Assembly: GCA_046563655.1 (NCBI GenBank)
Contig: CM102283.1
Span: forward strand, 8,928,001-8,992,000
Length of the DNA stretch: 64,000 bases
From: Yuukianura sp. NJ FZ-2021
Taxonomy: Eukaryota
Reading direction: 5' to 3'
Shown: positions 1-64,000 of the stretch, in pieces
How positions within the stretch are numbered: position 1 is the stretch's first letter
Layout: the number at the start of each line of letters is the position of its first letter
Position numbers and translations under genes: made by a program
Notes under the pieces: generated by a model
Told to the model about the DNA's origin: nothing
What the model saw: only the letters and a program-made list of their open reading frames with translations
The model's database searches: none

Positions 1-3000
1 GACTACTGGAAATATTGGCCAGTTTCAAAATAGTTATTGGCAAGTGACACAGAAGGAAAGTGCCAAAAATGACGAGAATCATCAACAAAAGTTTTCTGTC
101 TTTTGAAGTCATTCGTCCACGTTGTGGAACTGCCGAAGGTCTCCTGGCGTCAGATTTCTTTCTTGGAAGCATTGCTGCAAAAATTCAAATTTTCAAAAAA
201 CTTCACTTTTTTTTAATATTATTTTTGAAAACCTTGTTCAGATGAACTTGGATCGCTGATTTCCTGTGGAGCGACGACTTGTGACTTTGGTAGAGTCGAG
301 GAACTGCCGACCGGTCGTGAGTTGACAGTAGCTCGGTGGACAATGTAGAAAATGCTGGCGTAACAAACGATAATTGCTAAGCATGGCATTACAAATGCTA
401 CTAGAAACAGGAATGTTTTGGGTGATCGCCGATGAACGTCTTTGACAATTGAACAACTTGCAATTTCTCTGTCCAGGGCAAACTTTCCCCAAGCACCAAA
501 CAGTGTTGGAATTATGGCAGCAAAGGCTCCGATCCAAATCAGTCCAATCATTCCTCCAATGTAGTATCCATCGTACAACCTGTTTCAACAAAATTTGAAA
601 AATTAGACAAAAAGAAACAATGAATTCCAAATTTTGAAATTTAACAGTACAATTGAAATCCCGAAATTGAAAAAAGCGATTTTGTGCTGACCGAAACCTA
701 GCCCCCGCATGAAAAAATTTCCTTTTTCTTTATTCAGTTTGCTTAAAATCTGACAGTTACGCTTGCGGAGTTCGGCAATTTGCCTTTACTATAGTTTTAG
801 ATGACATTTTCATTATTTTTTTTCGAAAATGAAAAAAAAATGACATTTTTTTCATTTTTCTTCTCTTGTATTGTATTGAGCGCGCCCTTTCGTGTCATCT
901 TTGACATGAACTTTATTGGAATTACACTGATGAAAAAGACATTATTGATTTTTTTTTTGTAATCTGGAGGTTTCACTCTGTAACTAAAAAGAAATGAGCC
1001 AAACGACGTGGAAATATACGAAACTTTCAGGATTTCGACGCTTGTTTCGCAAAATTCGCAAAAAAGTAAAAGAAAGAAGAGGAAATGGGGTTGTATCAGC
1101 AAAAAGTTTGGCTGGATTTCATTTCGCATTGGACGAACGACATCGCAGATGAGATTACATTCCTTTTATGACTCTTTTGTTTTACAATTTCAAACTTTTG
1201 AAAACGGGTTTCATTGTTCTCAAAGTCTTGGACATTGATGGCCCACTAAACTTTATTTTTGAAAATCCAATTTCGAAATTCAAAAACTCTCCTTTTGTTT
1301 TTGGTTTCAACTCCTCAACTTAAAATGAAAAGCTTTTACAGTAAACATTTTTACGGTAAAAGTGTTGACGGTAAAAGTGAAGTCCCGTGAGATTCAAAAG
1401 TAGTGAAAAATATATTTTTTAGTTTACGTTGTTCTTTTTTTTTTTTTAAGGAAAAAGTGAAATTCGATGTTCAGGTTTTGGTTTAAGAGACGGGAAAGGA
1501 CAAAAAAAATCCAATTTTGAGCTGTAGAGTTACTGGAGGAAAGTGATATTTCAAAAAAAAATCGTAAAAAGGCTCTGTACATGTCCACATTGTTCATAAT
1601 AACTTTCTCCTCCGTTTTCCCTTGGAATCCACTTTCACGTCAACTCTCCAGCACAAAACCAAATAAAAAGAAACCTGCGAAAAACATATTTTCTTGTTTT
1701 TCCAAACAAAAAAACATGCCGAAAAATATTTCAAATTAAATCTGAAAACCAAAAAAGTGACCATTGGAAAATACAAACCGGGACTTACGAAGCTGTTCAA
1801 AAAAACCGAACTTTGATATGAAGAATTTAAATTTCCTAAAAGAAATTTCCATTCTTTTGTCCGATTGTCAACGTTGACAAACAAGTGTTAGGTAGTCATT
1901 TATAGGCAGCAAATTAAGTTGCTTATCAATTCCAAAATTTACAGCTTATATTCCATCATAAATATGCCCAATTTCAAAAAAAAGTTTATGACGCACGTTG
2001 ACATCTTGACGTAAAGTGTTGTTTCAACTGGACTAAAAAAAAGCGCACCTAAGTTTTAAGCTTTTTGAACTTTGCCTTTTCCACTGCTTTTTCAGATTTA
2101 CTTCCATTTTTAGCTTTTTCAAACCAGTTTTTTAAAAAACGAACCTTGGGTACAATCGTGGGTGTCCAATCATGATGTATCGGTTGATGGTGATTGCCAA
2201 AACAGTAAAAATGGAGACGGCCATGAGTCCATAGCGGAAGAATGGAAACAGAATGCAGAGTGTATTGGAGTGGACCCAACTCCTATTCCAGAAAATGGAG
2301 GCAGCCAATGGGAGGTTGAAGGAACAGAACATGAGGTCACACAGACTCAGGTTGATGATGAAGTAGGCCGTCGCATTGTGAACCTACCAAAAAAAAAAAA
2401 CAAAAAAAAAAATGTATAAATTTTTTTGAAAAAATTAAAAGTTGCGGTTTTTCTTGAATGGTGGTCGTTGCTCTTAAAACATAAAAAATAACAAGGTTTT
2501 CCCGTGTGAATGAATTTTAATTGACCTTATTAAGCGGAAATGACACGTCACCTACTTCAATTAACATAAGACACCACAAGCTGCTTTTCAAAATTTACCA
2601 AAACTGTGACTTTTTTGAATTTCTTAGTGCGAAAAGTACAAGTCATGAAGTTCAATTCATTCTGTTCAGTGGTTTTCGTGTTGATACTGTTCGGACCAAT
2701 CGTGATTTCGTCAACATCCGACGACTTTTTGGAAATAAGAACAGAACGCTCCATTGGAGACAAATTACAGTAAAACTCAAGTTAATTTTTCAATTACTCA
2801 AAATTGATTTCATTTTGAAATTTGTGCTAAAAAGTTATTGTTTGTAGGTCTTTTCTTGGTATTTTCAGAAGCAAGACATGCCCTTCAGGAAATGACCTCC
2901 TTCGATACGACGAAAAGAAAAGACAATGTTACGAAGTGGGGTCAAAGGGCCCCTGTGGAAATCGCATGATCTTCTATGCTGTTCCGGACAATGACAGGAT

Positions 3001-6000
3001 AGGCGTCTGCGACTGCGCATATGCCCATGAGTCCAGAACACTTATTTACCATGCTCATACTAACCAGTGCTACTTTGTGTTTGAGCAGGTACATTTTTCA
3101 AAATTTCATTTTTTGAAAAAATGTAACTTAAAAATATATTTTTAGGGTTACTGCAAACCAGGTCAATGGCTCACTTTTCACTCAAAGACGAAACTGCCAT
3201 TTTGCGAAACGAATCCATGCGTTTCAAAAGTGGCGGGAAATCTGTTGGCGACATTTGTACTTTACGAGGGCACTTGCGTTCCACTGAATTCTGCATGCAG
3301 CTCCAGTAGTGGTATGAAAGGAGTAGTAAAATTTGTTAAAGGCTATGTACGCCCACGGTGTTCCGGCACGCATGCGTCGCAGGCCGTCGGGGCTCCTGTG
3401 CAAGGCTGTGCCCCAGGAAGCTACAAAGCATACACTGGAAGATGCGTACCACTTTTTCAATGGTAGAAAAAGCACTAATCAAAATCAAGAGTTGAAAGAA
3501 ATAGTTCTCAAAGTATTAATTTTTTAAGTTAATTGTTAACTTTAATTAGGTTTTCTCACTTTACAAACTTTCACCAACGTACTAAGTTTTATTAAACGGT
3601 GGAACTCGGTTTACGACTTGTCACGTTTTTTTTTGAAAAATTGGAATACTTCGAAAAATTTGGAATTTTTTTTTGAAAGAGAAGTTGAATGACCTGGGAC
3701 TTTCTCTCCTTGTTGAAGATGGGGAGAAAGTGGAAGCTCTGAGAAAGCAATTATGAAAGTGTAATCCGCGTCGTTTTGGCACAGGAGGCTCCATGTGCAC
3801 TTCCTGGCAGGCTCTCCCTACCTAACTTTGCTATCGAGAGAAAGTTAATCAAGAAGAAATTGGTAAGACAGGTAGGACTCAAGTACTTTTTCTTCCTTCC
3901 TTCCTCATTAATGCTCCGTCTCACACCATTTCCACAGGCAATTCCATTACTTTTAATGCCTAAGCTCACAAACACTTACACCCAATCCCACTTTCTCCCT
4001 AAAGTGAAAGTGTTACACACAAGTCTAAATGTCCCACAATCCGACATCCAGCTAACATTTGCAACCTAACATTTTTAGTCTAAGATTTCCCACCCTAACA
4101 ATTTCCAATATAACATTTTTCAACCTAACTGGAGCGGAGTTAGTTGCATTAATGCGTAATGGAATGGACTCTAACAGTTGGTGTAACTAATAAATCCTAC
4201 TATTGTGACTCCTCTTCCAGTCATTCCACCAAACAATGGAACGGAATGGAATGGAATGGAACGGAATGGAATGGTGGGGAAAGTGATCCATTGAAAAGGG
4301 AAGGGGCACATAAGGAAGTCGTAACTTTTGAAGCCGAAGCAGCAGTCGCCACTCCAACTTTTGGCGGGAAAAGCCAAAGTAAGTGAAAGTGATGAAGATC
4401 CTTTTCTTTCCGTTACTCTCATTGACTCACAGTTCCATACCCTATGTTTTTTTGAAAAAAAAACTTAAGAGAGTTAGGTAAAGAGACACCAACATTTTTT
4501 AGTAAGTGTCACCCATGGTCCAAAAAGCGTTTGGTCATAACTTATAAAGCGACGACAAGTAACCGGAGCGCGCCAATTTCAAAATCTTCCCGAGTTTTGA
4601 GAAAACCGGGACCGACTGTCAAAAAAAAAGCAGTTTGTTTCTCTCTTTCTGTTTGGAAAAGAAACCATTTCCTTTGACTTTTTAGACTACGTTGGTGTTT
4701 TCAAGTTAGTTTTTTTTTGTTAAAGCAGCAAGTTGTTTGTAGAGTCGTGCCATTTATTTCTAGAACCTTCCGTCTAAACATTTCTGTCTCCAGTTGGGAT
4801 GCTGGTGGAGACAAGTATTTTGGTGAAAGTGAAATGTTTTAGAATCCACATGGTCTCTCATTGAGTAAAACGGTCAGAACTCTTGACTTCTGTAAAAAGT
4901 AAAAACAGTGGTGAAAGCAGTTGAAATGACTTGGGAAGAAAAAGCGTCGGAGTTTTAGATGGTCGGAAATGTTCTTAGGAAGAAAAAAGTACTGGCAAGT
5001 ACTTTCTCTACTCAGGGCTAGGAAAGAGAAAGCTCATCTAATTTGACAGTCAAATAAATCCGCCTGCAAATGTTCTACTTCGAGAGCTCTCTTTTGTAAA
5101 GTTAAGTTATTCTACCTTTAGTACTTTTTTCTAACACTTTTCACGTTTGCACAAGCCTAAGCTTCTCTGTGATTTTTTTTTACAAAGTGTCAAACGCTGC
5201 AAGAGAAAGCAACTGAAAGTTATGGAGTGGAGTTCAAAAGTTCAAAAGTTCCTCTGAGAAATTTATTTTCCCAAAATTCAAGATTTTACTATCACTCTAA
5301 ATTCTCATAAACAAGAATTTTGATTAAAATTTTTGTTAACTTTCACCTCTGTTTCTTAATTTTTACTCTTGATTATGTCCAAATTTAACTTTACTTTATC
5401 CTGCTCGTATTCTATTAAAACGTTTTGACTCACACAAAAATTTAGGCTAAATGTTAGTTTTTTTCTCAGCGTAGCTTAGTTTTTGTTTTTATGAACTTTG
5501 AACAGCTGAAAGCATGCGGAATTAAGCGAGAAATTTTGGTGTGATCCAGTGAAAGTCAAGTTATTGCGAAAAGTTTGATGCGGAGATTAAAGAAAGACAA
5601 TAATTTTTGCCCTGGTGCACAATTAAACCTTATCCAATAAAACTTAGTTCCAGTTTTATGAGCAGTTCAACACGGAACCTAACTTTAGATTAGGTTCCAT
5701 TTCATTGGATTTTCCATTTCGTCCAGATTTCTTTTATTTCATCTCATGGGAATCAAAAACTTGTGTTTGGGGATCAACTCCAAAATGAAATAAATGTCTT
5801 CAATAACAACAACTTTCTCTACAAAATTATGTAAATGTAATGTTCTTTTTCTTTTCTAAAAAAACACCATTTTTTGAACATTTCTGAAAATATGGCATAT
5901 GGAAACGGAAGGGCGTTGACCTTACTAACTAAGAAAAGAAAAGGAAATCCGCATTTAACTAAACCTGGCCAAAAAATTTGAATTTCTTACAAAGTTTCAG

Positions 6001-9000
6001 CTTAAAAAAGTTTTGCAAAGTTTCGGAAATGAGATTTGGAGAAAATTATAGTTAATGCATCTCATTTCCTCTAAACTTTTTTTTTTCATTTCAGAAAAAG
6101 CTTCCGACAGGAGAGAAAGTTTTGTGCTTTCTCCAGTCACGATTTTTTTTTGCTTTCTTCAACAGTTGTTGTTTCAATTCTCAGAAATTAATGACCGGCG
6201 TTGTAAGATTTCTTGCTTCTAGCAAGTAACAAGATTAAAAATTTGGTATTTCCGCATTCAAAAAAGTTTCAAAATGAGGAATTTTTTGAACCTAAGACAC
6301 TCAAACCTACTGCTTTAATAATTAATTAATTTTAATTAATTTGTCTATTTTTGCCGTCACTTTTTTAATCTTTTTTGAAAAAAAATGTCATTTATAGTGC
6401 CAACAAAATTTATTGTCGTTTTCTTTTTAATCAGCATGTGGCACATCAGCGTCAATTCGAAGCTGAAACAGAGTTGCTAAACATTAATTCACGTCCTTAG
6501 CAGCACAGCATTAGTTGGAACGTTGGAATTCGCCCTTTTTGTGCGACTTAGCAGTGACAGTGATCGATTCCCAGTGGAGGTTTTAGAGAAGAAAAAAATT
6601 GAAACCAGGAAATCAATTTGTGGAATGCCACCGTCGGAGTTCAAATTGAATTTCAAGAGTTTGGATCTTGTCGGATCTGATCTTCCCCTTAACACTAGAA
6701 ATTCTTTCGGAAATTTAGCACCGCTTTTTGTTTCGAAAAGTGACAAGAGTGAAAGTAGGAAGTTTTGGTGTAGATTTGATTAAAAATGTAAATCTACAAA
6801 GTCTAAAGTGGGTCTTAAACTTTTTGGAATGGGAAAAGTGGTGGATTTAAGTAGATTATAAAAGCGGAGGAGGAAAGAGTTATTAGAACTAGGCTAAAAT
6901 GGAAGTTTTTGAACAAGGAGGGAAATTTTGAAAAGGTTTGGAGTTAGTGAGGCGGAGAATGAAAAAGTGTTTGGATTTGGAAATGGCGAAGGCGGGAAAA
7001 GTAAACTTCTTGAAAGTTTTGGGATTATCAAATCCACTGGCAAAGATCCAGCATCCAGAAGTGCTGGCAGCATCAGCACAAGTGCTGGCAGAGTCCTTGT
7101 GCTTTTGAAACTTTACTTTTCACAAAGCATATTGACAGGTTTTGTGTGCGAATGGAGCGTATAGGATTTGAATATGTTAGTTTACCCGGGTTAGATCATT
7201 TCGGTTTGTTCCAAAATCAGGTTCTGGAACCCATGAATTTTTTATAAGCGAAAAAAACTTTTGGGAAAACTTAAATCCAAAACATGATCTTCGATGAAAC
7301 TGAAAAAACGGTTTTTTGTTTCAAAACTTTTTTGGTTTCAAAATTCTAATTTCATGGACCACAAAATTTTGATCAAACTTTCAGTTTTCTCCAAAATTTA
7401 AACAAATCCCAAACTTTCACCAAAATCTAAATCAATTTCAACGTTCCCACTCCGTGCTCCGCCAAACCACTTGACTTTTGCTTTTTAATTTAACCGCCAT
7501 AAATATTCCCTTCCAGTGTCGCAGCATCTGAGTCATAAATCTGAAGCGCAAGGATTCAAGCATCGCTGGAATCCAGTTTCTCAATGGCAGTCAAGCGTTA
7601 CACTGGAAGCGTTTCCCTTTCAAAACTTTTTTGGTGCTGGAGAAAGCAATAAGTATTTCGTTATAACTACAAAAATAAAAGTGCCATTTAAAAAGACGCC
7701 CTCAAAGGACCGCCTAAGCATCGATTTTGTATCAAATACTGGAGGAAGCATCATGTGTGCTGCCTTTTTTAGTACCCAATTTGATGCTGATAGGCTCTCC
7801 AGAGAGGTACAAACCAAAGTGACACTTAAAGTAAAACTCAAGGGCTCCCTCACATGACAAATGGCCATAATTTCAGTTTCATTTTGAATTTTCCCTGGCA
7901 AAGTGATGGTTAAGACGTGGTCCAATTTCTAGATTTCAAATTGTAGCGGGAGTTATTTGGGTGAGAAAGAGGCCAATTATAGTTTCAGTGCGGTTTTACA
8001 CAAACGGAAGTTTGGGTTTTGAAATGGAAAGTTTTGGAGGGAAAAGAGAGCGGGAAGTATAGAATTTGAAATGGTCATGACACCATTGTCATTCTCTGCT
8101 CCATTAAATCCAGCCACCAATCTCACCCCTTTATGTCCAACACTTATTTTCGTCCATGTCAACGACCACACTAACGATGGTTCCCATGTCCGAATTTCCT
8201 GTGATAAGCCAATCCAGTTACCAGAGTGACCAGAGGGTGACAACCGCTACACAGTTTCCCATGCACTTTAAGATTACGACAACTATTGTAATGAGCGACG
8301 CTTTCAATTTCAACATTATCAAAAACTATCAAGAATTTTGAACAATGTTTGTTGAGTTTCAAAAAAGTTGAGGAATTCCTGAGTTTTTTTTTTCATTTTC
8401 TGATTTAGATTTTAAATTAACCTAGGAAAAGGCCACCAAAAATAAAAATTTTTAGGAAAAGACAATATCGGTGTCAAATTTTCTAGTTCACGTTTTTGCA
8501 AACAATTCGCAGAGCTTTTAATTTTTCTTAAAACTCGACAATTTTTTGTAAGTGGTTGTTGAAACGGAGAGCTTTGAAAAGCTAATCTATTAAAACATGA
8601 AATGCTATTGCTGTACAATTAAATGAAAATTTTATGGGATAAGAGATTAGGAGTCGTTTATATTCAAACTGTGCCGCTTCCAGTTTCCTTATCGCTTGTG
8701 ACGCTGTTTGCACTATAAGAAAATTGGCGTGAGTAATTTCCACTTTCTGAATTTCTAGTTTAGGTTTTCCGGTACAAATGGGTGAAAATCTTGCAGTGGT
8801 TTGCCACAACCACTGACGTCTAAAAGTCCAAAATTTTCAAATTTTGCAAGGACACGACTACGACGAAAAGTTTGTAGCTTATAATTAATTGCAATTAGTC
8901 GCTGCTAACTCGGTAATTACGAATTAGCTTAGCATTCAGCGCAACAGCATCAGTACCAGCCTACTTTTGAAATTACTGCTGAATGTTCAGACAAAACAAA

Positions 9001-11127
9001 GCGACGATAATTTCTGGCAGAGATTTCTTTTGTCCAAGAAAAACTTCTAGATTTTTTTGAAAAAAAAAAACGCGCTGCTGCAGGGCTCTTAAAGGAAACA
9101 TTTCCTAATGGATTTCGGATTTCGTTCCACTCTGATTCCTCTCTAACGACGATCCAATAGGAAAATTCGATTCCAAGTTTCATCAAGTACTGAGCGATTT
9201 TTTATAGGTTCATCAACCGAGAACTAACGAAACTTTCACTTGCAAATTCACAAATTGCACCAATTTTGAACCAAAACTTTCCAAAAATACTAAAATTAAG
9301 ATAATTAACGAGTAATCAACAAGGGATTGTTAGTGGGAGATAATATGTCAAAGTGAAAGCAAATTACAAGTTAGACGGTTTCCAAATTTCGACGAATTTT
9401 CAGTAATTGACAACTTTCTTCACTCTAACTTTTTTTCCTCAAAATTACTAATTCTTAGTGCGCTTGCGCTACATGCTTTCTCTATGTTGTACTGTTTTTT
9501 AGGCGTTTTAGACTAAAGACCGGAGATTGACCTCGTTTTGGCTGAATTGTGAAAGACAAAAGGTGAAGCTCTCAGTTCTAAAATGGTTTTTGTTAGCCTA
9601 AACGTTAGGTTTAGACTATGTGAGGTCAAGGAGCTAAAAGACGGAACAAGACGCTTGTCGCTCCAGACGTAACAGAATGATCCTAATAAAATTCTACGCT
9701 CTTTGAGTCATAGTCGTCGTCTTTTCTAGTCCTCCGATGTCACTAGGATCTAATAACTGTCTTCATATCTTCAAATGGAGATGCTACGCTAAGCATCCCT
9801 CCTAAAATGAAACAAACGTCGGCACACAATTTATACTTTCCCGCTCGGCTCCAAATTGATCAACCGGAAAAGTTTCTGGATCACTTAATCCTTATGTCCC
9901 AATTACACCAAATTCCTAACCTTACTTTCTCCTTTCTTCAAAATTACTTGTCCAAACATTTATTTATTGCAACTTTGTGCACTTTTTTGAACTTTCTCCT
10001 AAATCAGTAGCAAGGTAAAAACGAGGTCATTGACCTCAAAACTTTGTTTTAATAGAAATTTATCGTCTTTGCATTGACAGCCTGCTGCGTTCGACCGTGC
10101 GATGATTAATTATTCCAAAAGCATTTTCGAAATCCGAAAACTTTAAATTAAGTTTTTCGGAGGTTCAAATTACGAAAAGTTCGAATTTTGGAAATTAGAA
10201 TGCAGAATCACATACACCGAGCTGACAGTTCCAGACGCACACCGACTTTAAATTTACTGATTTTCGGATCATCCGTTTTCTCTGCGATCAATGATCTTTT
10301 GTTTTCTAATTCTCCACAACCTGACACTGGCACTCCAGCAGTTCTAGAGAAAGCATCAGCAGGGCCGTAACGACATCAGTTATGATTTATGATTCAAAGT
10401 TTCCGAGCGCGGGAAAAGTGGAATGCTGTTCCATAAAATTCCAGAGTTATGGGCAATGATCTTCTGTTGAATGCTGGGAAATGGAGAAATTAGGGAGGCC
10501 GAGGGATAACAAACATACTTTTGTAAAACTATAAACTCGAATTTTCTTACAACAGGAAATTTATGTCTTGTCAAAATTTAATTTCCGTAAACTAAGGAAC
10601 AAGATGAGGAGAAAATGAATTTTCCGCTTTCTGAACTTTCTCTTTAAAATTTTAAGGTTTCCATTACTTTCCACTTGACTCAAATTTCTGAAATTTCGAA
10701 TGAAGAACTTCGAAAAATTAATTTTCTGGAACCCAATTTCCTCATTTTGTTTGTTTCCCCCGTAACTATAGTAATTAAAACTTTGAAATACTGCCAAAAA
10801 GTACCTAAATGCTGAGTAATTAACTTTCCAATGACAATATTATTCTTATTAATTATTATTAATATGTTATTTTTAATAATAAATTATACTTTCACTAACC
10901 TTTTTACAGCGTGCGAGGGCCACAATTGTCAGAAGATTGCCAGGTAATCCAAGAAAAATGAACGTAATGCAGCAAAAGGTTGCAAATTGTGTAAATTGAT
11001 GTGACAAATCTGGAAATAAATCTTCTGCAACTTCATTTTGCGGAGAGAGACTTAAGGGCGAAGTAGCGTTCGAGTCGTTTTCACTTTGCAAAATTCTGTC
11101 ACCAATTTCAAACGGTAATTGACTCAT
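1..11127 (-). CDS. Class A GPCR, moody/Tre1-like; 3' end lies outside the window. Exons about 11127-10900, 2383-2145, 579-233, 174-<1
   Basis: Spliced reading gives TM1 GLPGNLLTIVALARCKK, TM2 VHNATAYFIINLSLCDLMFC, TM3 VLAITINRYIMIGHPRLYP, TM5 FVMPCLAIIVCYASIF and TM6 KDRKLLLMILVIFGTFLLCHLP. All junctions are GT-AG and in phase. Confidence 0.88.
2645..3466 (+). CDS. Secreted Cys-rich protein (DUF4789-like), nested antisense in GPCR intron 1; exons 2645-2769, 2848-3088, 3146-3466
   Basis: Signal peptide MKFNSFCSVVFVLILFG, then CYEVGSKGPCG...GVCDC...CYFVFEQGYCKPGQWL...CETNPC, an arthropod Cys pattern; in-phase GT-AG introns. Confidence 0.75.
4236..4274. repeat. (AYGGA)n pentanucleotide microsatellite, about 8 units
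   Basis: atgga acgga atgga atgga atgga acgga atgga atgg read directly. Confidence 0.85.
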
Positions 11128-12394
11128 TTTGTTCAAACAATTATGAAGTGAAAGCAAAAATTTGTTGAACCTCTGTTTTCTTCTACTTTTGAAATGAAAT
11201 TGAACAAAAAAACTTCAATATCAGCAAAAAAAAGTTTATCTGCACACTAGAATCGCTCGTGACTTTTGTTCAAACATTGTTCAAAAAATCTATGTTTAGA
11301 TCTATATGTTGCTCTTGTCACTTCTTGAGTTTCACTGTTCGCAGAAGACAAAACAAGTGTAATTTGAGCTCCAGTGTGGCTTGAAGTGTTTTGTTTCAAG
11401 AGTTTCTTCACACTTTAGCAGAACAGGATTATGAAATTTAATACTGAGGCTGAGGACGCTCAAAAGTGACGCGCATATCATGTTTTCCCGTCCAGAACCA
11501 CAAAAGGACGAGGAGACCAAAGGTCAATTTGTTATTCTTAACAAGAAAATTAACACTTAGGCTTATTGTTTCTAGTAAATTTGATCATGATACTGCCCAC
11601 TTTGTTTGTAAACTGAAATGGTAATCCACGAAGTTGAAGAAGAAGCGTCGTCTTCCGCTTCCAGAACACTACTGTCACTTTGTGGTTTCTCACGAGGAAA
11701 AGTAGACTTCCCGAAACCAACGACGACACTTCCTTTTCCTCATGCGTCTAACCATCTATTTCGCAAAAAAATTTCTGTTCCAGAATTCCACCAAGCGTAT
11801 GAAACCGGAAGGAAGCGGCTGCTCCTTTTTTAAGAAAAGAGAAATTGTACTAAAAGTGACACCAAATTCCAAATTTTATGTTCTTGGAAATGCAGCGTTG
11901 AATGACCTCCGACTTTCTACTTTCTCCGGAGATTGTTATCTCCAAGGTCTTTCCATATATCCCACGGAACTGTTAAATACAAAGAAAACCTACAGTTTAG
12001 TTCAATCTCACAAAATACTAGATTACTTTTTCAAAGTTTATATTATATTAGCTTATAATTATATTAAGTTATCATTAATTCAATTTATCAATATTTGTGT
12101 GAAATTAGAAGCAAAAAATAAAAATGTTCTAAGAATTTTTCAAAAATTTGCGATGCCCAGCACAGTTGCAGTTGGGTAAGGTGTGTGTAGGGAGTAACAG
12201 TTAGTACAACCCTTTTATTTACTTTTTGACGTTTGACAGCTGATTATTAATTGATTGAGTTATTTTATTTACTACAATCGTACGGGTAAGAACTTAACCT
12301 CAAAGTAAAATCGGTTCCGTATAAGACCATCCGTATAAAGTGGTTGGATTTTGTTAATATTCTACGTTTTGTAGGTTCCGAGTTCCGATTAACC

Positions 12395-12979
12395 ATGAAT
12401 TCGGAAAGGGGTGACACTGGCAAAACGTTTCCTGAAGACACATTTCGCAACGTCTTCGTTACTGTTGGAACGACCTCTTATGATGACCTCATCACATGGG
12501 CTCAAGACGAAGAAACTGTGAAACGTTTTGAAAACATGGGAGTCCAGAATGTCAAGCTACAGATAGGATCAAGCAAGTTGTACAACGAAGGAAAGAAGAC
12601 ATATGGGAACATCGCTTATGAATTTTACTCTTACAAGCCAAATCTTTCTAAAGATTACGACTGGGCAGATTTAGTCATTGGACATGCTGGAGCTGGAACG
12701 GTTGTTGACGTGCTGGAACGCGGGAAAACGCTGTTTGTGATTCCAAATGAATCTCTCATGGATAATCACCAGATTGAACTAGGCGAACATATTCATGCTG
12801 AACGTTATGCCTATTCCAGTACTCTAGGAAACGCACACTCCGTGCTCGCAAGTATTAAAACAAGTGGTCTTCGGAGATTTCCAGAACGTAACATTCGTGG
12901 GTTCCAGGAATGCTTAGAAGACATGATGGGGTTTGATCCAGTACAGTTAGCAAAAGTAAAACAAAATTCAGTTTCCTAG
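12395..12979 (+). CDS. ALG13: UDP-GlcNAc transferase subunit ALG13 (short form, GT28 C-terminal domain)
   Basis: VFVTVGTTSYDDL, LQIG, ADLVIGHAGAGTVVDVL, VIPNESLMDNHQIELG. Confidence 0.93.
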   Translation: MNSERGDTGKTFPEDTFRNVFVTVGTTSYDDLITWAQDEETVKRFENMGVQNVKLQIGSSKLYNEGKKTYGNIAYEFYSYKPNLSKDYDWADLVIGHAGAGTVVDVLERGKTLFVIPNESLMDNHQIELGEHIHAERYAYSSTLGNAHSVLASIKTSGLRRFPERNIRGFQECLEDMMGFDPVQLAKVKQNSVS

Positions 12980-13265
12980 CATTTCATAACCTTAGCACAT
13001 TATAACGGAATTGAGAAATAAATCTTATTTCCAGCTATTTCTTTCGGTTCTTCTTACTATAAAGGAAATTTGAATGGTGTCCGTGACGACAATGGAAATG
13101 TTTGCTTACAATCTGTTTGTTTTGGTATTTTAGTGTCGGCGCGGCATTGAAAAATAATCGGTGGTGGGCATAGTAGATATACGACGCGACGACAGCACAT
13201 ACTTGAACCGAAGACGTTTGTCAAACATTGAGCAGCTCCTAATTCCCACAGTGCTGACGCGGAGA

Positions 13266-15113
13266 ATGGAGTCGCTTGTTAGACAAGGGTTGTACGCGTC
13301 CACAGAATCTGTGGACGATCAAGGCTTACAAGCAGACGACGAAGCATCAACCAGAAGTCAGAGCGTTATCGTTGTCTCCGATAGTGAAGTAGATATTGCG
13401 TAAGCAAATCTCCAATTGTTAGCCTTCTTAACTCTACCAATTGATCTGTTCTTAAATAACAATTTACATGACAATAGAGACGGTGAATACGTGCGAGGTG
13501 ATGCTAACTCGCCAACGGGTGCTGAAGTCTACAATCCAGGAAATTACTCTGCGTCATCATCTGTTAATCAAAGTACAGCAGCAACTGTTGGGTCGTCGCC
13601 ACCACCGAGTGACGTTGTCATTGGATATGATTTTGAAGGTTTCGGGAAGGACTTTTTCGGTCCAAGAATCCGTCATCTCGGCAAAGCCAATACTCCAGAA
13701 GCCATGATTCAAGCCGGCATAAGGGAAGATATGATGACTACTATCGAAGAAGCAGATTCTCTGTTGAAGCTACTGGATGATGCATTGTTTCAATTACTCA
13801 GCATTGATCGGGAGCTTTTCAATGTAGATCGATCTAAACTTGGAGTTGAAGTACTGGACCGCTGGATTTGGATTCTACTTCAAGGAATTTCCAAGTTAAA
13901 TCTGGAACCAATCCGGCAGAAACATGCTAAGCAGAATTTCATCGACAAATTGGTTGAGATATCTCAAGAGATCACTCGAGCCAGTGGCTACGTTTTGCAG
14001 ATATCCTTGAACGCTCGAACTGCTGACAATCTTCTCAAAAATGTAATTGCAACTCATGCTGACAAGTTTCAATCAAATTCAATCGGGATTACAGTGGCGA
14101 TGAAGAAGCTCAAGCCCAGTCGTGCCCGTTTCGAGAACGACCCGACGCTTCCAGCGATTCCAATCCCGATCAGCGATGACGGAGATACACCAAAATTCAA
14201 AGTCTCGTGGTCCGAAGTTGATGGACTCTTTATCCAACCTTATGGTCAACTTACTTTTACCAACTTCAATGACTTGGCACTCTCAGACAAGTTGAGAATG
14301 GTAAATCTCTTTTTCGCAACAATCAAAACACAAACGATTCAAGCAAACGCTGATAAGCTGGAACAGATGAAAGCAATTGTAGCCAAAATCCGATCAACTT
14401 CGCCCTATTTCGGGAAACCAACGTCCTTGTCACTGAGATACACAACCAATGGCCTTGAAAATCACATCCTTCGGCTACATTTTGCACTGAAGAACTCCGA
14501 TACTGCCAAGTGGAACAAGTTGGTGGGGCACGTCTTCATTCATTATATTGAAGGCATTCGAATCCGATTACACCGAGTTGTCAAAAGTGCTGAAGAGCTG
14601 AAACAAAAGTTGGATAGAATTCAAACGGAATTTGAACGGGTGGAGCATAGAATTGGTGACGTTCTGGCGGGAAATATGGAGAATCTTCCGGAACCAAAAG
14701 TTGGCAAAATGGCTGTCATCATAACCTGTACTATGGATTTACCTAGAAGCGTCTTGAGCACACTTCGTTTTCCGTAAGTCCTACTACATTCAATTTACTT
14801 TTACTGGAACTAATTTCTGGCTTTTCCAACAGTGGCACTCAGCAATCAATTTCTTCCATGTGGAGTGATGACCCCAGACAGACTCTGTCGCCTTATGCTG
14901 CAAAAGCGGATGTCAAGATCCCTATAGAGACTATTGATCCGCCAGTTTCCAGTCGCTGGGGAAGGTAATTTCAAAAAATTGTTTTGTAGCCAATAACCAG
15001 AAGTTGTAGATTGAGGACTTATTAAATTATTTTTGTTTTGCAGATTCAAAAAATGGTTTGGTTCCAAGAAGACGAATCATAACAACGATTTGCAGAGTCC
15101 GAAAACTATTTAG
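13266..15113 (+). CDS. Uncharacterised protein of roughly 540 aa; exons 13266-13399, 13478-14773, 14833-15004, 15044-15113
   Basis: Long 453-codon ORF joined by three in-phase GT-AG introns, ending RFKKWFGSKKTNHNNDLQSPKTI*; AATAAA at about 15194. No family recognised. Confidence 0.7.
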
Positions 15114-15342
15114 TCCCGCATTTACAATTACAACTATAAATTATGTTCAACGATTACTAAAATTCTGGTACACAGCGTGCAATGTACTTGAAAATAAATC
15201 AACCCTTAACTCTTAGCTCTAACATTCCTGGAAAATTTTAGTTAAAATGTTGCTGAAAATAGAATTTAAACTTCAAACATTTTGTATTGTTGTGAACATT
15301 TTTCAGAAACAACCATGCTTTTGTTGTTTTTTTCTTTTGTAA

Positions 15343-16005
<663 letters not shown>

Positions 16006-16032
16006 ATCTCAACATCCAAATTATAAACCAAC

Positions 16033-16048
16033 GGCCCTTTTAAGGGCC
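16033..16048 (+). terminator. Histone mRNA 3' stem-loop (H3), followed by ACCA and an AAAGAG downstream element
   Basis: GGCCCTTTTAAGGGCC then accacattttacaaagagc. Confidence 0.95.
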
Positions 16049-16643
16049 ACCACATTTTACAAAGAGCTAAAAATGAATTACTATTTAGAAATATGTTGGG
16101 TCTTTGACCCCTTCCTTGGCCTCAGTGTTCCTGTTCACTGAATTTCTCTTGCTATTGCTATAAAATCAGTAATCAATCACGAATGTATTTTCCCTGGAGT
16201 CTGAATTACTTCGTTTTGGATAAATTCGGCTGTTTAGAATTTCGACATGACTTCTGAAATATCATTAATCACACACGCGGGGAACGAAAATCTAGAAAAA
16301 AGCAACGCTACATACATTTTAAGCGATAAGCTTAGGTATTTGAAAAAGTATGTAAAATGCGTTTTTACAAAAAAGAATTTCACAAAAATCCACTTTAAGT
16401 TGCCGAAAAAAACGAAAATAGAATAACGAAAATACAAAATCTGCCTAATAATAAATAAGAATCGTAGTCTTTCAGGAGTAGAATTTTACTCTTTCAAGAA
16501 TAGAACATTGTTGGCTCGCTGGTCCGCACTCCCCTTCAAATAGCTTCGTTCTCCCCAGTCTTTTCTTCACTTGCGTATGAATTTTCGTTTTGATTATTCG
16601 AAGTAAACTCTCGTCTCCCACATTTACCAAACCACTTTCAGTA

Positions 16644-17435
16644 ATGGCAGAAGAAACAGCCACTGAAACTGCTCCCGCCGCTGCCCCACCAGCATCTCCA
16701 AAAAAGAAGGGCCGAGCTGCCGCTGCTCCGAAGGCCACCAAGGCCAAGGCACCAGCCGCCGCCAAGCCACCACCGAAGCCAAAAGAACCGAAAGCCAAGG
16801 CTGAGAAGAAGGAAAAGGCTGCTCCCACCCACCCACCAACAGCATCCATGGTCAAGGAAGCCATCAAGCGATTGGCGGAGCGAAATGGATCTTCACTGGC
16901 TGCCATCAAGAAGTCCATGGTAGAGACTCACAAGGTGGAGATTGACAAGATGGCTCCCTTCATCAAGAAGTACTTGAAGAAAGCAGTAGAATCTGGTGAG
17001 TTGGTTCAGACCAAAGGTCACGGAGCTTCTGGGTCATTCAAACTTCCATCCAAGGACAAAGCCAAGTCAGCCACCGGAGAGAAGAAGCCGAAAGCAGTTG
17101 CCAAAAAGCCAAAAGCATCCCCAGTCAAAAAGGCAGCATCTCCGAAGAAGGCTCCAGCCAAGAAAACGGTGGCAAAGAAACCTGCCCCACCAGCCAAGAA
17201 GGAACCATCTCCACCAAAGTCTCCAGTGAAGGAAGCCCCAGCTGAGCCACCAAAGAAAGCTGCTGCTAAGAAGACCAAGGCCCCACCACCAGCACCAAAG
17301 TCTCCTGTCAAGAAATCTCCACCACCAGCCAAGAAGACCAAAGCTGCTGCCAAAATCAAACTCCCGCCGAAAGGAAAAGCAGCTGCTTCTCCGAAAACTT
17401 CGCCTCCGAAAAAAGCTGCATCCAAAAAGAAGTAA
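16644..17435 (+). CDS. His1: Histone H1
   Basis: Globular domain [29 protein letters not shown]...[15 protein letters not shown] with K/A/P-rich tails and SPxK motifs. Confidence 0.97.
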
Positions 17436-17469
17436 AATCAACAACTGCAATTAAATGAACTAAACCAAA

Positions 17470-17485
17470 GGCCCTTTTAAGGGCC
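17470..17485 (+). terminator. Histone mRNA 3' stem-loop (H1)
   Basis: GGCCCTTTTAAGGGCC then accaaaatttacaaagagc. Confidence 0.95.
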
Positions 17486-17725
17486 ACCAAAATTTACAAA
17501 GAGCAAAAATTACATGTTGGTACTTTTTTATTTAACTTTGACACTTTACTGCAATCATCAGTCATCACGTTAATATAGGTATTTTCTAAAGATTCCTAAA
17601 GACCTACATAAATTGAATATCCTTGAACCGTGTTTCTCGAAATGAGCCGATCTGAATACGTTATTTTTTATATTTAGTTAAAAATAAATTATTTATTAAC
17701 ATCTTGTTAAAAAGATTAATTTTGG

Positions 17726-18420
17726 GGTTAGATTGTCGTTGTTGGGGCCATGAAACTTTTTTCTAAGTTTTTTGGTCAAAATTTTCGAAAATTTTTTTTT
17801 TTCGTTTTTTCACTTTTTATCATGTTTCAAACGTTTTTGGAACGTTTGGAGCAAAAAAATTTTTTTGACCCCAAGGGTCCCCCCTTCCCATTTTTTTGAG
17901 AATGTGGACTCAAAAATTTTCAAAGTACAAAAACTGAAGTGGGCACCCCTGACAACCTCAAAAATGACCTTTACGAAAGTTGTTCAGAATCATCAATGGA
18001 GTATTTTTTGTCCTATGGACTATGACCCTACGACCACTCCCTGAGGTCAGAGGTCAACAGGAAGAAAAATTGGGGAAATGTTTGTGTTGACCTCTGACCT
18101 CAGAGAGTGGTCGTAGGGTCATAGTCCATAGGACAAAAAATACTCCATTGATGATTCTGAACAACTTTCGTAAGGGTCATTTTTGAGGTTGTCAGGGGTG
18201 CCCACTTCAGTTTTTGTACTTTGAAAATTTTTGTGGCCATATTCTGAAAAAAATGGGAAGGGGGGACCCTTGGGGTCAAAAAAATTTTTTTTGCTCCAAA
18301 CGTTCCAAAAACGTTTGAAACATGATAAAAAGTGAAAAAAACGAAAAAAAAAAATTTTCGAAAATTTTGACCAAAAAACTTAGAAAAAAGTTTCATGGCC
18401 CCAACAACGACAATCTAACC
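17726..18420. mobile_element. Non-autonomous foldback/MITE-like DNA element: about 335-bp inverted arms, 25-bp spacer, 8-bp TSD AATTTTGG
   Basis: Termini GGTTAGATTGTCGTTGTTGGGGCCATG ... CATGGCCCCAACAACGACAATCTAACC; arms 17726-18059 and 18085-18420; AATTTTGG at 17718-17725 and 18421-18428. Confidence 0.92.
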
Positions 18421-18676
18421 AATTTTGGTAACAAAAGTGAAGAACCGTTAGTTTTTGCATTGGCGGGAAGTTTGTCCGTGTTTTCTTTAGTTGAAATGTT
18501 TTGGCGGCTAACCATGGCGCATGCGCAATAATACAACACAAAGCAGCGTAGCAAAGTAAACTGAATCTGTCTTGTTCTCCACTCGGTCCGCACTCCCCTA
18601 TAAAACTCACTTTCCCCACAATTGTTTTCTCATTCGCATTTTGAACTTCAAGTTGTTCTGTTCTCGAAACACTTAA

Positions 18677-19149
<473 letters not shown>

Positions 19150-19419
19150 CTCCCCGGCGTTGGTGGATTTTGGAAATCCACCAAGGAAAACTTGAAAACT
19201 AAAGTGGAAACGAAACGGGGTTGCTTGTGAAAATGCGCAGGCGTGAGAAACTTAAATGTTTAGAAAGGAGTGATGGAGAATAAATTTAAATTAAATCTAG
19301 ATTATAGAAAACTAAATTTAGAACTTAAATTCAACTCTACTCGAAATTTGAAAAGAAAAGTTAAGTCTAGTTGATGCTGTAGACTGATGCGGTGACGTCT
19401 TCATCGGTTGGCAGAGGAG

Positions 19420-21816
19420 CTAGTCGAGTGAAGGGACGTCGGTAGAGTTTGGTTGAGGTTCCATTTGAGGAGACTTGAGACTTCGAGAGGGGACGGGATG
19501 ACGAATCCTGAAGTGGAATGCCGACATCTGACGTCTGCTGCCTGCTCGAGTGTTATTGTTGTTGTCCAAGAAGGGGGAGAGAAAGCGGACGTTTCCCTTG
19601 ACCTGCTGCTTCTGGGCACAAAAGTTGATTTCTTCTGGAAAACAGGCTTTCTGGACCACCTTGACGAGTGCAAGTTGGGCCTGATCCAGTTTGTTTGAAG
19701 TGAGCGGTGCAGAGGTCGGCATCGCTGGGATTTGAGTTGAGGCGAATGTTGACCCTGGGCAAAGTGACACTGAAGTGGTCACGACTTTTCCAGCGTAGAG
19801 TTGAGGGGGTAGAACTCCTGCCTTGAGTGTTTGTGGCGAAGAGTGTTCCAGGTCCCCGTAGCATTGCAGAGATGCTTCCAAACTTTTGTCGTTTGGGTCA
19901 CAAGTGACGTGACACGAGGTGACGCTGGAAGGAGAGGTGTGATCTGGGCTTAACGGAGAAGTCCCAGTAAGGAACCAGCCAAAACGAGAGTCTTGTGCAA
20001 GTGGTGTCCCTGGCGCTCCAGTTCTGATTCCGGGCAGGAGTACTTGAGCAGTAGCTTCTGCACCGAGTAAAATGTCAATGGATGACGGAATGTTGAAGTC
20101 AGGGTCAGCCAGAGAAAGACCATCCAAGTGAGGAAATGACCCCTGACATTTGGAGCGTGGTAGGAGTCCAGTGAGGCGAGGCAAGACCAAGGCTTTCACT
20201 GGAAAAATAAAATTGTCATAGCGTGAGTGCAATTTGAAATTTACCGCACCACGAGTGGAGCCTCCAGATGAACCTCCGATTCCAGTCACACTGATGCATG
20301 ACTTCTGTCGCCTCAAGTTGAATCGGTCGACGAAAGCTTCTGAGACGAAGTTGGATTCGGAGCCGGGGTCCAGGAAGACACGACAAGGTTGACGTTCACC
20401 GTTCTGGTCAACGACTCGAGCGACGACAGTAGCCATCAGAACCACTTTGGTAGTGGGTGTCGTAGATGACGAGTGATGGGACTGGACGTGTTCGTCAGAC
20501 GAAGAGGTTGACTGCAATGCAGAGGGTGGTGACCTTGACGCTGAACTTGTTGTTGAATTTGAGTCTGAAGATGACTCAGATGATGAGCTCGAACTGCGAC
20601 GACGGACGTGAGCGTCAAAGTGGAGAAGGGTGTTGTGACGTTTTGAGCACTTGGAACACACCCCTTCACTTTTGCAGTCTCGAACTTGATGGTTTGAGCG
20701 CAAACAATTGATACAAATTTTCTTCTTGTGGGCGAAAGTAGTTCGGTCATGAGGACTCAATTTGAGAAAATCCGGACATTTGTAGATCCGGTGGGTCTGG
20801 TCATCACACTGTGGACATGCTGATTTGCCTTTGGTTTGCCCTGTAATCGTGTGATGAGCAGTGGATGATGAAGGGCTTGACTTCCGCTTTGATGACGGAG
20901 ATGATGGTGTTGGAGTGAGGGCATTGGCTCTTTTCTCCAAAAACTCCACGAACGGAGGAAGAGTAGGAAGTTCGTCGTTAGTGGTCAGTAACCACTGTCT
21001 TCTCGTCTCTGGATCAAGTTTGAGATGGGCCCAGTAGACGATGAAGATATCCCAATCGGTCACATTGACGTTGAGGATCTTGAGTGAACGGAGACATTGG
21101 TTGATTGTGTCGACCAATTTGAGAATCCCCTTGGATGTGTCTGGAACAGACTGAACAGAGAAAAGTTTAGTTAAATGAGAAAAGATGATTTCTCGTTTCT
21201 TGTTGAAACGTTTCTCAACCAATTCCCATGCTTCAGCGAAACTGAGATTGTTGAGTGGGAATGAAGAAGCGATGGACGCAGCTTCACCAGTCAGCGAGTT
21301 CTTGAGATAAACGAGCTTTTGAGCACCGGAAATTCTGGGATTATCGATGACTGCAGCCTGGAACAGATCCGAAAAGTTCTGCCATTCGGTGTAATCGCCG
21401 TTGAAAGTCGGTGGTTTGGTTTTCTCTAACTTAAACTCAGAATCAAAGTTAGAGTGATGTTGAATTCTTGGAGGATCCGGGTGATCCTCGTTTGGTTTAC
21501 GAATCGAATCACGAACAGCAAAGAGTGTGAATTGTACCTGTTCTAGCAGATCTTCACACTCGATAAGTGTATCGTCTATGTCGTCCAATGATTGGGAGGA
21601 AGTACTGGCACAGATGAGATGACGTTTCCAGTAATTGAACTCCGTTTTGATTTCACTAAGTCGAGTCTCCTTAACGGTGACTTCAGGGACAGTGGTCGGT
21701 TTCCATGTTACGGAGTCCAAAGACGTCTGGAGGCGAACGATCGTCTTCCTAACATGACCGAGTCCAGCTGTTGCAGAACTGAAGCTCACTACGTCGGAGG
21801 ATGGAGTGGAGGCCAT
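19420..21816 (-). CDS. BEL/Pao Gag-protease polyprotein fused in frame to a short pre-integrase remnant (798 aa)
   Basis: DUF1759-like PPTFNGDYTEWQNFSDLF...KLVYLKNSLTGEA; Zn knuckles CPQC..H....C, CINCL...H....C, CSKC...HNTLLH; aspartic protease FLDPGSESNFVS...IDILLGA; tail VQKACFPEEI...LSPFLD...RHP. Confidence 0.92.
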   Translation of the reverse strand: MASTPSSDVVSFSSATAGLGHVRKTIVRLQTSLDSVTWKPTTVPEVTVKETRLSEIKTEFNYWKRHLICASTSSQSLDDIDDTLIECEDLLEQVQFTLFAVRDSIRKPNEDHPDPPRIQHHSNFDSEFKLEKTKPPTFNGDYTEWQNFSDLFQAAVIDNPRISGAQKLVYLKNSLTGEAASIASSFPLNNLSFAEAWELVEKRFNKKREIIFSHLTKLFSVQSVPDTSKGILKLVDTINQCLRSLKILNVNVTDWDIFIVYWAHLKLDPETRRQWLLTTNDELPTLPPFVEFLEKRANALTPTPSSPSSKRKSSPSSSTAHHTITGQTKGKSACPQCDDQTHRIYKCPDFLKLSPHDRTTFAHKKKICINCLRSNHQVRDCKSEGVCSKCSKRHNTLLHFDAHVRRRSSSSSSESSSDSNSTTSSASRSPPSALQSTSSSDEHVQSHHSSSTTPTTKVVLMATVVARVVDQNGERQPCRVFLDPGSESNFVSEAFVDRFNLRRQKSCISVTGIGGSSGGSTRGAVNFKLHSRYDNFIFPVKALVLPRLTGLLPRSKCQGSFPHLDGLSLADPDFNIPSSIDILLGAEATAQVLLPGIRTGAPGTPLAQDSRFGWFLTGTSPLSPDHTSPSSVTSCHVTCDPNDKSLEASLQCYGDLEHSSPQTLKAGVLPPQLYAGKVVTTSVSLCPGSTFASTQIPAMPTSAPLTSNKLDQAQLALVKVVQKACFPEEINFCAQKQQVKGNVRFLSPFLDNNNNTRAGSRRQMSAFHFRIRHPVPSRSLKSPQMEPQPNSTDVPSLD

Positions 21817-21874
21817 GTCACTGATAGAGAGTCACTGATTGATTAAAGTTAATTTTAGATTTCCTGAAAAATTA

Positions 21875-22437
<563 letters not shown>

Positions 22438-22473
22438 TAAACTAACATCATCTCATCAAAGCATTAAACCAAC

Positions 22474-22489
22474 GGCCCTTTTAAGGGCC
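22474..22489 (+). terminator. Histone mRNA 3' stem-loop (H4)
   Basis: GGCCCTTTTAAGGGCC then accacattctacaaagagc. Confidence 0.95.
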
Positions 22490-22659
22490 ACCACATTCTA
22501 CAAAGAGCTAAAAAAATCAATACTTGACACGAATTGATGTTGCGCGCTGCAATTTTATAAAAATATAGATGAAATGCGTGTTTTACCGTTGGTTAATTAA
22601 CAGAAAATCATATGCTGAGGTCTACAACACTTGGTTCAAGTTACAATATAAAAAGTTAC

Positions 22660-22823
22660 GGTTAGACTGTCGTTGTTGGGGCCATGAAATTTTTTTCTGT
22701 TTTTTGGTGAAAAATTTCGAAAAATTTTTTTTTCGTTTTTTTCACTTTTTATCATGTTTCAAACGTTTTTGGAACGTTTGAAGCAAAAAAAAATTTTTTG
22801 ACCCCAAGGGTGCCCCCTTAACC
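22660..22823. mobile_element. Short one-armed copy (164 bp) of the same inverted-repeat element, 8-bp TSD AAAGTTAC
   Basis: Starts GGTTAGACTGTCGTTGTTGGGGCCATG, follows the first about 160 bp of the 17726 arm and ends TAACC; AAAGTTAC at 22652-22659 and 22824-22831. Confidence 0.88.
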
Positions 22824-23133
22824 AAAGTTACAATCATCCACCTCAGTTTGTCGGTTTCTACTACATAAACACAATCGCGGATGCACTCTATTCCGCTAAT
22901 AGAATAAGTTAAATTAGTAATGCTTAAATATAATTAAATTACATTAAGTTTCGTTAAATTTAATTATGAAATAAACTAATGTCATGCACGTCTAGACTGC
23001 ATTCATAAAAAAAATGAAAAAAAAAAGCCGATGCTGCTCCCTTTCACATCCGCACCAGCTTCTACCCCCATCGAAGAGTTAGAAGTTACTCTTTCACAGT
23101 GAAATTCTACTCCACAGAGAGGGTATAAAATGA

Positions 23134-23592
<459 letters not shown>

Positions 23593-23627
23593 ACTCATCT
23601 CCTCCTACCATCGAAAGCTAAACCAAC

Positions 23628-23643
23628 GGCCCTTTTAAGGGCC
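23628..23643 (+). terminator. Histone mRNA 3' stem-loop (H2A)
   Basis: GGCCCTTTTAAGGGCC then accacattttacaaagagc. Confidence 0.95.
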
Positions 23644-24331
23644 ACCACATTTTACAAAGAGCAAAACTTGAGATGAAAATGCATTGGCCTTAGGGCACCT
23701 TGGCGTACTTAATTGTGAACTCGGAAACTCCGATTGGTCATGAACTCTTATATTCCGGTCCTTCTATTCAATAAAATATAAGAAATTACATAATAAAATA
23801 AGACGTTCAAATTCACAAATTCCCTGTCAATGTCATTTCGTTTAGTTTTTACAAAAATTTCATTTTGAGAAGACACACTTTTTTGGAACACCACATAAAA
23901 TCTGCATCAATACTCGTTTCATAAAAAGACGCCAATGCAATGTAATGTTGGCAGTTGAACAAAAAGCGGTTTTTCTTTTTCCATTTCGCGCCATTTTGCA
24001 ACTGACAAAAGTCGAAAGGGGAGAGTTGGAGTTGGGATGGTCCCTCCATGCATTTTTGCCATTGCCACCTCATCTCTTTCTACACCCTCCAACTCCAAAA
24101 GAGTAAAACTTTGTCAAATTCTACTCCTCTGCCAAAATGGAAAGGGAGAGTTTGAGAAAGGTGGCAATGGTTTAAACACACAGAGGGACCATCCCAACTC
24201 CAAAAGAGTAAAACTTTGTCAAATCTTACTCCTCTGGCTTTCATATAAAATGGGAGACAAACCAGAATCCACTCATTCACTCGACAACAGTCTCTGAATT
24301 CTCTCCTCTCTCTCTCGACAAACCAAGCAAG

Positions 24332-24706
24332 ATGCCACCAAAGGTGAGCGGAAAAGCAGCGAAGAAGGCAGGGAAGGCGCAGAAGAACATCTCGAAGGGG
24401 GACAAGAAGAAAAAGAAGATGAAGAGGAAGGAGTCCTACGCCATCTACATCTACAAGGTCCTCAAGCAAGTTCATCCGGACACTGGCGTCTCCTCCAAGG
24501 CCATGTCAATCATGAACTCCTTCGTCAACGACATCTTCGAACGCATTGCTGCTGAGGCCTCTCGTCTCTCCCACTACAACAAGCGGACCACCATCACTTC
24601 CCGCGAGATTCAAACTGCTGTTCGACTTTTGCTCCCCGGAGAATTGGCCAAACACGCAGTGTCTGAAGGAACCAAGGCTGTCACCAAGTACACTTCCTCC
24701 AAATAA
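24332..24706 (+). CDS. His2B: Histone H2B
   Basis: [21 protein letters not shown]...[26 protein letters not shown]. Confidence 0.99.
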
Positions 24707-24734
24707 TTCCAACATCACAGCATCCTAAACCAAA

Positions 24735-24750
24735 GGCCCTTTTAAGGGCC
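24735..24750 (+). terminator. Histone mRNA 3' stem-loop (H2B)
   Basis: GGCCCTTTTAAGGGCC then accaaaatttacaaagagc. Confidence 0.95.
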
Positions 24751-24901
24751 ACCAAAATTTACAAAGAGCAAAAACTAAATATGAAAAGGACCTTTAGGTT
24801 TATGTTTGTTTCAGAATATTCGAAAACCTAACCTAAGAATTTCATTATTATTTTTTTTTTGGGATATAGGTTTATGGTGTTCTATTTTCACCATTTCTTT
24901 C

Positions 24902-25020
24902 GCCAAGGTCCATACCACGTTGAAAGCACCAGTTCTCGTCCGATCACTGAAGTTAAGCAACGTCGGGCCCGGTTAGTACTTGGATGGGTGACCGCCTGGG
25001 AACCCCGGGTGCTCTTGGCG
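24902..25020 (+). rRNA. 5S rRNA
   Basis: GCCAAGGTCCATACCACGTTGAAAGCACC...CCGATCACTGAAGTTAAGC...AGTACTTGGATGGGTGACCGCCTGGGAA...CTTGGC; ends pair (helix I); Pol III T-run at 25023-25032. Confidence 0.97.
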
Positions 25021-25454
25021 TCTTTTTTTTTCCACAATTAAAAAAGTTTCTGTTACCTAATTCGTTTTCCATTTAAAAATTTAGTTATATTCGTATTTTT
25101 ATTCAACTTTCGTTTTATAAATAAAGTTTATTTTAATTAATACTTAACAAAACCACTACTGTTACAACCTTTTAAATGACGAGGAAGGTGTTGACGCACT
25201 AACCAAATTTCCGGCGGGAGACTCTCAATATTTTTATATTCAAAAAAGTTTTTTTTTAATGTGTTGAAGTTGATTTGATCTTGATCATATGAATCTTTAC
25301 ATTTTACGAAATTGTTCCTTTTCTTCGTCGCTTCTAACAAGTTTTGATGTTTTGATTTAATTAACAGAATCCATTAATTACTTAGAACACTCATTACTTA
25401 AAAAAGTTTCAGCATTCTGCAGTGACCGTTGTTCGTAGTTAAATTTTTATAACC

Positions 25455-26250
<796 letters not shown>

Positions 26251-26499
26251 GAGCTGCACAAAGTTAGCAATTTAAACTAATCGATAATCGAAGGATGTTA
26301 GTAAACGAATGAGGTAGGATGTCTTTTCATCTTATTATTTTCGGCAATTAACCTGCAATTTTAGTTTTCATTTATTGAAGTCAACTGGATGATAAAAAAA
26401 TGAAATAAAGTTGACCAAAACACTTTTCGGGGCGAATATTTATCCAAAGTCAGTAACTCAATGTAATCAAAGGAAGTTAAAAAATGATTCTCAAAGTTT

Positions 26500-27967
26500 T
26501 CATCCATTGTTGTTGTTTCCGACGGTTTTCATTTCAGCATCCACTTGTGTTAGCGTGACAGAGTAATTGAGCATCTTAGACCGTGTTCTACTGTAACTAT
26601 TATCAAAACTTAAAATATATTTTCCCACACGATCCAGTCGAAAGTTTCCTTCTTGTTTTTCCAGATGAGAATTGACACGCTGATGCTCCAATATGAAATC
26701 CGAATTGCCTTTTTCGCAAACAAATTCAAAGGAAAAACCAATGTCGTATCCCTCCGTACTAAAAGCCCAACGCAGAGATGAATCAAATTTGTCATCAATT
26801 TCATACTCCAGCGTTATGACTTCTCCAGCAGCCACTTTGAGTTGATACCATTCATCACCGTATTCGTCACTTGTCGAAGCATGTTTACGCATGAAGTACT
26901 TTGGTAGAGGTTCGTGTAGCCAAGCCTCTGAGCAGAATTCATCCGTTCCCGGTTTAGTTCCTCCCCAATATGGCGGGATTTGATCTGGAGCAATCAATTT
27001 AAAAAGTCCCTCCTTCCATTTCCTTTGATCTGAATTGTAAATTGTGACTTTTGAAAGAGTGCGGGAATGGAGTAAGGGCTTGATTAAGGCAAATAGTACG
27101 TTGAAAATTTTCGGAGCATTGATGACCACGGCGTACTTGAGAACTTCTGGGAAATTGGCTAAATTGACAAAGAAAACGAAACAAAAAATACTTAGTGAAC
27201 AAAATTTACAATAGCGTGAGGTTTCTGTTGAGCCATTTCGAAATGATGTAGATCTATACAAAAAACTGAGAATTGACAACACGATTCATTAATTATTGTG
27301 CACGTTAATGGAAAAACTTCTTGTTGCATGAGCATTACAACTTCTTGGCAACAACAAAAAAAAACTTGGCAATTCAACTTGGCAAGACATTTGTAGTATG
27401 TACTACTTTGCATATACTGTGACGTAATGTTCTAAAATTATTTGTTTGAAGCAAAATTTTACCTTCAAAAATTCGCAGTACTTCCAGTATTCCTTGGACG
27501 ACCGTGCGATGAGCAATTTGTGTATAGCCGAAACCATTGAAATCAAAGATCGTTATTCCCTGGTAAACTCCTGCAGCATGACAAGCACTCACAACAGTCT
27601 CCAAGTACAAGTAGATGAATCTCAGGGCTGGAACGATGTCGCCATTTTCAATGGCTGCTCTCAACTCCCAGCGACCAATCGGAAGTATAAATACTGGAGC
27701 TCCCTCCATGTCACTTCCAGCACGAAGTATTGGAAAGAAGCACTTTGGTGGAATCCAGTTCTTGAGCTGATCAATTTCATTGTTCTTGCGCCAAATCAAA
27801 TGTCTCCGCAGCATTTGCTCGGCTCTGTCCACATCCAAGTCCCGGGCTCTTAGCCATGACACTAAAACTCCATCCGATGGATTGTAAATATGGCCGACTC
27901 TACGGCGGAATTCTTTGAGCTTAAAAGTTTCTTCCTTTGTGAACGACATGACGGATCCTGTCTCCAT
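26500..27967 (-). CDS. SEC14-like lipid-binding protein (CRAL-TRIO + GOLD); exons 27967-27463, 27158-26500
   Basis: WLRARDLDVDRAEQMLR, FE|ANFPEVLK.AVVINAPKIF, DQIPPYWGG, LRWAFSTEGYDIGF, YILSFDNSYSRTRSK. Confidence 0.92.
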
Positions 27968-30279
27968 GGGTTCTCAAGTACAACTAGTTGCTCAGTTGCC
28001 TTGACTTGGTCGTTTATAATCGTAAGACTAACTATTATTACGGTCTGACAGAGAAGGACAATGCAATAGGACTGTATGTTTCTAAGGGGGCTTTGATTGG
28101 TCACAGTCCTACATGCGCGCAGGGGCATGTGGTTGGTCATATCATAAATGCGCAGAACATGTCCTTGTGCCATGCGTTTTTTTTTCTGAAAATGCAATGT
28201 CAATCCAGATATACTTTGAGAAAAGGAGTTATATAACGTTCTACAGTTTCTCTTTCCTTAAAAACTGGTTTGGAACTTGATTACTGTCATTATGGTATTC
28301 ATTAAGGTTAAAAGAATTACATGGTACAGTGTGGGCATGAAATAGATGTTAGCAATGACAGGATTCGACTGTGATGTAATTCAGATTGGGTATAAATCAA
28401 GAGATAATTTACTGTTTTATGTTCAAGACAATTCCCATTTTACTCAATTCTGCTCGTGCTACTTTTCGCACGGTTTTCAAACTGCATTTTGGTATCGTCC
28501 GTGGCCATCTCTCTACTTTTTCCCACTTCCGTTTTTAGCAATCAAGATTTCCCACCCTTTAGGCAGGAATGCTGCGGACAAGAAATTAAAAAAAGCGGTG
28601 TTAACGAACTCAAAGTGGCATTAATTTCTCACTGTTTGCGTTTCTTTTGCATGATTCAGCCAAGACTCGGGAAGTCAAATTAGTTTGTCCCATTTTTTTT
28701 TATAACATCCGTTAACTCATGAACTTCCGGCGTACTTAAACAGACGATGCTTCCGAAGGTTCACAAAGTTTAAAAAAAGAATGGATTTTTCCAGTAAATA
28801 TTTTTTTCAAAATCTAATATGTAATTTTGTTCACACAATTCTGTCTGTCACGCTAGCTCATTATGAAATTCAAGTGTTTTTTTTAGAGTACTTAGTCTGC
28901 ATTTATAACTTTTTTTTTCGAATTGGCAAAAAATAAAAAAACTTTGCTCGATGATGATGCCAGCTTTATAACATAAAGTTCGGACTCCTTCCGTTACGAT
29001 TCTTTTCATTGTAACTTTTTATCATGTATGTGTTTGTGTGACATACTGAAGAGTTTCAGGGTCACTGTTTTTACTTCTGGATATAAAATCGACAACGCAT
29101 CGTCACTATTTACTCGCACTTGACAATAGCTTTTGAAGTGGTAGAAAAATACAAAGATAACTTCATCTTTTGTCATACTAACGTCTGAAAGCCGTTTCTG
29201 TTATTGGTGGACACTAAAATCAGTGGCCTTGGACTTTTGCAAGGTCACGAGATGATGTAAAGATGACCAACATTATTTTTCCCTGAGGCAGTTTGGATTC
29301 CCGATAATTCCTCATCTCTGGCACTCCTCTTTATCCAGTTCAACAATTCGTGCGTTAGCGTCACCATTTACGTGAAACAAGTTAATTGACAATTTGGAGG
29401 ACACGGAAGTTAATTGCACAAGGAAAATGGAATCTGGAAAATATTAACAAAATTCCAATTTAGAAACGCGTCATCTCAGTCGTAATTTTTGGTTCCGTGT
29501 TGGGCGGGGTGAGTGAGATTTTCATTTTTTTGAAAATTCAAAAAAGTACACGAAAAATGTAGGTGATAAAAATCAGCTGTCCGATGTGTAAACAAAGATC
29601 AAATGTCAAACTACGTAAACAAATGAAGAGTGCCGGTATTGTAGTAATAATACAATCAGTTTAATTGACTAATTAAATTATTTTTAACTGAAGCACTAGG
29701 GTGTTAACTGCCGCGAAAAGGATATAAAGTTTAGATTGTGCAAAAGGGGGAATACATGGGTGAGTTTTAAGTTTTCTGAGAGGTCTGGAGAAAAATTATC
29801 GGCTTGAAGTCTTTTAAGAGTGTGGTAACATACTGAGAAGTGTTAATTGGCTTAACTAATCTTAACTATTTTATTGTATTGCAGGAAAGTCAATTCAGGA
29901 AAAGTCTGACCTACGAGTATTACAACACAAGTCACACATACTACGGCAACGGCACTATCACGAGGAGCGACTGCTTTGAAGTGCGGGAGTAGCCAGGCCA
30001 GGCCAGGCCCAATTCACTCTCTTTTTGTTTATGATAACAATTCACTTAAGTGTTGAAGCAATCTAATCGCGCCTCGTGTTTACTTTGGCATTGTTCTCTA
30101 TCTTATAGTTCGACTGAACTGGATGTTCTCCACAAAATACTCCACAACTCAAACTCAAATGGCCTTCGGAGTTTTTGTGTGAAAGTGACATGGAATCTAC
30201 AGTAACGTTGTAACGACACAATTTGTTCAAATTACGTAATACTTGGAGGACACGTCGGGACACAAAATCCTACAACATT

Positions 30280-36792
<6,513 letters not shown>

Positions 36793-37344
36793 AACTTTTA
36801 ATTAATTACAATGAGTTACAGCTGATTCTAATGACAATAGCACAATTTCGTGTAAAAGAATTTACTTATTTTTAAATAAATGTGTTTTCATGATTCTTTC
36901 GTGCATGCTAGTTATATATATTCAAGATAGATGATAGATTTGTCAAGAAAGTTTTCCACGCCATTTTAATTTTTCGCGCCTCATGTGTGCAACAACGTGC
37001 TCGCATGTTAGTTGTTACATTCACGCATGAGCAAAGTCGAATGTCTCGGAGCAGATTACAACAAAAAAGAGACTCCGCCCCTGTCGTTCTTCAGTTTCGA
37101 ATGAAAGAAGATCCTCGGATATCCGATTCCTCCCTCAGACCTCTCTCCCGCCGGACTACACATCCCGGACTACACTTGCTGAACTTTGCTCTTTCTTTTC
37201 TGTTTCGATTTGTACTTTGCAGTGAGCTGAACAACACTATCAGTTTCCGTAAGTTAATTGATTTACATTAGTTATTTTACCAGTTTGGATATCATAAGAT
37301 CAGATACTGTTTTGTTTCTAGACTTTGATTGCAAGATAAAGAAA

Positions 37345-37708
37345 ATGTCGGCCGCATCTGTGATTACTGGAACTGACAATGGAGATGTAGCGGTTGGTAA
37401 GTTCAGTTTGACATTGTAAACGAAATACTGATTACTGTAGTGCTGTTCAAATAGCACCTAAGTACCGGAAGCCGAACAGGACGATTACCAAATGGACTTA
37501 AATTGATTCACTTTCTTTGTTGACAGAGACGACGATGGAGGCAACGATGAAAGTTGTGTTTGAAGGTACTAAGACAAAGACTCACACTGAAGCATGCCAG
37601 AATAATCACAAAGAAGTATGTGAAAACGATACTGCAACGGCTGTCAATGACTGTATCAATGACTTGCTGGGGAAAATTGAAGCCGGTCTTGAAGAAGATG
37701 ACAACTGA
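37345..37708 (+). CDS. Possible small acidic protein (about 78 aa, 2 coding exons)
   Basis: MSAASVITGTDNGDVAV then gtaagt; ttgacag acceptor in phase with ETTMEATMKV...INDLLGKIEAGLEEDDN*; an upstream UTR intron at about 37249-37321. Confidence 0.4.
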
Positions 37709-37784
37709 TTATCCAAAAGACTGCATCAAAGACTTCCACTGCCGATATCGTACTGAATTTAGTAAGAGTTTTTATTTGTATGAA

Positions 37785-40700
37785 TTAGAATTTAGTACAC
37801 TCAATTGATTTCCCCTTGTACTGGCACACTTTACTGTCCCCTTCAATTGGATTCTGGCAATTGGCTTCATCACAGTTGTATGCATTTCCTTTCCAGGGAC
37901 TGGACGAGAACAGACGTCTGCTGTGCCTCAAACTGGCCAATCTACAAAGTTCCAATCAACTTTAACTTTACTTCTTTATATTGTTACTTTTCCAAAAAAT
38001 TATTTCAATTAATTGATATTTACGTTTAGCTAAAATTAGTTTACCTTCTGAATGTCTTTGTCATAACGTTATCTTCGAATTGGAATGCAGTAAAGGCAAG
38101 TGATTTGCTCAATTTCCTAACTTCGTTGATTGCCGTCTTACGATGTGGTGGAAGTAACATTGTCGCTATGTGTTGCAGGACCTTGTTGGACGGAAGATTT
38201 TTGTAGAATTAGTTGATTAATCATAACTCTTGGTTAATTAAACTTACGATAAACTTTTGGAGTCTAACAAGAGCATGGATGATGTTACCGGGAGCGACTT
38301 CCCACTGACTGAAGTATCCCAGTGACGTAAAAATTAGGATAGGCACAGTATAGGGCCCTGAAATCACTCAGTTGTTAATTCCTAAGTCGATTAGTTTAGT
38401 TGATTAACCGATTAATCGCATTACCAGGGCACAGTGGATCTTCAAAGTCATACATGCCCAAGGGTGTGGCCAGCTCCGAATGAAATGCCAGGTTAAGTGC
38501 ATCGGTGTCAGGTTCAGTTGGATTATGAATTCGTTTTAGCGTTTGGTGACCGCTGATTGGTCCAGCTGATGTTGATGTGGTCGGCATCGTTCGAATCTCT
38601 CTCATAACATAACCAGCGGAGTTGATCAGTGGAATTTTAGCTCTCATGATATTGCCTTTGTCTTCATTCCAACCAGCAAATGACAACACCATGTCACTCC
38701 ATAGCCAGCCTCTCTTGGCAGCTGTAGTCAGCGGGACATAAGTTTGGTACTTTTCGTCTGCCATGATTCTAGTCACAGCAACTGCTGATCGGATAGCCAT
38801 TGACTCAAACAGTTTACGTTCCGTCACTTGTTCCAGAAAGTGTGACTGAATTAGACTTGAATTGTAGAGACATTCCATGAACTTTTGAGCTCGGCGACTG
38901 AGTCGGCCGATCTCGGAGTTCCGAAGTTGCCACAGCCACTGCAGTAGTCGATGGGTGGCAGCCGTTTCAGGCTCTTCCAGGGCCAAAGCCGTTTCAGTAT
39001 CTGGATCCATAGAGTGGACGTCAGTATGATACTTGCAGATATCCGAAGCACCGCGGAAGCTTAACTTGGACACTCTACTACTGCTCTTGGCCACGGCTGG
39101 TTTCACGGTGGACCCTTCGCTGAAACTAGCTGAAGTCCGGAGGCCCTTGAAACTGAATCCAACTGATCGCTTTCGCTTGACTTTCAAAGATTCTTGTTGC
39201 TTCCGACCAAGATGTCCTTCGGATCGCATCTGATGCAGTGCAATTCTCAGGATGTCGCCAATAATTTCCCAAGCTGGAAGTCTTTGTCTTTGAATGTCCC
39301 GTTTGGTGGTCATTGTACACTTCGACAGTACTTGAAGTATCATGGATATGGACTGGATCTGTCTTGGTGAGAAAGTGTGAGGGCAGATATGCTTGGGACG
39401 TGGGATTTCGTTGATAACTTGTGTCCAAGCTAGGATAAGTTCTCCTTGCGATCCAAGTACTCGACGACAATTGTCCAAGTGAGTTATAAGTTCTTTGTTG
39501 GACAAGTAGTTTGACGGTGATATTTCATTTAACAGCTGAAAAATTGTTGTGTAGACGGAATCTTTCGACTCGCAAGCTTCGTTGACTACACCTAAAAGTG
39601 ACAGTACTTTAGTAAATTGAAGGTAATTGATTAACTAATGAAGCTAATTTGTCTACATTTATCTTAAGTGTAACCTCTAGATGTTCCTGGACGATTAGAG
39701 TTGTCGGCAAACGCAACGGAACTGGCAAAAACGTCGTCCATCTCCATTTCTTCAACGGACGAATCCCGACATCTGATTTGTTCCCGCCTTTGCTGGTTTA
39801 CCATCCCAACAAATCCCGCAGCAATGTCAGTCATTGACCGATTAGTTTTGGTTTTGAGTGGTGACATGTCACGGTCATGGACACCCACGGTGCCCATACT
39901 TAGTCTTCTCAGGATAGTAGTCCCTATATATTTCGAAAGTGATCGTGACTGTCTCGGTAGCTCCTCCCTCGACGAACCAATTGTCGAATCCAACGTAGAC
40001 TTTCTTCGAGGCGGTCCAAATTTGTTATTTTCGTCCCTGTCAGCTACACTGAGTTCTTCAAAATGCAAACCGAATTCGTCATCTTCATCTTGATCAAGAT
40101 GAACTTGGTTTCCTGGTGGGACAGAAGCAGAACGGACAGAATCGACATGTTCCAATCCAGTGTCATCTTCATCTAGTTCTCCGAATTGCTGGCCTTGCGG
40201 TTTCCACAAATTCCGTAAAACGTTTCGTTTTGTGAAATAATCGTAGTGGAGGCCCTTGTCATATGATTGGACAGCTTCAGCCAGCAGATCGGTAAACCGG
40301 GTCGAAAACTGTTTCGGTTCCCAGTCGGTTATGTCCGGTAACTGTTCCAGTTCGTGTAAGAAACTGCTCATGACAAAGTCAATTGTCAGTGACTGTACTC
40401 CGACGTTTTGATGAAGTTCGGCTATGTCTTCTACGCCAATCAGAAAGCAGGAATTCAAATTTTCCCAGAAGTTGGTAGGGTTGAGACAAAATGTGCCGTA
40501 GAGCTTGAACACTCGTCCGACGATACTGCTCGGATGAAATCCAAAGATGATGTGAGATTCTGCCGGCCAAAACTGAATTGTCCACAGGGTTTCATAATTG
40601 GTTGGCATTAGAAAGCATCCCTGTGGAAAAAAAATCAGAATTTTAAGTTTTCAGAAATTTTGAACTTTTTTTGAAAATGTTACCCTTAGCAGAGATTCGC

Positions 40701-41674
40701 CAATTGTGAGGATGGACGGATGATAAAGTGGAATCCGCTCTAAAATTGAAACGTGAATTTTCGGATATCCGCGGTCTAAAAACAGAGCCGGACGGACAAT
40801 GGCTTCCGTTCCGTCCAATTCAATTACAAGGATGGAACTTTCGTGATTAACTTGCAATTTGCATCTTGACTTTTTCTTTAAACTTAGCTTAACTTCTGCC
40901 TGAGTTAGTTTAAAAATTTTAGGAACTTCTGGATTGATTTTGACTGAATACAGAAGATGAGCTCCGATTAATTGTACTTGATCAACATCTTTATTTCGTG
41001 CCGCCTCTCGCTCAATTTCTATTCCAAAACTCTTGACAAACGCTGCTGAAAATCGTTGAAAAATTTCATGGCTAGAAACACAAAATTTGAAAAACAAAAT
41101 TTCCAAAATTCATTTTCTTAAAATTTTTTCGAAAATTTTATGAAATTTGATCACCTCCCATACACTCTTTCATGATTCGCGCCGTTTCCATTCACACTGG
41201 CTTTTCGGCTGGCAGATGCTGTCGGTTCTGTACCGTCTTCAGTACCGTCACGCCTAAAAATTTCGGTGTGACCCAATTGGATTTTGATTGGTTTGCCATC
41301 GACTGACACCGAATCGGATTCAGAAACGGATGCATTCGGTGTCGAAACGGTAAAATCCAAAGTTTCCAAAATTATTGCGTATTCGTTTTTATTGAAGTAA
41401 GGAACCTGAAAAAAACGAAACGTGAAACTTTGAAAGTAAAAAAGTAAAAATTTCCATTGAAATGAAAACGTACCGTGTATGGTGGAAGTCTCCTGACAAT
41501 GAACTTGGCTTGGAACGCTGGATAATTTTCGTTCAGTTCCTCGCAAATTCCAGCTAAAAGTTGTTCGATGACGTTTAAATTTTCAACTGCTTGCCGCCCA
41601 ACATCTTCAGACTCAAAACCTTTCTCAAGTATCAACAGCGTGTCAGTGTTAATTGGTAACTTGTTAGTAGCCAT
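37785..41674 (-). CDS. Large multi-exon protein with a Mab-21-like helical domain
   Basis: In-phase exons from MATNKLP to ...SIECTKF*; contains LWTIQFWPAESHII and FLHELEQLPDITDWEPKQFSTRFTDLLAEAVQSYDKGLHYDYFTKRNVL, resembling the Mab-21 C-terminal pattern (from memory). Confidence 0.7.
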
Positions 41675-42074
41675 ATTTCAAAAATTCAAATTTTTCAAAA
41701 TTTTCAAAATTTTTGAAACTACAGCACAAGGGAATGCACTTTGAGTAAACTCTGGATGTTCAGGCCGAGTACTACAAAAAGTTCTTTTCTAATTCTGCGG
41801 ATTTTAAAAATTTCAACCTGAAATTTAACACTAAATGAAAAAAAAATGGGAGGCAGAATTTCTCTTGGTTGTTCAATTGGAACAAATACACGAAATAGGC
41901 AAAGTGTTGGGTTCCAACATACTAATTTTCTGACTCAAAAACATGACACAAAGGAATGTTCCAAAAACTAACGTTACTTCTTCCAACTAGAATTTTTAAT
42001 CAACTTTCCAAAATTTGATCTCTGACTCCTCTTCTGCACTACTAAAATTTTGCATCTCTCCATGTCAATGTAAT

Positions 42075-43108
42075 TCAATTCCTACGGCATAAAGAGGAAA
42101 CACAGAATCCAGGATATCCGATTCCACGCACAGATGAACACAAAAGCCTAAAAATTAAACCAAAAGGGTTTAGTATTTTAGAATTTGAATAGAACTGTAT
42201 AGTCTCTAGAATTTTGAAGTTTAGCATTCACTGTCTAGTTGACATTGGGATAGGGGAGCAGAAGGGATCAACCACTTGCTCACAAGCATCAGCATCAGCA
42301 TCCTGTGCTTTTTGTTGAAAAGGCGGAACACATTTTTACCGGAAATTAACTTACAGTTTGACTGAAACTTCGAATTTCCCTGCTTTTTAGTACGAGTGCA
42401 AAACCTTAGTTGAGAAAAGATGCCGCATTCCCACTTTTCGCCTTCGAAGCGCCTTGCTCAAAATTTTGTTCTCGAAATGTATTTTTTATTTGGAAGTTAA
42501 ACAGTTGTACATATTAATTATTTTTTTTAACAATTTAAGTGCTATATGAATTACGCAAATATTTGAATTAGATTCAAGAAACACTGTCTTAGTGTAAATT
42601 TTTTAAACAAACAGGATACCGGATTCTATTTTTGAAATTTTTAAAGCGATAAAGCTGAAAGCTACAAAATTTATTTAAAACATATGCAAAGTATAAGCTA
42701 AAAAAAGTTACGTATTGCTTAAGTCACGTGGAAATGACAGTTAGCCCGATGATGCTTCGTCGAGCAGCACTCCATTTGCTTTAGGTTCGATTCTCGCAGC
42801 GTTCAGTCATAAAAAATATGGCGGCCATTTTGAATTTCCGTTTTTTCAGGCCTACCTAATTGGTTGAACTGGTTTTGGCTGACCATTGGCTGTCTGTTTT
42901 TGTTTCCGCCGTCGCCCTTCTGCAGGTTGGACAGCCTGGATGTTGTTACCGCTGCTACTTTTGATTATTGCTAAATTTTCAAAAAATTAATTCAACTTCA
43001 TTGAACTTTTTAATACGTTTTTTTTGTACACAGAATTCTAATTCAATTTGAAGTTAACTTACTGGGTTCTATCAGCATTGAATCAGGAATTGCGTCACCT
43101 GTAGGCAT
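42075..43108 (-). CDS. Possible small 3-exon ORF (43108-43063, 42970-42856, 42147-42075), or 5' UTR exons of the Mab-21-like gene
   Basis: Good splice sites (gtaagt, tttag, gtaggc) join in frame MPTGDAIPDSMLIEP-TIIKSSSGNNIQ...QPI-RLLCSSVRGIGYPGFCVSSLCRRN*; no homology recognised. Confidence 0.3.
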
Positions 43109-44123
43109 TTTCAATTCTGCCGAAATGCTTCAAACTTCATAAAATTTTCCACTAATTTTCACTTTTAATCACAACTTTACTTTTCAATTGTCAGGAACAT
43201 ACTGAAACAGTGATAGTCGCAGAATCTTGTTGTATCGTAAAAAGTTAGTTAATCGCAGAGACTAAGGTAAACATGAACTTGTAAATCAATGATTAGCGCA
43301 GAGCAGCCTCGACAGAGTGTGGTACAAGTTTAGATTAGAAATTAACAAGTTTCAAAAAAGAAGAAAACTGCACAGGATGCTTGCCAAACCAAGTCAAAAA
43401 TAACCAGCCAATGCTAAAAATCTACTGCTTTTTACCTTCAAAATTTTTGCGACTTTTGGTCTTGTGTAAATGAATAAAACTTCGAAAAAGCAATATGGGA
43501 AATGTAAGGCCTATCTGACATATTTCATAAATAAACTTTCTTTTTAAGAAAAAATGGCTTCCATAAGCATGTGTAGCTTGAAGTGTTAAAATTTTCAAAC
43601 ACTTAAAAAGTATAAAATATCGTTTTGGCACTTGAGCAAAAAATCATGCCAAGGGCACAAATGCGGTTGAAAATTTGGTACGGTTGTTGAGGAAAAATTC
43701 GAACTAAAATTTTGGCTCGCAACCAGAAATTCCGTTCCAGAATATGTTATTTTTCAGTGAGGTTTTACGTCATAGTATTTTTATTACTTTGACCTCTGCT
43801 CCAGAACACATTTTCTGAAAAACTTGAAACCGCGATTTTTCAAAAGTGAAATTTTCAAAAAAAAAAAAACTGCATGGAAAATCAAAAGAATTAAAGTGTC
43901 ATGGCAACATTCTAACCCTAGAAAAGTCGCACAGTTTACCACAAAATTTCGACGTTTTTTTTTGAATCACGAAGCAAAAGCCAATTCTTAAAAAAAATGC
44001 CGCCAAGCAAATTCAAAAATTCAACGCTTTCTTGTTGTGTGTGTTTAAATTTTCAGTGATCAAAGTTAAAAATCGTAAAAATTATTCAGAAATTGAAATT
44101 TTAGAGCAAGAAAATTTTGAAAA

Positions 44124-45771
44124 ATGCAACGTCCTAGTCGTACTTCAAGCAAAAGACGTAAAACCAAAACGCGAAAAAGTATATTCAGAAAAGTGGACAT
44201 ACAAGAAGACGAAGAAGGGGAAAAATCGTACAAGTCCAATAGAAAACTAAGCATTGCGACGCGGGAGAAATTGAAACAAAAAAATTTGTCGGCCCTTACG
44301 ATTTACCTGTCTGATTGGCGACTTCAAACTTTTAAGTATCTGCAGATTGTTCCTGATCCAAATGATGAAATTGGTGCCCGCTTGCGCACTCTAACTGATC
44401 TCAACATGTTTCTCTACGTAACCATGCTTGTAAGCAAAAAAACAAAGACTATTTTTTCAAAATTTGAACTTTTTTTTTTAAATTTGTCTCTTTTAGACTC
44501 TCGTGATGCTTAGCATTAACGTTGGAACATTTTTGACACTTTTTGTTCCCGGGTCGCTTGTGGCTACAGAAGCAGATCGATTTTTGCTTCATTTCGCGCC
44601 ATATATTTTCCTAAATATTTGGGTTGTGCCGGGCTTAGCATTTTTTCTGGCCTTCTCGCTCATACTCATTTTGGCATACCATGATCCAAGTAACTGGACA
44701 AAACGATTCTTGTTCCTCGTCCGAATTTTTGTAAGAAAGATTTTTTTTTAAATTTCAAAAATTTTCAACTTTTTCAAAAATTTAGAGTTTACATTTTCTA
44801 GAGATATGGATTGACATTGATCGTGCTGTCGTGCATGGTATGCTTAATTTTTTACTGGATTCGAAATTTAATGCACGTTCGAGAATTTATACGTCCACAA
44901 CTTCAGTCAACCTTTAACCTCTACGTCAACCAATCTGAACACCAGGAAACCGGCATTGAAACAACAACTTGGGAATTGACGCAACACAAGGTAGGTTCAA
45001 AGTATTTGAATTTTTTGAATTTTGAATTTAAATTTTGGCGGGTTTCAGTTTGAATGTTGCGGCGTCGACTCCTTCCAGGACTTTTACAACACTGGCATGG
45101 AGGAAATCGGAGCACAAATTTGCATTGACCAAGATAAGCCGGATTGTACAGAGAAAGAGATGTTTGACTCACCGATTCTCGTAGCAGCATTTCCTATGAT
45201 ATGCTGTGACAATATTGTATTTAAAAAAAATAAAAAAAATTTAAAAAATTTTCGAAAAAATGAAATTTAAAAGTGGCGCTTTCTGTTTGTAGCGATACAA
45301 AGTTTGTCTCACTGCGCCCAGAGCGGAACAGGTTTACCCTGACGGATGTTTGGACAAAACTGTTGCGTGGGTGTCAATTGTGGTTGGACTCATACTGGTC
45401 ATCGGGATCGTCAACGTCACTCTCGGGGTCAGTGACCTCTGACCTCTGACCTCTGACATTTGACCTTTGACCTTTGACCTCTGACCTGTAGTGGTCTAGC
45501 TTTCAAAAGAGATAAAAATGTTAATTTTAGTTTACGTTTGGCCTCGTAGGTGGCGACAACAATCGTTTTTATAAAAATTGACCGTTGCTCTTTTGTGCCA
45601 ACTGGAAAAGTACAACAAGCCAAACCAGTACTGGAAAGTCGAGAAGTGTTGATTCCAATCGTAGAAGAAATCAAAGAGACTGATTCAAATACGAAAAAAG
45701 ATCCTGACCCGCCAAAAGTTGAAAATCCATTTGAATTTGAATTTCCCGGGTCTGGAGCTCATGCACTCTGA
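44124..45771 (+). CDS. Divergent tetraspanin with a long basic N-terminus (6 exons)
   Basis: Four hydrophobic segments; large loop WELTQHK|FECCGVDSFQDF...PMICC...YPDGC. Confidence 0.82.
45433..45487. repeat. (TGACCTY)x8 heptamer array at the start of the last tetraspanin intron
   Basis: tgacctc tgacctc tgacctc tgacatt tgacctt tgacctt tgacctc tgacct. Confidence 0.9.
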
Positions 45772-46630
45772 ACTTTGTCTCAAGCGGCAAGTAAACTTTC
45801 AAGGTTCGCAAGCGCCGCTTGTTGTTTTTAGTTTTCCAATTTTAATTTTTTTCTTGGATTTTTTTAAACTTGAATTTTGTGAAGGCAGTGCTTCCATTGT
45901 TTTAGTTTAAGTACAGCGCGTGCCAATTAAACTTTTTAAAAACGTCACAAAAATTTGTAGTATAACCTTCAGTTGATCTTGGTACATGAAAATTTTTATC
46001 CTCTGCATTAAATTTACTAACATTTATCACGTGTAAATCATGCAATTTGTCAAAATTTTGTACTTTCGCTTCAGCTATATACTAGAAACTCTGGGTTTTG
46101 AATAGAAATTGACAGTTGTATTATAATTTTAAATGAGGTATAAAGCTCATGCAATGCTTTTACATGTCCTTGAATGGTAATCCAAATTGATAAAAGGATA
46201 TGTGACCTCAAAGCGTCCTGCGGCTTCTGGAACGTTTAACTTTCTTGATAAAAGTGTCAGTAAACTTTCAGTATTTGACTGAACAAGGAAGAATTTACGA
46301 ATTCAAAAATCTAAATTCTCGCATTATCCAGTAAATGACTTTAGTCATTTCATAATCCAGTTAATGACTTTTGTCATTTCATAATTTCAAATTCAGGAGG
46401 CGTTTCTCCCGATTTTGAAAAAGTTCCACTTTTGTTGCTGACTGTAATAAGAACTGAGTTAGCAAAACTTGTTTTCCGTGTGCTCACAAACAAATTTTAT
46501 TTTTGTGCCCAATTAGTAATTGTATTCCCTCTTGAATTTCTGGGAATTTGTTATTCATCAATCTGCAAAAGTTTTAGTACAAAGTTCAACTTTTGAAGTG
46601 TTGACAGCATTTTGTATTTTGTTTTTCAAA

Positions 46631-48106
46631 ATGGAAAGTTTTATGAAACACGAAGTTACAGTCATTTTTAGAAATTTTGAATTTGGAAACCCGGGATTTA
46701 CTTTTATATGTTTAGTTTTGGTGTTAAGTTTTCAAAATACGCTAGGAGGCAGCACACACCGCAACAGTAAAAATGACGGTAAGTGTAAAATTTTACAAAA
46801 ATATTAAAAACGTTCTGAAAATTTTAATTTTTTTTTGAAAACTACAGAAATTCCCGCCAAATGGTCGACGCTCAATGGTTTACCATCGAAAATCATAGGT
46901 CACCGCGGTGAAAAAGTTTTGATGCCACAACATACACTTGGGTCATACGAAATCGCGTGTATTGAAAACCCGGATTTCGTGGAACCTGACCTCCTGATGA
47001 CCAATGACTCGCGATTGGTTTGTTTTCACGATCTGACCTTGCGCAATAGCACGGACATTGAGTCTATTGAAGAACTGGCGTACCTCAAAGGTCAAACGAT
47101 TGAAGATGATTGGTTCATTCCAGATTTGACCTTGGAGCAGATCAAGAAGGTCAAGGTCAAGCAGGAAACCATTGGAATCCGACCGCAGTATTTCAATAAC
47201 TTGTTTACTATTCCTACTTTTGAAGAGTTTTTGGAACTTATTCATGAAATGAGCCACAAAATGAACAAAGGAATCGGTAGAAACTTAGAAATTAAAAAAA
47301 TCAACACTTTTAAGAAAATTTAAGAGAAACTTTCCAAAACAAAAATTTTTGTTTTCAAAATTTCAGGCATAATTCCGGAATTGAAAAATCCGGAACTCGT
47401 GAACGGCCGACTGGAGAAACCACATTTCATGGAAGATGCTGCCCTGAAAATACTGCGCAAGTATGGCTACCCTCTGCGCAACTCCGATCCAAGTATGTGC
47501 CTCAGTTCGAATCAAACTCGGGTTGCTTGTGGTCCCGTGGTACTGCAGAGCTTCAACCAAGATGCTGTCAAGTACTTAAGTACTCAGACTGACCTTGAAC
47601 TCATGATGCTAGTTGACAATGACCCCATGTTACTAACTGTCCAAGGTTTAAGTGAAATTTCCACTTTTGCACACCATTACAGCGTCTGGAAGGAAATTGT
47701 TTACTCTGGAGTTGAGGCCGTCCTGAAGTACAACAGTATCAAGTACAATTCGACTGAAGTTGCAGAAGCTGGTGGTTTTATTCCAACTTCATCATTTTCT
47801 AAACTCGTGCATTCAAAGGGCATGGAGTTGAGTATTTACACGATTTATGACTCGAGAGAACCAAGCAAACGGGGATGCGAGGTCAAATGTCAACCGGAAA
47901 ACAAAACGGAGGAACTTTTTTATTATTTTGGTTTAGGAGTTGACTCAATGTTTGTAGAAAATATTGCGGAAGCAATTGAATTGAGAATTGAATATGATTT
48001 GGAACAGGGGCACAACAATCAACAAAGTTCAGCCTCCAAAAACATTCCTTTCGATAAAACACTTTTTGGAATCTTTACGGTATTTCTTGGATATCGAATT
48101 TTGTAA
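46631..48106 (+). CDS. Glycerophosphodiester phosphodiesterase, GlpQ-like; 3 exons; hydrophobic N- and C-termini
   Basis: IIGHRG, FVEPDL, VCFHD, IPTFEEFL, GIIPELK, VLQSF, GVDSMFVE; catalytic and metal residues are present. Start codon uncertain. Confidence 0.9.
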
Positions 48107-49944
48107 CAGTATCGAGGATATCGCATATCCTAGGAATGAAGATAAATTCGATAACACTTTCTACTTTCCTAAAATTCGACGAACAATTCCAACTTTTGGA
48201 ATCGAGATTTTTCAGAATCTACATTTTTTTTAAATTTTAGAAAAAGAGTTGTGGTTTGTGAAGGAGCAAATTTGGCAACAGCAATTTCGGCGACGAGCAA
48301 ATTTGGAAATACAAATAATTAAGCTGTACTTAGCGGAAATCACTTGTGTGTTAAAGTAATTATTTGCCAATTTGGCTTCCGCGTCCTAATTTTGTGTCAT
48401 CAAAAGATTTTTGTACTAAAAATATACGAGGAAATTAAGCAATAAAGTAATTAACTGCAATTTAATTAACTAACTACTTTGTTAATTAGGTAGAGAAGAA
48501 AGCTCAAGTGACATATTTCATCATTTTTTGTAAAAAAAAAAAAAATTTGGTATAATTGAAACTAATAGTGTTAACAACTTAGATTTTTTTGCAAGTTGGA
48601 ACATTATAAGCCCAATTTTTATAAATTCTTGCAAATCATGATCACTTCAAATTAGGTTAGAAAAGAATTTGATTTTTGTCTAATAAAAGTGAAACCACTA
48701 GTAAATCGATTCTAATGCACAGTATTATGCAGGAATTGTGACTTGCATAATTTATCTTTAGTATGCAAGGAGAACAATTACGAGGTGAACTCGACCAGAT
48801 CGCATTAAAATGGTGACAATCTGGTGACGAGTGACTCTCAAGGTATCAAGCATAGTCACTTCAAATTCTCAACTTTCTGGTTTTATATATTTAGTTAGCT
48901 TACGCAAAACAATCATTGCGTTAACTTTTCCAAAAATGACCTCTAAATTTCCCATGCCAATTTCAGAAATAGTTAATCCAAAAATAATGAGCCAATTTAT
49001 ACACGTTTCAATTCACCCAAACAATCAACTCTTTTTAACTTTTAATAAAACTATCTCTTTTTTAACTTTAGTTTTTTAACTTTTTAGTAAGTATCTATAG
49101 TCACTGAGTTAACATTTGTTTAAGGTTATGCCGTTAGGTTATTTTTCAACCCCTTTTGCTCTTTCATCCCCCATTTTCATCCCTTGAGCTTCTGTTGTCG
49201 TGGGAAGCTAAGATTTTCCTCTCTTCTACAATGCAACTGCAGATCAATTGAAAAATCCCACGCCATTTTTCACAAGAGATGAAAAATGTTAAGTTTCTGT
49301 TCGAATGATCAGCTCAAGTCGGAAGTGTTTTTCACTTTGAAGTGAGACGTCAATGGTGTACCAATACTTAACACTTTTAGTTCTGTTTGGTGCCAAAAGT
49401 AAGTTTTAGTGGTGCCAAAATACGTTTACCGGAAGATCTTGTGAAGTGTGAGGGTTAATTTCCCACAAAACTTTCCAAAACAGTTTCAGTTTCTCCAGAT
49501 TTTTACCAATTTTAAAAGATTTTTAAAAAGTGTTTTCCTTTTTTTCCCTCTAGCCGCAGTGCCTAATTTTGTGGAATTTGAAATTTTGAAACAAGTGAAA
49601 TTAGTAAGTAGGACTCAAAAAAAATTTTGTGAAAAGTTTAGTCTCGATGAGCAACAGAGAGTGACAGTTTAATTGGAGACTTAAAGGAGCTGAGTGTTAC
49701 AGTTTCAACCTAACCTTTCATGTGCAACTAACCAATGAACAATTGGGACCAACTTTAATTATACGTTTTCAGTTTTTCAAAATCTTCATTTTTTTTTGTT
49801 TTATTGTTCAAAAGTGGAAGTTAGCATCTTTCTTTAGCATCGTTTTTTGACAGAGTGAAGAAAAATTTCAAGCCGTTGAAAATTTTTCGTCGTGAAAGTG
49901 GATTTTCAACTGTCATGGTTTTGAAATTTGGAAAAATTTGAAAA

Positions 49945-52900
49945 ATGGCTGCTCCTAGGCTGATCCTTGGAATTTTACTTTTCAGTTTCAAAATTTTGGA
50001 TTTTGAAGCAGTTGTGGGAAGTGAAGTTTACTTGAATGGAACAAGCGAAAGTGGGAATGCGGAACAGAATGCAGGTAGATCCAAAAGAAGCAATTTGCTG
50101 ACCAACAGTGTCCCAGGGTCTCTTGGAGGGTCTGGATCTGGCAGTATTGAAGGTAACCCTTAAGGGCCCCTCTAAGGTGAAGGGCCCCTAACGGTAAAGG
50201 ACCCCTTAATGTTAAAAATAAGCCCTTAAGGTCAGTCTAGGAACAACAACAACCAGGTCTTAAACTTTGTTTGAACTGCAGATCCATGAATTTTGAAGAA
50301 TTTAGAAAACAATTGACCAAGGTCACAGAATGAACGCAAAGTTCCTGAGCCCTTAGATTTTTCAATGTCAAATCTTTTGTGAATTTCAAGAAATGTTCAA
50401 AAAAAATTTTTTTTTAAACACAAATTATAACGTTTAAGCTCTTTTTGAATTGAATTTGAACTAAGGGCGTGTGCTAAAAGTCATGATACTGTGCATAACA
50501 GAGGAAAAATCGCCCTGATTGATACGACAAAATTTGAAAACGCCTCGTAAATTTTTGGTGTTTGGCAATAGCTGAGTTGAATACTAAACGAAAAGTTCAA
50601 GTTGAATTGGTTACACAAGTGCGAAGCCACTAGTCTTAATTTCCTAAAAATGCAAATTATAAAAAAAACACTTTATTACTACGCTGACCTTCGACATTTA
50701 CCTTCCACGCACCCTAGACATGTAAGGAAAAAACTTATTTTTCCTATACCTCTTACATTTAAAAAAAAGACTTGCGAAAATGCATTTTCATAAAAAGACA
50801 ATTTTATTAAAAAACTAAACTTTTCGGAAAAAACTAACAAAAGTTTGGATAGGTCAGTGCACAATTTTTTTAAATTTTACTTCCTCAACAAGGACTCTAC
50901 AAAACCTGGCAGATTTTTGTTCCAGGTTGCGCAATACTTTGTTGGCAGACAAAAATTAGTTATTTTTTTCTATAATTAGTAAATGAGAGTAAACTTTTAA
51001 TTAGAACTTGAACTAGTTTAGCAAGGAAGTCGTAAAATCAAAACCAAGTCAATAATTTTCACGTTTTTTTGTGACTGAAATGTGATCTAATTGCAATTGA
51101 CAGCAATTTACATTTAAAAAAAAATTGAATTTGTTGATTTCCGCATGCTCATGCTTTAATTTTTCTACAACTTGTTTATGTTGATTGACAACTGCATAGA
51201 TGTTAATTGTTTGTATTGTTATGAAACCGGAAGCCGTGATTGGTCGAACCCTGGCTCTGTCACGGCTGTCACAATAATTGTATCACAGATCAAATCAAAG
51301 ATTGAGTCAACTTTTAAGAGTTAAGGGCGATGACCACGCCCGTATCACGTACTACGCAGAAGCAGAAATTCAAAATTGCAAAACTCTTTAATAACAATGA
51401 CAAACAAGGTGATCATATCACCCAATTTGACTTTAACTTTTACTAAAATCGCTCCAAACGAAATTCAATTAAAAAGGTTATTGCTCCATTTTGATCAAGG
51501 TTTTTGATTTTCGAATCAAAATTGTCTATTTTACACTTGAGTGAGTGATAGGTTTGCCTTCACAAAGTTAAAAAAAGCGTTTTCATCGTATTTCAATTAA
51601 TAGTTTTAATTATATAAAACAAAAATTTAATTATACAAATACTTGAGCATTTTCATTTCTATTTAGCCTCTCATTATAAGTTATCAAACAAATCAGAAGA
51701 GTTGAAGGGAACAAAAATGTTTGTACTTGAATTGTTGTTTTCATAATTAGTTGTGAATTGCGAATCTTACTTTGTATCTTTTAAAATTCTCACAATTGTA
51801 GTGTACAAATGCACAAATGAAGAAGATTCATGAACTTTCACTTGTTTGACCTTGATTCGCACCCGTCCTTAACACTACAAATGAACAATTAATTTAGCAT
51901 TGTGATGACTTTACTAACCTACCAATTTACAATTCACTAAATGGCAATGTGACACACACAAGCATAGGATGATTGTTGTGCGCAGATGAAAAACGATTGT
52001 TGCGCAGATGCAACAATCATTGAGTTCAAAATGTCAAAACGAACAATCACTAAAAAAATGCATTGTTCTTCCCAAGATCAAAAGTTTCGTCCAATTCGTT
52101 CACAGTCATACAAAAATTTTCTTTTTGTGTAAAGTTTTTTTGACACTGTGTAGATTTCGCAGTTTGTTCGAATCCAAATTTCTGAAAATTTTTGAAATTT
52201 TGAATTTCAGGTCTGCTTGCATCATGTCAACTGACCAACCTCCTTTTGTACCAACTTTTGCAACAACAGTCTCCAAATATCGGATTGCTAGGTCCCGCTC
52301 TCGGGCTCAATGTCGCCTCTGGTCAATCCAATGTCGCCGCTCAGCAACAGCCGTTTCCCGCTGCTGCAGGACTCGTCAACAATTTTCTCTTCCCGCCTCC
52401 AAAACTGACGACATATGTCTCCACTTCGACATTTACAGTTCAAACCACCTCAAGCACTGTCATTACCATTCCACTTCTCTTTGGCAACAAACCATCACCC
52501 ACGACCATCACCAGAACAAAGATTTACGACATTACGACATCAGAGATTCAGACGATCACAGCCACAGTGGAACCTTCAACCGTCGTGACACCATCTACGA
52601 CTACCGTGGTCATTGAAGCCACAAAAACGCAACAAGGCGCAGGTCAAGGTCATTTTACGCCCATGGCGTTTCAGGCACAACATGAACTGTCACGTGAAGT
52701 GGAAAATGACATAGACGTATTGCAGGAAAATGTAAACTATGCTACGCCTTTTCTAAATTATCAAACGAATCCAGTTGAAGAGCAACTGGCCAATCCGGGT
52801 TATGCTGAAAAAGGCGCGCTGAGGGCGCGAAGAAAAAATCAGAGTCCTACGGCTGCCACGGCACCTTCGAAACCGTCCAGAATTGCCGTAAGAAAAGTAT

Positions 52901-53814
52901 TGAAAGCCAATCCCGGCACAGGACCGTCTGGAAATGGCGCGAAATTTGAAACGGAAAGAACGCCTGCATATAGATACGGTGGAGATTCTTATGGAACGAA
53001 AAATTTCAAATCCGCGGCGCGAGAATTCAAACAGTCTCCACGTGATTTTTCGCAGGAAATCTACTATAGTGAGCAATCTCGAGGTCGACGACCTGCGCAG
53101 AAGCAATCGACGTACCAATCAGAGTATAAGGAACAACAAAGTTCGTATGAGCATGACTACTATGTCCGGAGATTAAAACGGCGCGGAGATGCACTAGTGG
53201 ATATGGATCATGACGAAACTTCCCTAAGCAGAGAGTTTCTACTCGAACCAAGTTTTGTACAAGAAAATACTTCTCCGGCGCCTTTTTCAAATTTTCAAAA
53301 CGAGTTACACTGTCCACCACCAAAAGAAATCACAGTTACCAAAACAATTACGAAATTTGTTAACCCGACTCCAGCTGGATCGGCCCCGTTCGGAGCCGAA
53401 ACGGCTCCGGCTCCCACTCGAACCAATTGGCAACCACCGGCAGATTCGCGTCTGCGTACTGGACGCAAATTTACTCCCACGCGTGCTTCGACGTACGAAA
53501 TACCACAACAAATCAATAATGCTGTCACTAAAGTTCCGACTCCACCTAATCCTCGGATTCCGTCGGATAAGCCGACGAGAGGTAGGAATAGAGTGAATGT
53601 TCAAACATTTGAAAATAACTTTGACGTCAAAGATTTGGCGCCAACGGCACAAGCTCCGCCTCCGGCCGTTCCAAGGTCACGTGGAAGAGGAGACATTTTG
53701 AATAAGGCGCGAAATACGCCTGTTCCGACCGCAGCGTCTGAAGCGGACGAAGGTCGTGGTCGTCAAAGAAGAAAACAACGACAGAGACAACCATTGGAGC
53801 AGTTGGATAATTAA
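49945..53814 (+). CDS. Secreted Thr/Pro-rich mucin-like protein (DUF4758-like segment); exons 49945-50152, 52211-53814
   Basis: Signal peptide MAAPRLILGILLFSF; RSKR and RRLKRR cleavage motifs; TTYVSTSTFTVQTTSSTVITIPLLFGNK...TTSEIQTITATVEPS; in-phase intron. Confidence 0.75.
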
Positions 53815-54499
53815 GTTAATTAACAACTAATTAAGAAAAACTAATTAAAAGGCATAAATAATTAATTTAGTGTAAAGTTTTGTTGTAACTTGGAGTATCC
53901 TGGTACGATTACTATATGTGAAATCATGAGGCCAAAAACCACACAAAAGTTTCAAAATTTGGCAAACTTTCTCCAAACAATTTTTTTCGCAAAACTTTTT
54001 TACGGCATGTAAGTATTTAACACCATTACAGAAAATGGTGTTAAATTCCACGATGCATGAAGAAATCACTGAATTAGAAAACAATCAGTACATTTATTCC
54101 ATTTCGAAAAATTACGTCATCATTTTTTTTTTGTAGACCAATTTAGTTTTAATGTCTTCCTTCCTCCTGTTGTGATAAATCAAATTTTATTTAATGTTTA
54201 CTTTTTGTATTTTTATTGCTAAAAAAGTAATTAGTCAAGCATATGCACTAATTAGCACGTTACGCAAATATTGGTCTTAGCACTTGTAAAAATTCTTTGA
54301 AACGAAACATATTTTTGCATTTTCTTTTTTGAGTTTCAAAATTTTGTGTTTAATTTTGTATTAATTTAAAATTCAAACAAGTTTCTTAAACTGGATTTTA
54401 GAAATTTCACATTAAATACAATTTTGGAAACAATTTTATAGCAAAAAGTTATAGTTTCAAAAAAAGCGGGAAAAGTAGGATTTTGAAAATTTGAAAATT

Positions 54500-55720
54500 T
54501 TACATTCTATCGTCGTTGTTGACGGAAATGACGGTTTTGCATGAAGGTTGTGCAGATTGCTGCTGACGATTGCTGTAAAGCGGTTGCTGTTGCTGAAATT
54601 GCTGCGGATAAGGGTACATCGGTGGTGGATACTGCTGTAGTTGCAGCGGTACCTGAAGAGGTATCTGCTGGTACCCAATAGGTATCGACGGAGTTGGCGG
54701 GAAAGCGTATCCGTAGATTGGCGGTGGTGGTTGAATCATGTAAGGCAAAGGTGGGTACCCATATGGGTACGGTTGGTAACTTTGGTACGGTGGGGCTTGA
54801 AATTGTGGTGGTGGGGATGGTGGGGCCTGGTGGGGCTCAACTGATTTAGGTTTTTGGTTCGTACTTGCAGTGCTGAATGGATACTGCCTGGGGGCATTTT
54901 GACTGCTGGTGAGAATTTGCTGAGCTTTGGTGAGTGTGGCGCCAAATGAGCCGATAGATGGCATTCCACTGAACGGATTGAGATTGGTGGATGGCTCGAA
55001 TGGAGAGTTCTGATTGGTCGATTCTGTTCCTGGTTGCGGGAAGCTTGAATTTGGACATTCACAGTCAGCTTCACAGTAGTTACAATTTGTACAAATACTG
55101 GTAGCATAAATTCCGCATTTTGAACATCTCCCGCCTTTCAGTTGACACTGACTCAAAGCTTCTGTGTTTCGTTTCGGATTCAACACTCCCTCTTCAAAGT
55201 TGTACAAGTACATGTCCGGATGGTATCTGCAAGTCACAACATTTTTTCAAAATTTTGATTTTTTTTTTTTAAATTTTGGTATTCAAGTTGCAGCTAACCT
55301 CGAACGACACGGAAATTCCTTCACCCAACTCGGTGGAACGCCACCACCGCCCCGTTTTTCCATGAAATTTTTGAGCCCGCGTACTTTCAATTTCCTTGCA
55401 GTAGTGGCAGTAGACTCTCGATGGATTCCATAGCCGCAATCACCAGCATCATGCTGCGCATGCGAATTTCCGCCTACGGGCATCTTGCTACTGTTCACTT
55501 GCTTATTGGCCATGTCACCAGTAGCTCGGAAGTCACCACGCAGATTTGAGGCGAAACAGATCGTGTTACGCTCATTTGAGCTGAGCATTCTGCGCGGAAG
55601 GTGCGGCAGAGTTTTGGAAACGAGGTCAATTACGCGCCTTTTCTGAGCGTCGTCCATGGAACGACCTGTGTCTCCTGCATCACCCTTCTTCAACAACGAA
55701 CTGACTTTAGTGTTATGCAT
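54500..55720 (-). CDS. Uncharacterised protein with a Cys cluster and a Pro/Gln/Tyr-rich tail (2 exons)
   Basis: ORFs 55283-55720 and 54500-55237 join in phase (PCRS-R-YHPDMY); CSKCGIYATSICTNCNYCEADCEC; PPPQFQAPPYQ... low-complexity tail. Confidence 0.65.
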
Positions 55721-56025
55721 GTTTCAAAATTTTAAGTTTAAATTGAATTTTGATAAATTGAAATTTTGGAAATTGTGGATGATGAGAATGAAAATTTGAA
55801 TTGTTACATTTAAATTGTACAACGAATTTTAAAAACTTTATTTTTCCAAACCACGATGAAGCGAAGACATCCGTTTCCAACAATCAAACAAATCAACAAA
55901 AAAAAATGAAACGAGATAAAATTAAAAGTATCCTACAGCAACAGTGATTTTTTTTTTGTAAAATTTGAGCTTCTTTTAGCTTTTGCGCAGCTTTGGTACA
56001 GGATACTAACGTATCATAACCTAGC

Positions 56026-56414
56026 CTATCCTTGACCAACCGTGCCACTCGGTATACAGTTTCGTCCGTTGCCATCACACTTGACTTCTGCTTCGATTGT
56101 CACGCATGCGCCCAGAATCAGCTTCTCTTTGCATGGATAACACTTGCACCGCCATTGATACTTCCAGCTATGCCAGCGTTTCTCACATTTCCCTTGGTTA
56201 CCGTTGCCACCCGCAGCACATTGCCTTTTACACTCGTCTGGATTTCCTGGACATCCCATGTGCGCTAAATTCAAAAATTTGTTACTTCAAAAAAGAATTT
56301 TTCTAGAAAGTGGTATAAAATTTTGAAATAATTCTATACTAACTTACCAGAAACGACGCTAAGTAAAAGGAGAGATGAGAGAATCACTAAAATGAAAAAC
56401 TGTTGGCTGTTCAT
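56026..56414 (-). CDS. Secreted 10-Cys defensin-like peptide, copy A (exons 56414-56348, 56264-56026)
   Basis: MNSQQFFILVILSSLLLLSVVS-AHMGCPGNPDECKRQC...GKCEKRWHSWKYQWRCKCYPC...CV...CDGNGRNC. Confidence 0.9.
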
Positions 56415-57049
56415 GACGATTTCAAAAAAGCTTCCACTTTGGAATTTGAAATTTTTAAAAATCTTGAATGTTTTTGATCAAATGGAATTAAACGTCGCGC
56501 TGCTTTTATAGCGACTGGGTGTTTACTTTTTTAATCATTCCAGCGTCCAGCGTCAGCTACAGTTATCTTTTTCAGAAATACTAAATTTTTCCTGATTTCA
56601 TTTAGTTTTAAGTTATCTTTTGTAGTGAATTGTTTCATCATTTTATTTTTTAGGAAATTTGACGAATTTCGAAGAAGTGTTTGATTTTCTAATTACTAAT
56701 TTTTGATTGTTCCAAGCTTCTACTGTCGGATCACGGAAAAAGGAGGTTATCGTTTTAGGGATTAAAATTTTTATCTCCTTGCTTCCTTCCTAACTATAAT
56801 TTTTTTTTTTGCAGAAGCGATATTTTGGTTTGCAAAAGTAAACACAACTAAAGATAAATTATAAAATATTATTATAGTTATTTATTATTATTATAATTAT
56901 TGCAATTTTAAAATTTTTAAAACTTTATTTTTCAAAACCACGAAAGTCCCGCAAAGTCCGTTTCCAACAATCAAACAAAATCAACAAAAAATTCGAAGTA
57001 ACGTTTAAAGTGACCTAAAGTAGTTTTCTTGTAAAATTTTAGCCCCTTT

Positions 57050-57410
57050 TTAGCCAGTGGGTTTACAGTTTTGTCCGTTGCCATCACAGGTGACTCCTAC
57101 TTCGATTTTGTCCACGCATGCGCCCAGAATCAGCTTCCCTTTGCATGGATTACACTTGCAGCGTGATTGGTACCTCCAGCGATACCAGCGTTTCTCACAC
57201 TTCCCTTCGTTCCCGCTGCCACCACAGTGCCTTTTACACTCATCTGGATTTCCTGGACAGCCCTTGTCCGCTAAATTCAAAAATTTCAACTTCAAAAAAT
57301 TATTTTAATAGGTACATTTCAAAATAGTTTTATTCTAACTCACCAGAAACGACGCTAAGTAAAAGTAGAGATGAGAGGATCACTAAAATGAAAAACTGTT
57401 GACTGTTCAT
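57050..57410 (-). CDS. Secreted 10-Cys defensin-like peptide, copy B (exons 57410-57344, 57270-57050)
   Basis: 67-nt signal exon, then ADKGCPGNPDECKRHC...GKCEKRWYRWRYQSRCKCNPC...CDGNGQNCKPTG. Confidence 0.9.
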
Positions 57411-58142
57411 GACGATTTTTAGTGTGAACTTTTAAATTTTTCGTTTTGTGAATGTTTTTGATAAAATGGAATTAAACGTGCTGCTTTTATAGCGATTTGT
57501 GCTTCACTTTATAATTTTTCCACCGTCTAGCGTCAGCTACTTTTATCTTTCCCAGAAATATTAAACTTTATTTGAATTCATTTAGTTTTAAGTTATGTTT
57601 AGTAATGAATTTTCCATGTGTCTGGTGATTCATGCCATGAAATATTAATTGTTACCAGGAATTACAGCTATTCTTGTATACACAGCGTCTGTTAGCTTTG
57701 TCTTTTTTCCTAGAAGCGAAGAAGCGTAGGGTGCAAGGGAGGAAAGAGCTTTGAAATCTCTGATTTTAAAATTATCATTTAACCATTGTGTAATAACCTA
57801 ATCAAATGCAACAGGCATCAGTTTCCCAGAATAACACATGCATAATAACTATTATGCATTTGACATTATTGCTTGTTGACAAAATTATTTTCTAAACATT
57901 TTACGTAGCAACGATATAAGGCCCTTCTTCAGCCAAATCCCTCAATTTATTATTACATTTATTTGTGTTGCAAAACTAAACAAATTGCAAAAGTTCCACA
58001 AAACAGCAAAGCATTCAAGCGAAGTAAAATCATGATGTCCCAAAGCAACCGAAATTTTATTGTAAAATTTTACCCGCCAAGGATATTATGTCGTCTATTT
58101 TTACAACTCCTTTCTGTTAAAAGAAAATTAACAAGGATTCAT

Positions 58143-58537
58143 TTAAGCATATCCTATTCCAACAGTGGGTTGACAATTTTGTCCGTTGCCATCACATCCT
58201 CCTCCTACTTGGAAGCTGGTCACGCATGCGCCTAAAATCAATGTCCCGCCGTTGCATGGATTGCATTTGCACCGCCATTGATACTTCCAGCGATACCAGC
58301 GTCTCTCACACTTCCCTTCGTTCCCTCCCGTACCACAGTATTGCCTACACTCCTGTGGATTTCCTGGACATCCTCTGTCCGCTAATTTAAAAAAAAATGG
58401 CGTCAAAAAAGCCGTTTTTAAAGAAAAAAAAAAGTAAGAAATTGAAGAATAATTTCGTTTAATCACTAACCAGAAACGACGCTGAGAAAAAGTAAAGAAG
58501 ATAGGATAACAAAAATGAAAAACTGCTGGTTGTTCAT
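58143..58537 (-). CDS. Secreted 10-Cys defensin-like peptide, copy C (exons 58537-58471, 58381-58143)
   Basis: 67-nt signal exon, then ADRGCPGNPQECRQYC...GKCERRWYRWKYQWRCKCNPC...CDGNGQNCQPTVGIGYA. Confidence 0.9.
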
Positions 58538-59154
58538 AATGCTTTATAACGGAAATTTTTTGAAACCTGAAATTTTGGATTTTTTGTGTGAGTGATTTAT
58601 TGACTGAACGTGATTTCTTCTTTTATATCGCTTTCTATGCTTTTCTCTTACAAATTTCTTCGTCTTCAACTTTTATCAAGCTTGCAGTAATGCTAAACTT
58701 TTCTGTTTTTAGTTACTTCTGAGCTATGTTTCGCAATAGATTTTGCATGAGTCTCTGCTAATTTTGATACGGAATATCATTGTACCGGGAATTAATGTTA
58801 TTTCGTACGAACATGTTCTTGGAACATGTCGACAAACGCTGCAGCGTTCGTTCACCTTATCTTGTTCTTTTCTAGAACCGTTGATTACTTCATTTTTCAC
58901 ACGGAGAAGGGATGTAGTTTCGAAATTTTTTTCGTCAAAAGAAACGAATCTTCAACTGATTGTGACTTCAATTTATACCGATTTTTTTGGGCACTTATCT
59001 TATTTTTGAAAAGATATTTGTAGAGTTTTACAATTTTAAATTCTTTTCGTACCAACCGTTTTTTTTTATTATAGAATTTTAGCCTCCAGCTAACAGTGCT
59101 ACAGCGCCCATTTATTAAACTAATGTTTTTCTGTTACAGAAACTAAAAATTGCT

Positions 59155-59542
59155 TTAGTCAATGTCGCCTCCAACAGTGGGTCTGCAGTTTCGTCCGTCC
59201 ACATCGCACGCGACTCCGGCTCGGACGTTGTCAACGCATAAGCCCAAAATCAGTACGCCGTTGCATGGATTACATTTGCACCGTGATTCGTAGCTCCAGC
59301 TATACCAGCGATCCTCACACCTCCCTTCTTTTCCTCCTAAGGCACAGTATTGCCTACACACTTCTGGATTGTCTGGACATCCCTTGTCCTCTAATTTCAA
59401 AAAAAATTACTTAAAAAAGAATTTTTAAAGAAAAAGAATACAAAATTGAAAAATAATTTTGTTTTAGTCACGAACCAGAAACGACGCTGAGAAAAAGTAG
59501 AGAAGACAGGATAACAAAAATGAAAAACGGCTGGTTGGTCAT
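59155..59542 (-). CDS. Secreted 10-Cys defensin-like peptide, copy D (exons 59542-59476, 59390-59155)
   Basis: 67-nt signal exon, then EDKGCPDNPEVCRQYC...GRCEDRWYSWSYESRCKCNPC...CDVDGRNCRPTVGGDID. Confidence 0.9.
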
Positions 59543-60358
59543 AATGTTATAAAAGCAGTTTTTTGAAAACTGAAATTTTTGGTTTTTTGAATCTTTGATT
59601 TGTCAATTAACTCTGTGCTTGCTCTTTTATAACGCTTTGTGCTTTAATTTTTTTTAATTTCTACAGCGTTGGTAACTTTTATCAACCTTCAAATTGCTTA
59701 AGTTTTCTGTATTTTAGGTACTTTTTAGGCACTTTTAGGTACTTTCGCAATAGATTTTCTTGTGTCTTTGCTGATTTTTTTGACAGAATATCTTTGTAAG
59801 GGGAATTAATATCATTTTGTAAAAATAGCGTCTGTTAATTTATCTTGTTTTGCACTGAACCGAGGATTACTTCATTTTGAGTGCGGCGAAGGGGCGCAGT
59901 TTCGCAATCTTTTTGGTGAAACGGAAGATTTTTCAATTAGGATTTCAATTTATATTAGTCTGATTCATAGTCATTGTATTTTACTTATTATTATTATTAT
60001 TTATTTTCTTATATTTTTATACACTTTGTGTTGTTGCTTTCAACACTTTTTTTTTATAAATAGTTAAAAAAAAACATTCTCTCAACTTCATATAATTTCA
60101 AAACATTTTTTATTTAGTAAATTATTCAGAGTAGGGAAACTCTTGCCAGTAAATTGGTGTAATCCTATTAAAATTATGAGAATTGGGAATTAATTAATTT
60201 TTTTAACAGAGTTATTTTAAATATTTTTGAAATTGAATTTGGAACAAATCCAGGAGAACTGCTGGTTACTATCAACACAGTAGAACATACACTAGCCTCC
60301 AGCCAAGGGTTTGCAATTGTTACCAGTGCATTTTATTCAAATCTTGAATTGTCACTTC

Positions 60359-60689
60359 TTAGCCCCTGGGGCCCCTGCTGCCCCTACTGCATTTGCCAAA
60401 CGATTCTATTCCTCCAGATCCTCCAGGTTTGCATTCACACTTACAAATTGAAATGCCGCCGGGTATTACCACGCACCTCCCACTTCTTCCAATACGAGAG
60501 CAGTATTTGTCACACTTTTTATTCAGATGAGAACATAGTCCTACGCCCGAGTCAGCTAGATTTAAAAAAAATTAATGCCGTTTTAGAGTTTTTTGAAACA
60601 CGCGTTTGTAAGTATCACTTACCAGAGATGGCGGTGATCAAAAGCAGAGAAAACAAGAATAGAATTGCCAAAAACTGTTGGTTGTTCAT
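60359..60689 (-). CDS. Divergent 8-Cys member of the peptide array, copy E (exons 60689-60623, 60555-60359)
   Basis: MNNQQFLAILFLFSLLLITAIS-ADSGVGLCSHLNKKCDKYCSRIGRSGRCVVIPGGISICKCECKPGGSGGIESFGKCSRGSRGPRG*, translated by hand; exon 2 is absent from the ORF track. Confidence 0.82.
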
Positions 60690-61202
60690 GATTTTGGAAC
60701 AAAAACTTTGGGTGTAAGTTGAAGAGGTTTCTACGCTTCCCTTGACGTTTCGAAAAAATGAAAAACTCGGTGGTAGGAATGACATTTCAATTGATAGCGA
60801 TTTCAATTTATATCAATCTTTATCTTTATTTGATTTTTTAGGAAGCCTGGCGAATTTTGAAGTATTGTTTGGTTTTCTAATTAATAATGTTTCATTTTTC
60901 CGCTCATCCGCTGACGCATGAAATTAGGTTAACGTACCCTATGTTAGCAAAAAAAATTTGCTAATTTTTGTCCTCTTCCTTGAAATGATAACTATGTTTA
61001 TTTATGTGCATCTAGAAATGAATTAGCTAGAAAATTAATTGAATTTGATGTCTTCAAGATTCCCATCGCAACGTCCCAACACACCAAAATTTACGAAACT
61101 ATGAAACTCGTTTTTTCTGAATCTGGAATTCAGTCGATACATTTCCGGTTTTATAAAAAACCGAATAATAGTTCCTTTTTCAGCATTTTTTGAAAACGAA
61201 AA

Positions 61203-64000
61203 ATGGCAGACAAAAAGTCTGTTCAATTTGTGGAGCCATCTAGCAGCGTAGAAGAAGTCGTCGTAGTGCCAAAGAAAGCCAAGAATGTTCCAAAGACGAC
61301 CAAGGTCAACGACCCTGTTGATGACCGTGTCACTCCTCCCCTCAGGCGGTCTCAGTCCGACGGAGAAATGTACTTGCGAGGTTCCAATCTTACGGCAGCA
61401 TCCAGCATCACTGCTAGGACAAACTGGATGCACTTGGTGGACCATATGAAAAAGAAGGCCAAAATACGCCGAACTGCACACGAACTTAGTTTTATCGACG
61501 CCGTCAAAAAAAGTAAAGCGGAGAGGAAGAAAGGAAAATGCGCTCAATGCAAAGTTTTGGCACGAAAACTGTCATGTCTTTTTCTGGGCCCAATGTTTTA
61601 CCGCCACAGATTTCGATTCATCATTTTCCTGGAAGTTTTCGCACCAGTTTTGATTTTCCTTTTCATTTCATGGGCGTTTACTTCTGGAGTTTCCTGGAAG
61701 AAGGCCTACAGTGAACGCAAAGCAACAAATGATCGTAAAATTTTCGAATTTACAAAATTTTAGCTCAAGTTTTTTCAAAATTTTGATCAGATCAATTTCA
61801 TTTTTTGCAGTACTTGCAAAACGAAGTGGAAGAGACTTCAGTACGGTTCCCACGGATGAAAGACTTTTGCTTCAAAAATTCAACGAAAAATTTGTAAATG
61901 GTGGACGCGTTTACATGGCTTTTGAACCGTTTAATGAATTCACAAGTGAAATTATGGATTCGACTCTCAAAATTTTGGGATTCGATCCACAAACTGTTCG
62001 AGTCATTTACGGCAACCCGCATTCGGCAATTGGAGCTGTAAAATTTCAAACTTTCAACGATCAAAAATTTTCAAAATTTTGATTTTTTTTTCGACTTTTC
62101 TGTTTTTAGTCTGGAATGGACGATGAATATGAAGTGCTTGAACACTCACTTTTGCACCGACTTGATCAGAAAACACACAAGAGTCCAGTGGGAATCGAAT
62201 TCACTTTGGGTGATATCGACCCTATTACGAAACTTCCGCACACTTTTAAATTTGTCATTCGAACTTTTGACAAAACCATTTCCGAAACACTCACATCTCA
62301 TCCTTATGTCCAACCTCCAAGAAAATTTGGAACTTGGTGTAAATTTTTACAAAATTCAAAAATTTCCACCAAATTTTGACTTTTTTGTGCCTTTCAGATC
62401 CACCTTACGTCGAAAGTGGTTTCATGGGGCTTCAAATTGCAATTCAAAGGGCGTATATAACCAAAATTCATGCAACTTTGTGTGCAAAACTTGACAAGAA
62501 AATTGAAAATTCCACTTTGTCATTTCTGGATAGGATGCCATTGTATGAACAACGAATTCAAATTGAAGATCCCGCCTTTCCAACTCCATCGTTCAAACTA
62601 CTCTTTACGCCAAACTATTTTGACTCTAACGTACGTCAACTCATTGCCGTCACAATTTGTCTCATTCTGTGCGTTTCTTATACCGCTCTGTCATATTTCA
62701 TCGTACGTCAAATTGTCATTGAGAACCAATCACGAATCAAGGTACAAAAAAATATGGCGGCAAAACAAGAACCAGCGAAATTTTGATTTAAACTTTGAAT
62801 TTCGTTTTTCAAATTTTCCGTTTTTCAGGATTTTTTGAGTCTACACAACATGGCCAAATATTTACACTGGATCGTGTACTTTTTCCACTCTTTTGTATTT
62901 CGAACAATTACGGCCATTGGAATAACAATCATTCTGTACATTGACTATGGAAATGGACCAATATTTTCACAATCCAATCCAGTCATTGTCTACATCATCA
63001 TCTTTCTACACTTGATGAGTCTATCTTCATTCAACTTCTTAATTGGAACATTTCTAACATCAGGTAATTTCAAAAAAGGAACTTTTTTGGGAAAAAAAAA
63101 TTTGAAAAAAATACACTTTTTGATTTTTGGTTTTAGTCACGTTCAGTGGAATTTTTTCCGTTTCGGTTTGTCTCTTCAGTTTCATCTTCCCGTACTGCCT
63201 CCAAAAAGTGAAACTTTTGTCCGAAACTGTCAATTTGATTCTGACTTTGGTTTTTCCAAATTGGGCTCTCTGGAATGCAATTTATGAAATTGTGGACTAC
63301 GAATGTGACGGTGATTACAAACAAAAAGAATTTCAAAAATTTGAGTTTTCAGTTTAAAAAAAATTGAGTTTTCAGTTTTAATGGTTTTGTGTTTTAGACG
63401 TTGGAGTCACTTGGACCAACTTCAAAATTTTGACAAACGAAAAAGTGCAACTGACTTACTTGCAGTGCATTTTTATTTTCATTGGTGGAAACATTGTTTA
63501 CTTTTGCTTAGCGATGATTCGTGATCTTGGATTTACGCGTGCTAAAAACCGAGAATTCAGTTGGTACGGATGTTGCCAGGTAGGAACAACAACAATGGTT
63601 GAGACAGTGTAACTTTTCGAAATTTTTGCTAACAAAATATAAAATTTTCAGAAAGTTCTTAAACGGCGTCACCTTAGACTTCCGCGACTCACTCGAAGTT
63701 CTGGAGCAGTTTCACCTGCTGCTCCTGCGCAATCGCAACCAGACCGCGTTGAAACTCCGTTGGTTTATGAACAACCAGATTCCTCCAGACCAGTTTTGGC
63801 ACGAATCAGAAACTTAAGTAAAAATTTCAGTCAGTACAAACTGGCACTGGACAACATCAACTTGGACATCATGACGGTAAGGTACTATTTTCAAAAAAGA
63901 AAACTTCGAAATTCAAAATTTTCATATTTTAGGGTGAAATTATGATCATTTTGGGACACTGTGATTCTGGAAAATCAACTTTGCTGCAATCTTTGGCTGG
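61203..64000 (+). CDS. ABCA-family transporter, divergent, 5' part only
   Basis: IFLEVFAPVLIF, PPYVESGFMGLQIAIQRAY, IVIENQSRIK...LHWIVYF, IRNLSKNF...ALDNINLDI, and P-loop ILGHCDSGKSTLL at the window edge. Confidence 0.85.

Follow-up and report, generated by a model that had tools for sequence, protein, structure and literature searches.

The window, which is the whole 64,000-nucleotide stretch of DNA that was analysed, contains an array of five genes (A–E) at 56026..60689. All five lie on the minus strand in the same orientation, and each consists of two exons. The ATG-to-ATG distances along the array were 996, 1127, 1005, and 1147 nt, and tblastn detected no sixth copy in the 64-kb window. 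Exon 1, which encodes the putative signal peptide, was exactly 67 nt in all five genes; therefore, the intron is in phase 1. The introns were 67–89 nt long with GT...AG borders in every gene, and a single mature-peptide exon followed each of them. In gene A, exon 1 (56348..56414, ATG at 56414) is separated by an intron of 83 nt with 19% G+C (56265..56347) from exon 2 (56026..56264, including the stop codon, as in all coordinates of exon 2 below), and the 101-aa protein contains a 10-cysteine peptide with a pI of 8.7. Gene B (exon 1, 57344..57410, ATG at 57410; 73-nt intron, 57271..57343; exon 2, 57050..57270) encodes a protein of 95 aa, whose 10-cysteine peptide has a terminal glycine and a pI of 8.9. 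The 101-aa protein of gene C (exon 1, 58471..58537, ATG at 58537; 89-nt intron, 58382..58470; exon 2, 58143..58381) also contains a 10-cysteine peptide (pI 8.6), as does the 100-aa protein of gene D (exon 1, 59476..59542, ATG at 59542; 85-nt intron, 59391..59475; exon 2, 59155..59390), which is anionic with a pI of 5.0. Gene E (exon 1, 60623..60689, ATG at 60689; 67-nt intron, 60556..60622; exon 2, 60359..60555) encodes an 87-aa protein, and its 8-cysteine peptide has a glycine-rich tail. All copies except D are cationic, with pI values from 8.6 to the 9.4 of E. These gene models bore out a preliminary description of the locus, in which five co-oriented genes with a 67-nt signal exon, a phase-1 intron, and a mature-peptide exon had been proposed.

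A motif search identified a TATAAAAG box on the minus strand 96 nt upstream of the ATG of A (56503..56510), 81 nt upstream of that of B (57484..57491), 90 nt upstream of that of C (58620..58627), and 89 nt upstream of that of D (59624..59631). The motif occurred seven times in the whole window, and four of the seven were those at 81–96 nt before the ATGs of A–D; these boxes may serve as the TATA boxes of A–D. Upstream of E, a TATA-like box (TATAWAW) was located 123 nt before the ATG (60806..60812, minus strand). In addition, WGATAR, the GATA-factor consensus, was present on the gene strand at −136 to −154 in all five genes (A, −154, 56563..56568; B, −138, 57543–57548; C, −141, 58673–58678; D, −142, 59679–59684; E, −136, 60820–60825), compared with a background of 1.28 per kb on both strands. 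The GATA site of the copies lies within an aligned upstream block and is a candidate for binding by a GATA factor. No kappa-B consensus was found within 450 nt upstream of any of the five genes. Transcription of each gene probably starts from a promoter of the TATA-box type, with the GATA site approximately 50 nt upstream of the box.

The G+C content was 49–52% in exon 2 versus 16–28% in the introns. In pairwise comparisons of A–D, dN/dS of the mature region was 0.27–0.44 at dS of 0.30–0.89; the mature part of A–D is under purifying selection. Exon 1 was the best-kept segment (82–96% identity among A–D versus 69–79% in exon 2), and the signal exon is usually the best-kept segment in families of secreted effectors. 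Five sequencing runs from two studies were listed for the stretch, all of DNA and none of RNA; the DNA contigs of four of them covered it, with 30 of 30 bins in X1–X3 and 28 of 30 in X4. The array is more than a chance pattern because of the exon/intron contrast in G+C, the dN/dS values, the cover by DNA contigs, and a cysteine frame that recurs in proteins of other organisms. Judging by dN/dS and by the TATA and GATA motifs upstream of each gene, the array genes look functional.

Copy E has eight cysteines and a tail unlike that of A–D, and its mature part showed no significant similarity to the family profile (hhalign probability 1.3%). Exon 1 of E showed 66–70% ungapped nucleotide identity to those of A–D, whereas random 67-mers reached at most 48%. 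Based on exon 1, the gene structure, and the position in the array, E appears to be paralogous to A–D. Three-frame translation and DNA alignment revealed an out-of-frame stretch just past the stop codon of E (60297..60335, minus strand) that resembles the C-terminus of A–D (C-x5-C-K-P...G-G-stop). This stretch is possibly a relic of a 10-cysteine ancestor of E, weakly so at a tblastn E-value of only 4.1. Tandem duplication would have produced the cationic copies A, B, and C, the anionic copy D, and the rebuilt 8-cysteine copy E. Snakin/GASA-like matches of E (E-values 0.78–5.3; GASA 0.19) were taken as noise from cysteine composition. Against the Atlas, E matched scorpion Toxin_3 clusters only, with a score of 0.86 (lead level 0.9), and B had no usable match.

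After splicing of the short phase-1 intron and cleavage of a predicted signal peptide of approximately 22–23 residues, the product would be a secreted peptide of approximately 72–79 residues. A–D share the frame C-x6-C-x3-C-x8(10 in A)-C-x12-C-x-C-x2-C-x8(9 in C)-C-x9(8 in A)-C-x6-C, with all 10 cysteines retained in the four copies, and the six-cysteine frame C...CxxxC...C...CxC is present in A–E. The hairpin of A–D is rich in Trp/Tyr and Arg/Lys. The alignment of the exon 2 peptides thus agreed with the 10-cysteine spacing given previously for A–D and with the aromatic/basic hairpin, for which the literal string RWYRWRY was noted in B; likewise, no acidic pro-peptide was obvious. Several copies end in glycine, and their C-terminus may be amidated.

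Seven relatives, all uncharacterised, were found among 5.8 billion proteins, and the only named carriers were Folsomia candida and two sciarid fungus gnats. A search of metagenomes with the single protein P0130 as the query yielded three further loci (L001–L003), which share with the window only the peptide exon in a synteny comparison. Across 14 aligned members, the first five cysteines of the frame were invariant and the sixth nearly so, as L003 ends before it. None of the 14 members has a cysteine between the third and fourth cysteines. In the literature on defensins of springtails (Collembola, Folsomia) or Sciaridae, on antimicrobial peptides of Folsomia candida, and on BhSGAMP or P. hygida, we found no description of the family, and we found no mention in the literature of the accession and locus names of the relatives.

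A defensin domain with the cysteine-stabilised alpha/beta (CSab) fold, of the 'ancient invertebrate type', would be formed by the first approximately 42 residues; its helix would span residues 8–16 and its hairpin 22–39. In a search of the PDB with the family profile, the best matches were eurocin (E-value 0.018), LaIT2 (0.023), and Cg-Def (0.024), all of them marginal, followed by micasin (0.19) and beta-KTx (0.22); seven of the nine PDB sequences found were CSab defensins or scorpion peptides. In the profile alignments, the family and the matched peptides have in common the G-C-P start and the cysteines of CxxxC and CxC, and the n-loop of the family has six residues. A single-sequence PDB search returned Cg-Def with an E-value of 0.84. 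Two AlphaFold models placed a helix at 8–16 and strands at 21/22–29 and 32–39/40 with a local pLDDT of 70–77; the overall pLDDT was 63–65, i.e., low confidence, and 47–56 in the extension. Foldseek ranked eurocin, micasin, and Cg-Def first, with none of the 86 matches at an E-value of 0.001 or below. In a second-look fold alignment, eurocin had the best Z (3.4; rmsd 2.1, 38 aligned), followed by Cg-Def (3.2), a plectasin variant (2.7), and MGD-1 (2.6), and all 14 chains with Z of at least 2 (of 84 aligned) were CSab. Eight of the nine chains with Z of at least 2 in a Foldseek-independent search (of 48,161) were also CSab. Since eurocin, Cg-Def, and micasin headed the profile search, and these three together with plectasin and MGD-1 headed the fold searches, an 'ancient invertebrate-type' defensin is the most fitting reading of the N-terminal domain, although every match was marginal. 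In Pfam, none of the 14 members and none of the five peptides exceeded any cut-off, including that of arthropod defensin; the best matches, from one member each, were DUF7336 (E-value 0.014) and Toxin_6 (E-value 0.041; 14.8 bits, where the cut-off is 25; copy B).

The preliminary description had proposed a secreted peptide with a CSab-type core. This proposal found support: the six-cysteine frame is present, and the low-confidence models and the fold matches, which were nearly all CSab but weak, are consistent with such a core. The description had also stated that the peptides could not be matched to classical 6-cysteine insect defensins, ASABF, or macins, had called them a candidate new antimicrobial or toxin family, and had suggested a comparison with Pfam and CSab folds. 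At full length, this comparison found no described family (0 of 14 members in Pfam); for the core it found eurocin, Cg-Def, and micasin, albeit marginally. A wholly new kind of peptide is not supported, as the core would belong to a known superfamily and homologues from Folsomia candida and two sciarids, although uncharacterised, are already in databases. What would be new within the CSab superfamily is the absence of the loop cysteine, together with the extension at the C-terminus.

Eurocin (2lt8), micasin (2lr5), and plectasin resemble the family in the G-C-P start, the short n-loop, the CxxxC helix, and the hairpin ending in CxC, and eurocin also has an aromatic pair (W-Y) in the hairpin. 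However, they have six cysteines and approximately 40 residues, without a CxxC continuation or a C-terminal extension, and the match between fungal defensins and the family was marginal (E-values 0.018–0.19; Z 2.7–3.4). The mollusc 8-cysteine defensins, oyster Cg-Def (2b68) and mussel MGD-1 (1fjn), have a near-identical G-C-P-G-N start and a CxCxxC end followed by G, with 38% identity to the family over 37–42 aligned residues. Their fourth disulfide uses a cysteine of the post-helix loop, which is missing in all 14 family members, and they lack the extension cysteines. Nematode ASABF (2d56), which has eight cysteines, shares the CSab core and a CxCxxC-type end but ranked low in Foldseek (43, E-value 7.3); its loop cysteine, which bonds the last cysteine (C5–C10 of the reference array, according to the available text of PMC5116183), is lacking in the family. 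Macins (theromacin, with 10 cysteines, and hydramacin) likewise contain CSab and have up to 10 cysteines and approximately 75 residues. They are defined by an added C1–C7 bond, with C5–C10 in addition in theromacin (PMC5116183, available text); because of these bonds, the extra cysteines of macins lie before and inside the core, whereas every extra cysteine of the family lies after it. No macin was among the fold matches listed. Long-chain scorpion toxins and scorpine-like peptides, which gave weak fold and profile matches, also combine a CSab core with an added cysteine-bearing sequence. In the long-chain toxins, one extra bond ties the long C-terminal tail to the N-terminus (same source, in part), whereas the extension of the family has three cysteines and is apparently a separate two-loop module.

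This extension, the last approximately 30 residues, would constitute an extra module; its presence agrees with the cysteine-bearing C-terminal extension described previously. It matched nothing, and the C-terminal parts of four peptides returned no Pfam family. A Meteorin match over the extension in the single-sequence PDB search (E-value 0.2) was treated as chance. We propose five disulfides, namely the canonical CSab pairs Cys1–4, 2–5, and 3–6, plus Cys7–Cys8 and Cys9–Cys10. As no loop cysteine follows the helix, the last cysteine of CxCxxC would have to pair with a cysteine of the extension. In two 8-cysteine relatives (P0009 and L002), Cys9 and Cys10 are jointly missing while Cys7 and Cys8 are kept, and we infer the two additional pairs from this joint loss. 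Cys7–Cys8 would tie the CxCxxC end to the extension, and Cys9–Cys10 would close a local loop.

The best explanation of the array, which we regard as reasonably probable, is that it encodes extended defensins, i.e., secreted host-defence peptides that make up a small, lineage-restricted family. Many invertebrates and fungi use defensins against bacteria. A possible target of the family is lipid II, which plectasin binds via Phe2, Gly3, Cys4, His18, and Cys37 (PMC10771296 and PMC8877149). Gly3 and Cys4 were invariant in the 14 family members, whereas position 2, Phe in the fungal defensins, is basic or otherwise non-aromatic in the family (K, R, M, or E, and never Phe). A His before the third cysteine occurs in P0130, P0008, L001, and L003 and, within the array, in B only, whereas A has Q there and C and D have Y; eurocin, micasin, and Cg-Def also carry it, as judged by the correspondence in the profile alignments. 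At the level of sequence, the lipid II-binding motif is incomplete in the family. The Trp/Tyr/Arg/Lys hairpin would aid membrane docking.

The peptides could have the same fold and be secreted but act mainly as antifungal or generally membrane-active agents without lipid II binding. Plant defensins and drosomycin are antifungal CSab peptides, and they reached Z of 2.0–2.9 in the Foldseek-independent search, versus 2.2 for eurocin. Such a role is consistent with the hairpin rich in Trp/Tyr and Arg/Lys and with the incomplete lipid II motif in A, C, and D; it would also fit animals whose habitat and food are fungi, and the named relatives all come from a springtail or sciarid fungus gnats. However, the nearest peptides by profile and by second-look alignment are of the antibacterial type (eurocin, Cg-Def, plectasin, and MGD-1). 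Moreover, the family does not show the pattern of drosomycin and plant defensins, in which an extra disulfide links the two peptide ends (PMC5116183, in part). A mainly antifungal role is, on this evidence, unlikely.

CSab is also the scorpion-toxin fold, and the peptides might be toxin-like or signalling ligands whose targets are ion channels or receptors, in other animals or in the animal itself, rather than microbes. The weak Toxin_6 match, limited to B (E-value 0.041), the matches to LaIT2 (0.023) and beta-KTx (0.22), and the score of E against the Atlas Toxin_3 clusters (0.86, below 0.9) point in this direction, as does the cysteine-bearing C-terminal extension of long-chain scorpion toxins (PMC5116183, in part). 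Every such match was nevertheless sub-threshold and limited to the shared scaffold, and the best full-domain matches were defensins. Springtails and sciarids are not known to be venomous. A ligand role of this kind seems very improbable, and the toxin alternative in the preliminary description received no positive support. We consider it similarly improbable that some or all copies are unexpressed, either as decaying duplicates or with E as a pseudogene. E lacks the shared C-terminus and retains an apparent out-of-frame relic of it; however, none of the five reading frames is interrupted, each gene has an intact GT-AG intron, an even cysteine count, and TATA and GATA motifs, dN/dS among A–D stays under 0.45 with dS reaching 0.89, and the Folsomia and sciarid homologues were annotated as genes by others.

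A homology-based survey of five springtail species reported defensins in only one of them, and its authors suspected that further antimicrobial peptides had escaped discovery (PMC10051947). The extended-defensin family would be such a hidden set: its divergence keeps it below the Pfam cut-offs, tandem duplication has multiplied it, and its copies differ in charge. Plectasin-like scaffolds are of interest for drug development, and the family would also offer a natural experiment on the contribution that a disulfide-locked module at the C-terminus makes to such a scaffold.

The identity to copy B was 71–75% for the sciarid peptides, 62–74% for the neighbouring copies, and 56% for Folsomia. As the sciarid peptides are closer to B than that of Folsomia is, a gene transfer between springtails and sciarids is possible. 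P. hygida has two genes, which are not contaminants because they lie on scaffolds of 155.8 and 64.5 Mb. No dipteran was among the best 120 matches of a conserved ABC-transporter exon from the window. In a gene tree of 13 rows, from which the 36-residue fragment L003 was left out, the sole supported split was the 8-cysteine tail subtype of P0009 and L002 (96/98); sciarids, window copies, and Folsomia formed an unresolved comb, and the tree thus argues neither for nor against transfer. For terpene synthases and P450s, transfers into Sciaridae from springtails or mites have been suggested (PMC11665903). Tentatively, and with more doubt than confidence, the extended defensin may be a springtail invention that passed horizontally, in either direction, between soil microarthropods and a sciarid ancestor, with the C-terminal module as a two-disulfide CSab add-on that alters binding. 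Few gene transfers among soil arthropods have been proposed, and the springtail and sciarid distribution offers one more candidate; if the transfer is true, it would represent the passage of an immune effector gene from animal to animal. No relative is named BhSGAMP-1, a salivary peptide of Bradysia hygida known here from citations, and BhSGAMP-1 probably belongs to a different family; each of the two P. hygida relatives is the sole member of its UniRef100 entry.

The five genes, A to E, are arranged head to tail along the minus strand (56026-60689), with 996–1147 nt from one ATG to the next. The gene models come from a script that required an ATG, an open first exon of 67 nt, GT at the donor site, AG at the acceptor site and a continuation rich in Cys; it yielded five models, A to E, and no others. 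Exon 1, which encodes the signal peptide, was 67 nt long in all five genes; therefore, the intron is in phase 1. The introns began with GT and ended with AG throughout, and measured 83, 73, 89, 85 and 67 nt from A to E. The predicted splice junctions are 56348/56264 (A), 57344/57270 (B), 58471/58381 (C), 59476/59390 (D) and 60623/60555 (E). No further copy of the family was found in the 64-kb window by tblastn. The gene models agreed with the preliminary description, which had proposed five co-oriented genes with a 67-nt first exon and a phase-1 intron, and the aligned exon-2 translations of A–D reproduced the 10-Cys spacing it had given for these copies; E contains eight Cys. A–E are coding sequences and not chance frames. 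The G+C content was 49–52% in exon 2 versus 16–28% in the introns, dN/dS between the mature parts of A–D pairs was 0.27–0.44 (dS 0.30–0.89), and all Cys residues of the mature A–D peptides were kept. The array stretch was covered by DNA contigs from four runs in two studies. Some DNA contigs from public runs (window 55800-60900) skip approximately one unit (1023–1133 nt), reflecting either copy-number variants of the array or collapsed repeats in short-read assemblies.

We then compared the peptides with known families and folds. No Pfam family reached its cut-off with the A–E peptides or with 14 family members, and the C-terminal parts alone had no match in Pfam. Copy C alone, searched against PDB sequences, aligned with the oyster defensin Cg-Def over a stretch that runs from G-C-P-G-N at the start to C-x-C-x-x-C-N-G, though only at E 0.84. 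A family profile built from 14 members (alignment A6) matched nine PDB sequences, seven of which were cysteine-stabilised alpha/beta (CSab) peptides: eurocin (E 0.018), LaIT2 (0.023), Cg-Def (0.024), micasin (0.19), beta-KTx 14.3 (0.22), an arthropod defensin (0.68) and BmKDfsin3 (1.2). Two AlphaFold models were made, of C from five sequences and of B from 14, and both showed a helix at residues 8–16 and a hairpin at 21/22–29 and 32–39/40. The pLDDT was 70–77 in these elements, 63–65 overall and 47–56 in the C-terminal extension. Foldseek ranked eurocin, micasin and Cg-Def at the top, with none of the 86 matches reaching E 0.001. In a second-look aligner, eurocin gave Z 3.4 (rmsd 2.1, 38 aligned residues, 34% identity), followed by Cg-Def (Z 3.2), a plectasin variant (Z 2.7) and MGD-1 (Z 2.6); 14 of the 84 aligned chains had Z>=2, and all 14 were CSab. 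A search of 48,161 chains independent of Foldseek gave Z>=2 for nine, eight of them CSab, i.e., plant defensins, drosomycin, eurocin and Dg3b. The fold matches covered only residues 1 to about 41–54. The sequence profiles and predicted models agree well with one another, although no single statistic is significant, and from them the N-terminal domain is best read as a defensin of the class that the available text of two papers calls ancient invertebrate-type (PMC5116183, PMC8877149). The preliminary description is partly supported: its probable CSab core stands, but the core is not unmatched as had been stated, with eurocin, Cg-Def and their kin recognisable as relatives. Its claim that the extension is new also stands; no relative of the extension was detectable.

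The cysteines set this family apart from ASABF and the 8-Cys defensins of molluscs. In those peptides, the last Cys of CxCxxC is paired with a Cys of the loop that follows the helix. This loop Cys was absent in all 14 family members; therefore, the partner of Cys7 would have to lie in the extension. The only supported clade in the gene tree (96/98) was a subtype formed by P0009, a Logan protein, and the metagenome locus L002:909-1133. The metagenome that yielded L002 also contains the 10-Cys locus L001. Both members of the subtype have eight Cys; Cys7 and Cys8 are kept, Cys9 and Cys10 are both gone, and an acidic tail takes the place of the last Cys pair. Because Cys9 and Cys10 were lost together, we infer that the disulfide pairs of the 10-Cys form would include 7–8 and 9–10, for which this subtype argues; the other predicted pairs are 1–4, 2–5 and 3–6.

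Members of the family are rare. When C was the query of a word-seeded search, the single match was a Folsomia candida protein of 100 residues, which is uncharacterised and shares the Cys frame. With a profile of five sequences, a full HMMER scan covering 1.84 billion representatives gave three proteins, and seven relatives emerged when 5.8 billion proteins were searched with a profile, from Folsomia candida (one), Bradysia odoriphaga (one), Pseudolycoriella hygida (two), JGI (one) and Logan (two). The B. odoriphaga relative lies on a 362-kb contig and those of P. hygida on scaffolds measuring 155.8 and 64.5 Mb. Three further loci (L001–L003) came from one metagenome. In L001 and L003, signal exons of 58 and 70 nt are followed by a phase-1 intron of 72–76 nt, whose end falls at the same point, directly ahead of D-K/R-G-C-P.

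Copy B shares 71–75% identity with the sciarid peptides, 62–74% with the neighbouring copies of the array and 56% with the peptide of Folsomia, and the gene tree gave no support for relations among the sciarid, window and Folsomia peptides. The patchy range over springtails and Sciaridae, together with the unexpectedly high identity, may reflect strong constraint combined with many losses and missed annotations, or else horizontal transfer. For terpene synthases and P450s, gene transfers into Sciaridae from mites or springtails have been suggested (PMC11665903), and the accessible part of a preprint argues for transfer of the antimicrobial peptide Drosomycin among insects (bioRxiv 10.64898/2026.03.03.709459). 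In the available text of a five-springtail survey, defensins were reported only from Sminthurus viridis, as three 6-Cys genes, and undiscovered peptides were suspected (PMC10051947). The present family was undescribed in the literature searched on springtail and Sciaridae defensins, Folsomia candida antimicrobial peptides and P. hygida, where the accession and locus names of its relatives had no match either. BhSGAMP-1, a salivary-gland peptide of Bradysia hygida, is probably unrelated, since no family match bears that name.

Exon 1 was the best-conserved segment among A–D (82–96% identity), compared with 69–79% in exon 2, 56–80% in the introns and 60–72% in the 300 nt upstream. Between C and D, the signal exons (58471-58537 and 59476-59542) were 94% identical and the mature exons (58143-58381 and 59155-59390) 73%, with dS of 0.14 in the signal part versus 0.71 in the mature part. 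The signal exon was likewise more alike than the mature exon between A and B, in a milder form. Secreted effector families usually show this combination of a well-kept signal and a changing mature peptide. The contrast could come from gene conversion that affected the 5' part, or this part may be under separate constraint. Four of the peptides (A, B, C, E) are cationic (pI 8.6–9.4), whereas D (59155-59390, minus strand) is anionic (pI 5.0) beside its cationic neighbours. An anionic charge is uncommon among defensins; it might point to another kind of target or to a role as a partner.

Exon 1 of E was 66–70% identical to those of A–D without gaps, and random 67-mers (n = 20,000) reached at most 48%. 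Its mature part has diverged beyond significance from the family (hhalign probability 1.3%). Just past the E stop, in another frame, a stretch at 60297-60335 (minus strand) resembles the C-terminus of A–D (C-x5-C-K-P...G-G-stop; tblastn E 4.1). This out-of-frame stretch weakly suggests that E was derived from a 10-Cys copy through a frame change.

Upstream of A–D, a TATAAAAG box was located 81–96 nt before the ATG; four of the seven such octamers in the whole window are these boxes. E has TATAAAT at -123. All five genes have a WGATAR motif on their own strand, between -136 and -154, and no kappa-B consensus was found within 450 nt upstream of A–E. GATA sites are typical of insect immune-gene promoters of the fat body and gut.

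We also considered what the peptides may do. According to the available text of two papers, the killing of Gram-positive bacteria by plectasin depends on its binding to lipid II, with contacts at the N-terminus, Phe2, Gly3, Cys4, His18 and Cys37 (PMC10771296, PMC8877149). In the present family the corresponding Gly and Cys, within the G-C-P start, are invariant, whereas Phe is missing from position 2, where the residue is basic or of another kind. In the profile alignments, eurocin, micasin and Cg-Def have a His directly ahead of their third Cys; this His is kept in B, in the database proteins P0130 and P0008, and in L001 and L003, but A has Q there, and C and D have Y. Lipid II binding would be the single likeliest mechanism, one that we propose only tentatively. 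The broader reading that contains it, judged from sequence and models, is somewhat favoured: the family peptides are probably secreted antimicrobial effectors. The competing readings are that the peptides act against fungi or on membranes in general, that they have a toxin-like or signalling function, or that the genes are not expressed.

Elsewhere in the window, an ABC-C (MRP-type) transporter exon (35518-36351, plus strand) was most similar to sequences of Orchesella (66%), Allacma (63%) and Folsomia (62–63%), and no dipteran appeared among its best 120 matches; this one multi-copy gene suggests that the window probably stems from a springtail. An 803-codon open frame (19420-21831, minus strand) matched DUF1759 (E 2e-30) and, weakly, an aspartyl protease, and presumably represents the gag-protease part of a BEL/Pao-type retrotransposon. 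Two adjoining long open frames of 412 and 328 codons (38396-40650, minus strand) may belong to a cGAS-like or Mab-21 family gene; the second had a weak Mab-21 HhH/H2TH-like match (E 7e-5; 23.4 bits, just below the Pfam cut-off of 24.1).
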